Assembly: GCA_964500725.1 (NCBI GenBank)
Contig: CAZCNP010000003.1
Location: 1-57,475 of the forward strand
Source of the DNA: an uncultured Gammaproteobacteria bacterium
GTDB taxonomy: Bacteria > Patescibacteriota > Microgenomatia > Daviesbacterales > UBA10151
Reading direction: 5' to 3'
Length of the DNA stretch: 57,475 nucleotides
Position numbers and translations under genes: made by a program. This document shows, one piece after another, positions 1 through 57,475 of this stretch. A model generated the notes under the pieces. The model searched no databases. It had not been told where the DNA came from and worked only from the letters and a program-made list of their open reading frames with translations. How positions within the stretch are numbered: position 1 is the stretch's first letter; each line of letters opens with the position of its first letter.

Positions 1-40
1 TGAGTAATTCGAATATATCAAATTACTTAACTACATTATG

Positions 41-51
41 AAAGGAGGTGA
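41..51 (+). promoter_or_regulatory. Shine-Dalgarno site for first repeat-protein gene
   Basis: AAAGGAGGTGA ends 8 nt before the ATG at 60, supporting that start over GTG at 48. Confidence 0.7.
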
Positions 52-59
52 AAAAGAAA

Positions 60-1358
60 ATGATTAAAAAAATAAGTTCAGCAATTGCGACTCTATCCCT
101 CCTATTTTACTCATTTGCAATACCAGCTTTTGCCCAAACTGTAACTTTAGAAGTTTCCGGCAATGGAGCAGGTTCTGAAAATGAGGTAGAAGTGGAAACC
201 ACAACAGAAACTACGGTAGTCCAAGAGAACAATGCCAACATTGTAAATAATATCGAAGCAGAAGCAAAAACTGGAGACAATGAGGCAGAAGACAATACAG
301 GCGGAGATGTCTCTATTGAGACAGGAGATGCAACAACAGAGGTAACTGTCAGTAATCAAGCAAATACTAACACTGCTGATGTAAGTTGTTCAAACTGCAC
401 AGGCGATATTAGCGCCACAGTCTCAGGCAATGGCTCAAATTCAGAAAATGAAATCGAGGTCGAAAATGAGCAGAATACCGAAGTTTACCAAAACAATACT
501 GCCTATATCACAAATAATATCGAAGCAGAAGCAAAAACTGGAGACAATGAGGCAGAGGACAATACAGGCGGAGATGTCTCTATTACAACAGGCAACGCAG
601 ATACGTCTGTTACAGTCAGCAATCTGGCAAATGCCAATGTGGCGAGTGTAGGCGGAGGAGGAACCCAAGGAGCTTTAAGCGCTTGGATAACCGGCAATGG
701 CTCAGATTCAGAAAATGAAATCGAGCTGGATTTGGATAGATCTGTGCTTCTTGTCCAGGAAAATAGGGCTGATATCAGAAACTATATCGAAGCAGAAGCA
801 GAAACTGGAGACAATGAGGCAGAAGACAATACAGGCGGAGATGTCAGTATTGATACAGGCGATGCTACTACTACAGTTGATGTTAACAATGAGGCTAACT
901 TTAACTGGGCAGATGTTGAGTGTTGTTTATTCGATATCTTAGCCAAGATTTCCGGCAACGGTTCTGATTCAGAAAATGAAATCGAGGCAGAAATCGAAAA
1001 CACCTTAGAGCTCTTCCAGGAGAATTGTGGCAAAGATCATGTCGAATCGTTGTTTAACAGCAATAACCGCCATAACTGCGGGATTGAAAACGATATCGAG
1101 GCAGAAGCAGAAACTGGAGACAATGATCCTGATGGCAATACAGGCCCAGCGGTACTTGATCCAGTTGAAGTTACAACTGGCAATGCCGAATCAACAGTGG
1201 AAGTTAACAACTCTACTGGTGCTAACATCTTCAGCCAAGGAAATGCAACTTTGCAAGACGGACTAAATAGCCTATTTGAAGGTTTAAATCTTGATTTTAA
1301 TTTCAGTTTTAACCTTGAGGCTCTTTTAGCACTGCTGCAAAGCCAACTGGCTGGTTAA
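60..1358 (+). CDS. secreted acidic repeat protein (GNG..S.N / TGDN...NTGGDVSI.TG.A repeats), putative fibre or surface subunit
   Basis: Signal peptide ending AFA-Q; four ~75-80 aa repeats; Cys pairs (CSNC, ECC); no C-terminal TM. Confidence 0.75.
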   Translation: MIKKISSAIATLSLLFYSFAIPAFAQTVTLEVSGNGAGSENEVEVETTTETTVVQENNANIVNNIEAEAKTGDNEAEDNTGGDVSIETGDATTEVTVSNQANTNTADVSCSNCTGDISATVSGNGSNSENEIEVENEQNTEVYQNNTAYITNNIEAEAKTGDNEAEDNTGGDVSITTGNADTSVTVSNLANANVASVGGGGTQGALSAWITGNGSDSENEIELDLDRSVLLVQENRADIRNYIEAEAETGDNEAEDNTGGDVSIDTGDATTTVDVNNEANFNWADVECCLFDILAKISGNGSDSENEIEAEIENTLELFQENCGKDHVESLFNSNNRHNCGIENDIEAEAETGDNDPDGNTGPAVLDPVEVTTGNAESTVEVNNSTGANIFSQGNATLQDGLNSLFEGLNLDFNFSFNLEALLALLQSQLAG

Positions 1359-1372
1359 AAGAAATTTTGGAT

Positions 1373-1413
1373 TGTAGGGTGTTTTAGTTTGCACTTCGAC
1401 AAAACACCCTGCA
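1373..1413 (+). terminator. intergenic hairpin (terminator or mRNA-stabilising)
   Basis: TGTAGGGTGTTTT pairs with AAAACACCCTGCA. Confidence 0.6.
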
Positions 1414-1439
1414 CCAAAGAAAGGAAATTAGATTAAAAA

Positions 1440-3611
1440 ATGATAAAGACTGTCAGAAAAATAATAGCTATCTTAACAATTAGTGTATTGTTACTTTCTC
1501 AAACAATAAGCATATCAGCTTTTGAGGCTCCCACCCCGCCTCCAGAACCTACTGCTCCAACCTTGGAAGAAACCCAAAGTTCGCCCCCGCCCGCACCAGA
1601 GGCGCCAACAGCCCCCTCGTCCTCAGACACCATTGATCCTGCTCCTACTGCTGCACCAGAACCTGCTGAGACTGAGGAAACCAACCAGGAGGAAAAACAA
1701 CAAACAGAGTCTATACAACCCCAAGATAGCCAAACTGGACAAGTAGATTCTAATGGCAATGTAGGCGATACCACCATCCAAACCGGCGATGGCTTGACAA
1801 CAGGCTTTCTCACCAACGAAGTAAATAATAATGCAGCAACACAAGAACAAGATCCAAGCCCTTTAAGTGACAGTAGCGCAGAAAATACTAACAATGGTTC
1901 GGATTCAACCAACTCAGCCTCATCTGAAACTACCTCCAGCACCACCCTTATCCAGGATAACGTTGCTACTGTTGGAAATAATATGGAATTAACTACAACT
2001 ACCGGCGAATCCTCTGCCTCTCAAAACGTAGGCAACTCAACCATCACCACCGGTGATGCCAACGTTAGCGGCACACTTTTAACTATGGCCAACTCTAATG
2101 TGGCAGGGCTAGCTGTTTCCGAATTTAATATTGTTGACGATATTGAAGGAGATTACATCTTAGACTTTGCAGAAGGATGTATTTTAGGATGCGACGTCTT
2201 TGATTCTGCTTATGTTACAAATACCGGCAACGGCGAAGATTCTACTAATGATGCTGCAGTAAGTCAAAATATAGATAATCAAACTTTCCAAAACAACGAA
2301 GCAATTTTAGAAAATAACTTGGATTTTACAGCCAACTCAGGAGACAACCAGACTGATCAAAATACAGGCGGAGATTCTACCATCACTACAGGAGATGCAA
2401 ATATCTCAGCCAGCGTTGTCAACTTTTTAAACAGCAATCTTGCAGGCAACATTCTTTTAGGTGTGGTAAATATCTTTGGTGATTTAATTGGCGATATTAT
2501 CTTGCCTGAGGAGATATTAAACGCGCCTCTTACCAGCGCGACCAATACTGCCAATGGCTCAGACTCGACCAACACTGCACTTGTTGACAACACAATTGAT
2601 AATACCACCTTTCAAACTAATGATGCCTTAATACAAAACAACTTAGATTTTACAGCAAATACCGGAGACAACCAGACGAATAAAAATACCGGCGGCAATT
2701 CCAGCATAGAAACAGGAGAAGCCAATATTGAATCACAAACTCTCAATATTGTAAATTCCAATATAGACGGCGGAAATTGGTGGCTGGTGCTGGTAAACAA
2801 GGCAGGAGAGTGGGTAGGAAAGATTTTGGGAACAGAAGATGGGTCAAACATAGCCGGCTCCCAAGGAACAGAGTTTTCAGTAGATCCTAATGGAGATATT
2901 ACAGTAACTAATCAGGGAAATGGAACAGAGTCTACAAATACTACCTCTGCAACCTCCAGCAGCACAACTACTACTGTTCAAGATAATATTGCCCGAATTA
3001 TCAACAATATAAATTTGTTTGCAAATACAGGAGGAAATAGCGCCTCGCAAAATACAGGCGGAGATTCTACCATCACTACAGGCGATGCTAATATTGTAGC
3101 CAGTCTAGTAAATTTTATAAACAATAATATAGTAGGAAATGGTCGGCTAACAATTACTATAGTTAATGTATTTGGCAGCTGGATTGGCGATTTTGTTACA
3201 CCAGGCAATGAAAAAGAAAAAGACCAAATAGTTGAAAGTCTACAAAATACTGATAGCCCTCCGAATTCAACTGATAATACAAACCAGGAATATTCTCCTG
3301 TGCCTGTAATAACGCAAAATACAAACTTAAGCTCAGAAAACTCTTCAAGCTCAGTGGAAGGCAAACAGAACTCTTCTGCAAACCTATTACCATCCCCTAC
3401 CCTTGTTCCTCTATCACAAAACTCCTATCAAGGAACAGCACAAGTGGCTGGCTTAAAGATTACAGCAAATAACCCAGCAACCCCTTCAAACAGTACGCAG
3501 GATAACCAACTGAAAAATATCAAGAAAAAGATTAACATCAATCTTGCTTGGTTGCTAACCTTAGCCCCCTTTGCCGGAATATCTTTCCTGATAAAAAAGA
3601 GGCTAAAATGA
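1440..3611 (+). CDS. secreted repeat protein paralog with Pro-rich N-terminus and C-terminal membrane anchor
   Basis: Signal peptide; same TGDN..NTGG..I.TG.A repeats; ends in LAWLLTLAPFAGISFLI plus KKRLK. Confidence 0.75.
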   Translation: MIKTVRKIIAILTISVLLLSQTISISAFEAPTPPPEPTAPTLEETQSSPPPAPEAPTAPSSSDTIDPAPTAAPEPAETEETNQEEKQQTESIQPQDSQTGQVDSNGNVGDTTIQTGDGLTTGFLTNEVNNNAATQEQDPSPLSDSSAENTNNGSDSTNSASSETTSSTTLIQDNVATVGNNMELTTTTGESSASQNVGNSTITTGDANVSGTLLTMANSNVAGLAVSEFNIVDDIEGDYILDFAEGCILGCDVFDSAYVTNTGNGEDSTNDAAVSQNIDNQTFQNNEAILENNLDFTANSGDNQTDQNTGGDSTITTGDANISASVVNFLNSNLAGNILLGVVNIFGDLIGDIILPEEILNAPLTSATNTANGSDSTNTALVDNTIDNTTFQTNDALIQNNLDFTANTGDNQTNKNTGGNSSIETGEANIESQTLNIVNSNIDGGNWWLVLVNKAGEWVGKILGTEDGSNIAGSQGTEFSVDPNGDITVTNQGNGTESTNTTSATSSSTTTTVQDNIARIINNINLFANTGGNSASQNTGGDSTITTGDANIVASLVNFINNNIVGNGRLTITIVNVFGSWIGDFVTPGNEKEKDQIVESLQNTDSPPNSTDNTNQEYSPVPVITQNTNLSSENSSSSVEGKQNSSANLLPSPTLVPLSQNSYQGTAQVAGLKITANNPATPSNSTQDNQLKNIKKKININLAWLLTLAPFAGISFLIKKRLK

Positions 3612-4807
3612 TTAGCACAGTTAAAACATTTACAGCAGGGCTATTTATTTTACTGTTTACCCTTACTTTAGGGCTTAAACCAGTATGGGCAGAAGAGCTA
3701 ATAATTTCAGGCAATGGGGAAAATTCTCAAAATGCAGTTTCAGTTACCACCAACACCGATACCACCATTGAACAATCAAATAATACCCAAATTACCAATG
3801 ACGTTAACCTAAGCGCAGATACAGGCAGCAATCAAACCTCAGACAACAGCGGCGGCGCAACAATCACTACCGGAGATGCAACTGAACAATCAACCATAGA
3901 AAATAGCGCCAGCAGCTCCCAGGTTACTTCTGAATGCTGTTTGTCTCCTACTCCCCAGGCTATCATCTCTGCTAATGGGTCTGACTCCACCAACTCTATT
4001 ACGGCCAATCAGACAAACCAGACAGAAGTTACAGTCAGTCAAACCGCCAATATTAACAATACCACAGACGGACAAGCCAATACTGGAGGCAATGAGGCAA
4101 GCAGCAACGGAGGCAACGTTTCTATTAATACTGGCAATATCAATGCAGAAGAAAATATTCAAAACTCTAGCATCAACTCAACTGATATTACTATACCTCA
4201 AGGCGGAAGGAACAACTGGTCTGCAAGTATTTCCGACAATGGATCTGACTCCACCAACTCTATTAATCTTGATCTGATAAACCAAAACAGTATTACCATC
4301 AATAACGAAGCAAATATTGAAAACAACAGCCACTGGAATTTAAATACCGGAGGAAATTTTGCAAATGGAAATTTGGGCGATGTTGCAATTACTACAGGAG
4401 ATATTGATTTTAGTTCCGCTATAGAAAACGCGTTCATTAACATTAGCGAGGTTGCTTTGATTTGCTGCGCTGCTCCCTCCCCATCCCCTTCACCCTCCTC
4501 CAGCCCTTCCCCTTCGCCTAGCCCCAATCCCTCTGGTGGAGAAAATAACGAAGAAGATCCACCAGAAATAACTAGTAGCATATCCGGTGGAGGTAGTGCT
4601 GGGGCAAGTGGAGAACCATCTGAGGACGCCGCTATAACTGGAGCAGTCTTAGGAGCATCTGCCCTAGGAGAAGTCCTGGCTGCAGCTGGTAATGCATGGT
4701 TGCTGCTTTTAACAATCTTAGCGCTGTTAAGTCTAGTGGTCGGATTATACTTTCGTTTTGGCCCCTTACCTAAAATCCAAATTAAACGTTTAAAATTCGC
4801 TTTGTGA
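3608..4807 (+). CDS. secreted repeat protein paralog with putative sortase sorting signal
   Basis: ATG overlaps upstream TGA (ATGA); signal peptide; repeats; (PS)n linker; VLG then LAAAG, a hydrophobic helix and a basic tail. Confidence 0.75.
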   Translation: MISTVKTFTAGLFILLFTLTLGLKPVWAEELIISGNGENSQNAVSVTTNTDTTIEQSNNTQITNDVNLSADTGSNQTSDNSGGATITTGDATEQSTIENSASSSQVTSECCLSPTPQAIISANGSDSTNSITANQTNQTEVTVSQTANINNTTDGQANTGGNEASSNGGNVSINTGNINAEENIQNSSINSTDITIPQGGRNNWSASISDNGSDSTNSINLDLINQNSITINNEANIENNSHWNLNTGGNFANGNLGDVAITTGDIDFSSAIENAFINISEVALICCAAPSPSPSPSSSPSPSPSPNPSGGENNEEDPPEITSSISGGGSAGASGEPSEDAAITGAVLGASALGEVLAAAGNAWLLLLTILALLSLVVGLYFRFGPLPKIQIKRLKFAL

Positions 4808-5334
4808 GAAACCGAAAGACTCGCCACCTGTTAGGCAACATCTTAATTTTGGCTTCAGTTTTCATACTGCTTTTTACTTACTACCCTTTTATTAAACTTT
4901 ATTTTTCCTCTTCTATGGTCTCTTCCCAAAACACCGGGTATTTCATAGCCATTCCCAAAATAAACGCCTACGCCCCCATCATCCCCAACATTAACCCTTG
5001 GCAAAAAAGTGATTACCTAAAAGCTTTATCGCAAGGAGTAGCAGCAACCCAAGGCAATCCTTGGTTCCTATTTGCCCACTCATCTGACCTGCCTTGGAAA
5101 ATAACCCGCTATAATACTGCCTTTTTAAGGCTAGGTGAGCTTCAAAAAGGAGACCAAATTATTATTAATAAATACGGCACTAGATACCAATACGAAGTTG
5201 TGGAAAAAAGAGAAGTCTGGCCTGATCAAGTCCAGCACATCAAAGAAGCTGGACCGAATCGCTTAATACTAATGACTTGTACCCCGATTGGCACCTCCTT
5301 GAAAAGATTACTAATTTTTGCCCGCCCACTTTAA
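4804..5334 (+). CDS. sortase
   Basis: N-terminal TM; FAHSS His, LMTCTP Cys and downstream KR Arg form the sortase triad; GTGA overlap with upstream gene. Confidence 0.88.
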   Translation: MRNRKTRHLLGNILILASVFILLFTYYPFIKLYFSSSMVSSQNTGYFIAIPKINAYAPIIPNINPWQKSDYLKALSQGVAATQGNPWFLFAHSSDLPWKITRYNTAFLRLGELQKGDQIIINKYGTRYQYEVVEKREVWPDQVQHIKEAGPNRLILMTCTPIGTSLKRLLIFARPL

Positions 5335-5367
5335 TATCTTCTCGTGTAATATACTAGAATAAACATT

Positions 5368-6711
5368 ATGTATAAACGATATCTTATCGTTTTGGTTATT
5401 CTTTTGGGATTATTTTTATTCTGGTCTTATCAGGGAATTGTTAATACAGGCATACATGTTGATTTGGCAAGAGATTTAAACTTCCTATCTGATATCTGGA
5501 TCCATAAGATTGTATGGCTTGGTCCGATGACCAGCGCTAATTTTCCTGCCAGCCCAATCTATTATTATTTGCTTTTCCCAGGACTATTGCTAAGCGGAGG
5601 AAACGCGCTATCTTTGATTGTTTCCCAAGCTTTCTTTGCCCTTTTAGGACTTGGATTATTCGCCTACTTCCAAATTAAAAGGTCTTTAATTTCTGCATTA
5701 CTGGTCATACTGGCAATTGGTCTTTCTCCCTGGTGGATTAAGGCCTCGTCTGCTCCTTGGAATGGATATATGTATGTATCCTGGATATTTTTGGGATTAA
5801 CTAGCCTGTGGTTTAAAGGCCCAATTTTTGTATCAGCTTTATTGTTTGGGATAGCCATAGCTATTAACCCCGTGGCAATTTTAGGGCTACCTGTATTATT
5901 TTATGAATGGATTGCAAATACACAAAAAGTAAGGAAGTTATTCTATATTCTGCTGGGATTATTGCTACCCTGGACCCCAATCATTATTTTTGAAGTTATT
6001 ACCAAAGCTTTTTTAACACGCCAATGGTTAGAACATCCCTCTACAGCAGGGATTGTTTTTGATCCAAACTTATCAAATATCAGCCCCTTACTAAACAGCT
6101 TCAATCTGTCTTCGATTGTGGCAATTATTATTCTATTCACATCTTTTTTTATAGGCAGCAAAAGAGCAAAGTTTTGGATTATATTTGCTAGTCTTCCGAT
6201 TATATTTGTTTTCTCTGTTACCCCCCTTAGACAATATTATCTATTCGGTCTTATGAGCGCCCTAACTTTCACTATTGTAACTACACTATCATCACATATG
6301 CTTGGTAAAATTATCCTTACTCTTTTCATCCTTTCATACCTGCAAGTAATTACACTGCCTCCTCTGGTCTTGGCTGGACGCTCAATAATCAGAATGGATA
6401 ATATGGTAAGCACCTTTATACAAAAGAGCAACTTAGATAAAACCAAAAAATATGCTGTTGTTTCCCTTAGGGATTTACAGAATTCTACCCCACAAGCAGA
6501 TGATTTCAGATTCTTTTTAAGAATAAAGGGGGTTAATGCTTTAAGTATTGATGACTACCCAAAAGCTGATATTTTACTGCTTTTTATTGAAGTTCCCAAC
6601 TTTAAATGGCAAAATTGGGATGACTGGCATATACAAAGATTTGGCAGCAGGAAATTCATCTCCAATCAAAATATTGATGGTATAGAGGTAATAATGTATA
6701 GCAGGGATTAA
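5368..6711 (+). CDS. polytopic membrane glycosyltransferase (GT-C/PMT-like)
   Basis: Many TM helices; DLARD and LGP..S...PIYYYLLFP motifs typical of GT-C. Confidence 0.7.
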   Translation: MYKRYLIVLVILLGLFLFWSYQGIVNTGIHVDLARDLNFLSDIWIHKIVWLGPMTSANFPASPIYYYLLFPGLLLSGGNALSLIVSQAFFALLGLGLFAYFQIKRSLISALLVILAIGLSPWWIKASSAPWNGYMYVSWIFLGLTSLWFKGPIFVSALLFGIAIAINPVAILGLPVLFYEWIANTQKVRKLFYILLGLLLPWTPIIIFEVITKAFLTRQWLEHPSTAGIVFDPNLSNISPLLNSFNLSSIVAIIILFTSFFIGSKRAKFWIIFASLPIIFVFSVTPLRQYYLFGLMSALTFTIVTTLSSHMLGKIILTLFILSYLQVITLPPLVLAGRSIIRMDNMVSTFIQKSNLDKTKKYAVVSLRDLQNSTPQADDFRFFLRIKGVNALSIDDYPKADILLLFIEVPNFKWQNWDDWHIQRFGSRKFISNQNIDGIEVIMYSRD

Positions 6712-7916
6712 GGAGAAACTGCATTGGCAGCATTGACACGCCCAGCAGACCAATAAGTTCCAGTTCCAGGTATTTTATCGGCTGTTGTTTGTAGTCGTGT
6801 CCTAACTTGAGAAGCCGAGGTTCCGTATGGTGTTGACCAAATAAGAGCTGCCACAGCTGAAGTCATTGGAGTGGCCATCGAGGTTCCTGAACCAAAATCA
6901 TAACCTAAGGATTTATTTATTTTATAAGAGTGGTTAGGAAAAGTGGAAAAGATATTTTCCCCAGGAGCTGCTACATCAACCCATTTGGCGCCATAGCTTG
7001 AAAATGCTGCTTTTTGATCTTTGTTATTAGTAGCAGCCACAGCAATTGCATTGGTATAAGCAGCCGGATAAGTCTTTGATCGGTTAGCTGAATTACCAGC
7101 AGCAGCTACAACTACGACATTTCTATCCCAAGCATAATTTACCGCCCTTTCCAAAGTTGTAGATCTTACTGATCCTCCAAGGCTCATATTGATTACTTTG
7201 GCTCCATTGTCTGTTGCCCAAGTAATACCATTTGCTATCCAGGAGTAGGCCCCTGAACCGCTGTCATTTAACACCTTCCCGTTCATTAACTGACAATCAG
7301 GACAACCACCTGCAACACCTATGTTGTTATCAGTAACAGCTGCAACTATCCCTCCAACATGAGTTCCATGTCCATATAAATCATCAATCGTAGAAGAATC
7401 AGTAAAATTTCTTTGCGTGGTGATCTTTGAAGATAAATCTTCATGGTCTTGATCGATACCAGTATCTAAAATAGCCACTTTTACTCCACCGGCAGTTATA
7501 TCCCAGCCAGCAGGTCCATCAATATCTGCATCAACTACTCCAGCAACACCGGCAATAGTTTGTCCTGTATTTTCCAATCCCCATTGACTGCTGGCAAAGT
7601 ATGTATCATTCGGGGCAAGAAATACTTCAGCTAAATAATCTAATTCTGCATACTCTACATTAGGGTTTTTTGATAAAGCAGTAACTGCTTTTTCTTCTGC
7701 GGCTTGGGGAACCCGCAATACCAAAACTCCCAGAGCATCTAATTTATTAACTATCTGCCCACGGTTGTTTTTTAATTGATTATCTATTTCTTTCTGCGAA
7801 ACTCCCTCCTTAAACTTTACAAGAACTTGACCAGGAACATGGTCATTATTTTGAGCTTTTGCAACAGGATTGAAATTAAATATTCCTATGAGTAAAAATA
7901 TGAGTATCTTTTTCAC
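6708..7916 (-). CDS. secreted subtilisin/thermitase-like S8 serine protease
   Basis: VAILDTGI (Asp), HGTHVGG (His), GTSMATP (Ser); I9-like prodomain. Confidence 0.95.
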   Translation of the reverse strand: MKKILIFLLIGIFNFNPVAKAQNNDHVPGQVLVKFKEGVSQKEIDNQLKNNRGQIVNKLDALGVLVLRVPQAAEEKAVTALSKNPNVEYAELDYLAEVFLAPNDTYFASSQWGLENTGQTIAGVAGVVDADIDGPAGWDITAGGVKVAILDTGIDQDHEDLSSKITTQRNFTDSSTIDDLYGHGTHVGGIVAAVTDNNIGVAGGCPDCQLMNGKVLNDSGSGAYSWIANGITWATDNGAKVINMSLGGSVRSTTLERAVNYAWDRNVVVVAAAGNSANRSKTYPAAYTNAIAVAATNNKDQKAAFSSYGAKWVDVAAPGENIFSTFPNHSYKINKSLGYDFGSGTSMATPMTSAVAALIWSTPYGTSASQVRTRLQTTADKIPGTGTYWSAGRVNAANAVSP

Positions 7917-7954
7917 TTATCTTGATACTACCATAAATAAATGATTTTTGTGCA

Positions 7955-7976
7955 ATTATTACACAATTATTACAAT
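7955..7976 (+). promoter_or_regulatory. 11-bp-period direct repeat box ATTATTACA-N2-ATTATTACA
   Basis: Seen directly upstream of the protease gene; second copy at 8319-8340. Confidence 0.5.
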
Positions 7977-7988
7977 AGAGGAGAAAAT

Positions 7989-8243
7989 TCACACAGGGAG
8001 CGCATGTAAGCCTCTAATCAACCCCAGATATGTTTTATACTTCCCATATGGTAAAAGCTTCCAGGTAAACTTTTCCATATTACTCTGCTTTTCTAAAGAG
8101 AAAACCAGATAGGCTTTTTTCTCCTTGGCAAACTCTTCAGCTTCTTTTTTACCATCAAACATTTTTGAATAGATTTTTTTCGGATCATATTCAATCCAGA
8201 CCACTTTTATCTTGCCTTTTCCGTAAGGTATATATGTCATCAC
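7989..8243 (-). CDS. hypothetical protein
   Basis: 84-aa ORF filling intergenic space. Confidence 0.6.
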   Translation of the reverse strand: MMTYIPYGKGKIKVVWIEYDPKKIYSKMFDGKKEAEEFAKEKKAYLVFSLEKQSNMEKFTWKLLPYGKYKTYLGLIRGLHALPV

Positions 8244-8318
8244 CCCTACTAATTTACTTGGATTTTAATATTAATTAAATAGAATTTTGTAAGATTTAAG
8301 TAGGAATTGTTTTTTAAG

Positions 8319-8340
8319 ATTATTACAAGATTATTACAAT
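8319..8340 (+). promoter_or_regulatory. 11-bp-period direct repeat box (second copy)
   Basis: ATTATTACAAGATTATTACAAT upstream of gene at 8398. Confidence 0.5.
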
Positions 8341-8397
8341 AAAATTCTTGGTGATTAGATAAACTATTTTTAGATGAAAAGAAAGGGGGTGAAAAAT

Positions 8398-8865
8398 ATG
8401 AATATTAAAAAACTTATAGCTGGAGCGTCTGCAGGCGTAATAATGCTTAGCACTATGGCAATTCCAGCATTGGCTGTTCAACCAAATGGTCCTTCTGCTG
8501 TTAATGGTTTAGAACATCCTGGACAAGTATCTCAACTCTATCTTTATGAAAAAGATGCAAGTTGGAATGCAGTAGCCGGAGGTGCTTGGGGACAATTGAC
8601 CTTTGGTTCGGATTTTGTATTTAACGGTCATGGTTTACAACCAGATACAGAATATACATTGATTAGATATACTGATCCATGGCCAGGAAGTCCAGTATGC
8701 TTAGCATCCGGTACAAGTAATGCTGGTGGAAACATCAACTTGTCTGGTGCCATGTTAAGTGGTGGTCCTAAGATTTGGTTAGTGTTAACTAGCGATGTTA
8801 ACTGCGGAGTAGGAATGACTGGTTGGAATCCAGCAGAATATCTCTTTGAGTATAATACGATTTAA
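8398..8865 (+). CDS. secreted hypothetical protein
   Basis: SD-like AAAGGGGGTG before ATG 8398; signal peptide ending ALA. Confidence 0.75.
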   Translation: MNIKKLIAGASAGVIMLSTMAIPALAVQPNGPSAVNGLEHPGQVSQLYLYEKDASWNAVAGGAWGQLTFGSDFVFNGHGLQPDTEYTLIRYTDPWPGSPVCLASGTSNAGGNINLSGAMLSGGPKIWLVLTSDVNCGVGMTGWNPAEYLFEYNTI

Positions 8866-8888
8866 GATCGTTTACCAAAGGTTTCCGG

Positions 8889-8922
8889 ACAACCCATCAG
8901 GACTAAAAATCCGGTGGGTTGT
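8889..8922. terminator. hairpin between convergent genes
   Basis: ACAACCCATC pairs with GGTGGGTTGT. Confidence 0.55.
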
Positions 8923-9414
8923 TCATTTAGGCAACTCTCCACATGCGGTATAAACAGCAATTTCTTGATCTGATTTATGAATATTTAAAGCCATTGGGCT
9001 TTGTGCAGATTTGAGTTGATCCAAAGTTGTATCTATCTCAGTTACCGATCTTCCATCTACTACATTATTTAGTGGAAACAGGACTTCACCTACTCCAGGA
9101 CAAGAACCCAGATGAATATGTGCTGGCTGATTATTTAATTCATCAATTCGGTTTACCTCAACTGTCACGGTAACTTTACCATCCTTTTCTTCAAGAACTG
9201 CTTTGCCAGATTGATCAAATTGATCTCTATTTACTGGATTTAGGGTTACTTCCATTTTTTGTGGTTGTGGAGATATTGATGCTACTAGCCCTGGGCCACC
9301 CCCTACACCAGTTTGTCCAGGTTGAGTTGTTTGTTGATTATTTGCAAGAAGTAAAAAACCACCTATTACTACTACCGCAGCTACCACTACCCAAATAATA
9401 TAGCTATCTCTCAT
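8923..9414 (-). CDS. membrane-anchored CHRD-like/His-rich domain protein
   Basis: N-terminal TM; [10 protein letters not shown] and ALNIHKS motifs; terminal ACG. Confidence 0.6.
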
Positions 9415-9487
9415 AAAGTAGTTAAATTATGCAGCTTTGAGTTAACAAAGAGGTTAAAAGAAGCTAATAGTTTAGTAAGAAATTATT

Positions 9488-11467
9488 TTAATCCCCTATT
9501 TTCAGATTTCTTTTTATTTCATCAACGCTGATTTTTTCAAACGGGGCAACAATAATAGGCATTCTGATTCTAGCAGTTTTAGCAGTTCCCTCATCGTAAA
9601 CAACTTGGCTCAAGTAACGATTTTGGAGAGTATTGGTTAAATAGCAATCACTTTTGCTCTCTATATTTAACTTGTAATAGTTAGCACTGAAGGAAGAAAA
9701 CCGTTCTAATATAAAGTCAAGATCCTCCTCTATGCTGCATAATTTAAAATCAAAGTCAAAATTATCCAAACTGATAATCTGTATTCCACTTTTATCAAAA
9801 ATTGTTCCCTTTTTGAGGGTAGTTTGGTTTTGAGAAAGATTTTGAGCTTGTTGTTTTGATAGTAAGTCTTTGTGGATGATGATATATTGTATGCCGATAA
9901 TTTTAAGCTTTTTGAGATCATCTTCCTCAAGGGATTTTTTGAAAGGGTCCATAAACTCAAACCAGTCAGGCGGCATATAACTACTATATCCATTGATCAT
10001 TTTTTCTTGCGTTACAGTACCAAAGGTGAGATAGCTTGCTTCTTCACCCAAGTAACCAAAGGGGAAATGCAGGGTACTTTTACCGTTTAAGAAACTAAAA
10101 TTATGCTCGATAAATTGTTTTTCCCTAAGGACTTTAGAAGTAGAATCAAACTTAAAGTGATTAAGATTTTCTACTATTAATAAAACCGTGAGTGAAATAA
10201 AAATAGGTATAAGAAAGCGCCTTTTAGCTTTGTAAATTATCAGAAAACCGAAAGACACTAAAATTGAAAAAGGGATATAAAAAATAAATTGGAATCTTGA
10301 GGGAACTCTTGTGCCTTTGAAAATCGGTAGCCAATGCATAAGGTAGTAAAAAGGCAGTTTGATATTACCAAGATGCGGCCCAAAGGAAAGAACAACACTA
10401 ACCATTAAGGTGAGCAAACTTACGGATAAAAGTAATCTATCCTTAGATCTTGAAAGAAAAACCAAACCCAGGATTGCCAAGACTAAAGGTACAATATTTA
10501 TAAAAAGGGTATGCTCTTCGCTTACATCAGCATATCCCCAGCCAGGAATTTTTTCAGTCCTGTTTGTTGGCAGTAAGTTTTTATATAGAAAGTTGTTAGG
10601 AAGCGGCGAAACCCAATCTTTTAAAGTTGCTGAATAAAGCCATAGGAGCTGAAGATCAAAGGTAGCCTTTTCTTTCTGTACAAAATTAAAATAAGGAAGA
10701 TAGAAGTAAGCCAACAGAGGAATAAATATAATGAAAAGTAAGCTCTTTTTTAGGATATTTAGGAAATATATATAATTTCTTTTGTATAAATTTAGGAAAA
10801 AGAAAAATATAAGATAAATAGCTAGAGCAAAGTTACTAAAAAACATTAGGTTGAAGGAAGTTAAAGCATTGAGGGTAAAAAACAAGAAAAAAAACAGTGC
10901 ATTCTTGGTCTCCGGCTTTTTAAAAAACAAATAACCATATAATAATAAAGGAAGAAGAAAATATTTACTCATAAATTGAAGGTGATTAGGGAAATGAGCA
11001 AGAGTCAGCGGATTAAAGGTATAGACAAGGCTTCCTAAAAAGGCAGCAAACTTACTTGCAAGGTATGGAACTCGTTCATTTTTAGTAAAATAATTTAGGC
11101 AATAGAAACTGGAGATAAATGATAAAACAAAGCTTAGGAAAACATAGAAGTTTAAAGAAAAGGGTAACTCTTGGCTGATCCAATAAATAGGTGAAAAAAT
11201 TAAAGATGGAATTAATAATAATTCACTGTAAGCTAGTGAATATGGCCATGGATAGAATTGGAAAGAATTAAAATACTCAGATGGATTTAAAATTCTGCCT
11301 GTAACAAGAGAGAACTGATTGTACCAAAGGGTATAACCATTCTGAGGATAATCACCGATATCTGAATAGAACGATGTAAGATTGGCAAGAAATGGCCAAG
11401 TGAGAATTGTGGTTAAAATACTCCCGACCACTATAAGGATAAATAGTTGTAAGATTTTTTGCCTCAT
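9488..11467 (-). CDS. multi-pass membrane glycosyltransferase (YfhO/GT-C-like)
   Basis: ~12 TMs; FYPWPYSLAYSE, RVPSRF and MINGYSSY motifs. Confidence 0.7.
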   Translation of the reverse strand: MRQKILQLFILIVVGSILTTILTWPFLANLTSFYSDIGDYPQNGYTLWYNQFSLVTGRILNPSEYFNSFQFYPWPYSLAYSELLLIPSLIFSPIYWISQELPFSLNFYVFLSFVLSFISSFYCLNYFTKNERVPYLASKFAAFLGSLVYTFNPLTLAHFPNHLQFMSKYFLLPLLLYGYLFFKKPETKNALFFFLFFTLNALTSFNLMFFSNFALAIYLIFFFFLNLYKRNYIYFLNILKKSLLFIIFIPLLAYFYLPYFNFVQKEKATFDLQLLWLYSATLKDWVSPLPNNFLYKNLLPTNRTEKIPGWGYADVSEEHTLFINIVPLVLAILGLVFLSRSKDRLLLSVSLLTLMVSVVLSFGPHLGNIKLPFYYLMHWLPIFKGTRVPSRFQFIFYIPFSILVSFGFLIIYKAKRRFLIPIFISLTVLLIVENLNHFKFDSTSKVLREKQFIEHNFSFLNGKSTLHFPFGYLGEEASYLTFGTVTQEKMINGYSSYMPPDWFEFMDPFKKSLEEDDLKKLKIIGIQYIIIHKDLLSKQQAQNLSQNQTTLKKGTIFDKSGIQIISLDNFDFDFKLCSIEEDLDFILERFSSFSANYYKLNIESKSDCYLTNTLQNRYLSQVVYDEGTAKTARIRMPIIVAPFEKISVDEIKRNLKIGD

Positions 11468-11500
11468 TTAATTTCTCTAATTCCTAATTATTTCCAATTT

Positions 11501-11650
11501 TCAAACACCCTTTTCCCTACCCAAATTCACGTTTTTCTCCGTATTGTTTGGATTAATCGAACTCCATGAACCGGTAATCATATAGGGAATTTTACTTTTA
11601 TCCAAAAAATGCGTGATATCTTTTAAGATTTTTGCCTGAGGGGTTTCCAT
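11501..11650 (-). pseudogene. N-terminal fragment of nucleotidyltransferase-like gene
   Basis: METPQAKILKDITHFLDKSKIPYMITGSWSSI then unrelated sequence; homologous to start of 12731-13127. Confidence 0.65.
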
Positions 11651-11656
11651 TAATAT

Positions 11657-11791
11657 TTAAGCGCCCATTTTTGCTTTTCCCATCTTTCTCACATCCCGTA
11701 CCATCTGAGAAAGACTCATAGCTAAACGGATTTTTTTCTCTCCGGACATTTGGGCGTATTTTTTTAATATGAATGTTGTAAGTTTATTCAT
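11657..11791 (-). CDS. 44-aa partner of the nucleotidyltransferase (Rv0623-like)
   Basis: MNKLTTFILKKYAQMSGEKKIRLAMSLSQMVRDVRKMGKAKMGA; stop 6 nt before NTase ATG; below ORF-track cutoff. Confidence 0.55.
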   Translation of the reverse strand: MNKLTTFILKKYAQMSGEKKIRLAMSLSQMVRDVRKMGKAKMGA

Positions 11792-11887
11792 AAATATACT
11801 ATCTTCCACCCAATTATATACTTTCTGCGAAAGACTGTAATTTTCGCTGACTCAAATTATAGCATTCTTACAAATAGATCTCGGAAT

Positions 11888-12004
11888 TGGCTCCCCCTAA
11901 AGGATTTATTCATCAACCGAAAGTTAGAGTTTAACTGTGATCTTAGTAGCCTAAAAATCCTCTACTCTGAGCTTAAGATACCAAAACCTAACTTCTTAAT
12001 TTAA
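11888..12004 (+). repeat. junction J1: attP-like core plus recombinase C-terminal tail remnant
   Basis: TGGCTCCCC followed by open frame WLPLKDLFINRKLEFNCDLSSLKILYSELKIPKPNFLI. Confidence 0.55.
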
Positions 12005-12280
12005 AATTATTTCTTTCTCCCCTTTTATGTATTGACGAATTAATAAACTAATTAGGGTCTGGTAAGCTATACCATTCCTCTTGGCCTTAGCTTTAATTTT
12101 AATAAGATCCTCTATATTAACCCTTAAGGTAATGCTCTTGGTTTCTTGTAGCAACCTAAAGTTTTTAGCTGCCTCCTGAAACATTTGTTTAGTAGCTTCT
12201 AGATTAGGAATACTAACAAATTCGCCCTTTTCTAAAGCATTTTCTAAATCTTTCTCGTATTTATCAAGTATCACTTTCAT
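11996..12280 (-). CDS. BrnA-like antitoxin (C-terminal RHH)
   Basis: KSITLRV...KAKRNGIAYQTLI motif; coupled to BrnT-like gene. Confidence 0.85.
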   Translation of the reverse strand: MKVILDKYEKDLENALEKGEFVSIPNLEATKQMFQEAAKNFRLLQETKSITLRVNIEDLIKIKAKAKRNGIAYQTLISLLIRQYIKGEKEIILN

Positions 12281-12575
12281 TTTTGGCGCCTCCTTTCAGA
12301 TATTTATCAGTCAACACCCTGCTTGGATAGGCTGTTTTAAGAAAAATTACTTTTCTTTTTTTATCTATTACGTAAGGCACTGCATATATATAATCTTTTA
12401 TCTTTATTACTAATATTCTCTGGTGAGGATATTTTTTGCTATTATGCTGTATATCACCTAGTATTTGCTTTTCTTCAACAGCAGTAACGACATCCTCCAA
12501 CCCCACTCCCCTAGTTTCTTTTAATAACAAATTCTTCTCTTCAGAAAACTCAAGTCTGTAACCCTGATACTTCAC
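12264..12575 (-). CDS. BrnT-like toxin
   Basis: EFSEEKNLLLKETRGVGLEDV...YAVPYV...FLKTAYPSR. Confidence 0.85.
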   Translation of the reverse strand: MKYQGYRLEFSEEKNLLLKETRGVGLEDVVTAVEEKQILGDIQHNSKKYPHQRILVIKIKDYIYAVPYVIDKKRKVIFLKTAYPSRVLTDKYLKGGAKNESDT

Positions 12576-12681
12576 TAATATATTATAGTCTTTGTATGTA
12601 CTTTGTCAATACACAAAAACTGATTGTCTGTTAAATATCTATAGCTTAACAACTAAACACTAAGAACCAGCCAGTTCAATA

Positions 12682-12715
12682 ATGTGCCACTTGGCTCCGT
12701 ATTCCTAGTCTTAAT
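12682..12715 (+). repeat. junction J2 (34 bp identical to J6)
   Basis: ATGTGCCACTTGGCTCCGTATTCCTAGTCTTAAT also at 19728-19761. Confidence 0.85.
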
Positions 12716-12730
12716 AAAATTTATTGTTTG

Positions 12731-13127
12731 TTAAATATACTCTTCCAGATCTATTTTGTTTAACATTTCAAAATACTTTTTTAGATTAAGTCTACTTATC
12801 CAATGACTTAAATATTTATAGTCTAATTTTTTCTCCTGTATTTGTAAAACAAAAGCAGCATCAATGAGGTGTTTTTCTATCTCATTTCAGAATTGTTGGG
12901 AGATGCAAAACTTGAAATTGATTTTGTTTTTTAATTGCCTCTTTAATAGTTTCAAGTTGTATCATAAAAGTTTCTGGTAGGCGGGAGAAAATTTTTGTAA
13001 GCTTTCCTTCCTCTTCTAGCTTAAACTCTACTACAAAATCAATATCATGGGATGCCCGTGGCCTACCGTAGTAAATCGAGCTCCATGAACCGGTAATCAT
13101 GTAGGAAATTTTATTTGATAATGACAT
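12731..13127 (-). pseudogene. nucleotidyltransferase (MNT-like) pseudogene, 5' truncated with internal deletion and frameshift
   Basis: YMITGSWSSIYYGRPRASHDIDF motif, stop at 12882; C-terminus EKHLIDAAFVLQIQ...LDYKYLSHW continues in another frame to 12731. Confidence 0.75.
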
Positions 13128-13132
13128 TTATA

Positions 13133-13933
13133 TTAAGGGGTAACCCACTGAGGAACAACTTTCATTTGATAATCCACAGCCATACCTCTATATAAACAGG
13201 CGATTGTGATAGGTAAAGGATTTCTTCTTAGATCTTCTCCAAGGGTTGCATAAGCCTCTTGGGCTAAAGCTATCAGATCTTTTGGATCTGCTTCTTGAGT
13301 AAAACGCATTACTGAGCTATGAAAAATATCATGATAGTCATTTGGTGTAAAATTTCCTTCAACAGGTGGTTGGCTCGTTGATTTTAAGTTACCTACGGCA
13401 TGAGCAATAATCCTATCCATCACTCTCCTTGCTCTAAAAACTCCTCCTTGTTCTGCATCAAACTTACCTGCGCAAACATAGGTAGTTGGAGCAGCGATTA
13501 CTAAGGTATCATGATGAAATGTTAAGCCCTCAAGTATTTTAGCAAGTAAGTTCAAATGGGAATTATTAGAAGCTAAATATTTTTTAATAGCTTCCATTTG
13601 CTCTGGATCTAAATTGGTAAATCTGCCTGGCTGCAAAACAACATGAGGAGGACCATCACCTATTCCCGGATAAACAGCAGTAATATTATGCGCTTCTGCT
13701 AATTGGCGCAAAGGATTAACAACTCTTTCTATAACAAGTTTTTGGGAAGGTTCATCTAATAAAAGTATCGTATCAAAAGTTCTCCCTGAGTGTTTTTCTA
13801 TAGACCAACCTGTAAATAAAGGTAGCTCTCCAGAGGCAATTTTTTTTAACCCTTCAGCTTTATTCTTGTCAATCTTTGCAGTGTAAGCTGCCTGTTCTTG
13901 AGCAACTATTTCTGGGTTTTTTACTGGATACAA
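13133..13933 (-). CDS. hypothetical protein, possible 2H-phosphoesterase fold
   Basis: 266-aa ORF; PHVV and FHSS loosely resemble two HxT/S motifs. Confidence 0.45.
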   Translation of the reverse strand: MYPVKNPEIVAQEQAAYTAKIDKNKAEGLKKIASGELPLFTGWSIEKHSGRTFDTILLLDEPSQKLVIERVVNPLRQLAEAHNITAVYPGIGDGPPHVVLQPGRFTNLDPEQMEAIKKYLASNNSHLNLLAKILEGLTFHHDTLVIAAPTTYVCAGKFDAEQGGVFRARRVMDRIIAHAVGNLKSTSQPPVEGNFTPNDYHDIFHSSVMRFTQEADPKDLIALAQEAYATLGEDLRRNPLPITIACLYRGMAVDYQMKVVPQWVTP

Positions 13934-14279
13934 TACATAGCCACTCCCCTTCGCTTTTTATACTCATCAGATCCATCTAAACCATCAAGAACGGCTGTAT
14001 ATTTTGGATTTTTCCCAGGATAAACGAACCATGCTCTTCAGAGGAAACTTGAAAAGCAAGCTGTGTATCTTTAAGCGCATTCAATACTGCATCTTCTGCT
14101 TGAATATCCATTGCTAAAGCCATCTCTCCAAACGGGTTTAGCTGCGTATTAGATTTTCCAGCATCCCCCAAACGCTCATGAAGACGGTAAGTGGCTATTA
14201 GTCCGTTTATTACTGCGTTAACCAATAATCGCCCTTGCGGTGTTAGCGCGCCATTTCTTCCCAACTCTTTCGAAGTCAT
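13921..14279 (-). pseudogene. inositol monophosphatase/FBPase-family fragment, frameshifted
   Basis: DIQAED...SEEHG, then a shift in an A-run gives NPKYTAVLDGLDGS; terminates shortly after. Confidence 0.7.
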
Positions 14280-14328
14280 AAACTAAATTATAGCAGGCTT
14301 TAGAGGCAATAATCAATACTATGAGTCT

Positions 14329-14466
14329 TTGCTCCCCAGTCCTGAGATTATTAGAACTCTGATATTTAGGATTATAAAGGTTTGTGAAGATGCTATGCAA
14401 ATGGAGATAATAGTGGAAAGATGGGAAGAATTAAAAAGATTTAGGGTTATTAATCAGGCATTATAG
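14329..14466 (+). repeat. junction J3 with recombinase tail remnant
   Basis: TTGCTCCCC core; frame LPSPEIIRTLIF...IIVERWEELKRF matches the RWEEIKK tail of J6/J8. Confidence 0.65.
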
Positions 14467-15687
14467 AATTTTTTGATATTCAATGTCTGCTACACTTAAA
14501 GCCCTTTCCCATCCTACCGCTTCTGGAAACCTAATCGATCTTACAAATTCATCTAAATTAACTCTTTCTGGAACAGATATTTGTAACTGAGGCTTTGGTC
14601 GTAAAATACCCGCTACTGTAGCAATAACACTAGCCTTAGAATCTTTATGAAGACTATAATCATGTTCTTGATAACGATATCGCTCACCAAATCTTAAATG
14701 CCCTCGGTGAATAACCTCAAAATCAGAATCTTCAACGACAACCCGCACTACATCTTTATTATCCTGATCGAAGTAGAAATAGGTAGTGAAATTACTTAAA
14801 CTTTCATATTTATCCTTATTAGTTGCCAGTAACATTGCAACATTACTAACCAACGAGTCGGCAATTAATTCAACTCTTTGATAAGCATCTTCTCTTGTAT
14901 TAAAGTCAAAAGGTAAATCTCCTATCACTTCATCCGCTAAATCACAAGATACAGCATCAATTTCCTCTTGACTATAATCATCCTTCAGGTGTTCTGCTAC
15001 TGTACTACCTACTATGGCAACAACTTCCATTCTAGCTCTTGCTTTTTCATCCTCAGACCAAGCCCGCATAATCTCATCGGCCTTTCTTTTTGGATCATCT
15101 TTTGCCCAGTCTAAGTATTCCTTCTGAGCAGTATCAGGTTCATCATGAATAGGTCCCATTTCGGGGTAAAACGTAGCCATGGCTCCTTCAATACGACAAA
15201 GCTGGGCTAAAGCTTTGAGATTATCAGGTAAAAGTTGTCGAAGCTCATCTTGGTATGCAACCATTAAATCTGTAGAATTATGATGCACTCTAACTTCATA
15301 AAGTTCTCCTCTTTTATAGGCGACGAAGAAAAAATCTGGGACCGATTCATCTGCTATTTGTAACCATACTTCCCAAGAAGACAAGGCAGTATCGGGTTCT
15401 AATGTAACCTCCTTATGTAATCCGTCAGCGTGTTTTTCAATAACATAGCTTGGCTCTTGTGGGATATTACCAGATTCTATCTTACGAGACACATATCGAT
15501 ATAATGGACTACTGGGTAATCTATCCGTTCTTGATTCCCGAAAACTTTTTAAGTCCTTATTCCAAACAGTAGTAGCTCCTGTTACAGCGTCAATTTGTGT
15601 ACACTCCATGATAATCCGATCGGACCGCCTTTGTCTACGCCAATTTGATCTTGGGCCAGGCATTAAATCCAGTGGTAATCTCTCCAT
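14461..15687 (-). CDS. hypothetical protein
   Basis: 408-aa ORF, no motif recognised. Confidence 0.7.
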   Translation of the reverse strand: MERLPLDLMPGPRSNWRRQRRSDRIIMECTQIDAVTGATTVWNKDLKSFRESRTDRLPSSPLYRYVSRKIESGNIPQEPSYVIEKHADGLHKEVTLEPDTALSSWEVWLQIADESVPDFFFVAYKRGELYEVRVHHNSTDLMVAYQDELRQLLPDNLKALAQLCRIEGAMATFYPEMGPIHDEPDTAQKEYLDWAKDDPKRKADEIMRAWSEDEKARARMEVVAIVGSTVAEHLKDDYSQEEIDAVSCDLADEVIGDLPFDFNTREDAYQRVELIADSLVSNVAMLLATNKDKYESLSNFTTYFYFDQDNKDVVRVVVEDSDFEVIHRGHLRFGERYRYQEHDYSLHKDSKASVIATVAGILRPKPQLQISVPERVNLDEFVRSIRFPEAVGWERALSVADIEYQKIL

Positions 15688-15692
15688 AACCT

Positions 15693-16568
15693 TTATGCTT
15701 TATTCTGTTGAGAAGCTTTAATTAAATCTTGACCATGCATACTTAAATAATTTAGACCTCTGACTAAGCGATCCAAAGGTACTGTTGGTGCGGCTATTAC
15801 TTCTAGTAATGAGTGCTTCACAAAAGGTTCGTTAAAACGAGGCATAGGTAATTCATATCCTGGTACTTCTGGCAAACCAATTCTACCTACTATACGATCT
15901 CTTGCCTCTCTCATTCCTGAACTAAGTAAATTGAGAATGTTATAGCCTCCATTAAGAATAACATAAAGTTCACTTGTTCTAAGGGCAATATCAACTGGAC
16001 TATCCCCACTAACCACTTTAGCTCCAACTATGACAGGTATTAAGAAGAGATCAAATAACAATAAAGATTTATAGCTTGCATAAACAGCTAGATTATATTT
16101 TCCACTATTTAAAAGCTTTTCTCTTTTTAAACAGCTTGTTAAACCCCTTGAAACTTCTCCACGGAATGCCTCAACATACATATCATCAAACTTTCTCTTC
16201 CCATCATTTGACCTTGCAACCCTATCGGCAAGTTCCTGATCATTTATAGCTACAAGCCAAACACCATCTTCTCTTTTTGTTTCCACCATGCCATCTCCAT
16301 GCCAAAATTCCATCCTGGGCATTTTAAGAAACTTTGCTACTCTCACGAACCCAATTTCATCATAATCGCGAACCCTATCTTGAGGTTTTTGGATAATAAC
16401 AATATCATCTCTCATATCGCTTACCCTCATAAATCCATCTGCAATAGGATCATTTAATTGCATTAGATCTTTTGCAACACCGTGATATCCATCGAGTGAA
16501 ATTTGTTTAGCGTGTTTAAATTTATAGCCTTGTGGCTCACGATCCAACATAAGTGTACTATTATACAA
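15693..16568 (-). CDS. hypothetical protein with hydrophobic segment
   Basis: 291-aa ORF. Confidence 0.7.
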   Translation of the reverse strand: MYNSTLMLDREPQGYKFKHAKQISLDGYHGVAKDLMQLNDPIADGFMRVSDMRDDIVIIQKPQDRVRDYDEIGFVRVAKFLKMPRMEFWHGDGMVETKREDGVWLVAINDQELADRVARSNDGKRKFDDMYVEAFRGEVSRGLTSCLKREKLLNSGKYNLAVYASYKSLLLFDLFLIPVIVGAKVVSGDSPVDIALRTSELYVILNGGYNILNLLSSGMREARDRIVGRIGLPEVPGYELPMPRFNEPFVKHSLLEVIAAPTVPLDRLVRGLNYLSMHGQDLIKASQQNKA

Positions 16569-16719
16569 TAACTATAAGACTTCATACAAGTTCAGAGTGA
16601 TCAAAATTTGCACGATGTCCATTGTAATCAAGGCTTTTCAGAACCCAATATGGACAGAGCAAGCTAGGGAAAGACTCAAACAAATTCACACTTTAACCAG
16701 AGTAGCTGCTATTTAAATT

Positions 16720-17448
16720 CTAGTTTGAGAATTTAAAGGTTGAAATGATCTGATCATATAAAGAAGTGTTTTGCCATTCTGAAAGTGGTATATCTTTCGG
16801 GCTTATAGGCTTACCCTGTGAATAAAACTGCTCTCGAACATCAATTGTATAGATCTTTTTATTATGTACTAATACAACTGTTTTCATAGGAATAGGCGCA
16901 GTTGATTCACTTGTTTGTCCCCCTATAAAATTATTAACATAACTAATTTTAATTGCTGAAGTTCCACTCAATTCCAGATTTTCCTCTTTATTAATAACAG
17001 GACTCATATCCTTTGTAAGATTTCTCAACCAGACTTCCTTTGCAGAGAGTGTTGAATCTTTTTCGCTTAACTCCTCAACTTTAATAGTGATATGTCCACA
17101 ATATTTTGTTGTTTCCCAACAATTTTTTGATCCTTCTAATGTAACCCAAAAATGTTGTGCTATGAATTCTGGTGTTTGGCCTGGGCCTGACCCACCTAAG
17201 TTCCAGGCATTAGGATAATTAATAGAGTAACCATATTTAGTATTAGTAAATATTTGCCAGGAATCAGTAGGTGCCTGGGTAATTGATGGTGTTGGTTGTG
17301 GTGTATTAGCTACATTTTGAGCGATTGATTGTTGAGAGGAAGGAATAACACTGTTTTTCTGCATTAAATAATAAACCCCACCTCCAATTAAAACCAAAAG
17401 GAAAACCACAATTAATATTAGTGTTAAGGATAATCCTTTTTGGTTCAT
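16720..17448 (-). CDS. membrane-anchored PsbP-like surface protein
   Basis: MNQKG pilin-like N-terminus, TM, W..FTN.KYGYSI.YP..W, ending DQIISTFKF. Confidence 0.7.
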   Translation of the reverse strand: MNQKGLSLTLILIVVFLLVLIGGGVYYLMQKNSVIPSSQQSIAQNVANTPQPTPSITQAPTDSWQIFTNTKYGYSINYPNAWNLGGSGPGQTPEFIAQHFWVTLEGSKNCWETTKYCGHITIKVEELSEKDSTLSAKEVWLRNLTKDMSPVINKEENLELSGTSAIKISYVNNFIGGQTSESTAPIPMKTVVLVHNKKIYTIDVREQFYSQGKPISPKDIPLSEWQNTSLYDQIISTFKFSN

Positions 17449-17521
17449 AAATTAAATATAACATCCCAAGAAAAAATAGTCATCCTAATGACCACCAACA
17501 TGGTTCGATTAAGAACAGTTC

Positions 17522-17538
17522 AGCTCCTTGACCTGGAT
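17522..17538 (+). repeat. degenerate copy of tRNA-Asn 3' end (attR-like)
   Basis: AGCTCCTTGACCTGGAT vs AGCTCCTCGACCTGGAT at 34454-34470 (16/17). Confidence 0.7.
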
Positions 17539-17659
17539 AATCACGTATCCTTCGAAGACTCAGGATTAACGAACAGCTTCCCACTACGTGGGGCGCAGTC
17601 ACAAATCCACAGGCAAAGGATAACAAAAAAGTGAATGCAAGACCCACTTTTTTGATTAT

Positions 17660-17818
17660 GCTCGCCAAGCCTTGATATATTATACCAGCCTATTTTAGAT
17701 GCATTCTCGAATAAGCAGAGCTTCTCAGCGGCGCTTACAGCTTGCTGATAAAAGTTACATGGGTGAATTGAGGCAAAGATGGCTGGAGATTAAGAAATTA
17801 CAACAAAATACAATGTAA
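17660..17818 (+). repeat. junction J4, homologous to J8
   Basis: GCTCGCCAAGCCTTGA start; ATAAAAGTTACATGGGTGAA (17748-17767) identical to 23005-23024. Confidence 0.8.
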
Positions 17819-17819
17819 A

Positions 17820-18125
17820 TTACAGTTGCATATACTCTACAACAATATTAATAATTTTCTGCACGTTTTCATTACAGTTTTTGAAGCTTATTTTATCTAA
17901 CACATCGCTCCCAAATTCTCTAATTACTTCGCTTATTAATGCATGAATAAAAGACTGGGTTGTTGAATCGATTTTATCGAAATCTAAAATAACCTCTTCG
18001 TTTTTTTTCAGAAGAGGTGTGATTTCGTTAAGTCTAATCTCTCTTGCTATATCTTTATCTTCAGCAAAGCTCCCAACTTTAGGAAACAGTTTTATCTGAA
18101 AGAGAACTTTGTTCATCTCTTTCAT
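17820..18125 (-). CDS. STAS-like domain protein (DUF4325-like)
   Basis: VILDFDKIDSTTQSFIHALISE motif; downstream of HATPase gene. Confidence 0.8.
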   Translation of the reverse strand: MKEMNKVLFQIKLFPKVGSFAEDKDIAREIRLNEITPLLKKNEEVILDFDKIDSTTQSFIHALISEVIREFGSDVLDKISFKNCNENVQKIINIVVEYMQL

Positions 18126-19084
18126 ATAAATTTAGCTTTCTTATAATATTCTTTTCTTCTTTCTCTAACAGATTGAGAGTATGTTTGGTTAATGAGCCCT
18201 AAAAGGGTCGAGAACTCTTCTCTATCATCAAGCTTAATATCAACACCTACAACAGTACCTTGCCAATTAGGAAAGTCTTCCCCTTCAGAATGTTTATCTT
18301 TAGAAGGATCACTATGCAGACGTATTTGTTTTTTACTGTCTGCTTTTAATAATTTATACATTGCCTTCCCACTATAAATTACAAAAAAATCTTTATTGAC
18401 TGTTGCAATTGATTTGATAAAAAATAGTCCTGCCCCTGCGTTATAATCAGTACCGCCTATCCTCCTTGTTGTTCCTGTTATACCAGGAGTTAAAGCTAAT
18501 TTGATCGCTTCAATATCATTGCGTACTCGATGTGAAGCGGAAATTGTTTTCATAATCCCTACACCCCTATCAACAATCCCAATTCTTATGGTATTGCTTT
18601 TTTTATAATACTGAGCACATAGAATGGCACCCACTGGAGACTCGGCATGCTCAAATACATTCCGCATGAGTTCACTTAATATATATCTAATAGGTTCAAC
18701 TTGATTTGGCTCCAAATGCAATAATGGAATTACCTCGGTAATAAAATCAGTCAAATTTTCACTGTTATCTATCTGTTTAAGCGGTATAAACCTTCCTGCC
18801 GGTTCATGTTCTGTAATTTCAATACCAGAATCAATATTTAACAGATCAAATAAACCCATTCTTTTAAGATAGTGTTTCGATCTAGCTTCCATGTGTTCAC
18901 ATTGAATATTTTTAGGTTTAAGAGAAAGACCAAGAGCCGCGACCATAGAAAGCACAATCGGGTGTATTGATATCCATTGTTTATTTGCCGTAATCTCTAA
19001 TACCTCTGGGTTAGAAGTATCAAAAGTTCTAAGAAATGGGTCAATATTACCCAAAAAAGCACTATTTGGTATATGGATTTTCAT
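18122..19084 (-). CDS. HATPase_c/GHKL (anti-sigma kinase-like) ATP-binding protein
   Basis: SELMRNVFEH (N box), IVDRGVGI (G1), NAGAGLFF (G2), QGTVV (G3). Confidence 0.82.
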   Translation of the reverse strand: MKIHIPNSAFLGNIDPFLRTFDTSNPEVLEITANKQWISIHPIVLSMVAALGLSLKPKNIQCEHMEARSKHYLKRMGLFDLLNIDSGIEITEHEPAGRFIPLKQIDNSENLTDFITEVIPLLHLEPNQVEPIRYILSELMRNVFEHAESPVGAILCAQYYKKSNTIRIGIVDRGVGIMKTISASHRVRNDIEAIKLALTPGITGTTRRIGGTDYNAGAGLFFIKSIATVNKDFFVIYSGKAMYKLLKADSKKQIRLHSDPSKDKHSEGEDFPNWQGTVVGVDIKLDDREEFSTLLGLINQTYSQSVRERRKEYYKKAKFI

Positions 19085-19093
19085 AATATGACC

Positions 19094-19148
19094 ATTTTAC
19101 CGGGAATCCCGGAGAAAGTCAAGTTTTACCGGGAATCCCGGAGAAAGT
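19094..19148 (-). promoter_or_regulatory. sigma70 promoter embedded in tandem palindromic operator
   Basis: TTGACT-N17-TAAAAT on minus strand; 25-bp direct repeat (19095-19119, 19124-19148), each with CCGGGA-A-TCCCGG. Confidence 0.75.
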
Positions 19149-19204
19149 ATAACTGAGATATAAATCCTGGTAACACAATCCTAAATTATGTAGATCATCA
19201 ACTT

Positions 19205-19232
19205 TGGCTCGAGAATCGTAACTCTAATATAA
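19205..19232 (+). repeat. junction J5 (28 bp identical to J7)
   Basis: TGGCTCGAGAATCGTAACTCTAATATAA also at 21161-21188; both followed by ACCAAG..TAGCTTGT. Confidence 0.85.
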
Positions 19233-19368
19233 GAACCTTTCGCTTCGCTCAAGAACCTTGATTCTCACTATTGCTCGAATTAACCAAGCAATTAGCTTGT
19301 TTAATCAAGAACTTTGAAGATTTTATATTAGTCTCCCAAATCAGAAAACAAATAGAAACAACTAAAAT

Positions 19369-19710
19369 TTATTTATAAGTTGTTTCGTGTGGGTTTAAGA
19401 CCAAAGGATAAACGTCAAGAGCCACTTCTTCATAAGGATGTACTTTTTTAATAGCCTTGATTACCTTATCTAAATCATCTTTGTAACACACAGTTTCAAT
19501 TCTTTCTTCTTTAACTTCTTCTAATTTACCTATTTTCCCAATTGTGGGATGCGCGGTTTCAAGTGGAATAAAACGTCCCACTCCTTTAATAGAAAAACTA
19601 CAATATTTATAATCTCCAATTAAACCAGCTCCCGCTTCCCCCATTGCTTCTCTAACAATATCAGCATGAGTCTCCGGAACAAAAACGACTATTTTTACAG
19701 TTCCTCTCAT
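19369..19710 (-). CDS. YqfO/NIF3-associated PII-like protein
   Basis: KIVVFVP...GAGLIGDY..CSF..G.G.F...HPYEEVALDVYPL. Confidence 0.85.
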   Translation of the reverse strand: MRGTVKIVVFVPETHADIVREAMGEAGAGLIGDYKYCSFSIKGVGRFIPLETAHPTIGKIGKLEEVKEERIETVCYKDDLDKVIKAIKKVHPYEEVALDVYPLVLNPHETTYK

Positions 19711-19720
19711 ATTAATTTTG

Positions 19721-19857
19721 GTATATTATGTGCCACTTGGCTCCGTATTCCTAGTCTTAATCGAACTGGTAGTTTGAATTCAATTATAACAGCTTTTCAG
19801 AATCCAGTAGTTGTTGAGCTCAAACAAAGATGGGGAAGAAACAAAAAAGTTAAATAA
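19721..19857 (+). repeat. junction J6 with recombinase tail remnant
   Basis: GTATATTATGTGCCACTTGGCTCC matches 22935-22958 at 22/24; tail WLRIPSL...VELKQRW. Confidence 0.85.
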
Positions 19858-19862
19858 CAATT

Positions 19863-20993
19863 TTAGGTAAATAAATTAACATATTCTTGATAAGAGAATA
19901 CCCTATTTCTTTTCTGCCCAGTCAATTCATGCAAAATCCCTAGCTTAACAAATCTTTCAACTAATATAAGCGCATTGGGGTTAGATAAGAAGATTATTCT
20001 TTCAACATCTTTTACCCGTACTAATGGTGTGCGATAAAGCACATTAAGTAACTTAATACCTCTTTCTGCCGATTTTCCCATTCCAGCAACTTTATTCAAG
20101 TGATTATCTCTTAACTTAATTATTTTTCTTGCAGTCTCCACTGCTTTTTCTGAAGTCTCAATAACTCCCTCCATAAAGAACTTTAACCATTCCTCAATAG
20201 CATCATCTTTTCTATACTGATTAAGCTTTTCGTAATAATCTTGTCTATGCTCTTTAAAAAAAGCAGACAAATATAACAGCTGTTTCCGCAAGACACCTTG
20301 CTGACACAAATAGAAAGTTACTAATAACCTACCAATTCTACCGTTTCCATCCAGAAAAGGGTGAACCGTTTCAAACTGAGCATGAATAAGGCCAGTTTTA
20401 ATAAGAATTGGCACTAACGAATTATCATGCATATATTCTTCCAGATTACCCATTAGAGGCATTACCTCACGATGAGGGGGCGGTATGAATTTAGCAGTTT
20501 GTAGATCAGCTCCTCCTATCCAGTTTTGAGAGGTTCTGAATTCTCCAGGGGTTTTCCATTCTCCTCTAACCCCCCTCAAAAGTATCTTATGAATTTCTCT
20601 GATTAGCCTTAACGAAAGAGGAATTTGATCTAGTCTCTCTAACCCGTAGTTCATCGCAGAAATGTAATTTAAAACTTCATCTACGTCTTTATGGGCTTCT
20701 AAGTCTTCTATCTTAGCCTCTGCTTTAAGTACATCTACAAAAGTTGCTTGCGTACCCTCTATTTGACTTGATAAGGTAGCTTCTTTTCTAACATACATTA
20801 GGATAAAGAAATCTATAATATCCTTTGGTAGGATATCTGCTACTCCATCAAGCCTCCCTAGTGCAAGATCTGCTTTTGAAAGAAGTGTTTGTAATTCTGG
20901 ATCTATATTAACCTCAAAAGGAAGACTACTAGGCATAAAAGCTTTATAACGTAAAACTCCTGCTAATTGGTTAATAAAAGTACCTGTTCGCAT
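19863..20993 (-). CDS. Fic family protein (Fic_N, Fic, C-terminal HTH)
   Basis: HPFLDGNGRIGR; EATLSSQIEGT. Confidence 0.93.
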   Translation of the reverse strand: MRTGTFINQLAGVLRYKAFMPSSLPFEVNIDPELQTLLSKADLALGRLDGVADILPKDIIDFFILMYVRKEATLSSQIEGTQATFVDVLKAEAKIEDLEAHKDVDEVLNYISAMNYGLERLDQIPLSLRLIREIHKILLRGVRGEWKTPGEFRTSQNWIGGADLQTAKFIPPPHREVMPLMGNLEEYMHDNSLVPILIKTGLIHAQFETVHPFLDGNGRIGRLLVTFYLCQQGVLRKQLLYLSAFFKEHRQDYYEKLNQYRKDDAIEEWLKFFMEGVIETSEKAVETARKIIKLRDNHLNKVAGMGKSAERGIKLLNVLYRTPLVRVKDVERIIFLSNPNALILVERFVKLGILHELTGQKRNRVFSYQEYVNLFT

Positions 20994-21003
20994 ATTTTTC
21001 TCC

Positions 21004-21101
21004 CATAGATAAGATTTTTATTATCTATGTTTACTATAATAAAACATAGATAACACTATGTCAACCCTTGAGAAGCATAGATAAGATTTTCGCTATCTAT
21101 G
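21004..21101 (-). promoter_or_regulatory. Fic promoter with palindromic operators
   Basis: CATAGATA-N10-TATCTATG at 21004-21029 and 21076-21101; TTGACA(21059-64)-N17-TATTAT(21036-41) on minus strand. Confidence 0.75.
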
Positions 21102-21160
21102 GATGCGGATAGAAACAATAAAAATATAATAAGTGGCTTTGTGGGTTATAAAATTGAACC

Positions 21161-21276
21161 TGGCTCGAGAATCGTAACTCTAATATAACCAAGAACTAGC
21201 TTGTATCTACAAGACTCTCTTTGACTTTAGGCTTGTAGTTCAAATCAAAGAGGAAATAGAAAAAGTGGAACTATAG
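21161..21276 (+). repeat. junction J7 with tail remnant
   Basis: 28-bp identity to J5; tail QELACIYKTLFDFRLVVQIKEEIEK parallels KQLACLIKNFEDFILVSQIRKQIE after J5. Confidence 0.8.
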
Positions 21277-21933
21277 TTATTCTGTAACACACTCAATATC
21301 AAAATCGTCAGAAAATTCGTCTTTTCCTAAACGTTTCTTCTCCTCCACTGCAAAAGTGAACAATTCTCTTAACGTGTTTCTGGCCTGAGTAATATCCAAG
21401 TTATCCCAATAGTCAATTGTGTTCATTTTGCCGTTTTGAACAATATAATCATCTAAACACTCTTTACCATCACCCGACCTTACGAACCCCCTATGTACAC
21501 TACTCGAAAAATGTAACCCAGTAGTATCAATAGACCAAAAAAGTTCGTGTACCTCATAGCTATTGTTTTGAGAATTTTTGCCACATAGGTCAAAAAAAGC
21601 AGTTACCTCATTAGGGAAAATATGCATATTACGTTTAAGTTGTTCATGCACATCTTTTTCAATTAAATTTCTGAAGTCCTCGCTTATGTGTTTTAAGCTC
21701 TTATTATTCCATTGGTTTGAATTTTCGTATTCGAAACAAAGTTTTTCCCAAGATTTATTTCCGAATTCATTTACTCCGTGATTGAAAATCATCAGAGGAA
21801 TGCTGGCAAATTTGTATATTTTATTAAACCCATCATTATTTTGTACCAATCCATTTTTATACCTTCTTCTGTTTCTTTTATCAGCACATACACATATTCC
21901 ATTTTTACATAATGCAGTAAGAATGAGGGTCAT
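21277..21933 (-). CDS. putative Ntn-hydrolase (proteasome beta-like) peptidase
   Basis: Starts M-TLILTALCKNGICVCADKR, like T1...D17..R19 of proteasome/HslV subunits; later RSG. Confidence 0.55.
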   Translation of the reverse strand: MTLILTALCKNGICVCADKRNRRRYKNGLVQNNDGFNKIYKFASIPLMIFNHGVNEFGNKSWEKLCFEYENSNQWNNKSLKHISEDFRNLIEKDVHEQLKRNMHIFPNEVTAFFDLCGKNSQNNSYEVHELFWSIDTTGLHFSSSVHRGFVRSGDGKECLDDYIVQNGKMNTIDYWDNLDITQARNTLRELFTFAVEEKKRLGKDEFSDDFDIECVTE

Positions 21934-21935
21934 AT

Positions 21936-22925
21936 TTAGCTTTTAATCATTGCATCAAAAACAAAAGGGCTACTCTTTGAAAGAGCTAATGATTGAAAAT
22001 ATTCAAGAGTGTTAACCATAGCATCGTTCACTTCATAAATAAATTTTTTGGATGCGATTTTTTCATTACCAATTAAAACAAAAAGTTCTCCTACTAACTC
22101 ACCTTTCTCGACTAATGAGAGTTCAAAATTCTCAAATTCAATTGTCAGACGTGTAGAGTCTGCAGTGTTTAAAATGATCGGGAATCTTGTAGTATAATCC
22201 GGTTCTCTAGAACTGTTTGGATTGATTTTAAAGAATTTTTTAAAATGAACTATCCCATCATTTAATCTTACATAGGAGCCTTTAATAACAGTAGGCTGTC
22301 CATGATTATTAGTAACAGCAAACTCTAGTTGTATCCTTGTTCCAGGTAATTCTGGGCTTTTAACTATACCCATGAACGGGCTAAGAGTTATAGAAACCTT
22401 GTCATCAAATGGAACGTTCCCTGATTTTTCTGCTTCAATTTCTTCTCCTCCAGTGACGATTGTATCTGGAATCTGTGGACTGGGTGTAGCCATATAAATA
22501 TTGTTTATTATATAACTGTCTCCTTCTTTAATTTCTACTTTGTTATGCCCTAAATTGATAGAACCTAATGAGGGATTGAGGGGTTCTAGATTTAATATAG
22601 ATCCCTCATGGTCTTTTTTCATTTTCTTCAAAGTTTCCACTGTGTATTTTATTGGATCATCATCTATTTCTTTATGACAAGTTTTACATAACCAAATTCC
22701 GTTTTTAATATCACTTCTTTCCTCGGGAGTCATTTTGGAATTATATCTAGCAGAGGTAGGTTGGACTCCCTCAATATGAGCAGCATCACCCACAATAGTT
22801 GCTTTTGTTGGGGTGGAATTTCCTCCGCTTGTATGTCTTTTGCATTTAGAACAAACTTGACCTGCTCGCTTAGCTAATATATCAACTGTAGTTTTGTTAA
22901 AGTCATTAGGGTTAGATTTTGGCAT
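21936..22925 (-). CDS. HNH endonuclease domain protein with unknown C-terminal domain
   Basis: CSKC...AAHIEG...NGIWLCKTCHKEID. Confidence 0.85.
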   Translation of the reverse strand: MPKSNPNDFNKTTVDILAKRAGQVCSKCKRHTSGGNSTPTKATIVGDAAHIEGVQPTSARYNSKMTPEERSDIKNGIWLCKTCHKEIDDDPIKYTVETLKKMKKDHEGSILNLEPLNPSLGSINLGHNKVEIKEGDSYIINNIYMATPSPQIPDTIVTGGEEIEAEKSGNVPFDDKVSITLSPFMGIVKSPELPGTRIQLEFAVTNNHGQPTVIKGSYVRLNDGIVHFKKFFKINPNSSREPDYTTRFPIILNTADSTRLTIEFENFELSLVEKGELVGELFVLIGNEKIASKKFIYEVNDAMVNTLEYFQSLALSKSSPFVFDAMIKS

Positions 22926-22934
22926 AATGTTTAA

Positions 22935-23081
22935 GTATATTAAGTGCCAATTGGCTCCTCAAGCCTTGACTTATTATACCCCCAAATTTTGGAGACTTTA
23001 TCAAATAAAAGTTACATGGGTGAACTTAGGCAAAGATGGGAAGAAATTAAGAAACTAAGAGATAATTACCAGTTCGCCTGA
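22935..23081 (+). repeat. junction J8 = attL of the intact element, carrying a 39-codon recombinase tail
   Basis: TGGCTCCTC shares core GCTCCTC with 34455-34461; open frame SLDLLYPQILETLSNKSYMGELRQRWEEIKKLRDNYQFA to TGA 23079-81. Confidence 0.8.
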
Positions 23082-23161
23082 TGTTTGTAGCTTCCATTGA
23101 ACATGGTATCAATTTTTTTAAATATTGACCAATTAATATCTTAAAGAGTAATATCCAGTTA

Positions 23162-23548
23162 GTGAATAAGGCCCACATCATAGCAATATATTTAGCTTTA
23201 GGAATTTTGGCATTATTTACTTTCTTTGGTAATAATCAAAACTCTGACCTAGACCAGATAAAAGACAGGGTGACAAAAGTTGAATTTTTCCAAGAAGCTA
23301 CAAGAGTTAGAGAGAATATTGTGGGATTTAAACAAGTAAATGCTTCCTTGGTAAATGATACAGAAAGAGCAAAGAGCTGTACTGAAAGTAAAGATTTATT
23401 AACTGAATGGACAGAAGATATAAAAAAGCTGGGCTTAGACTTTGGAACCTATATGACTAATCATCAAGAGGCTAAGGATTACTTTGATACAATCAGTAAA
23501 CTTAATGATGTTAATATTACTGAATGTAATAAGTTAACTAGCAAATGA
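23162..23548 (+). CDS. membrane-anchored hypothetical protein
   Basis: N-terminal TM, helical C-terminus with Cys pair. Confidence 0.65.
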   Translation: MNKAHIIAIYLALGILALFTFFGNNQNSDLDQIKDRVTKVEFFQEATRVRENIVGFKQVNASLVNDTERAKSCTESKDLLTEWTEDIKKLGLDFGTYMTNHQEAKDYFDTISKLNDVNITECNKLTSK

Positions 23549-25179
23549 CCAAGCTCAAGGTCTTAAAGTATTTACAGTGTATTATTCTTCTTTTAGTGCT
23601 ATTTTTCTCCTTTGTCCCCATAGTAGAGGCACGATCCTACAGAAGTTCTTTTTCGGATGTACATGTTAGGTCTTACTATCGAAAAGATGGAACTTTTGTC
23701 CAGAGTCATTATCGTTCTAGACCTGATGGAATTATCTCTAATAACTATTCCTGTATTGATAATGGAAGGTGTGGTGCAAATTACACATCACGAAGTTATA
23801 GCACTTACTCGTTTACCCTCCCTAGTAGTTATACTTATAAACCATCCTGGCTACCTGTACTTGCACCAGTAGGTTATGATTATGGAGGCTCAACCGAATA
23901 TACATCCTATACACAACCTGCACCCAAGATTACTCCACCAATCAATGCTCATTTGAATTACTTTGGTGACAGTTGGGTATGTGACAACGGTTATAAACGC
24001 AACTATCTGACCGATCAATGTGACAAAATTCAGGTTCCTTCAAACGCATATTTGGCATCGTGGGGAAGTGATTGGCTTTGCAGTACGGGATATAAAAAGA
24101 ATTATTTAACCGACCAGTGCGATAAAGTAAATGTTCCTGCGAATGGATTATTAAGCTACTTCGGGGATGATTTTACCTGTAATAGAGGTTTCAAGAAAAA
24201 CTATTCTACGAACCAGTGTGATCAGATTACAATTCCTGAAAACGCTAGTCTAAGCTATTTTGGTGATGACTGGACATGCAACTATGGCTTTAAAAAGAAT
24301 TACTCTACAAATAGATGCGACAAAATAGAAGTGCCTGCTAACGCTAGCATGTATAGTTGGGGTTCAGACTGGTACTGTAACAAAGGATTTAAGAAAAATT
24401 ACAACACGAACCAATGTGATCCTGTTGTAGTACCTGAAAACGCAAGCTTAGATTACTTCGGTTCTGATTGGAATTGTAACTATGGGTACAAAAAGAACTA
24501 CTCAACTAATAAGTGCGATAAAGTTGAGGTTCCAGCTAATGCGACTTTGTACAGTTGGGGATCTGATTGGTATTGCAATAAAGGATTTAAGAAGAACTAT
24601 ACTACTAATCAATGTGAACCCGTAGTGGCTCCTGAGAACGCAAGTTTGAGTTATTTTGGGGATGATTGGGTATGTAATAATGGCTACAAAAAGAATTATT
24701 CAACCAATAAGTGCGATAAAATAGAGGTACCTGCTAATGCTACCTTAAACAGCTGGGGTAGCGACTGGACTTGTAATTCTGGCTACCGCAAAAACTATAC
24801 AACCAACCAATGCGATAAAGTAGAATGTCCGGCTAACTCCTACGAGTCCTACGGCTATTGCTACTGTAATTCTGGTTATAAAAAGAACTATTCTAATGGT
24901 CAGTGTGAAAAAGTTGAGTGTCCATCCAATTCGTATGAATCCTATGGCTATTGTTACTGTAACAGCGGGTACACCAAAAACTACAGTACTAACCAATGCG
25001 AACCCCTTTACAAACCCACACCCTCACCTAGTCCTACTGTTCAAATAGTTACTCCAACACCAACTTCAATACCTACGCTGATCCCTAGTCCTACACCTTC
25101 ACCCACCCCACTAGTCACTTCAACACCAGAACCCACACCAGCACTATCACCCACTGTTACTCCAATGTCAAATCCCTAA
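23545..25179 (+). CDS. secreted Cys/Trp-rich tandem-repeat protein
   Basis: Signal peptide; VHVRSYYRKDGTFVQSHYRS domain; nine 33-aa P.NA....G..W.C..G.K.NY....C repeats and two 31-aa variants; Pro/Thr tail. Confidence 0.85.
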   Translation: MTKLKVLKYLQCIILLLVLFFSFVPIVEARSYRSSFSDVHVRSYYRKDGTFVQSHYRSRPDGIISNNYSCIDNGRCGANYTSRSYSTYSFTLPSSYTYKPSWLPVLAPVGYDYGGSTEYTSYTQPAPKITPPINAHLNYFGDSWVCDNGYKRNYLTDQCDKIQVPSNAYLASWGSDWLCSTGYKKNYLTDQCDKVNVPANGLLSYFGDDFTCNRGFKKNYSTNQCDQITIPENASLSYFGDDWTCNYGFKKNYSTNRCDKIEVPANASMYSWGSDWYCNKGFKKNYNTNQCDPVVVPENASLDYFGSDWNCNYGYKKNYSTNKCDKVEVPANATLYSWGSDWYCNKGFKKNYTTNQCEPVVAPENASLSYFGDDWVCNNGYKKNYSTNKCDKIEVPANATLNSWGSDWTCNSGYRKNYTTNQCDKVECPANSYESYGYCYCNSGYKKNYSNGQCEKVECPSNSYESYGYCYCNSGYTKNYSTNQCEPLYKPTPSPSPTVQIVTPTPTSIPTLIPSPTPSPTPLVTSTPEPTPALSPTVTPMSNP

Positions 25180-25246
25180 TAGAACACTCTTTACAGCAAA
25201 AAGTTGTTGTAAAAGTTTAATTTTAAGAGTAATATAATAAGCATTC

Positions 25247-25501
25247 ATGAAAAAATTGCTTATCAGTCTACTCCTTGGAGTCTTTGTTTTCTCTATCCTT
25301 ATTCCAACTGGCGTAGAGGCTGCTTCCAGAGTTAAAGGTTATACTAAGAAAAATGGTACCTATGTTGCACCCCACTATAAAACCCCACCAAATAAATCAA
25401 AATTTGACAATTTCAGTACAAAGGGTAATATCAATCCTTATACTGGTAAAAAGGGTACTGTAAATCCCTATAAATTCACACCCAAAAAATACAAACGATA
25501 G
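25247..25501 (+). CDS. small secreted basic protein (VKGYTKKNGTYVAPHY family)
   Basis: Signal peptide; homologous to N-domain of upstream gene. Confidence 0.75.
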   Translation: MKKLLISLLLGVFVFSILIPTGVEAASRVKGYTKKNGTYVAPHYKTPPNKSKFDNFSTKGNINPYTGKKGTVNPYKFTPKKYKR

Positions 25502-25570
25502 TTGCCCGAAAGCATTTATTTATCCTGTTATAAAGGGACTTAATATAAGAATTGGGTAAATTTATTTTAC

Positions 25571-26917
25571 TCAATTCTTCAAATTAGGTACTGGTAATTG
25601 AAGTGCAGATACAACTCCGTTCTCACAACCTTTTCGTACCTTTGCCATTTCTGTATTAAGATTTTCTAACTTTTCCTCTAACTTAGTAACTAATATTCGA
25701 TAATTTTCGCTTATCATATTTATCTCTACTTCAAGCTGTTGTTTTAAACCTAATCTTAAATCATTTTTCTTTATAACCTCACCTCTTATATTATCTACTT
25801 CCTCTGCTAGTGTGAGTTTACCTTTGCTTTCAAACTTCTCCCTTTGGAAGTACTTTCGAATATTGTTCAAAATGACTTCAAATAAGAATAATGCATTAAA
25901 AAGCAGTATTAAGACCAGAGATAAAACTACTTTTATGGGGCTAAATACAAATGCAAAACCACCGGTTTTCTGAACTTTCCTTATAGTGAGGGTAACACCA
26001 ACAATCAGGGGTATGAACATTAAGCGAAACAGAAAATCTAATAAATCCGTAGACATAGATATTAGAACCGCATAAAGAATAAGCAAAATTAATCCCACTA
26101 GGATCATTAAATAAACTTTAGGCTTATTTTTTCTGTATTCTGACGACTTCTCAAATAAATCCAGAAGTTGCTCTAGATAAATCAAATAGATAATAGCCAA
26201 CATTCCACTTGAAACATAAATTATCCATTCATTATTTTTGAATATAATCTTTAAAAACTCCCTAAATATATATAGGGATATTACATAGTCCCCTGCTAGC
26301 AATAAACCAATTAAAACAAGATACACATACCTCAATAAATCACCTTCTAATCTTTGTGTTGCTTTATTTAGAAATTCTATAGTTTTTTCTATTTTTCCTG
26401 AGAAAAAGTAGACTTTCTGACTTTTGTTTTTGCTGTCCTGCTCTAATCTTTCATTTTTGTCATCTTCTTCTCTTTTTAATTGAAACAGCTCTTCTTCCTT
26501 AGCTTTTAAAGTATGTTCTATTGCTTGGATTTCTTCTACAAGTTTCTTATCTTTATCCTCACATTCTTTAACAGCAGCTTCTTTTTTAAGTTTCGCTTCC
26601 TCTTTTAGAGAATTAGTCTGTTGTTCTAAACGACTCACTCTTTGATCGTAATCTTCACGATATACAGAAAGACCTACATTGAAGACCATATCCTTCACCA
26701 TTTTTACACGCTCTTCCATATTTTTTTGAGAATGAGGAGAGGTTAATATTTTTATGATTGGGTCATTAAATTTAATTGCAACCTTCTTACCAGTTTGTTT
26801 TCCATAACGGTCGTGTCTGGTATTGTATAAATAAGCCGATGCTGCTACCCCTGTCCCAGTAAAGAGAGTTGTTAAAGTAACAAAATTAGTTTGTAAAAAG
26901 TTAATGAGCTCGTTCAT
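25571..26917 (-). CDS. coiled-coil and multi-TM membrane protein
   Basis: Coiled coils flank ~5 hydrophobic helices. Confidence 0.7.
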   Translation of the reverse strand: MNELINFLQTNFVTLTTLFTGTGVAASAYLYNTRHDRYGKQTGKKVAIKFNDPIIKILTSPHSQKNMEERVKMVKDMVFNVGLSVYREDYDQRVSRLEQQTNSLKEEAKLKKEAAVKECEDKDKKLVEEIQAIEHTLKAKEEELFQLKREEDDKNERLEQDSKNKSQKVYFFSGKIEKTIEFLNKATQRLEGDLLRYVYLVLIGLLLAGDYVISLYIFREFLKIIFKNNEWIIYVSSGMLAIIYLIYLEQLLDLFEKSSEYRKNKPKVYLMILVGLILLILYAVLISMSTDLLDFLFRLMFIPLIVGVTLTIRKVQKTGGFAFVFSPIKVVLSLVLILLFNALFLFEVILNNIRKYFQREKFESKGKLTLAEEVDNIRGEVIKKNDLRLGLKQQLEVEINMISENYRILVTKLEEKLENLNTEMAKVRKGCENGVVSALQLPVPNLKN

Positions 26918-26923
26918 AGTTGG

Positions 26924-28129
26924 TTAAAAATTCTCAAAAACTAACTGGCATGATTTTAGTAGCTCACGGTAAAACTCCTGAACAGTCTGACGATAAGAAA
27001 AGTTATCACCATACTCCATTCCTACAATAATAAACCTACCACCTGGATTTTTACAAATAGGAGAACCATTTATTATAAGTTCTTTGTTTCTTTTTTTCTG
27101 AAGATAACTTTTAATCACGTCATAATCCTTGAGGGTCGAATATACTTCTTTACCCCCTGTGATTTCATCATCTCTAAGGGCAAACTCACCATCTGTAACT
27201 AAAAGGAATTCATAATTATCATATTTTTTGTTGACTATATCATCACTTATCTGAGTAAGATGAGGTATTAAATAAGTACCAGAATGACAACCAGTATTAG
27301 GATTTTTAATACCATTCTCCCAGAACTCCTTTATCTTCTGATAAATTACCTCTTCATCGTTAGTTGTAATTTCATTACCAACCTCTTTTACTTCGGAAGG
27401 CAATTTATCCCCTAATTCAATAAGTAACTGTTTATTCTTTTTAGCATAAATAATATTTGCATCCCATTCTGGTTCTGTGTATTTTATAACCAATTTATTA
27501 TTGCAGGGATTATCCTTGAAGTCTGGACCGTAAAAACGGACATTTATAGTATCGTTCGGCAATAAACCGTTATTGGAGGGTTCACGAAGATAATTTTTTA
27601 TTTTTTGGAATACTAGATCAGAATATTTATTTTCAGCTTTTTTTATAACTGAGTCCTTATCTCTGGTCACAACTGAATTAGAAATATCTAGCGAGATATC
27701 AACTAATCTTTTGTATCCTTGATCAATTCGGGGAAGCTTTAATTGACTATTCAGCCTATCGCCCTTTTTGGCTTCTGCAAGGATATACTTCTCTAAATGA
27801 GGGTTAACATTATCTCCCTTGAAATATTCTTCAAAAAATATCTCATTATTATCCCTCCTTTTTATAGTTAACTTCTCGCAATCCTCGCATTCATCAATAA
27901 CAAAACGATTATTTTTATTATTCGTATTTTTGCTTTTTATATCAATTTTTATATCCTGTAGGGTTACTTCTAAAGGTTCTTGGTTAAAATTCCTTACCAG
28001 TATAACTAGAGCCACAAAAATAATTATTCCTATCCCACCAAACAATAAAACTCTCTTCTCTATAAACGAAGACTTAGTTTTTATTGGCTTCTTCTTGGTT
28101 ACCTTGATTAAATTATTTTTATTATTCAT
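26924..28129 (-). CDS. membrane-anchored vWA-like domain protein
   Basis: N-terminal TM; DISNS (DxSxS-like MIDAS) and LLVTDGE. Confidence 0.55.
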   Translation of the reverse strand: MNNKNNLIKVTKKKPIKTKSSFIEKRVLLFGGIGIIIFVALVILVRNFNQEPLEVTLQDIKIDIKSKNTNNKNNRFVIDECEDCEKLTIKRRDNNEIFFEEYFKGDNVNPHLEKYILAEAKKGDRLNSQLKLPRIDQGYKRLVDISLDISNSVVTRDKDSVIKKAENKYSDLVFQKIKNYLREPSNNGLLPNDTINVRFYGPDFKDNPCNNKLVIKYTEPEWDANIIYAKKNKQLLIELGDKLPSEVKEVGNEITTNDEEVIYQKIKEFWENGIKNPNTGCHSGTYLIPHLTQISDDIVNKKYDNYEFLLVTDGEFALRDDEITGGKEVYSTLKDYDVIKSYLQKKRNKELIINGSPICKNPGGRFIIVGMEYGDNFSYRQTVQEFYRELLKSCQLVFENF

Positions 28130-28203
28130 TGTTATTATTTATATCTTACATGTTATTATAGCCAGATTAGAACCAGCTTGAATAGGCTTTTATTCACCTG
28201 TAC

Positions 28204-28380
28204 CTAATTAGAGTTTTTTAAAAACTTCTCTATATCTTCTTTTTTATAGCGCCTATCTCCTCTAGTGCTAACAATCACAGCCTTTAATTTCCCTAAACGA
28301 TCCCATCTTCTAAGAGTTTCGGGATTAACACTTAACATCTCTGCTACTTCTTTGATTTTTAAAAGTCTAGTTTTAACCAT
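28204..28380 (-). CDS. MerR/excisionase-type HTH protein (58 aa)
   Basis: MVKTRLLKIKEVAEMLSVNPETLRRWD..G.L...RGDRRY; not in ORF track. Confidence 0.85.
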   Translation of the reverse strand: MVKTRLLKIKEVAEMLSVNPETLRRWDRLGKLKAVIVSTRGDRRYKKEDIEKFLKNSN

Positions 28381-28459
28381 AATTATTAGACTTAATTATA
28401 CATCTAGTTTTTCAAAAGTTAAGGAATGTTAAAATATAACATAGATAAGATACAACAAT

Positions 28460-29008
28460 ATGGAAAAAAATAAAGGTGGTAGACCACCAACAACAGAAGA
28501 AACACTTGATTTGTATTTGCGGAAACTAGAACCATTCCTAAAGAGTGGTCAGACGCTCTATAGAGCTTGTCTTAACACCCAAATTCCATATAGGACAGTT
28601 AAAGATTGGTCCGATAAAAGTGAGGGGTTTTCGCAAAAAATAGATGCTTTTTTAAGCTACACAGCTAATTTAATTAATAACCTACATTTTAGTAGATTAG
28701 TTGGTATTGCAACAAAGCAAAGTAAAATGCAGGAATTACTAGCTGATCTAAAAGCCGGAAAGATAAAAAAAGAAGATTTTGATAAGCTATGTGCAGATTA
28801 TGAGATATCTGATAAAGAGTGGCAATTTATAGCATGGTACGCTACCCACTCGTATTCCACTAGAGAGGACTATGGACAAAGGATAGATCGTATTGAAGAA
28901 AATCCACAACCATTAACACCTGAAGCAGACACAAGAGAAGTAGCAGAATTATTGCAGGCTATTCTTCATAAAAATGATGCTCCTGAAGAAAAAATTGTTA
29001 TAAGCTAG
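28460..29008 (+). CDS. hypothetical protein, terminase small subunit-like N-terminal HTH
   Basis: GGRP...G.TL..AC....IPYRTVKDW pattern. Confidence 0.45.
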   Translation: MEKNKGGRPPTTEETLDLYLRKLEPFLKSGQTLYRACLNTQIPYRTVKDWSDKSEGFSQKIDAFLSYTANLINNLHFSRLVGIATKQSKMQELLADLKAGKIKKEDFDKLCADYEISDKEWQFIAWYATHSYSTREDYGQRIDRIEENPQPLTPEADTREVAELLQAILHKNDAPEEKIVIS

Positions 29009-29261
29009 TTAGCTCATTCATGGAAACTCCAAGCGCTTTGGCAATCTTCCACATAACAAAAACTGTGGGATGGTATTTCCCAAGCTCTAAATGACCAACA
29101 TAAGTAAGATGGAGTCCAGCCTTTTCTGCTAACTCTTGCTGGGTCATTCTTTTGTTTTTCCTTACCTCTTTTAGTCTCTCGCTGAGTAATCCGGTAAATT
29201 CTCTTCTTAATTTCTTATTCTCGTTCTCATCTTTAGGAGTTTTGAACTGTAAAGTACCCAT
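28998..29261 (-). CDS. XRE-family HTH regulator
   Basis: MTQQELAEKAGLHLTYVGHLELGK..P. Confidence 0.92.
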   Translation of the reverse strand: MGTLQFKTPKDENENKKLRREFTGLLSERLKEVRKNKRMTQQELAEKAGLHLTYVGHLELGKYHPTVFVMWKIAKALGVSMNELTSL

Positions 29262-29349
29262 GCCTCTAATTTTCTAGCGTAGACATAGTTTTATATATAG
29301 CGTACTTATCTAAATATTGTTATAATTGATATAGACTCATTTACTATTT

Positions 29350-30045
29350 ATGGCACTTCTACCTTTTACAGAGGAACAAAAAAGTAAAATTAAAGAGGAA
29401 GAGGATGAAGACTTAAGAAGGCAATTGAGGTCTTTTACTTCTAAAACTAATCAGAAGCATGGTGTACCTGCAATTTTGTCATTGTTTATTCCTGGACTTG
29501 GACAAATAGTAAAGGGGCAGACTGGAAAGGGTATCCTAATCCTTATTTGTACGCTTATTGGCTATTTCGTGTTTGTTGTTCCCGGACTCATTATTCATAT
29601 CTGGCAAATTGCTGATGCATACAATAATAACAAGATATCGGATAATGAAGACAAACCAAAAAGTAAAGTTAAGTGGCTTGGTTTAATTTTGATTACGCTT
29701 ATTATCTTACTCCTTAGCTTAGCGGGTAAGTATTCTAGTGGCACAACAAGCAAAGAGAGCTTCCAAGATTTATCAAGAAAAAGATTTGATGGTATATTAG
29801 CTACATCGCCTGAACTAGAAAGTATTGAATGTTTAGATGGAAATTGTACATCTGTTGTGTATTTTAACTTTAGGAAGTTGCCTGATGATTTAGAGTATAT
29901 GATTAGAGCCAATACTGTAACTTTCTCAAATTTTAAATACGAGAATACTGGAACAAGTAATATAAGCATATTTGCGACATATAACGGTAGCACTCTGTTA
30001 CAATGCGATGGTGGTCAAGGAAAGGTAAAAGACTGCAAAAAATAA
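29350..30045 (+). CDS. membrane protein
   Basis: AILSLFIPGLGQIVKGQTGKG motif; several TMs. Confidence 0.7.
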   Translation: MALLPFTEEQKSKIKEEEDEDLRRQLRSFTSKTNQKHGVPAILSLFIPGLGQIVKGQTGKGILILICTLIGYFVFVVPGLIIHIWQIADAYNNNKISDNEDKPKSKVKWLGLILITLIILLLSLAGKYSSGTTSKESFQDLSRKRFDGILATSPELESIECLDGNCTSVVYFNFRKLPDDLEYMIRANTVTFSNFKYENTGTSNISIFATYNGSTLLQCDGGQGKVKDCKK

Positions 30046-30063
30046 AAAAGAATTACCTTATGT

Positions 30064-31005
30064 ATGAACGGATTATTTGTTTTACTGTTTATAATCTCCC
30101 TGATACTGTTTCCTATAGCAGTTATTAAGCCAAGTTTTGTTGCGAAAGTAACAAAACATACATTTACAAGATTAAGAATTGGATCACTCTTAGGAATAGT
30201 AACATTGGCACTATTTATTTTAGTAGGAGTAACTGCACCACCAAAATCTACAAATAACATTTCAGTATCTCAAGATCAACAAGTAAAGGAAGCATCTAAG
30301 CAACAGGTAGGAGTTAATGTAGAAGATAAAAGTAAAGAACCGGAAAAAGCCTCACCTACACCAGCGTCATCTTCGCAAACAAATCTTTATACTGTTACTT
30401 CTGTTATTGATGGAGATACTGTTAAAGTTACCCTGGGCAGTGAGCAGGAAACCCTGCGTTTAATAGGCATTGACTCACCGGAGACAGTAGACCCTAGAAA
30501 ACCAGTCCAGTGTTTTGGTAAGGAAGCCTCTGCAAAAGCTAAAGCATTACTTTCCGGTAAATCCGTAAGGCTTGAGGCAGACCCAACACAAGGTGAAAGG
30601 GATAAATATCAAAGGCTTCTTAGGTATGTTTTTTTAGAAGATGGGACTAGTTTTAATAAACTAATGATTTCAGAAGGATATGCTCACGAATATACTTACA
30701 ATGTACCTTACAAATATCAGGCTGAATTTAAACAAGCACAGAAAGAAGCAGAAGCAAATAAAAGGGGTTTATGGGCTGATGATGCTTGTGGTAGACCGCA
30801 ACCAACTACAAATGTTAGTTCTTCGGGCAATACAGGAGCTTCAGGGGGATCTTCTGGTAATAGTGGCGGTTTCACTTGTGCAGGTAAGACTTTATGTGGT
30901 CAGATGACTTCTTGTGCAGAGGCTAATTTTTACTTAAATACATGCGGAATAAGTAGATTAGATGGCGATAAAGATGGTGTTCCTTGTGAAACACTTTGTA
31001 ATTAA
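30064..31005 (+). CDS. thermonuclease (SNase) with C-terminal excalibur Ca-binding domain
   Basis: VIDGDT, RLIGIDSPE, DKYQRLLRYV; LDGDKDGVPCE. Confidence 0.92.
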   Translation: MNGLFVLLFIISLILFPIAVIKPSFVAKVTKHTFTRLRIGSLLGIVTLALFILVGVTAPPKSTNNISVSQDQQVKEASKQQVGVNVEDKSKEPEKASPTPASSSQTNLYTVTSVIDGDTVKVTLGSEQETLRLIGIDSPETVDPRKPVQCFGKEASAKAKALLSGKSVRLEADPTQGERDKYQRLLRYVFLEDGTSFNKLMISEGYAHEYTYNVPYKYQAEFKQAQKEAEANKRGLWADDACGRPQPTTNVSSSGNTGASGGSSGNSGGFTCAGKTLCGQMTSCAEANFYLNTCGISRLDGDKDGVPCETLCN

Positions 31006-31097
31006 ATCACTGCAACTGTTGCAGGAATACTTGATATTTATTTCCATTAAAATACAATAAGTCCACTCTAAAAGTTTGGAGCAAATATAAAGATAAA

Positions 31098-31955
31098 ATG
31101 AGTATAAACAATCAAACCAGTTTGGGTTTTAAGGATCTTATACAAATTCTTCTACAAACCCAAATGGATTATAAATGGTTTAGCGTAAGGAAAAAACTAA
31201 ACTATGAAAAAGCCTTATTCCTCCCTATTAGCAAAGAATTTACTAAAGATATTTTATCAATCAAAGAAGAATTTAATGTACCAAAATTAAGCCCAGACAA
31301 GGACTACATTTTTATTGAGGGTGCTGGAATTGAGATTGAGGACTCAAATTGGCTTAGCGTAAAACCCAAAGAGTTTATAAACAGATGGGAAGCATGCATA
31401 ACGGAATTGCTTCATAAATATAAACTTCCTGTAAGTTTCATAGATTGGGTGGAATGGAATATTCTTTATGGAAAACCTAAAACTTATCCTAATTACAACA
31501 TGGAGACATTTTTAGAAATAATAAGATATCCCCAAGAAGCAAATAGAATAGGTTTAACAACGGGTGAGAAGAAACTAATGCTGGAACTACTGAGGTTTGT
31601 AATCAAATCCACAAAAGGTAAACGAAGGACTACTTTAAAAAAATCATTTGTACAACTGGAAGAGATAATTAAACAAAGCAAAAATCGGAGGCGTGGGATA
31701 AGAAGCTTAAAAACATCCTTAATCGCATACAACAAACCAGAAGTTGAAACATATCACGATACAACTAAGGGCAGTCATGGAGAAGATGTAACAAAACACT
31801 ATTCATATAGGAAACTGGTTTCTGACCATTTTGATATTGATACTGAAGACGATAATGAGTTTGAGGAAGAAATAAATAAAAATGCAGCAAAGTTAAGAAA
31901 ACAAAAGGAAAGACTTTTAAAACGCCATATTCAGCCTCAAAAAGTTGAAAATTAG
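31098..31955 (+). CDS. hypothetical protein
   Basis: 285-aa ORF. Confidence 0.7.
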   Translation: MSINNQTSLGFKDLIQILLQTQMDYKWFSVRKKLNYEKALFLPISKEFTKDILSIKEEFNVPKLSPDKDYIFIEGAGIEIEDSNWLSVKPKEFINRWEACITELLHKYKLPVSFIDWVEWNILYGKPKTYPNYNMETFLEIIRYPQEANRIGLTTGEKKLMLELLRFVIKSTKGKRRTTLKKSFVQLEEIIKQSKNRRRGIRSLKTSLIAYNKPEVETYHDTTKGSHGEDVTKHYSYRKLVSDHFDIDTEDDNEFEEEINKNAAKLRKQKERLLKRHIQPQKVEN

Positions 31956-32123
31956 TGTCACTTTTTCCATTTTAAGCTCCTGTAGACTAGTGCTTAATGA
32001 GTATCAATATTAAGGATAAGCAAAAACATCAATTAGAAATGGTTGCAGAACAATGGGTCAATATAGTATTCGCCCATTTACAGCATAAAAAGCAATTCCT
32101 GATCAAAAAGAATAAAAATAACT

Positions 32124-32369
32124 ATGGAAAATAATAAAAACATCTTTTCTACTGACTCATTTGTTCTAGCAAGTTACCTCCTTTGTGAGTCATTAAAACT
32201 TACATCTATAAATAGGGATAATCCCAAGAGAATGATTTTTGTATTTGAAGACTCCACACAAAGGAAACTATTGATAGAGCTTTTCTTTTCATATAAAGCC
32301 CGAGTTGAACCTAATCGGTTCTATTCAGCTCAGAGAAATTTGAAGCAGATGATTTATCAAAATAAATAG
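32124..32369 (+). CDS. DUF5659-like protein
   Basis: FSTDSFVLASYLL...DNPKRMIFVF...VEP..F pattern. Confidence 0.65.
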   Translation: MENNKNIFSTDSFVLASYLLCESLKLTSINRDNPKRMIFVFEDSTQRKLLIELFFSYKARVEPNRFYSAQRNLKQMIYQNK

Positions 32370-32393
32370 TAAAAATTAGTAATAAAAATAAAA

Positions 32394-32732
32394 ATGAATA
32401 TGGGCAAATTTAGAATTAATCAGATAGCATTACGCAACATTGTTTGGAGGGCTCCTGAATACCCTTTAGCAGCGAAGGTGCTCTTACTTGACCTTCTTTG
32501 GTATGCAGGTAACAGTAATTCCGCCTTTCCCTCTCAAAAGACCCTAGGGAAAAACCATGGTTTAAGCTCCCGTTATGTAAGGAAAATGCTCAAATTACTA
32601 AAAGAGTATGGCTGTATAACTTGGAGAAAATCTGGTTTTTCAAAAAGCAATCATTATACTTTCAGCACAGATTTATATGGTGTTATCAATGAAACAATCA
32701 ATGAGGAACAAACAGATGAGGGAACAAAATGA
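32394..32732 (+). CDS. HTH replication-initiator-like protein (possibly truncated)
   Basis: AFPSQKTLG...LS.RYV...LK.L...G.I...SNHY wHTH. Confidence 0.7.
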   Translation: MNMGKFRINQIALRNIVWRAPEYPLAAKVLLLDLLWYAGNSNSAFPSQKTLGKNHGLSSRYVRKMLKLLKEYGCITWRKSGFSKSNHYTFSTDLYGVINETINEEQTDEGTK

Positions 32733-32929
32733 GTAAGGAATTATTGTTCCTCCAACTAGAGGTATTAAAGTTCCTATTCATAAAGGAACAAGGAAACCGA
32801 CTAATGATAATCAGAACTAAAGATAATCAAATTAAAGATAGTCAGGATTATCTGAAAGATAATCCCTTCAACGAGTATGCGTTGAAGGATGCTGGTTTAC
32901 CAGCATCAATCCTTGTAGGAAAAGTGTAA
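32729..32929 (+). CDS. hypothetical or C-terminal fragment of replication gene
   Basis: ATGA overlap; GGAAC/GTTCC repeats. Confidence 0.3.
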   Translation: MSKELLFLQLEVLKFLFIKEQGNRLMIIRTKDNQIKDSQDYLKDNPFNEYALKDAGLPASILVGKV

Positions 32930-32968
32930 AATATAATGTATAATTAAATATAAGTAATAAACATAAAT

Positions 32969-34507
32969 ATGAAGAATTGTTATATCTATTTAAGAGTAAG
33001 TACAGACGAGCAAGCCAACGAAGGTTTCTCTTTAGATAACCAGAAACGCTCCTGTTCAGACTACGCCCAAATGTGTGGGTACCATATTAAGAGGGTATTT
33101 GAGGATGGCGGTAAAAGCGGTAGAACAACAGATAGACCAGCTTTTCAAGAGTTGTTAACCCTACTCCAAGAAAGCCCAGTAGATGCAGTTATTATTTATA
33201 AAATTGATAGATTTGCCAGAAATGTTGGGGATTTCTCCGGAATAAGGAAACAGTTTAAAAACATGGGCGTTAAGCTCCTCTCTGTATCCGAAAATGGTGA
33301 TGTGACCGAGGGTTTAATAGGAAATATCTTTGCTTCTGTTGCGGAGTGGGAGTCAGAGGTAAATGGACAAAGGACTAAGGATGCTTTAATGCAGAAATTT
33401 AGGGAAGGTTGGCAGCCAACCCCTCCTCCACTTGGCTATATAAGCATTGGCGGAGATCGAGAGAGAAAAACTTGTGAACCGGATCCATATGTAGCATCTA
33501 TTGTCAAGGAAATGTTCGAGATTTATGCTACAGGGAATTATTCAATCCTAGAACTCCAAGAATGGCTCAGTAATAAAAATTTGGTTTCTAAATCAGGGAC
33601 AGGACTCGGACATAGCGTAATCTGCAATATTCTAAATAACCCTTTCTACTACGGTCTAATACGCTGGAAGGGTGAGTCAAAGATAGGAAAACATATCCCC
33701 ATTATTACTAGGGATTTGTTTGAAACCTGCCAGTATGTTTTAGCAAAGCACAGAAACTTTTTAATGAGACGCAGAGTCCACGATTTCCTTCTTAGAGGGT
33801 TTATCTATTGTGGTGAGTGTGGTCAAAGATATACCGCTGAATGGCATGTAGATGCGGTAAAACTTAAGAAACGAGGCGGAAAGATAGGATATTACCATTG
33901 CAAGAAATTAGGCAGAAACGGCTGTCCTGCCCCGTATGTGGAGCTAGCAGACTTAGAAAACCAAACTATGGAAGAATTTAAAAAAATGCAATTTAGCCAA
34001 GAATTTATAGATGCTGTGGTCCGCAAAACTAAGGAACGCTTAGAAAACACCCGCAAAACCGCAGCTTCTTTAAAACAAGGCATGATAAACCAAAAAACAG
34101 CTTTTGAAGCTAAAAGAAGCAAGCTTGAAGATGCTTTATTAGATGCGACTATAGACCGAGATACATTTAAAAGAAAACACTCAGAAATTCAGGATAAAAT
34201 CCTCAATCTAGAGGCTCAAATACAGGAGATTGATGCTGAGAGCCAGATAGATATTGAGCTTATTGATGAAGTTCTAGCTTTTACTAGGAATATTTATCAA
34301 ACTTACTCTGAAGCCCCAGATTTTCTAAAAAGGCACTACCTCAGGTTCTTTTATGAAAAGATAATTGTAAGAAATAAAGAGATTATAGAAGCAACGCCAA
34401 CTCCGATTTTCGCATCCCTGCTTGCTAATCAGCAGGTTATAATAACAGACTTGAGCTCCTCGACCTGGATTCGAACCAGGAACCTGCCGATTACATTTTA
34501 CCCTTAA
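32969..34507 (+). CDS. large serine recombinase
   Basis: YLRVST catalytic Ser, KIDRFAR, recombinase domain, CGECG zinc ribbon, coiled coil; 3' end runs antisense into tRNA-Asn. Confidence 0.95.
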   Translation: MKNCYIYLRVSTDEQANEGFSLDNQKRSCSDYAQMCGYHIKRVFEDGGKSGRTTDRPAFQELLTLLQESPVDAVIIYKIDRFARNVGDFSGIRKQFKNMGVKLLSVSENGDVTEGLIGNIFASVAEWESEVNGQRTKDALMQKFREGWQPTPPPLGYISIGGDRERKTCEPDPYVASIVKEMFEIYATGNYSILELQEWLSNKNLVSKSGTGLGHSVICNILNNPFYYGLIRWKGESKIGKHIPIITRDLFETCQYVLAKHRNFLMRRRVHDFLLRGFIYCGECGQRYTAEWHVDAVKLKKRGGKIGYYHCKKLGRNGCPAPYVELADLENQTMEEFKKMQFSQEFIDAVVRKTKERLENTRKTAASLKQGMINQKTAFEAKRSKLEDALLDATIDRDTFKRKHSEIQDKILNLEAQIQEIDAESQIDIELIDEVLAFTRNIYQTYSEAPDFLKRHYLRFFYEKIIVRNKEIIEATPTPIFASLLANQQVIITDLSSSTWIRTRNLPITFYP

Positions 34508-34760
34508 TTTACATCAAGGAATGGACTATCTCTTCACCATAAACTTGATTCTGGACAAGCCAGAACGACATATTTTTAGGTGTGGGGCGCTAATTGGTGT
34601 ACTCACCTAGTCTCTGCACCTTCCCCCCGCCTTTGGCAGGGGTCTTGGCTCAGGATTACCTCTAAAAGGGTTTCCTGAATTCACCCCATTCTCATTCTTA
34701 GCTTTTGCCAAGAAGCTGCATTTTCTACAGTCGGACGCTCTACCGTTGAGCTATCGAGGA
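34456..34760 (-). tRNA. tRNA-Asn(GTT) split by a group I intron (exons 34727-34760 and 34456-34493)
   Basis: Joined exons form a 72-nt cloverleaf, TCCTCGA/TCGAGGA acceptor, loop CTGTTAA; CCA not encoded. Confidence 0.9.
34494..34726 (-). ncRNA. group I intron (IC3-like), 233 nt, between anticodon positions 35 and 36
   Basis: Exon-terminal U; terminal G; IGS GCAG pairs CUGU; AATTCAGGAAAC, AATCCTGAGCC, GCAGAGACTAG and AAGAGATAGTCC core. Confidence 0.9.
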
Positions 34761-34763
34761 ATA

Positions 34764-35459
34764 TTAAAGTACGTCAGCTATTTTACCACCCAATAAAGCC
34801 GAAATCCATCCTATTATTTTTCTTTGCTTATCACTATCGCTAAAACGAATCGCAAAAACACCATACTGGTGGATATTCTTTCTAATTTTCTTGCTGTCTT
34901 TTTTATCTTTTGCTATGTAGGTTTTATGAAATTGCTCTTCAGGAATACCAGTAAGCTTTGACCAATATTGTTTGGCAACTATATCATCCAGGCCTTGATG
35001 TATCCAAATTGCTCCTCTTAATTTTGTCATTGGCAAACGGCAAAATTCCTGGAACCATTTACTCATAAACTTAATTAAAATAGGATCCGAATTTACAAAT
35101 CCACCCTTTCCGTCATTTTTAAAACCTTCTCCCGAGTAAAGAGCTACCCCAGCTATGAAGCGATCTCTTTTTGATAATTTACCTAACTCTTTTTTCGCAT
35201 CCTTAAAAATAACCCTTGTTCTTGCTAATCTTGCCCTTCTTTTATTATCAGCTGCTACAATCGAACCCTTTCTTTGCCCAAACATTTTATTCTCCAGAAG
35301 CTGTCTTTTTTGATCTTGTGTGAGCTTGATATCCCGACACCATCTGCTAACAGTATCTTTTGAAACATGAATTTGCTGCATTATTTTACCGTAAGACAAA
35401 CCTTTTTTACGTAGCGATTGAGCTTTAAACTTTTCCTCTAGCTTACCTACATACCCCAT
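34764..35459 (-). CDS. HTH plus LAGLIDADG-like protein, tRNA-adjacent
   Basis: N-terminal HTH (GLSYGKI...VSKDTVSRW); ALYSGEG.K...FVNSDP; stops 3 nt before tRNA-Asn. Confidence 0.6.
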   Translation of the reverse strand: MGYVGKLEEKFKAQSLRKKGLSYGKIMQQIHVSKDTVSRWCRDIKLTQDQKRQLLENKMFGQRKGSIVAADNKRRARLARTRVIFKDAKKELGKLSKRDRFIAGVALYSGEGFKNDGKGGFVNSDPILIKFMSKWFQEFCRLPMTKLRGAIWIHQGLDDIVAKQYWSKLTGIPEEQFHKTYIAKDKKDSKKIRKNIHQYGVFAIRFSDSDKQRKIIGWISALLGGKIADVL

Positions 35460-35563
35460 ATTTACATTATCAAATTAGGACTAAGTATTGTCAAGTATTT
35501 ATTACTAGAGATGGTAATACGATTTGAAATATAATAAATTTTATCACCTATCCTGTCCATATC

Positions 35564-35603
35564 TAGATTGCTTCTCCCGACTAAAGTCGGGATCGCAAGG
35601 ACA
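35564..35603. repeat. REP-like palindromic element
   Basis: GATTGCTTC-TCCCGACTAAAGTCGGGA-TCGCAAGGAC hairpin. Confidence 0.45.
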
Positions 35604-35636
35604 AAAGGAGAGGATTTGCTTTTTTAAACAGAAAAG

Positions 35637-36728
35637 CTATTCTAGATAATCCCGAAGTTTTTTTGCTCTGGTGGGATGTTTTAATTTTCTAATAGCTTTG
35701 GCTTCAATTTGTCTAATTCTTTCTCTAGTAACTCCAAATTCTTTGCCTACTTCTTCTAATGTTCTTTGTTTACCATCTTCTAGACCAAACCTGAGCTGTA
35801 ATACTCTTTTTTCTCTAGGAGAGAGACTATCCAGCACCTCATCTAAATGAATCTTTAAAAGCTCTCTTGTAGCCTGCTCATCTGGCTGCAAGCCTTGGTC
35901 AGCAATAAAATCCCCTAAATGAGAATCTTCCTCATCTCCAACAGGAGTTTCCAAAGAAGTAGGCTCTTGGGAAACTTTAATAATTTCCCTGGCTTTACTT
36001 TCATCAATCCCTAAAGCTTTGGCTACTTCTTCTGGGGCAGGTTCTCTGCCTAGCTCCTGCATTAACCTTCTTTGAGTTCTATTGAATCTATTGATAGTTT
36101 CTACCATATGAACAGGAATTCTAATAGTTCTTGCCTGATCAGCAATTGCCCTGGTGATAGCTTGCCTGATCCACCAAGTGGCATAAGTGGAAAATTTATA
36201 ACCCCTTCTCCAGTCATATTTGTCTACTGCTCTCATCAAACCAATATTCCCCTCTTCAATTAAATCGAGCAAGCTCATTCCTCTTCCTACATACTTTTTG
36301 GCTATAGAGACAACTAAACGCAAGTTAGCGCTAATCAATTTATCTCTAGAGGGTTGATCATTTTTTTCTGCTTTTTTGGCAAGCTCAATTTCATCTTGGG
36401 CTGTTAGAAGTGGGATCTTACCAATATCACGAAGATATTGTCTAACAGGATCTGTAACAGAACCTCCCTCTAAAGTAGTTAAAACCTCTAATTCTTTTTC
36501 CAAATCGGAAGGAGATTTAGTTTCAGCTTCCAGCTCTTCTGCTGTGCTTTCAAATACATCAATACTGGCATCAATTAATTGAATATAAAACTCATCCAAA
36601 GCTGGGATTACTTCTTCTGGTTTAGGGAAAATCTGTAAAATTTCCTCTTGGGTAACAAAGCCTCTGTCTTTACCTAATTTAAGAAGCTTTTTAATATCTA
36701 GTGTTGTTTGTTTTCTTTGTTTAGCCAT
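35637..36728 (-). CDS. rpoD: RNA polymerase sigma factor RpoD
   Basis: [39 protein letters not shown]. Confidence 0.98.
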
Positions 36729-36730
36729 AT

Positions 36731-38506
36731 TTAAAGATTTTTAAGCTTGACTGACAGATCCCTAAAGCGCTTGTTTAAAGACTCTACAACATCCATCTTA
36801 TCAAATTCCTGGGCATTCTTAATCTCCAAGGTTAGTTTTTGCAAAGAAGCTTTAATTAAAGCCTTCTTAAGCTCTGAGACTACCCCCTCCAATTCCTTCT
36901 GCCAGAATTTATTGTCACTTAGTTTACTATCAAGTTCAGTTAAATACAACCTATCTACTTCAACAGTCAATTCTTTAGGCAAACCTTCCACAAATTCATT
37001 AATCTCAAATGCCCTGCTTTTAAAAGAAATTGAGTCCAAATAAATCACTAGCAAAACATATATTTGTCTCCATTTTTCTGCCAAAAATAACGTTTCAGGA
37101 AAGGTGGGCACAAAGTTAAAATCTTTAGGCAAATGCAAAAGTAAGGCAATCAAATACTCCTCCAGCAGCTCTCTTCTGGATTTAGAAGGCACTACATTAT
37201 CTTTGGCGCTGGCTGTTTTTAACACATTGGTATAGCTTTGCAATTTGGTGTTGCGTTCTTTGTCCACCGCACTTCGGATAATCTTTTCATCTGATTTTAA
37301 GTAAGCTGATAGCCTCTGGATATAGCGCTCTCTTACTAAATCATCAGTAATTTTGGCCCAAACAGGGATTAACTCTTCTCCGATTCTTTTCAAATCAGCA
37401 GGATTTTTGGTGTCATATCTTTTAGCTGTTGAAGTAAGGTAATAATCATAAATAGGCACAGACTCTTCTATGGCCTTTTGCCAGAGTGAAGGATTTTCAG
37501 AAACTGCCTCAGCTGCATCTTTACCGCCTGAAAGTTGAACCACTTTAATATTTAACCCAGCTTTATCTGCTATTTCAATACCTCTTCTGCAAGCGCTGTC
37601 CCCTGCCAAATCCATATCAAAGGCCAAGGAGATATTATCTGTGTATTTTGTAATCAAATCAATTTGCCCTTCAGTCAAAGCAGTTCCTTTTGAAGCCACA
37701 ATATTTTTAAAACCTGCCTGGAAAGACATAATCATATCCATCTCTCCTTCTACCAAAATTGCTTCTTTTTTATTCCTGATTTCTCCTTTGGCTAAATTTA
37801 AACCAAAGAGCAAGTTTCCTTTATCAAAAATGGGGGTTTGAGGGGTGTTGATATATTTTGGTTCAGCAGGGTATAACACTCTGCCTGAAAAACCCCTGAG
37901 TTTTCCTTTACCATCAATTAAAGGATAAGTAATTCTGCCTCGGAAACGGTCATAACTGCCAGATTTTGAAGCCACTCCTAAACCTGATTGAATAATTTCT
38001 TGATGGCTAAAACCTCTTTTGAGCAAAAATTTAGTCAAAGATTCCCAGGAATTAGGAGCATAACCAATTCCAAATTCTTCTATTGAGCTTGAAGTTAATC
38101 CCCTATTTTTTAGGTATTCCAAGGCTTTTTTGCCTAAAGAATGAGTGGTTAAAATATAATGGAAAAATTCCTGGGCTTTTAAATTAATTTCAAACAACCT
38201 ACTAGTAAAATCTTTTTTATCAGGAGCCTGTTTTAAAACAATTCCAGCTTTGCTAGCCAACATCTCCAAGGCTTCTTTAAAATCTACCCCTTCTTTTTCA
38301 ATTAAAAAAGTAAAAACATCACCTGATTTAGAACATCCAAAACACTTAAAAATCTGTCTTTCTGGAGAGATTACAAAAGAGGGAGTTTTTTCATTATGAA
38401 AGGGACAATTGGCTTTAAAATTTACACCACTCTTTTTTACTGGGAGATACTCGGAGATCAAATCTACAATATTTATTTTCTCTTTGATAAGTTCAATGTC
38501 GTCCAT
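36731..38506 (-). CDS. dnaG: DNA primase
   Basis: CPFH zinc finger, FKCFGC, YINTPQT, VEGEMD, DMDLAG TOPRIM. Confidence 0.98.
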
Positions 38507-38613
38507 ATTTGTAATAGTTATCTAATCGTCCGCCTCTGGCGAGACCATTGGAAACTATCGGGCCAATTCTACACCAAAAAAACCCAAAAAACAAGGCTAG
38601 AGTATAAATAATA

Positions 38614-38781
38614 TTATTTAGCTACTGTAATAGGTTTACTAGAGAGTTTGAGATTAGGAAACCGAACACCTCTTGCTGCTTTAGAATAATCTACATATTC
38701 TGTGGAATCATGAGTTTGCCAAAACTCCCGTTCTTCTTTCTCGCTTCTAAACTTAGGGATCGTTTTTAATTTCTTCTTCAT
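38614..38781 (-). pseudogene. truncated CopG/BrnA-like antitoxin
   Basis: MKKKLKTIPKFRSEKEEREFWQTHDSTEYVD...KPITVAK stops at start of RHH; no toxin partner. Confidence 0.65.
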
Positions 38782-38806
38782 ACAACTTTTCGTTGTTTTT
38801 ACTAAT

Positions 38807-38896
38807 TGGCGGTGGGAGAGGGATTCGAACCCTCGGTAGACTTACGCCCACACGATCTTTCCAGGATCGCCGGTTAAACCACTCCCGAATCCCACC
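38807..38896 (-). tRNA. tRNA-Ser(GGA)
   Basis: GGTGGGA acceptor, CTGGAAA loop, long variable arm, GCCA end. Confidence 0.95.
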
Positions 38897-39924
38897 TTCG
38901 TCCTTAATCTATGCGTTTTTTGGTTTAAATAATAATTAAATTTTTTCCAATTTTTTGGATTATGCGATCCAATCAATTTAAAGTATTTTTTAATTTCCTC
39001 AAAACTATAAATATAAATCTGCGTTTCTTTCTTTGCAAAGGAAAATTTTAATCCTAGTGATTTTAACACTTTTGCTACAGATTGAACAATTGGAAGAGAT
39101 TTGTTTGTAAAACACATCCCAAAATTTTTATAAATCAAACCATTCGCTTTATGCTTATGAAAATAACAACCGCCATCCGTGTCCATCAGACCTCGCACAC
39201 AAGCTTTTTGAAATTCCGTTCTCTTCCATATCCATTGGGGAAAATCAATCTGGTGCCTAACTTTATTCCCTCTCACAAAACCCCATTTTTCTAGTTCTTC
39301 AACCAAATTAACCCCAGAAATTGTTAGATCAATTGCATTACAATTATTGCGCTCATGCGAACTTGGCCTGCAATCAAAAACCCTCTCAAACAAGGAAGAA
39401 ACAGCTAAGGAATATTCTTTATCCACTAGACTACTTAAACTAATTCTAAGTTGATTGTTAGAGATTGCTCCATCTCCTAAGATTATTCCAGCTACTTCTG
39501 CAAAATCCACTGAAGGGTTAACGACTTTAAATTTATTGCGAGTATTACACCCTAGTAGTCGATATTTTTCTGGATTTTCTTTTCTTCTGAGTTGAGAGTT
39601 CTTACCACCTTTACTCCTACCTTCAATAGTCCCAGGCGGGCCATAAAGTTCTAGTCTTTTTAGGGCTCCCCTCCTAGCTCCTTTTACTGTATACCAATAA
39701 TCATTTACTATTTGTATATTCGTGGGAGTTTCTAGATTGAAATGCTTGGCTAGAATTGATAAAGCTTTTTCAGAAATATGATACTTTCCTCTTAACCAAT
39801 CCCTCATCGTACGTCCAGATACCTGGCATAACGAGCCTAATTGATTACTGTTTAATTTTGATGATAATTTAACTTCTCTTAGGAAATGTGTTTGCTCTGA
39901 ACCCTGGAAGATAACTCTACCCAT
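38842..39924 (-). CDS. LAGLIDADG homing endonuclease-like protein with N-terminal HTH
   Basis: VAGIILGDG and VRGLMDTDG motifs; 3' end overlaps tRNA-Ser by 55 nt. Confidence 0.88.
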   Translation of the reverse strand: MGRVIFQGSEQTHFLREVKLSSKLNSNQLGSLCQVSGRTMRDWLRGKYHISEKALSILAKHFNLETPTNIQIVNDYWYTVKGARRGALKRLELYGPPGTIEGRSKGGKNSQLRRKENPEKYRLLGCNTRNKFKVVNPSVDFAEVAGIILGDGAISNNQLRISLSSLVDKEYSLAVSSLFERVFDCRPSSHERNNCNAIDLTISGVNLVEELEKWGFVRGNKVRHQIDFPQWIWKRTEFQKACVRGLMDTDGGCYFHKHKANGLIYKNFGMCFTNKSLPIVQSVAKVLKSLGLKFSFAKKETQIYIYSFEEIKKYFKLIGSHNPKNWKKFNYYLNQKTHRLRTKVGFGSGLTGDPGKIVWA

Positions 39925-40044
39925 AATTCTACATTAACCGAATAAAATGCGAAAGTCAAGATCTAATTAAGCAGATCTTTTTGAAAAACGTTCCAACGTG
40001 CCTTGACCCCGATCCCGATATAATCGGGACAGGTTAAATCAGGG

Positions 40045-40082
40045 TTGACAGGAAATAGGTATTACTATAAAATTGGTAATAC
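40045..40082 (+). promoter_or_regulatory. sigma70 promoter and operator of AbrB-VapC pair
   Basis: TTGACA-N17-TAAAAT; GTATTAC-N10-GTAATAC palindrome. Confidence 0.75.
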
Positions 40083-40083
40083 T

Positions 40084-40380
40084 ATGTTACAGATTCAACC
40101 TACTACTGTTACCCGAAAGGGGCAAGTAACTATCCCTGCGCCTGTCAGAAAAGCTTTGGGCCTTAGACCCGGCGATCAGATAGATTTTAGAATCACCGGC
40201 AAAACCAAAGCTGAAATAAAACCTAAAAAAAAGTTTTCCATTATGTCACTTTATGGCTCTTTAAAACCAAAAGTTAAACCTAAACTAACAGGCCAAGAGT
40301 TAATTAAATGGGAGGAACAAGCCTGGCCGAAAGCAGCAGCAGAACATGACAGAAAAATATTGAGATCAGCACAAAAATGA
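40084..40380 (+). CDS. AbrB/MazE-family antitoxin
   Basis: VTRKGQVTIPAPVRKALGLRPGD. Confidence 0.9.
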   Translation: MLQIQPTTVTRKGQVTIPAPVRKALGLRPGDQIDFRITGKTKAEIKPKKKFSIMSLYGSLKPKVKPKLTGQELIKWEEQAWPKAAAEHDRKILRSAQK

Positions 40381-40778
40381 TTTTAATAGATACAAATATT
40401 ATTTTACGTTTTATTTTAAATGATAGCCCTGCTTTATCCTCTAAAGCTCAAAGAATTTTTGAAAAGATAACAAATGGCAAAATCCAAGTTTTTATCAGTT
40501 TATTAACAATTTCTGAAATCATATTTACCTTGGAACGATCCTACAAAATTCCCAAAAATGATATTATCAAAAGTTTATCCAATATGTTTTTAATAACCAA
40601 TTTGAAAGTAGAAAAAAGGGTTCTAATAGAACAAGCACTAAGTATTTATGTAGAGAAAAATATTAGTTTTCCGGATGCCTATCATGTAGTATTTATGAAC
40701 TTTAAACAGATTAAACAAATTTATTCTTTTGATGAGGATTTTGATAAATTTCCTCAAATTAAAAGGCTTAGTGTATAA
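40377..40778 (+). CDS. VapC PIN-domain toxin
   Basis: LIDTNII, SEI, DAYH, SFDEDF. Confidence 0.9.
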   Translation: MILIDTNIILRFILNDSPALSSKAQRIFEKITNGKIQVFISLLTISEIIFTLERSYKIPKNDIIKSLSNMFLITNLKVEKRVLIEQALSIYVEKNISFPDAYHVVFMNFKQIKQIYSFDEDFDKFPQIKRLSV

Positions 40779-40786
40779 TAACCTTA

Positions 40787-41035
40787 ATGTTTAATAATTT
40801 TAAACTTCCAGATTTAGGGGCAGGAATTTTTGTGCTGATTTTATGGGAAGTTTTATGGAAAGGAATTGGACTGTGGAAGTCTGCCAAAAAAGGAGATCTG
40901 GTTTGGTTTATAGCTATCTTTTTAATTAACTTTTTTGGAATTATCCCTATTTTTTACCTTTGGAGAACTAAGCAACTGGAAACTGTAATAGAAGATGCCC
41001 AAAAGCTTGTTAAATCAAAGTTTAAGAAGCAATAA
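40787..41035 (+). CDS. DUF5652-like membrane protein
   Basis: WEVLWKGIGLWKSAK....WF.....N.FGI.P. Confidence 0.75.
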   Translation: MFNNFKLPDLGAGIFVLILWEVLWKGIGLWKSAKKGDLVWFIAIFLINFFGIIPIFYLWRTKQLETVIEDAQKLVKSKFKKQ

Positions 41036-41587
41036 ATACTCCTGATTTCCCCCACCCCCTAAAATTGGTGATTCAATACAATTTACAATGTACAATTTAC
41101 AATGTACAATTTTTTCAAGCACTTGATTTTTAACCTGCTCAGCTTTTTCAAGAGGTAGAACTCCTTTAACTAAATCTTTTTTGCTGGCTTCATAATGGGG
41201 CTTGAGCAATGCAATAATTAACCCTTCTGGCTTTAGGAATTTTTTAACAATAGGTAAAATAAGTTCTAATTTAGTCCAACCAGCATCAATGGTTATTAGA
41301 TCCACCTGGGAGGAGTCAAAGCCCACCTCCCAGGTGTTTTTAAACAAAATATTTGTTCTTTCCATTACTACTACTCGAGGATCATTCCGCAGTTTCCAAG
41401 CCAACTCCCCATAGGCTGTATCCAAGGCATATACCTTTTTTGCCCCATTTTGCAGCAGGGAGTCTACAAATCCACCAGTTGAGGAACCTACATCTAAAAC
41501 GACGTAATTTTTAATTTCTAATTTAAAATTTTTAATAGCGGCTTCAAGTTTTTCCCCACCCCTGGAAATAAATTTAACACTTGACAT
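41015..41587 (-). CDS. tlyA: TlyA-family RNA methyltransferase lacking S4 domain
   Basis: FISRGGEKL, LDVGSSTGGF, LLKPHYE, SPILGGGGNQEYL. Confidence 0.8.
   Translation of the reverse strand: MSSVKFISRGGEKLEAAIKNFKLEIKNYVVLDVGSSTGGFVDSLLQNGAKKVYALDTAYGELAWKLRNDPRVVVMERTNILFKNTWEVGFDSSQVDLITIDAGWTKLELILPIVKKFLKPEGLIIALLKPHYEASKKDLVKGVLPLEKAEQVKNQVLEKIVHCKLYIVNCIESPILGGGGNQEYLLLLKL
41077..41111 (+). repeat. heptamer tandem repeat TACAAT(T/G) x5 inside tlyA
   Basis: Encodes IVHCKLYIVNC on minus strand. Confidence 0.8.
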
Positions 41588-41984
41588 ACATTTCTACAGC
41601 TTTTTTTAAAAGCTCCTTATCGCGTGAATAAGACAATTGCTTTAAAGCATCTTCTGGGGCAAACCATCCAATATCACTAACTTCCCAGTCATGATCTGCT
41701 ATGTTGCCAGAAAGATATTTCATTAAAAAATAAGTTACTATCTTAAAGATTTTTTCCCCATTTAAAGAATATATATACTTTGAATAACCAACTTTATCTA
41801 TAATTTCAGCCTCTATTCCTCCCTCTTCTTTTACTTCCCTTAAAGCTGACTGCTCTGTTGTTTGCTCAGGATGATCCAGCAAACCTTTGGGAAAAGACCA
41901 GTGTTTATTTTGAGAGTGTTGGGTAACTAACACTTGGCCTTTGTCGTTAAAAACTATCCCACCTGCGCTAAATTCTCTTTTCAT
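41574..41984 (-). CDS. NUDIX hydrolase
   Basis: FPKG...EQSALREVKEEGG Nudix box. Confidence 0.93.
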   Translation of the reverse strand: MKREFSAGGIVFNDKGQVLVTQHSQNKHWSFPKGLLDHPEQTTEQSALREVKEEGGIEAEIIDKVGYSKYIYSLNGEKIFKIVTYFLMKYLSGNIADHDWEVSDIGWFAPEDALKQLSYSRDKELLKKAVEMYVKC

Positions 41985-42233
41985 CTGTAAATATCTTTCC
42001 TATGATCTACATCTAGAATCATAATTATATTTTCTACCTCAAGATCAAAAACTACCCTATACACTCCTATCCTAAATCTATATTTGCCTATTTTTGAATT
42101 AGTCAAAACCTCTGCAAAGATAAGCGGATTGGGTAAGATAAAATTCAAGCTTTGCTACTATTCTTTTTTGAACATCAGGTGTAAGTTTCAGGAAACGTTT
42201 TTGCGTAGAGGCTTTAAATTTTACTTGAAACAT
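41981..42233 (-). pseudogene. RelE/ParE toxin, frameshifted
   Basis: MFQVKF...KRIVAKLE then frameshift to FAEVLTNSKIGKYRFRIGVYRVVF...DHRKDIYR; 253 nt. Confidence 0.8.
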
Positions 42234-42511
42234 TAAAGGCCAATTTGTTTTTTAACTTCTTCAAGAGTATAAGTTTTTTTATCAGCTCTGGATTTAGCAA
42301 TTCTTTTCAGGTAATTTTCAGAAGAGAGTGCTTCTAAATCTTCCAAGAAGGATTCCCAAACCTCATTAGGGACTAGCACTCCTAAGGGTTCATTGTTTCT
42401 CATTACCCTAACAAATTTACCATCTCTAGCAGCTTTTTTAAACACCTTTGTCAAACCTGCCTGAGCTTTCTGGATACTTGTAAAATCTTCATCTGCAATA
42501 AACTGCCTCAT
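42233..42511 (-). CDS. Phd/YefM-like antitoxin
   Basis: VMRNNEPLGVLV..E.W....EDLE; TAATG coupling to RelE. Confidence 0.8.
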   Translation of the reverse strand: MRQFIADEDFTSIQKAQAGLTKVFKKAARDGKFVRVMRNNEPLGVLVPNEVWESFLEDLEALSSENYLKRIAKSRADKKTYTLEEVKKQIGL

Positions 42512-42626
42512 AATATAATAATTATTACAGAATTATGACAGCTTGTCAAGTATAAATCTGTGCCCTTGGCGAGTACTTAACAAGTAAGCATAGTATCCTT
42601 TTGGATACTATGAGCAAACCTGCTAG

Positions 42627-42714
42627 CGGAGGCGGTAGGATTCGAACCTACGCGAGCCTTTCGGCCCCCAGGGTTTTCGAAACCCGGCTAATAAACCACT
42701 CTAAGCACGCCTCC
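42627..42714 (-). tRNA. tRNA-Ser(CGA)
   Basis: GGAGGCG acceptor, TTCGAAA loop, long variable arm. Confidence 0.93.
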
Positions 42715-42720
42715 TCTAAG

Positions 42721-42792
42721 CGCCCCTGGCGGGAATCGAACCCACAATACGAGATCCGCAATCTCGAGGTTTATCCGTTAGCCTACAGGGAC
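42721..42792 (-). tRNA. tRNA-Arg(GCG)
   Basis: CGAGA-TTGCGGA-TCTCG anticodon arm; GGTTCGATTCC. Confidence 0.92.
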
Positions 42793-42847
42793 AATATGGG
42801 TATTTTAACAGAAATTTAGTCTGAAAGCTGAGGGCTATGACTGAAGA

Positions 42848-43438
42848 CTATCTATGGACGTTTTCAAGAGGAAAATGTTTTTGCAGAGATTCTGACCATT
42901 TTTCCATCCATGATTTATATGGAACTTCTACAAAGGGTAAAAATCTGGCTATAATTTTTGTGGTTTTTTCTTCACCTTGGTCTCCTAGAACCAACATTAG
43001 CTGAGCTGGAAAACGCAGTCTTGTTTGAATATGTAATACTTTTGATCCTTCTTTTTCTTTAAACCAAAAAGCATCCAGAAAATGCCAAAAGTAAAAATCC
43101 TCACCAATGGTAATCCCTTGGGTTGAAACTCTATATTTAATATTATGAGGAGGCACAAAGGCCAACACATAAGTCACAAAACCCAAAGATAAAAGTGTGC
43201 CAATCAGCAAAAAGTCTTTTAACCAGAAAAATACAATTAAAACTACCAATATAAGCAAAGTAGCAATTGTTGTGTAGTATGAACGGTCCTTTTTCCTAAA
43301 TGGGCGGGCTGGAGCCTCCCAGGAAAGCAGAGTTTTAATCTCTTCAGCTTCCATCATTTTAGGAGTAAAAAATTCAGGCGCTTCAGGCTTTTCCTGCTTA
43401 TTTTTGGGGGATAATTTTTGCTTTTCCTCTTTGAACAT
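42848..43438 (-). CDS. conserved membrane protein (two TMs plus PH-like domain)
   Basis: LLSWEAPARPF..., two TMs, FW...FW. Confidence 0.7.
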   Translation of the reverse strand: MFKEEKQKLSPKNKQEKPEAPEFFTPKMMEAEEIKTLLSWEAPARPFRKKDRSYYTTIATLLILVVLIVFFWLKDFLLIGTLLSLGFVTYVLAFVPPHNIKYRVSTQGITIGEDFYFWHFLDAFWFKEKEGSKVLHIQTRLRFPAQLMLVLGDQGEEKTTKIIARFLPFVEVPYKSWMEKWSESLQKHFPLENVHR

Positions 43439-43504
43439 TTACTTTTAGTTTAACACTAATTATAAACTTCCGCGGACTGAAAATCCACGGTCTTCTGCTA
43501 GTGA

Positions 43505-43846
43505 TTATAAATATTTCACAAACTGATTATTTTTATTTACTAATATAGCAACTGATTTTACAGGTTTGTCAGTTAACTCAAACCCCATGATAATGATTTC
43601 CTCACCTTTTTTAATTAAATGCGCTGCTGCCCCATTCATGCAAATAATGCCTGATCCGGCCTTGCCGACGATGATGTATGTTTCCAGACGCGCACCAGAA
43701 GTATTACTGACTACCAGCACTTTTTCGCCAGCCCAAAACCCCGCCTTTTCTACCAACTTCTCATCAATAGTAATGCTGCCGATATAACTTAAATCAGCTT
43801 CTGTAACTGTGGCTTTATGAATCTTAGAACGCAAAACAAATCTCAT
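43505..43846 (-). CDS. panD: aspartate 1-decarboxylase
   Basis: [15 protein letters not shown] cleavage site, RLETY, CMNGAAA. Confidence 0.95.
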
Positions 43847-43939
43847 ATTTTCATACCCATTTATACTACTATACTACGAATTATACTCTGTTCCAAAAAT
43901 GTTGTCTAAGCTTTGGTGATATGGTAATGTTGAATTATG

Positions 43940-44388
43940 GTTAGTAGGTTTATCCGGAAGAACTATTAGAGATTGGCGGAGGGAAAAATTTAAACCTACT
44001 AAGGAACATATTTTTAAGATGGGTCATTTAGCAAAAATAGTATTGCCCAAATATACAACCCCTATTACTGAACCTGTAGAATCAGTTGAATAGAAAGCAT
44101 AAAGTTTGCCGAGTTAGTGTTTCAAGTGTAAATTTGGTAAAATATCTTACCTCTAAAGGATTATCGTTAGGTAACAAAGTATGTTTACAAGTTGGTGTTC
44201 CTAATTGGATCTTATCTAAAGAGGATTATATAAAAGCTTGTATTAGGGGTTTAATAGATACTGATGGTTCTTTTGTATTACATAGGTATACAATTAAAGG
44301 GAAGATATATACATACCCAAAAATCTCTTTTAGTAATAGATCTGAACCATTACTAGAATTTGTTTATCAGGGGTTAAGAAGTATTTAG
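43940..44388 (+). pseudogene. degraded LAGLIDADG endonuclease gene
   Basis: Fragments GLSGRTIRDWRREK and IRGLIDTDGS...FSNRSEPLL, paralogous to 38842-39924; interrupted by stops; left boundary approximate. Confidence 0.78.
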
Positions 44389-44433
44389 AAATAGTTGGAG
44401 TAAGTAACTACAAACCTAATATAATAAAAATGG

Positions 44434-44519
44434 GGTGGGTTGCCCGAGAGGCTTAAGGGGGCAGTTCGCTAAACTGCTGGCGCGTAAGCGTCACACAGGT
44501 TCGAATCCTGTACCCACCG
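44434..44519 (+). tRNA. tRNA-Ser(GCT)
   Basis: GCAGT-TCGCTAA-ACTGC; long variable arm. Confidence 0.93.
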
Positions 44520-44524
44520 CTTAG

Positions 44525-44611
44525 GGAGAGGTCGCATAGAGGCCGAGTGCGGAAGTTTTGAAAACTTCTGCTGGCGCAAGTCAGCCGTGGGTTCGAATCC
44601 CACCCTCTCCG
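44525..44611 (+). tRNA. tRNA-Ser(TGA)
   Basis: GAAGT-TTTGAAA-ACTTC; long variable arm. Confidence 0.93.
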
Positions 44612-44619
44612 CAGCGTGA

Positions 44620-44799
44620 GATTTTGGGAGAAAATTGGAGGATATATTACAGGCAAACTTAGATCTTGCTACCTGGCTGGTTAAATACAATTCCTACAGA
44701 CCCCATGAATCCCTTGATTATGATACTCCACTGGAGTATGCTCAAAAAAACTTCTTTAACAAAGTGTTACCTATATGGTCTGCCTACACACCTGGTTGA
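44620..44799 (+). mobile_element. IS481/IS3-type transposase C-terminal remnant
   Basis: WLVKYNSYRPHESLDYDTPLEY...KVLPIWS. Confidence 0.72.
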
Positions 44800-44837
44800 C
44801 ATATAGGTACAAATAAGGTATATTTAGGTCATAAACG

Positions 44838-44877
44838 CCTCAGCTAGTGCGAAAGCCCGCTGAGGTTTTTTCTTGGC
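44838..44877 (+). promoter_or_regulatory. GC-rich hairpin with U-tract upstream of NYN gene
   Basis: CCTCAGC...GCTGAGG followed by TTTTTT. Confidence 0.5.
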
Positions 44878-44898
44878 TTTTTATGATAAAATTGCTTT

Positions 44899-45480
44899 AT
44901 GCCTAAGTCTATTCTTTTTATTGATGGTGAGAATTTCCTGCATAAAGTTGAAGAAGTTTTAAAAGAAGAAGGGATTGATAAATATAGTGTCGACTTAAGC
45001 GCCATTGATTTAAACAAGCTGCTTAAAGAGCCGCTCAAAAGCTTTGATATTTCCAGAAAGATATTTTATGTTTCCAGGTTGCATGTTCATCCAGAAACTA
45101 AAGAGAAATCCCTGGAGCTTATTAAATTTCAGAGAAAGTTGAGAAATAATTTGGTTAAACAAGGTTATGAATTTGTTATTGCTGGTAATGTTAGGGCTCA
45201 AAAAGTGGGAGAGAAAATTGTTTTTAGAGAGAAAGGTGTGGATGTAAAAATAGGTGTTGATTTGGTGGCTTTTGCCTGTGATAAAAAGATGGATTCAGCT
45301 GCCCTATGTAGTTCAGATTCCGATTTGCAACCTGCTGTAGCAGAGTTGAAGGCAAGAAAAGTAGAAATAGTCTATGTTGGCTTTGAAACTAATCCAAATA
45401 AGGGATTATCTTACACAACTAATAGGACAATTCTCTTAAGAAACCCTGAAGTTATTGAAGCTTGCCCAAAAGGAAAATAA
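44899..45480 (+). CDS. NYN-domain (LabA/DUF88) PIN-like nuclease
   Basis: FIDGENF, EKGVDV, SSDSDL. Confidence 0.92.
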   Translation: MPKSILFIDGENFLHKVEEVLKEEGIDKYSVDLSAIDLNKLLKEPLKSFDISRKIFYVSRLHVHPETKEKSLELIKFQRKLRNNLVKQGYEFVIAGNVRAQKVGEKIVFREKGVDVKIGVDLVAFACDKKMDSAALCSSDSDLQPAVAELKARKVEIVYVGFETNPNKGLSYTTNRTILLRNPEVIEACPKGK

Positions 45481-45989
45481 TAGCAGTGACAAAGAAAGAT
45501 AAAGTAAAAAAACTGCTTATAGACGCTGAAAAGTGTCTAATCCTAGGAGAAAATTCTGATGCCGAGACAATCTCTAGGCAAATTATAGAGCTTGCGCCTA
45601 ATAATTCAGCAGCTTATTATTTTTTAGGTGAGGCTTTGTGTAAGCAAGAAAAGTTTCAGGAATCAATGGATATACTGAGAAAAGCTGATAAACTTCTCCC
45701 AAACCATCCTAGGATTACTCACCTTCTTGGTTGGGCAATATTTATGAATGGTGATGTAGAGTTGGGTAGAACACTTATTAAACGAGCTTTAACGAAGTTA
45801 CCAGAAGATATTCAGATTTTATGCGATTTAGCAGTTTTGGAAACTCGACAAGGTAATGGTGATTTAGCAAAAGAATATGCCCTAAAAGCCTTTGAAATTG
45901 ATGCTACTCATCCTTTAGTACAAGAAGTGTTTAAAACGGTTGTGCATTTTGATAAAGAGAGATCCAGGCTCACTAAATGGATAAATTAA
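45462..45989 (+). CDS. tetratricopeptide repeat protein
   Basis: Four TPR-like units (AYYFLGEAL, ITHLLGWA). Confidence 0.82.
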   Translation: MPKRKIIAVTKKDKVKKLLIDAEKCLILGENSDAETISRQIIELAPNNSAAYYFLGEALCKQEKFQESMDILRKADKLLPNHPRITHLLGWAIFMNGDVELGRTLIKRALTKLPEDIQILCDLAVLETRQGNGDLAKEYALKAFEIDATHPLVQEVFKTVVHFDKERSRLTKWIN

Positions 45990-46091
45990 GCTGAAAGTGT
46001 TAGAATCTCTTGTGTTTGTTGTAGGATTAGTTCGGGATACTCTATAATATCTATCCAGTTGGTAGATCGAAAGTTATCCCATGCTGCCCGC

Positions 46092-46790
46092 TTATCTTGC
46101 TATAGTAATTGCCCAGACTTTTTTGGCACCAGCTTTTTTTAATACACCACAACACTCTTTTAGGGTTGAACCAGTAGTCCAGACATCATCGATAAGGAGT
46201 ACTGAGTTCATAGTTCGTGGTTGGTAGTTAGAGGAAATTGTGAAAGCGTTACGGATATTTTGATGACGGTCGCTACTTCTTAGCTTAACTTGGGGCTTCG
46301 TAGGACGGATACGTTTTAAGCCATCACAATAAGCTAAACCTAGCTTTTTGGACAGTATTTGTCCTAATAAAGCCGATTGATTAAAACCCCTATTATTCTC
46401 CCTCCACCAGTGTAAAGACACAGGAATAACTACCCACCCTCCCCCTTTATCTTTTTTAATTTGATCAAAAACAAATGGCTGGTATTTTGCCCAATATTCT
46501 AAACAAATAACCATCAAAGCTTCAGCCAATCCTTCGACTCTGCCATATTTAAGCTTTTTAATGGCTTTTTGGAGCAATCCTTGGTAAATACCCAAGCTCC
46601 AGAGTCCATCTAAACCATATCTTTTTCTGCAAATTGGATGAGTTTGCCCACCCATAGCCAAGCGTTCGCATTCTGGACAATCTAAATCAGTCTGCAGAAT
46701 ATTACTAACACAATCCTGACAAAAGTGGGTATCAAACCTACCACAGCCTATACACTTTTTAGGAAAAAAGAGGTCTAGGATTAAATTCAT
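46092..46790 (-). CDS. comF: ComF family amidophosphoribosyltransferase-like protein
   Basis: C..C zinc ribbons, RGFNQS, LIDDVWTTGST. Confidence 0.93.
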   Translation of the reverse strand: MNLILDLFFPKKCIGCGRFDTHFCQDCVSNILQTDLDCPECERLAMGGQTHPICRKRYGLDGLWSLGIYQGLLQKAIKKLKYGRVEGLAEALMVICLEYWAKYQPFVFDQIKKDKGGGWVVIPVSLHWWRENNRGFNQSALLGQILSKKLGLAYCDGLKRIRPTKPQVKLRSSDRHQNIRNAFTISSNYQPRTMNSVLLIDDVWTTGSTLKECCGVLKKAGAKKVWAITIAR

Positions 46791-46831
46791 TAACTTGATT
46801 TTAAACCTAAATTATGGTAATATACAAATCT

Positions 46832-47252
46832 GGGGATGTATTGTCTCGACAGGATTGCTCTTTAAAAACTGCAAGCTGATAAGGAAACATTAATCATTAA
46901 ATATTGTTTCAAAACACAAACGGCAAAGATATTGCCCGTTACCTGAAGCAGGCAGCTGCTAAGATCGCAGGAGCTAATCCATTCGTGGGTCCGCAACTCG
47001 CTTTCCAACCAGCTTACAGCTAAAGGTTGCTTTAGAAAATGTTCTCCTTCTGACGGAACACTAAAGTACGTACAAAGTCAGGATGCTGCTGGTAAGGTGT
47101 TGGTTGATCCTTGCTAGTAAAAGACAATTCAATCATTCATTAGTTTTCCTGCTAATTGGTTACAACTATTGAATAAAAATTAATTAGCTAAGCTTGTAGA
47201 GGTTTAAAAAGTTACAATTTTGGACTCGGCTTCACCGCCGACATCTCCACCA
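46832..47252 (+). ncRNA. ssrA: tmRNA
   Basis: GGGGATG/CATCTCC-ACCA acceptor with G3-U; TCGAC; internal tag ORF 46922-47023; convergent smpB; TTGATT-N17-TAATAT promoter. Confidence 0.9.
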
Positions 47253-47256
47253 AGTA

Positions 47257-47281
47257 ATCCCGACACTGGTCGGGATTTTTT
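47257..47281 (+). terminator. rho-independent terminator
   Basis: ATCCCGAC-ACTG-GTCGGGAT plus T-run. Confidence 0.8.
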
Positions 47282-47286
47282 GTGCT

Positions 47287-47727
47287 TCATTCCTTACCTC
47301 GAAGCTCTTGCTCTATTCTTCTTTGGTGGTCTTTTTCTTTGATGATCTTTCTTTTGTCAAATTCTTTTTTACTCTTTGCCAACCCCACCTCTACTTTAAA
47401 TCTATTATTTTTCTCATATATAGAAACTGGAACTAAAGTTACCCCCTTACCTGAGGTTTTACCTATCAAAGAGTTAATTTGGTCTTTATGAAGTAGTAAT
47501 TTCCTGCTTTTTTGAGCATCATATTCATTATCTGCAGCTTGATTATATCGGGGGATATTAGCACCTACTAAAAAGGCTTCTCCAGATAAAATTTTTACAT
47601 AAGCTTCACCTAAATCTATTCTGCCAGTCCTGATAGATTTAACTTCTGCTCCAGACAAAACTACCCCTGCTTCTAAGTGTTCCAGGATATGGTAATTATG
47701 AAGAGCTTTTTTATTAATAATCCGCAT
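47287..47727 (-). CDS. smpB: SsrA-binding protein
   Basis: EAGVVLSGAEVKS, RKLLLHK, KKEFDKR. Confidence 0.97.
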   Translation of the reverse strand: MRIINKKALHNYHILEHLEAGVVLSGAEVKSIRTGRIDLGEAYVKILSGEAFLVGANIPRYNQAADNEYDAQKSRKLLLHKDQINSLIGKTSGKGVTLVPVSIYEKNNRFKVEVGLAKSKKEFDKRKIIKEKDHQRRIEQELRGKE

Positions 47728-47731
47728 GGGA

Positions 47732-49615
47732 TTATTTTAGATCTACCGAGTAAATTTTGCCACCATCTAAAAGATAAACCTTTTTGCCAACCTCATCTAC
47801 TGCCAAATCTGTGGCAGCAGCAAACTTACCCCCACTCATTTGGCTTTTATAACCACCTGTTTTAGTTAAAGTTAGCAGCCTGGAGTTACCAGAGTCTAAC
47901 AGATATAAATTATCAGTATCAGATGAAACAAACAGACTTTTGGGATCTTTTACCCCTGAAGGCAACCCTGAAAAAGAAAAGTTATCTTTTACTCCTTTGG
48001 TAAATCTTAAGACCTCTCCCCCACTTTTTAATACATAAATTGATGATTCAATCTGCAGCCTCAAAGCAGATGATAAATCAGCTTTAGTATCTGTACTAAA
48101 ATACTCTCTTTTGTCTGAATAACTATCAGAAGCTGGCAAATATTTCCAGATCATATTCCCTGTTGGATCCAAAAGATAAACATTGCTGGCAAAACCATAA
48201 ATATCTTTAACCCCTCCTAAATCACTGTCTTTTTTAGAAACTACAGCTATTTTTTGATTACTAGTATCAATTCTTAAAACTCCTTTATCTTTGGAGTAAA
48301 CAAAGGCAAAATTACCATTCAAAGAAGCAAATACAGCCTCACCTAATTGTTCTGAACCTGCCAAAATTTGATTGCTTTTCTTGGCAAGATCTACCACTAC
48401 CAAAGTTTTAACAGTTGGATCCAGCAGCAATAACTTACTGCCTGAGAGACTTAACTGAGTAGCTCTAAAGTTTTTCTTAACCAAATCCATATCTAAAAAG
48501 ACAGGAAAATCAGAAATAGAAGATTGTTGCAAAATTGAAGGAGTTTCTTTTTCTATTTGATCTTTTAAACTTTGAGCTTCAGTGCTTTTTGGTTGCAAAA
48601 GCAAAGCTTTTTTAACTTTTTCCAAAGATAAATCCAGTTTAGTTTTAGCCTCATTGGGATTTAAACTAGCCAACCCTTTGGCCCCATTAAAATCATCTTT
48701 GGCCTCTTGCAATGTTTGATTGAATTGAGCCTGAACTTTCCGATCAAGGCTTAATTTATACTGATAGCCTGCACCCAACAGAATAATAATAATTAATATA
48801 ACTGCCACGATTGCCCTGCCCCGACCACTTTGGGGAATATAGATCTTTACTCTACTTACTGCTTTAGCAATTTTACTTAAAACAGCGCTAACATTAAATG
48901 ATGGCCTGGTTGCCCTTTCTTGCTCATCCATTATTTGCTGCTCTTCTTCCTTTTTTTCTTCTGTTGCTGGAAGCGATGAAATTTCTACATCCTCATCAAC
49001 TGCTTCTATTGTCAAAGCAGCCAAGCCTTGGACCTTTGGCAAACTCTCATCTTTTACTTCCTCGCCTTCAGGAACTTTTTTTTCTGAGGCTGTCAATTCT
49101 TCAATTTTACTTCCTACTTCTTCTTCAAAATTTTCAATAGGCAAACTTAAAGATTTATCTAACTCACTCCCAAGAAAACCAGACAGACTATTAGTAGTCA
49201 GCAGCAACCGGTCTCCTGAGGCAATAAACCCTGAAATCAGTTGCTCTTGGGCTGCCACTGACAGAAGCGGGGATAATTTGTCTCCTCTTTTAAGGTAAAC
49301 TTCCACCTGACCTTTGCCTATCAAATACAATACTTTGCCTGAAATAGTTGCTAAACTTAAACTAAAATCTACTCCTTCACCGGTTTTGTTTTTAGCCTCA
49401 TCAAAAGCAGCTTTTAGCTTCTCGGAAATAGTACCTTCAGACTCAAAGTAGAAATCTTCCAGCTCAGAGAGGATTTGCCTGCCTTTGGTAAAAGCATCAT
49501 CGCTAGCAATTTCTAAAACTGCCAAAAAGGTATTATCTTCCCTGGTAGCAGAGCTAACTTGTGCAGCTTTTTGATCAGTATTTAAGCCAACTACTTGAGC
49601 AATCTTTATGTTCAT
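47732..49615 (-). CDS. membrane protein with PP2C-like N-domain and beta-propeller C-domain
   Basis: GDRLLLTT N-domain; central TM; repeated LYLLD propeller blades. Confidence 0.6.
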   Translation of the reverse strand: MNIKIAQVVGLNTDQKAAQVSSATREDNTFLAVLEIASDDAFTKGRQILSELEDFYFESEGTISEKLKAAFDEAKNKTGEGVDFSLSLATISGKVLYLIGKGQVEVYLKRGDKLSPLLSVAAQEQLISGFIASGDRLLLTTNSLSGFLGSELDKSLSLPIENFEEEVGSKIEELTASEKKVPEGEEVKDESLPKVQGLAALTIEAVDEDVEISSLPATEEKKEEEQQIMDEQERATRPSFNVSAVLSKIAKAVSRVKIYIPQSGRGRAIVAVILIIIILLGAGYQYKLSLDRKVQAQFNQTLQEAKDDFNGAKGLASLNPNEAKTKLDLSLEKVKKALLLQPKSTEAQSLKDQIEKETPSILQQSSISDFPVFLDMDLVKKNFRATQLSLSGSKLLLLDPTVKTLVVVDLAKKSNQILAGSEQLGEAVFASLNGNFAFVYSKDKGVLRIDTSNQKIAVVSKKDSDLGGVKDIYGFASNVYLLDPTGNMIWKYLPASDSYSDKREYFSTDTKADLSSALRLQIESSIYVLKSGGEVLRFTKGVKDNFSFSGLPSGVKDPKSLFVSSDTDNLYLLDSGNSRLLTLTKTGGYKSQMSGGKFAAATDLAVDEVGKKVYLLDGGKIYSVDLK

Positions 49616-49676
49616 AATTTGAGTCCGCGAAAATTCTTTTCCGTAGGAAAATAGTCCTACGGTTTATAGTCCACGT

Positions 49677-49913
49677 CTATAGTATCCCCCAAACTAAAAT
49701 GATTAAACCAATGGCAAAACCTGCATGAAGAATAGAAAAAGCTTTCAGTACCGGCGAAACTTTAGTAATCAAAGTTTTGCTCATAAGATCTACTTGTCTG
49801 ACAATCAGTAATGCAAATATAGCGTAAAACACCAAAATAAGCAAAATTGCCCCTTTGGCAAACATTAAAGTAACTCCTAAATCAAGTAGATTAACCGGGG
49901 TGGTGGTAGGCAT
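49677..49913 (-). CDS. DUF5657-like membrane protein
   Basis: YAIFALLIVRQVDLM motif; ATG 49913 after GGGAGGG. Confidence 0.7.
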   Translation of the reverse strand: MPTTTPVNLLDLGVTLMFAKGAILLILVFYAIFALLIVRQVDLMSKTLITKVSPVLKAFSILHAGFAIGLIILVWGIL

Positions 49914-50466
49914 CCCTCCCCTTTCCATAAATTTTATGCGCTTCATCTAAAATAAAATCTGCCACATGATGTGGTCTTGGCACAAAGGTCAGTTCAATAT
50001 TTTTTGCAGCGCCAGCTGTTTGAATAAATACATTACCGAAGTGAAAAATTGAACTTAAAATCCCTCCCATAGAAGATGAGGTGTCCTCAATATTCCGGAG
50101 AGGCGCTACATCAATATTTTTAAATAAAATTGAATGAAAATCCACATCAACAATATTTTTATCAGTCACAATATAGACATTAAAATACCAATGCAAAAAT
50201 CCTTCAAAAACAATTATCAAAACCAAAAGATAATTGATTATTAAAAATACCAGCCCAAAGGTTTCTGGGATTGATGATAAATCTAAATTAAGAAACTGGG
50301 AAACTGTTAGTGCCAAAAAAGGGGCTAAAAAAAGCAGCAAAGCAGGAATAATCCAATTGAAATTAGTAATTGGATGAGCTCTTAAAAGGAGTAATATTTG
50401 CTCATCTGTGTCCTGACCTTCAAAACGATAATTAGTAGGTTTTTCAATATAAGAGGATAGCATCAA
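49891..50466 (-). CDS. membrane protein with bacterial PH domain
   Basis: LLRAHP, WYFNVYIVTDKNIVD, FGNVFIQTAG. Confidence 0.8.
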   Translation of the reverse strand: MMLSSYIEKPTNYRFEGQDTDEQILLLLRAHPITNFNWIIPALLLFLAPFLALTVSQFLNLDLSSIPETFGLVFLIINYLLVLIIVFEGFLHWYFNVYIVTDKNIVDVDFHSILFKNIDVAPLRNIEDTSSSMGGILSSIFHFGNVFIQTAGAAKNIELTFVPRPHHVADFILDEAHKIYGKGRDAYHHPG

Positions 50467-50486
50467 GGCCAGTATATACCATTAAC

Positions 50487-52244
50487 CTATCTTTTTTCTA
50501 CATTAAATAAAGGCCCAACAATGTTGATATTAGATGGAGCCCTCAAGTTAAAGTAATCTTTGAATTCACTGCCAGAAAATGATTCTGATTTACCATCTCC
50601 TGACACTGTGACTGAGCTAGTCCTACCTGAGCCAAAATCAGCTGATACAGACACATCAGAAATAGAATTAAAAGCCCTAGATCCTAACTCACTTTTAACC
50701 CTATTTGCATCCCAGGTTTCTTGCCCATCAGGGTTAGGTTTATCAATTTGGGACAGGTGCACTTGGGTACTGGAGTCTTTTTTGGCAAGCATTAAAACAT
50801 TGACTATATCAGCCAGCTCTTCAGGTTTTAACCAGGCAGTTTTATTATATTGGGCCCTAGATCCCCAATCACAGTAAAAAATGGGTGAGTTTTTATCATA
50901 TGCATTATTTTGCAAATCTGCAAAACTTCCAATACCTCCAGTTGTATCCTGAGCCCTCTTGGTAAAAGCTGTTGAACTCCAACCAATGTCACCAGAGTTA
51001 AAAATATAACCTCCATGGGTTGAAGAATACCAAGCCTTAATAGGCTGCCCGCCAGAGGTCATCACTACTCCTCTGGTAGCCTCCACAGCAGCTTGCCAGT
51101 TACCATCATTAATTTCTTTTTTGACCACCTGGCATTGCTGGCTGGGACAAATTGGACCTGATCCATTGTTGGTATAAGCCAAAGCATAAGACCTGGCAGC
51201 AATAGCTTGGGCTTTTAAGGCTTCCATTGGCCATCCTGCCGGCATCTCATATAAATGTTTGACATAATCTTCAATATTTAAAGCTTCATCAAAAGACTGC
51301 CCATATTCATTTGTGCCTCTTACATGAATATTTATGCCTTGGTTGTAGCCCGTGGTGTAATCAGCATTATAGTAAGCTTTTAAAATGCTTTCTGCATTTT
51401 GCCCAGCCTCTGCCCTACCTTTGGCTCCAAACTGATTTAAACCGACTCTATTGGGAACTCCATAAGAAAACATGGCAAACCGGGGAGCAAACCCAGGATC
51501 AATGCTTCGATCGTCAGTACACCCCCCTTTCATAGAATAGGCTGATTTGGGTAAATTTAAGCTGCCTAATTTTGCAGCCAGCAACTCTTGCTGTCTGGCT
51601 GAAAGTTGGGCAATTTTACCTGTTAGATCTGCCTGATAAGCTTTGGCTTTTTTGATTTCCCCACCTAAAAAGGCAGCATTTTTATCAACTTCTGCCTGCA
51701 AAAGGGCCAATCTAGTTTTATCTTTTTCCAGCTTGGTTTTTTCAGTTAAAAGATCTATCACTTCAGAGGTTATGGAAACAATTATTTGGCGGTCTTCCCG
51801 AGTTACAGATTGGCGGTATGACAGCTCTCTAAATAAATCCCCTGCTCCAATTGAGGATAAAATTACTGTTAAAGGATCTGTTAGAAAGGAGCGGATATAG
51901 TAGGCTTTAACTCTTTGTTCCAGTAAGGCTTGCTGCAAGGCTATCTTATCTTCCCTGATATCTAAATCTTTTTGTTTTTGGGTAATACTGGCAGATAACC
52001 CATCAATAGTAGCCTGGATTTGGGCCAGCTGTCTTTCCAGTCCTGCCAGCTGCCCTTCCAAAGGTTTGGTGGCTTTAACAGATAACTCTCTGGCTTCACT
52101 TAGCTCCTTAATCTGTTTTCCTAAATCATCTATTTCATCAGCATGGACAATTGGTAGTATGTAGAAGGTAGTAAGTATTATGCATAAAAATCCCATAATA
52201 CATAACACATAATACATACCACTTTTCTTGGGATGGGCAATCAT
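50487..52244 (-). CDS. SpoIID/LytB domain protein with N-terminal coiled coil
   Basis: LYEMPAGWPMEALKAQAIAARSY, CQV, YSSTHGG; exact start uncertain. Confidence 0.88.
   Translation of the reverse strand: MIAHPKKSGMYYVLCIMGFLCIILTTFYILPIVHADEIDDLGKQIKELSEARELSVKATKPLEGQLAGLERQLAQIQATIDGLSASITQKQKDLDIREDKIALQQALLEQRVKAYYIRSFLTDPLTVILSSIGAGDLFRELSYRQSVTREDRQIIVSITSEVIDLLTEKTKLEKDKTRLALLQAEVDKNAAFLGGEIKKAKAYQADLTGKIAQLSARQQELLAAKLGSLNLPKSAYSMKGGCTDDRSIDPGFAPRFAMFSYGVPNRVGLNQFGAKGRAEAGQNAESILKAYYNADYTTGYNQGINIHVRGTNEYGQSFDEALNIEDYVKHLYEMPAGWPMEALKAQAIAARSYALAYTNNGSGPICPSQQCQVVKKEINDGNWQAAVEATRGVVMTSGGQPIKAWYSSTHGGYIFNSGDIGWSSTAFTKRAQDTTGGIGSFADLQNNAYDKNSPIFYCDWGSRAQYNKTAWLKPEELADIVNVLMLAKKDSSTQVHLSQIDKPNPDGQETWDANRVKSELGSRAFNSISDVSVSADFGSGRTSSVTVSGDGKSESFSGSEFKDYFNLRAPSNINIVGPLFNVEKR
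52154..52221. repeat. inverted heptamer-repeat hairpin within signal-peptide coding region
   Basis: GTAGTAT/GTAGAAG/GTAGTAA/GTATTAT arm facing CATAATA/CATAACA/CATAATA arm. Confidence 0.6.
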
Positions 52245-52333
52245 GCCCTAAAATTCTACCATATATATCTCCGCGGCAAAATATACCCTTATGTATATAA
52301 GGGAGATATTGACATTATGGTAAAATTGTAGTA

Positions 52334-52648
52334 TTGTATTTATATATGATTACTCAAAAAATGACAGCAAAAGAGGCAAGAGATAATTTCACTGACTTGT
52401 TAGGTACTGTTTATTATGGCAAGGAAGTAGTAATGGTGGAGAAAAAAGGCAGGCCTTTTGCTGTAGTGATAAATCCCAGTGAATATGAAAACTATCAAAA
52501 CTTTAAAAAAGTAGCTAAAAAGCGCTTCTTTGAACTAGTGGATGAAATTCAAGCTGCCAATAAAGATAAGTCTTTTGATAAGATTTACAAGGATGTAACT
52601 AAAATTGTTGAAGAAGTCCGTAAAGAGCGCTATGCCAAAGGTAAGTAA
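52334..52648 (+). CDS. Phd/YefM antitoxin
   Basis: MTAKEARDNFTDLL...VEKKGRPFAVVI. Confidence 0.9.
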   Translation: MYLYMITQKMTAKEARDNFTDLLGTVYYGKEVVMVEKKGRPFAVVINPSEYENYQNFKKVAKKRFFELVDEIQAANKDKSFDKIYKDVTKIVEEVRKERYAKGK

Positions 52649-53084
52649 ATTAAAGGTCGTAATAGATACTAACCTTCTAATCAGTGCTATTATTACTGCG
52701 CGAAGTAATCCAGATAAAGTTATTCAGATATGGAAAAAGGACATCTTTATTCTTCTTGTTTCACAACAGTTGATGAGTGAGCTTGAAGAAGTTATCTCCA
52801 GGAAAAAGTTTTTAAATTATCATGCTGTATTTAAAGAAAAAGGTGAAGAGCTTATTGCATCCCTGAAAGCAGCAGCTGAAGCAGTAGATCCCTTACCGGT
52901 TGAGAAGTTACCGATTCATAGTAGAGACCCTAAAGATGATTATCTGCTGTCTGCCTCTTTAGGAGGAAAAGCTGATTATCTAGTTACAGGAGATGAAGAC
53001 TTACTTGTACTTCAGACTAACCCAAATTTGGGGAAACTCCAAATTATTACGATTAAAGAATTCTTATCTAAACTTAAACCCTAG
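52632..53084 (+). CDS. PIN-domain toxin
   Basis: VVIDTNLLIS, RDPKDD, LVTGDEDLL. Confidence 0.9.
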   Translation: MPKVSKLKVVIDTNLLISAIITARSNPDKVIQIWKKDIFILLVSQQLMSELEEVISRKKFLNYHAVFKEKGEELIASLKAAAEAVDPLPVEKLPIHSRDPKDDYLLSASLGGKADYLVTGDEDLLVLQTNPNLGKLQIITIKEFLSKLKP

Positions 53085-53152
53085 TTTCAACCCCCAAATG
53101 TCCAAAATTGAAATCTTGACATTTATTACAGAAGTAATATAATTGTATTATT

Positions 53153-53449
53153 ATGCAAAGAACAGTTTTACAAGTTCCATTACCAAAAGAGTTAAAAATA
53201 AGCGCTGAAAAAGCTGCTCAGGATGCTGGATTTTCTTCCTTGCAGGAAGTCTTGAGGGTGTTTATGAAAAAATTTGCCAGTAAAAAAATTGATCTTGCTT
53301 TTGAAGAGGAAGTTACTTATCTTTCTCCTAAGGCAGAAAAAAGATACACAAAAATTATGCATGATATTGAAAACGGCAAAGAAAAGGTTTATACAACAAA
53401 AAGTGTTGATGACTTCTTAAACCAACTTCATAGTTATGACAAAGATTAG
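53153..53449 (+). CDS. putative RHH/RelB-like antitoxin
   Basis: VLQVPL...GFSSLQEVLRVF; acidic tail; coupled to toxin. Confidence 0.7.
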   Translation: MQRTVLQVPLPKELKISAEKAAQDAGFSSLQEVLRVFMKKFASKKIDLAFEEEVTYLSPKAEKRYTKIMHDIENGKEKVYTTKSVDDFLNQLHSYDKD

Positions 53450-53702
53450 GTATATCGGGAATTTTATTAAGCATTTCAATAAACGTATTGAACCACATCC
53501 TAACTTAAATCAGAAATTCGATGAAAGAATCAAACTATTTTTAGCTAGTTCAAATAACCCAATTCTTAAGAATCATCAACTAAAAGGGAATAAGATTGGC
53601 TTCAGAGCGTTTTCCATCACTGGAGATATTCGAGTTGTTTATTATACAAAAGAAAACTTTATATACTTTATTGATATCGGTACTCATAATCAAGTTTACT
53701 GA
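53436..53702 (+). CDS. YafQ/RelE-family mRNA interferase toxin
   Basis: LKNHQLKG...RAFSITGDIRVVY...IGTHNQVY. Confidence 0.88.
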   Translation: MTKIRYIGNFIKHFNKRIEPHPNLNQKFDERIKLFLASSNNPILKNHQLKGNKIGFRAFSITGDIRVVYYTKENFIYFIDIGTHNQVY

Positions 53703-53760
53703 TGAATCCCTAGACTCTAACAACTAGCCACTGTTTTAAAATTGTGCTAAGCTAATTTTA

Positions 53761-55221
53761 ATGTCCAAAGTATTAATTATTCTTTTGTGTTTAATTTTTG
53801 CCTTTTGGAATATTCCTCAGACCGATAGAATTTTTGCTGCAGATCCATTTCGCTGCAGCCAGATAGGAATCGAAACTAAAATCAGTTACAACTTAAACAA
53901 TCAACTGTTCTACTTAAATAACAACGAAACAATACCAGAAGGGACAGCAGCTATTTATTTTGAAATTTCAGGACCTTTAGAAAATGGCATTACTTATCAA
54001 CTAGATTTTGGCAACGGTAAAACAAATACCAAAGAGGCTACTAACGGAAAACTCGATTACCTAGAAACTAACGAACCAAATTTACTTTCAGGAGGCCCTC
54101 ATTTTGGTAAATTGATGAAAATAGGTTCAACCATCCCCTTCTGCACAGAAATAAATTATTATGTAGGCAATAAATACTCTGATACTGATTGTCGAATAAA
54201 ACTAAGCTCCGACCCTGGCTTTCCTGCAATCAATCAACCTGTCAGCGCAACAGCGCAACATGCTCCAGCTAAAACTTATTCTATTATTTATTCCACAGAT
54301 GATTTCCTAGATAAAAACAAACAAAGCAATAAGGAAGTCACAGTGGATAGAAATGGAGACGGTAACTTTACCTTTTATACGGGCAGTGTCCCTTTGCAAA
54401 ATGCGGAAATCGCACTACAATATACTCTATATGAACCTATTAGCGGAGCAACTATACCTACACAGTTATGCCGCCGAAGATTTAATATTACCCCTGTTGC
54501 GCAACCTACACAAATTCAATGCACAATCGTTCCTGACTCCCAAGAGATTACTGTTTTCAAAGACGTTTGGGTAAATATTACTAATGCAAATGCAGGAAAC
54601 CTATATCAGGCGATACTGTTCAATCAGAATAACAAAAATGATCCAAATAGCCCCCCTTATTTCAAAACAGATTGGTTTGGCGCTAATAGAGATGGTACTG
54701 TCAAAATTCAGCTTAATAAACCACCCCAGAAGTTACCAGAGGATAATTATATTCTAAAGGTTCTAAGAGAAAACACAAGTGCGGTATGCACCAAAGAATT
54801 TTCTGTCAAACAAAACGTGGCTCAATTGACACCAGCTACCCAGAAATGCGGTGTTGACAAAGACGAAAATGGCAATATTATTCCTTGTTCTGAAGGAGGA
54901 GGAGATTCTTGTACAGCAAATCCCGATGATGGAAGAGGTCCTGCTTTCAAAACTGCTATTGGATGTGTTCATACTAATCCTGCTGAATTTGTCAAAGATT
55001 TAATGAAGTTTATGATTGGAATTGGTGGAGGCTTGTCATTTTTAATGATGCTTTTGGGAGCTTATCAAATGCTTTCCTCTGGGGGGAATCCAGAAAGTCT
55101 TAAAGCTGGACAAGATAGGATAACCAGCGCTGTAACTGGACTTCTATTCATTATCTTTTCCATTTTGCTACTACAAATCATTGGAGTTGATATACTAGCA
55201 ATACCAGGGTTTGGAAAATAA
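53761..55221 (+). CDS. large secreted protein with C-terminal VirB2/TrbC-like pilin domain
   Basis: Signal peptide; beta-rich Cys-containing middle; TAIGC...GAYQMLSSGGNPE...A...ITSAVTGL. Confidence 0.78.
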   Translation: MSKVLIILLCLIFAFWNIPQTDRIFAADPFRCSQIGIETKISYNLNNQLFYLNNNETIPEGTAAIYFEISGPLENGITYQLDFGNGKTNTKEATNGKLDYLETNEPNLLSGGPHFGKLMKIGSTIPFCTEINYYVGNKYSDTDCRIKLSSDPGFPAINQPVSATAQHAPAKTYSIIYSTDDFLDKNKQSNKEVTVDRNGDGNFTFYTGSVPLQNAEIALQYTLYEPISGATIPTQLCRRRFNITPVAQPTQIQCTIVPDSQEITVFKDVWVNITNANAGNLYQAILFNQNNKNDPNSPPYFKTDWFGANRDGTVKIQLNKPPQKLPEDNYILKVLRENTSAVCTKEFSVKQNVAQLTPATQKCGVDKDENGNIIPCSEGGGDSCTANPDDGRGPAFKTAIGCVHTNPAEFVKDLMKFMIGIGGGLSFLMMLLGAYQMLSSGGNPESLKAGQDRITSAVTGLLFIIFSILLLQIIGVDILAIPGFGK

Positions 55222-55225
55222 AATT

Positions 55226-55287
55226 GTAGTAAGTATTAAGTAGTATGTATTATGGGAAAAAGCATAATACTTAATACATGATACATA
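55226..55287. repeat. heptamer inverted-repeat hairpin and first 28-bp direct repeat
   Basis: GTAGTAAGTATTAAGTAGTATGTATTATG faces CATAATACTTAATACATGATAC; 55260-55287 repeated at 55665-55692. Confidence 0.8.
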
Positions 55288-55679
55288 TCATGCAAAACGC
55301 AGAATACACAGCAATCAAATCATTTACTGATCTTAATACCTGGAAAGAAGGTCATCAATTAGTATTGGCAATTTATAAAATGACAAAATTATTTCCTTCT
55401 GATGAAAAATTCGGCTTAATTAATCAAATACAAAGAGCTTCTGTTTCTATAACCAGTAATATCGCTGAAGGTTTTTCTCGACATTCCAACAAAGAAAAGA
55501 TCCAATTTTACTATACTGCTTTAGGATCACTAACCGAGGTGCAAAATCAGCTGTTAATCTCTAGTGACCTTGAATATATTGACTCTTCACTTTTTAATGA
55601 GATATCTCAGAAAACAGTTATTGTTAGTAAACTTCTTAACGGCTTGATCAAAAGTGTTAAAAAGAAGCATAATACTTAA
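55278..55679 (+). CDS. four-helix-bundle protein (23S rRNA IVP/S23-like family)
   Basis: FTDLNTWK, FPSDEKFGLINQIQRASVSITSNIAEG. Confidence 0.92.
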   Translation: MIHIMQNAEYTAIKSFTDLNTWKEGHQLVLAIYKMTKLFPSDEKFGLINQIQRASVSITSNIAEGFSRHSNKEKIQFYYTALGSLTEVQNQLLISSDLEYIDSSLFNEISQKTVIVSKLLNGLIKSVKKKHNT

Positions 55680-55692
55680 TACATGATACATA
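55665..55692 (+). repeat. second 28-bp direct repeat
   Basis: AAGCATAATACTTAATACATGATACATA identical to 55260-55287. Confidence 0.85.
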
Positions 55693-56024
55693 ATACTGTT
55701 GTGAAAATAGCCTTAAAATTACCAGGCGGGAACGAAGTGCCGCAACCACCTGAACTAACCAATCTAGGCTTTAATAATCTAGCCAGCCTTATCTCTGGAC
55801 TTTTAAATATTGTTTTTTATTTGGCTGTATTCTTTGCTTTTTACTGGTTAGTTTGGGGAGCTTTTCAATATATACTAGCCCAAGGCAAGAAAGAAGAATT
55901 AGGAAAAGCCAAAGCTAGGATTACTTGGGCTTTAATAGGTCTTATAGTTATTCTTCTGGCCTTTATCATTACCAAATTTGCAGCTGAAATATTCCCACCA
56001 AGCAAAGGAGGATTACCATTCTAA
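55683..56024 (+). CDS. VirB2/TrbC-like pilin
   Basis: GAFQYILAQG.KE...AKARITWALIGL. Confidence 0.82.
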   Translation: MIHNTVVKIALKLPGGNEVPQPPELTNLGFNNLASLISGLLNIVFYLAVFFAFYWLVWGAFQYILAQGKKEELGKAKARITWALIGLIVILLAFIITKFAAEIFPPSKGGLPF

Positions 56025-56030
56025 AAAATT

Positions 56031-56113
56031 TACAATGTACAATTTAAAATTTACAATTAAACTTACCTTCCTACTTTTTACTTTTTACATTTTACATTCT
56101 ACATTCTACATTT
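56031..56113 (+). repeat. heptamer tandem repeats (TACAATT/TACATTC-type) x10
   Basis: Same unit as in tlyA at 41077-41111. Confidence 0.75.
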
Positions 56114-56436
56114 CTCCTGTTTATGCTGAAGTGGACTTAGGAGCTGAAGTGGACTTAGGAGCTAAATTTGGCTTTGGAGGTATTAGATCCCTAGGACAAG
56201 GAACCTCTAAATTGGTAGGCCCTGCATTTTCTATAGCAGCTGCAATAGTAGTTATCTATTTTCTTTTGGGGGCTTTTAAATATTTAAAGGCTGAGGCAAA
56301 TAAAGAAGAACTTGAAGGAGCAAGACAAATGATTACCCAATCTATTATTGGCTTTATACTGCTAATCTTTGTTTTCTTTATCCTGCCATTTATACTAGCA
56401 AGACTATTTGGCATTACTACTTTCCAACTATTTTAA
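56035..56436 (+). CDS. VirB2/TrbC-like pilin
   Basis: GAFKYLKAEANKE...ARQMITQSIIG; signal region built from heptamer repeats; 18-bp tandem duplication (AEVDLG x2). Confidence 0.8.
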   Translation: MYNLKFTIKLTFLLFTFYILHSTFYISPVYAEVDLGAEVDLGAKFGFGGIRSLGQGTSKLVGPAFSIAAAIVVIYFLLGAFKYLKAEANKEELEGARQMITQSIIGFILLIFVFFILPFILARLFGITTFQLF

Positions 56437-56452
56437 ACTTAAGAAGTAAAGA

Positions 56453-57475
56453 TTAAATAACAAAATCTAAATAATTATCCCTTGTGATAACATCAATACT
56501 GGCATTAGGATACGTATCTAGAAACTCTTGCGGCAGTTTAACCTTTTTGGAACTATATTTAAATTCAAACCCAAATAGTTTTCCTTCTCTTTCCTCCACA
56601 AAATCTATTTCTTTTTGATCCCATGTTCTCCAAAAATAATTATTGCTATAAATTTTTTTATATGCTTGTTTTTTAATCCTCTCTGTAACTAAAAAATTTT
56701 CCCAAATCCTACCTATATCATCCCTTAGATCCAACGGGTTGAAATTAGAAATAACTGCATTTCTGATCCCGTTGTCATAAAAATAATACTTACTGTATTT
56801 TTTAATTTCCTTCCGTAAATTCCTACTGAGGCCCCTGATATTAATTAATATAAATGCCTTTTCTAAAAGATCGAGATACCTGGCTACAGTTTTGATGTCT
56901 ATGTTTAAATTTAGAGCAAGCTCGCTCAAAGATACCTCAGATCCCACCTGAAAAGCCACTAACCGAAGCAAATCCAGAAGGATCTTTGATCCTTTTACCT
57001 GTTCTAACTCCAAAATATCTTTTAAGAGATAAGAATTTACGACTCCTGTCAGATAATCCCTTTTTTCATCCAAACTTTGCGCAGTTAAGGCTTCCGGATA
57101 AGAACCATAGATTAAATATTGCCAATTTTTTTCCTTCAACTCATATCTATTAAAATCCTCTGCCAACTCCAGTTGAGCTAGTGGATATAATTTCAGGGTG
57201 ACAGACCTACCAACCAACGGCTCGCCTATTTTATTAGACAAATCAAACGAGGCGGAACCTGTTGCAATCACCTTAATACCCTCAATATTGTCAACCAGAA
57301 TTTTTAAACCCATACCTATATTTGGAATCTTTTGTGCTTCATCTATAACAAATAATTCATATCCGCGAGTATATTCCTTGATTAATTCTATTCTTTGCGA
57401 ACTTAAAACGGTTTGAACATCCAGATCATCCCCACTTACAAATTTATACTTCAGCTTGCTTGAACTTAGAAAATT
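56453..57475 (-). CDS. AAA+ ATPase with DUF4143 domain (5' truncated by window edge)
   Basis: Frame open to window end; FVIDEAQ Walker B, ATGS, KYYFYDNG, QKEIDFV. Confidence 0.9.
   Translation of the reverse strand, partial: NFLSSSKLKYKFVSGDDLDVQTVLSSQRIELIKEYTRGYELFVIDEAQKIPNIGMGLKILVDNIEGIKVIATGSASFDLSNKIGEPLVGRSVTLKLYPLAQLELAEDFNRYELKEKNWQYLIYGSYPEALTAQSLDEKRDYLTGVVNSYLLKDILELEQVKGSKILLDLLRLVAFQVGSEVSLSELALNLNIDIKTVARYLDLLEKAFILINIRGLSRNLRKEIKKYSKYYFYDNGIRNAVISNFNPLDLRDDIGRIWENFLVTERIKKQAYKKIYSNNYFWRTWDQKEIDFVEEREGKLFGFEFKYSSKKVKLPQEFLDTYPNASIDVITRDNYLDFVI

Follow-up and report, generated by a model that had tools for sequence, protein, structure and literature searches.

Why should genes for LAGLIDADG-like proteins stand free in a bacterial chromosome, outside any intron or intein, and directly upstream of tRNA genes on the same strand? 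This question is raised by three loci of an ultra-small groundwater bacterium, all of which lie within the window, i.e. the whole stretch of 57,475 nt that was analysed. A preliminary description of this DNA held that homing endonucleases are normally intron- or intein-encoded, but free-standing ones are not unusual in phages (e.g. SegB of phage T4; PMC2330249). In the following we will refer to the three genes as ORF-A, ORF-B and ORF-C. They fall into two large families, both unnamed, of DNA-binding proteins that resemble LAGLIDADG nucleases, one comprising ORF-A and the other ORF-B together with the decayed ORF-C, and all three ORFs are probably free-standing homing endonuclease genes that target tRNA genes.

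ORF-A (P0001; 34764-35459, minus strand) encodes 231 aa, and its TAA stop codon (34766-34764) lies 3 nt 5' of a tRNA-Asn(GTT) gene (34456-34760, minus strand, start at 34760) that is split by an intron after anticodon nucleotide 35. ORF-B (P0002; 38842-39924, minus strand; 360 aa) overlaps tRNA-Ser(GGA) (38807-38896, minus strand), the first 55 nt of which double as the last codons and the stop of the ORF. ORF-C (43941-44444, plus strand) is a pseudogene in three pieces and two frames; within the ORF-B family it belongs to the branch linked to tRNA-Ser(GCT), and here it runs into that tRNA (44434-44520, plus strand), which is followed by tRNA-Ser(TGA) (44525-44612). The three same-strand adjacencies reported earlier were thereby borne out, while the statement that the decayed paralog ends 45 nt 5' of tRNA-Ser(GCT) is true of the frame at 44086-44388 (plus strand, 100 aa), which is only the middle of the pseudogene. 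Intact ORF-B relatives abut the tRNA-Ser(GCT)/tRNA-Ser(TGA) pair in three other genomes (G050, G093 and G088). Other genomes likewise have ORF-B relatives in front of the tRNA-Arg(GCG)/tRNA-Ser(CGA) pair, which is unoccupied here (42626-42792, minus strand); a Pfam search of the ORF upstream of this pair (42848-43438) gave no LAGLIDADG signal. A fourth family member of this genome is located outside the window, 5' of an intron-split tRNA-Thr.

Twelve of the 41 tRNAs of the genome have an ORF of at least 90 aa ending within -60 to +90 nt of the same-strand tRNA start, so that about 1% of the genes abut a same-strand tRNA (12 ORFs over an estimated 1,200 genes). Three of these ORFs stop at +3 nt or inside the tRNA, and they are the endonuclease-like genes. 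When abutting is defined as a same-strand tRNA start at -100 to +60 nt from the ORF stop, 72 of the 89 ORF-A relatives found in 96 related genomes abut a tRNA, as do all 28 in a phylum-wide sample; the enrichment next to tRNAs for which a genome-wide count had been proposed is therefore present (about 81-100% of family members vs roughly 1% of genes). The corresponding count for ORF-B relatives is 16 of 29. Given the genomic background and the counts of 72/89 and 28/28 across relatives, adjacency by chance is excluded. Each subfamily is associated with one tRNA (Asn, Thr-GGT, Arg-TCT, Arg-CCT, Met, Gln, Ile, Lys, Trp, Val or Gly), and the ORF-B family is confined to Ser isoacceptors.

In the ORF-A protein, a helix-turn-helix (HTH; residues 7-41) is followed by a long helix (48-92) and then by one LAGLIDADG-like domain (94-228), whose motif reads AGVALYSGEGFK. 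A Pfam profile search returned neither a LAGLIDADG match nor any other fitting family, and the designation LAGLIDADG-like, which Pfam upholds for ORF-B, is assigned to ORF-A by fold and motif. In the predicted model (mean pLDDT 85), the best non-coil structure matches of residues 94-228 are all LAGLIDADG domains (VIA-align, Z 5.8-7.3), namely the TliVMA intein (Z 7.3, rmsd 4.0, 83 aligned), I-DmoI (Z 6.9, rmsd 2.9, 81 aligned), WhiA (Z 6.4, rmsd 3.0, 88 aligned) and E-DreI (Z 6.3, rmsd 3.4, 85 aligned); Foldseek gave I-DmoI as sole match (E about 0.08). These Z scores are middling, which weighs against an endonuclease. The motif helix ends in ...YSGEG, and the E-G-x-K motif is kept in 110 of 111 full-length relatives aligned at 22-100% identity, with E111 and G112 conserved in 110 each, K114 in 107 and N123 in 102. 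Among the matches listed, nearly all close relatives have about 231 aa (61-90% identity), and the family profile matches 2,860 clusters (50% identity) at E<=1e-10. For residues 94-231, a homodimer was predicted with a score of 0.64 (best of three controls 0.00); among proteins with solved structures, 20 of 30 one-chain pairs and 1 of 23 single chains come up to the score mark. The runs share at least 86% of their contacts, the partner pLDDT is at least 81, and the predicted interface is the motif helix (residues 95-111). The prediction may, however, reflect memory of solved LAGLIDADG dimers and is taken as likeness only.

ORF-B combines an XRE-type HTH with a double-motif LAGLIDADG domain (LGDG at 149-152, DTDG at 248-251), which matches Pfam PF14528 (LAGLIDADG_3) with 35.2 bits (cut-off 22.5). 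Across 36 homologues, G150-D151-G152 and D248-T249-D250-G251, which include both motif aspartates, do not vary. The majority of homologues stop near residue 341, and the tailed ones read into the tRNA; the last 18 residues of ORF-B are such a read-through into tRNA-Ser(GGA). Mapped against an intact same-genus copy, the plus-strand pieces of ORF-C correspond to aa 33-72 (43941-44060), aa 189-286 (44092-44385, 69% identity) and aa 306-330 (44373-44444, the piece that runs into the tRNA), with about 116 residues deleted, the first motif among them.

The distribution of both families is patchy. ORF-A relatives were found in 56 of the 96 genomes (close orthologues in about 12) and ORF-B relatives in 23, with up to five copies per genome, and they are missing even from some complete genomes. 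Similarity and taxonomy appear to disagree: same-genus copies of ORF-A (2 of 18 genomes) are 73% identical, as against 81-85% for copies from other genera. Frequent losses under vertical descent could also yield patchiness. Alleles with and without the gene, whose comparison had been proposed as a check, share their flanks at three tRNAs. The tRNA-Arg(TCT) gene, which lacks such a neighbour here, has an insertion of roughly 730 nt in G088, where the position of the upstream gene is unchanged, and the flanks of tRNA-Asn alleles with and without ORF-A, with rpoD upstream, are conserved. In a genome of the same genus without ORF-B (G090), tRNA-Ser(GGA) is 100% identical over 92 nt, and its 48-nt 5' spacer contains at 100% identity a 25-mer that lies inside ORF-B (39050-39074, minus strand) and includes an extended -10-like element, TGTTAAAAT; the rest of the 1.1-kb cassette is gone. 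This allele is a deletion derivative rather than a never-occupied site. Since it is also the best ORF-B-less allele, gain by homing is not directly seen. In addition, relics of the ORF-A 3' end precede tRNA-Asn in four genomes (G067, G026, G090 and G025), and a groundwater contig, in which position 34764 is joined to 35521 with 24 other letters between, represents a form without ORF-A from the same kind of community, although its source may be a related organism.

A further class of remnants consists of partial copies of the tRNA 5' half, which occur 28-190 nt upstream of the ORF at about 10 of 145 loci; none was found within the window. None of the better-supported stubs extends past position 36, and that of G024 stops exactly at CTGT, the insertion site of the tRNA-Asn intron. 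The preliminary description proposed a family of selfish genes homing to tRNA 5' flanks. Patchiness, alleles with and without the gene in the same flanks, decayed copies, stubs and the apparent discord between similarity and taxonomy speak for its selfish and mobile character, but the stubs suggest a cut inside the tRNA gene rather than in the flank. Against a target there, tRNA-Ser(GGA) is identical in alleles with and without ORF-B, and the anticodon arm of the gene-less tRNA-Arg(TCT) of this genome equals that of three gene-carrying alleles. Were the target confined to the mature tRNA, carriers would therefore be cut as well; a site extending across the junction would avoid this.

Each of the two intact genes is preceded by a promoter-like site. 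The best-scoring promoter-like site in a scan of 34300-40200 (11 of 12 matches) precedes ORF-A (35466-35494, minus strand; TTGACA, 17 nt, GATAAT), and 6 nt separate its second hexamer from the ATG, a spacing that suggests a leaderless or nearly leaderless mRNA. The site of ORF-B (39931-39959, minus strand; TTGACT, 17 nt, TAATGT) likewise ends 6 nt before the ATG, and its conservation extends to the orthologous cassette of G092; it was found by eye, the automatic scan giving only an overlapping weaker site. An extended -10-like element, TGGTAAAAT (34780-34788, minus strand), which is embedded in the final codons of ORF-A and lies 19 nt 5' of tRNA-Asn +1, is likely the tRNA's own putative promoter. 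Gene-less alleles (G004, G047 and G010) and gene-carrying ones alike have TG(G/A)TAAAAT and the leader upstream of tRNA-Asn, and a like element lies 5' of tRNA-Arg(TCT) in this genome.

From domains, motif conservation, adjacency, patchiness, contrasting alleles, remnants and stubs we infer how cleavage, target site, immunity and transfer might be connected. The enzyme, acting as a homodimer in the case of ORF-A and as a monomer in that of ORF-B, would cut a gene-less allele at or within the tRNA gene, and repair of the break from a gene-carrying allele would copy a cassette of promoter, ORF and tRNA. Because the ORF ends at or inside the tRNA, the latter would still be made, by read-through or from a promoter embedded in the 3' end of the ORF. 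Copies would later decay or be deleted, which would reopen the site to invasion. In tRNA-Asn, an ORF-less group I intron sits at the suspected cut and may shield its carrier and travel along.

This intron (Rfam RF00028, 85 bits, 34502-34737; boundaries by reading about 34494-34726) is inserted after CTGT in the anticodon, is of a type listed by Williams (2020; 10.1101/2020.01.27.920355), and by splitting the anticodon causes ARAGORN to miss the tRNA under default settings; with introns allowed, the program reports Asn(gtt) i(35,233). It leads to an extension of the homing reading that is compatible with it and concerns ORF-A only: the enzyme would cut intron-less tRNA-Asn at the anticodon loop, and the intron, by splitting the site, would protect its carrier and undergo co-conversion, either alone or together with the ORF (collaborative or trans homing). 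We regard this as possible, if somewhat less probable than its opposite. All 12 close orthologues of ORF-A in the order, and the relic in G067, adjoin an intron-bearing tRNA, none of about 38 scored tRNA-Asn alleles combines the ORF with an intron-less tRNA, and the G024 stub breaks exactly at the insertion site. The tRNA-Asn with its intron is 92% identical to that of G004, a genome of another genus without the ORF, the adjoining rpoD DNA only 76%, and ORF-A is closest to the copy of G058 (85%); conversion tracts that terminate within the 34-nt 5' exon would be expected to produce such differing nearest relatives. Moreover, a single-domain predicted homodimer would suit the near-palindromic anticodon arm. 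On the other hand, the p value of the 12/12 association is only about 0.05, even with relatedness disregarded, 15-19 intron-bearing alleles have no ORF, the relic in G025 lies next to an intron-less tRNA, and two Asn-type copies from other lineages (L138 and L139, 48% and 37% identity) abut intron-less tRNA-Asn. The suggestion that these genes mobilise the neighbouring ORF-less intron in trans thus fits the ORF-A orthologues but is no general rule, as intron-less tRNAs adjoin most family members.

Alternatively, the proteins could be domesticated, non-cutting DNA-binding proteins with a role in regulating or marking the tRNA gene downstream, in the manner of WhiA, a transcription factor derived from a LAGLIDADG protein. 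The HTH, the presence of WhiA among the fold matches, the promoter-like tRNA elements within the ORFs, and the strong conservation of length and sequence with few broken copies are in favour of such a role; that 111 of 117 extracted ORF-A copies are full length fits a host function, too. WhiA, however, has two degenerate domains that have lost the motif and catalytic residues, carries its HTH at the C-terminus and is a conserved core gene, whereas the genes described here share with it the LAGLIDADG fold and an HTH but keep an almost invariant acidic motif residue with its neighbours, have the HTH at the N-terminus, and occur patchily in up to five copies, being missing from most relatives, complete genomes included. 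Stubs, relics and insertion polymorphism are, furthermore, hallmarks of mobile DNA, and we consider a regulatory role unlikely. Very unlikely, too, is a function as maturases that aid splicing of the neighbouring tRNA group I intron. LAGLIDADG maturases do exist in organelles, and ORF-A and a paralog (C1) lie beside intron-bearing tRNAs, but association with introns is not consistent within the family, many intron-bearing tRNA-Asn genes have no such ORF, and neither ORF-B nor ORF-C has an intron nearby. Finally, tRNA-Asn is flanked on its 3' side by an abutting serine-recombinase element, but that the ORFs are chance neighbours or cargo of an integrative island there is barely conceivable and already contradicted, as ORF-A lies on the opposite side and ORF-tRNA pairs of this kind are found at more than 12 different tRNAs and in more than 80 genomes.

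A literature search found no paper describing these families or an endonuclease lifestyle specialised on tRNA, and the putative homing genes are best compared with several partial analogues. In fold, in the motif helix ending in an acidic residue and G, and in the predicted helix-helix dimer they resemble LAGLIDADG enzymes with one or two motifs (I-CreI-type homodimers; I-DmoI and intein-type LAGLIDADG_3), from which they differ by the additional N-terminal HTH, attached in ORF-A via a 45-residue helix, by their position outside introns and inteins and, for the ORF-A family, by having no Pfam model. In CPR bacteria, LAGLIDADG genes of the same phylum and nuclease superfamily also target highly conserved RNA genes, but lie inside rRNA insertion sequences and introns, and the paper on these insertions mentions neither tRNA nor 'free-standing' nor 'helix-turn-helix' (PMC11270868). 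As reported (PMC6083498, PMC2790892), F-CphI with the ORF-less psbA intron of cyanophage S-PM2 and T4 mobE with I-TevIII offer a precedent for collaborative homing, with a free-standing endonuclease gene beside a gene with an ORF-less or defunct group I intron and the idea that the intron disrupts the target and moves together with the endonuclease; those are phage protein-coding genes and other nuclease families, whereas the intron host considered here is a tRNA gene, and the endonuclease-like gene need not be accompanied by an intron. Also comparable is SegB, a free-standing GIY-YIG homing endonuclease of the T4 tRNA gene cluster, whose recognition site includes a conserved tRNA motif, which is missing from related genomes, and which carries neighbouring tRNA genes along (PMC2330249). 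Like segB, the genes described here are free-standing, adjacent to tRNA genes and missing from relatives. By contrast, they encode LAGLIDADG and HTH domains with a putative activity, reside in bacterial chromosomes, each adjoin the 5' end of one specific tRNA, whose first nucleotides are often part of the ORF as well, and fall into numerous subfamilies, each with its own tRNA, throughout a phylum. The niche of these genes is probably the 5' end of a particular tRNA gene.

The free-standing LAGLIDADG-like genes of the window lie directly before tRNA genes. The window forms the initial 57 kb of a contig of 160 kb in a genome of 1.21 Mb and 15 contigs (G000), and homologues bear names such as Daviesbacteria, Roizmanbacteria and Woesebacteria, all Patescibacteria/CPR. 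Read along the minus strand, ORF-B is followed by tRNA-Ser(GGA), dnaG, rpoD, ORF-A and tRNA-Asn. The preliminary description had placed the stop of ORF-A (34764-35459, minus strand) 3 nt before a same-strand tRNA-Asn and had ORF-B (38842-39924, minus strand) running into tRNA-Ser(GGA). ARAGORN together with an Rfam intron call confirms the former, tRNA-Asn(GTT) being missed by default ARAGORN owing to a group I intron (Rfam, 85 bits) that interrupts its anticodon after CTGT, and the latter is correct as well, the overlap amounting to 55 nt. The third gene, ORF-C before tRNA-Ser(GCT), is decayed as had been proposed; the 100-aa frame at 44086-44388, which stops 45 nt before the tRNA, is only the middle part of a plus-strand pseudogene with pieces at 43941-44060, 44092-44385 and 44373-44444 (compared with an intact same-genus copy, 69% identity), which has lost about 116 residues, among them the first motif, and whose last piece enters the tRNA. 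A fourth member lies on another contig of the same genome (C1:293096-293926, plus strand; L124:554-1384), and its 276 aa comprise a zinc ribbon, a helix-turn-helix (HTH) and a LAGLIDADG-like domain, the last being the same C-terminal domain as in ORF-A, with the motif GLYWGESNK. This paralog shares 37 nt with an intron-split tRNA-Thr(GGT) (C1:293890-294121), likewise missed by default ARAGORN, and tRNA-Thr(TGT) sits immediately upstream. On the side of tRNA-Asn opposite ORF-A lies an integrated element: a large serine recombinase gene (32969-34507, plus strand; Resolvase, Recombinase and Zn_ribbon_recom domains) is convergent with the tRNA and shares about 50 nt with its 3' end.

This placement recurs among relatives. 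ORF-A relatives occur in 56 of 96 genomes of the same order, and for 72 of 89 a same-strand tRNA starts between -100 and +60 nt from the stop codon; in three more the tRNA follows 61-350 nt downstream, and two show none of these placements. The other twelve belong to a branch (33-36% identity, within the ORF-A family) arranged head-to-head with an intron-bearing tRNA at a distance of about 100-150 nt, the tRNA being Leu(CAA) by ARAGORN in two cases and the group I intron being detected by Rfam in another ten. In a phylum-wide sample of 151 genomes the family was found in 27, and all 28 placed loci abut a tRNA, so that the enrichment beside tRNA genes suspected earlier is present (72/89 and 28/28 ORF-A relatives). 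Every branch is tied to a single tRNA (Asn, Thr-GGT, Arg-TCT, Arg-CCT, Met, Gln, Ile, Lys, Trp, Val-GAC or Gly), which often supplies the stop codon, commonly TAG from U8-A9-G10, giving a 10-nt overlap. ORF-B relatives, present in 23 of the 96 genomes, neighbour serine isoacceptors or an Arg(GCG)-Ser(CGA) pair; 16 of 29 abut the tRNA and three are divergent. Within G000 just 12 of 41 tRNAs have an ORF of at least 90 aa ending nearby, and ordinary genes stop 14-55 nt short.

ORF-B carries an XRE-type HTH and exceeds the Pfam cut-off for LAGLIDADG_3, with G-D-G in motif 1 and D-T-D-G in motif 2 invariant among 36 homologues; its final 18 residues are translated tRNA, most homologues stopping near residue 341. 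For ORF-A, a Pfam search gave no LAGLIDADG match, and its AlphaFold model (pLDDT 85), composed of an HTH (residues 7-41), a 45-residue helix and an alpha/beta domain (94-228), had no Foldseek match in the PDB at E<=0.001. When the domain 94-228 was searched against the structures of all cluster representatives, the top matches were exclusively LAGLIDADG domains, namely the TliVMA intein (Z 7.3, rmsd 4.0, 83 aligned residues), I-DmoI (Z 6.9, rmsd 2.9, 81 aligned), WhiA (Z 6.4) and E-DreI (Z 6.3). The modelled domain thus probably adopts the LAGLIDADG fold, a call based on the agreement among matches whose individual Z values are middling. The end of its motif, E-G-x-K, is retained in 110, 110 and 107 of 111 full-length relatives, down to 22% identity. 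Residues 94-231 are predicted to form a homodimer via the motif helix (score 0.64 versus 0.00 for the best control; contact agreement at least 86%, pLDDT at least 81), the mark for this score being attained by 20 of 30 proteins solved as one-chain pairs and by 1 of 23 single chains; we read this as a likeness to LAGLIDADG dimers only, since memory of solved dimers may explain the prediction. The ORF-A family is large and unnamed, with 2,860 clusters at 50% identity matching its profile at E<=1e-10, and none of Pfam's families fits it. Searching the PDB by sequence and by profile gave HTH matches alone for ORF-A and, for ORF-B, weak hits to an intein or I-Tsp061I, and an NCBIfam search gave nothing informative. 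Uniting ORF-A and ORF-B in one family was considered and is not claimed, profile-profile comparison aligning only the N-terminal HTH at 11% probability.

Alleles with and without a family gene share their flanks at tRNA-Arg(TCT), tRNA-Asn/rpoD and tRNA-Ser(GGA). No family gene precedes tRNA-Arg(TCT) in G000, and in a related genome (G088) an insertion of about 730 nt separates the common upstream gene and promoter from tRNA position +1. tRNA-Asn lies downstream of rpoD in all relatives, ORF present or absent. Close ORF-A orthologues are restricted to about 12 of the 96 genomes, comprising 2 of 18 same-genus genomes (73% identity) and members of other genera (81-85%); RpoD identity (89-95%) is too flat for a discordance comparison with the ORF. 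A groundwater-run contig from 2017 joins 34764 to 35521 via 24 other nucleotides and represents a form without ORF-A, which may stem from a related organism. In two same-genus genomes (L011 in G081, L130 in G074) about 110-130 nt of GC-rich sequence (GGTCCTGCACGAAGTGCGG...GGGAGTCTAAATGACTCCC...) with hairpin-like repeats are inserted directly 5' of tRNA-Asn, between it and the ORF or leader.

Loss leaves wreckage. The tRNA-Ser(GGA) of G090 is 100% identical to that of G000, and the 1.1-kb ORF-B cassette is missing save for a 25-nt stretch, identical to 39050-39074 inside ORF-B and containing the promoter-like element TGTTAAAAT; because this stretch remains, the allele is a deletion derivative. 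Relics of the ORF-A 3' end precede tRNA-Asn in four genomes (G067, G026, G090 and G025). About 10 of 145 loci have stubs, i.e. partial copies of the tRNA 5' half, at a distance of 28-190 nt on the upstream side of the ORF, the better-supported ones never extending past position 36. One of them (G024) consists of an ORF 3' relic, promoter and 5' exon and terminates exactly at CTGT, and in G092 an antisense ORF-B orthologue has the full tRNA on one side and, on the other, an 18-nt tRNA-Ser stub in reversed orientation. Upstream of ORF-A, ORF-B, ORF-C and the C1 paralog in G000 no stubs were found, scores being at shuffle level.

It had also been suggested that these genes mobilise a neighbouring ORF-less intron in trans. 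For ORF-A this is plausible: all 12 orthologues in the order adjoin an intron-bearing tRNA, and among about 38 scored tRNA-Asn alleles 12 have intron and ORF, 15-19 the intron only, at least seven neither and none the ORF only, an association (p ~0.05, relatedness ignored) that is not decisive. The tRNA-Asn and intron of G000 are 92% identical to those of G004, a genome of another genus without the ORF, whereas the rpoD DNA alongside is 76% identical and same-genus introns only about 70-77%, from which it follows that the intron segment moved recently and not always with the ORF. A high-depth groundwater contig (sequencing run X4) carries 17 nucleotides in place of the intron (34485-34736), by which an ordinary Asn anticodon loop is completed, and the same aquifer samples therefore also contain alleles from related organisms in which tRNA-Asn has no intron. 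As the basis of the family's lifestyle the intron link does not hold, because two Asn-type copies of other lineages abut an intron-less tRNA-Asn and most branches are without any intron.

The mechanism that we consider most likely builds on the nuclease-type domains, conserved motif residues, tRNA-specific placement, gain and loss polymorphism and wreckage of these loci. The enzymes would cut gene-less alleles at or within the tRNA gene, the suspected region, to judge from the stubs, being the 5' half as far as the anticodon loop, and repair would copy the cassette of promoter, ORF and tRNA into the cut allele. The tRNA would remain expressed after insertion, since the ORF ends at the tRNA and promoter-like elements lie in the ORF ends (34780-34788; 39050-39074), and copies would decay afterwards. 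Both intact ORFs are preceded by a strong promoter-like site (35466-35494 and 39931-39959, minus strand) whose -10 hexamer ends 6 nt before the ATG, leaving no space for a Shine-Dalgarno site, and the sequence thus suggests leaderless translation. The ORF-B stop codon lies within tRNA-Ser(GGA) (38842-38896, minus strand), and a message cut by RNase P at tRNA +1 would be left stop-less; a tmRNA gene is located at 46832-47252. Mature tRNA-Ser(GGA) is the same with and without ORF-B. No immunity variant was found in gene-carrying tRNA-Arg(TCT) alleles, whose anticodon arms vary, do not separate carriers from non-carriers, and in three cases equal the gene-less allele of G000. Self-immunity could arise if the target site spans the 5' junction, or if the HTH requires an upstream anchor that insertion displaces.

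Elements of this kind are known, both as free-standing homing endonucleases and through collaborative homing of ORF-less introns (PMC6083498, PMC2790892). SegB of T4 is a free-standing homing endonuclease whose site includes a tRNA T-loop motif (PMC2330249); it belongs to a phage tRNA cluster, whereas the ORF-A and ORF-B families reside in bacterial chromosomes. LAGLIDADG genes of CPR bacteria have been described inside rRNA insertions, in a text from which 'tRNA' and 'free-standing' are absent (PMC11270868), in contrast to the tRNA-abutting genes presented here. Thousands of bacterial tRNA group I introns have been catalogued as devoid of mobility genes, and partners are not discussed (Williams 2020, 10.1101/2020.01.27.920355); those of CPR are mentioned only in passing in one genome paper. 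No account of LAGLIDADG-HTH families that abut tRNA genes in bacterial chromosomes turned up in the papers searched, a coverage of the literature that is incomplete and leaves their absence unproven.

A wider reading, which we offer tentatively and regard as rather doubtful, is that of a phylum-wide guild of tRNA-specific homing endonucleases that cut tRNA genes, some near the anticodon loop, and drive the horizontal exchange of tRNA genes and of 'endonuclease-less' tRNA group I introns among Patescibacteria. Relics would be retained by the host after loss because the ORF of the cassette holds the tRNA promoter, and a stop codon inside the tRNA combined with RNase P processing would yield a non-stop message, so that tmRNA caps the nuclease dose. 

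A free-standing partner family directly before the tRNA would offer a testable route for the spread of tRNA group I introns, and an extra source of tRNA-gene exchange would exist among otherwise very divergent lineages. The family is large enough to supply numerous natural LAGLIDADG scaffolds that carry an additional HTH module and whose tRNA-gene targets are predictable. It would also show that homing endonucleases can persist in cellular bacterial chromosomes outside any intron or intein, by tying themselves to whichever short genes are most conserved.
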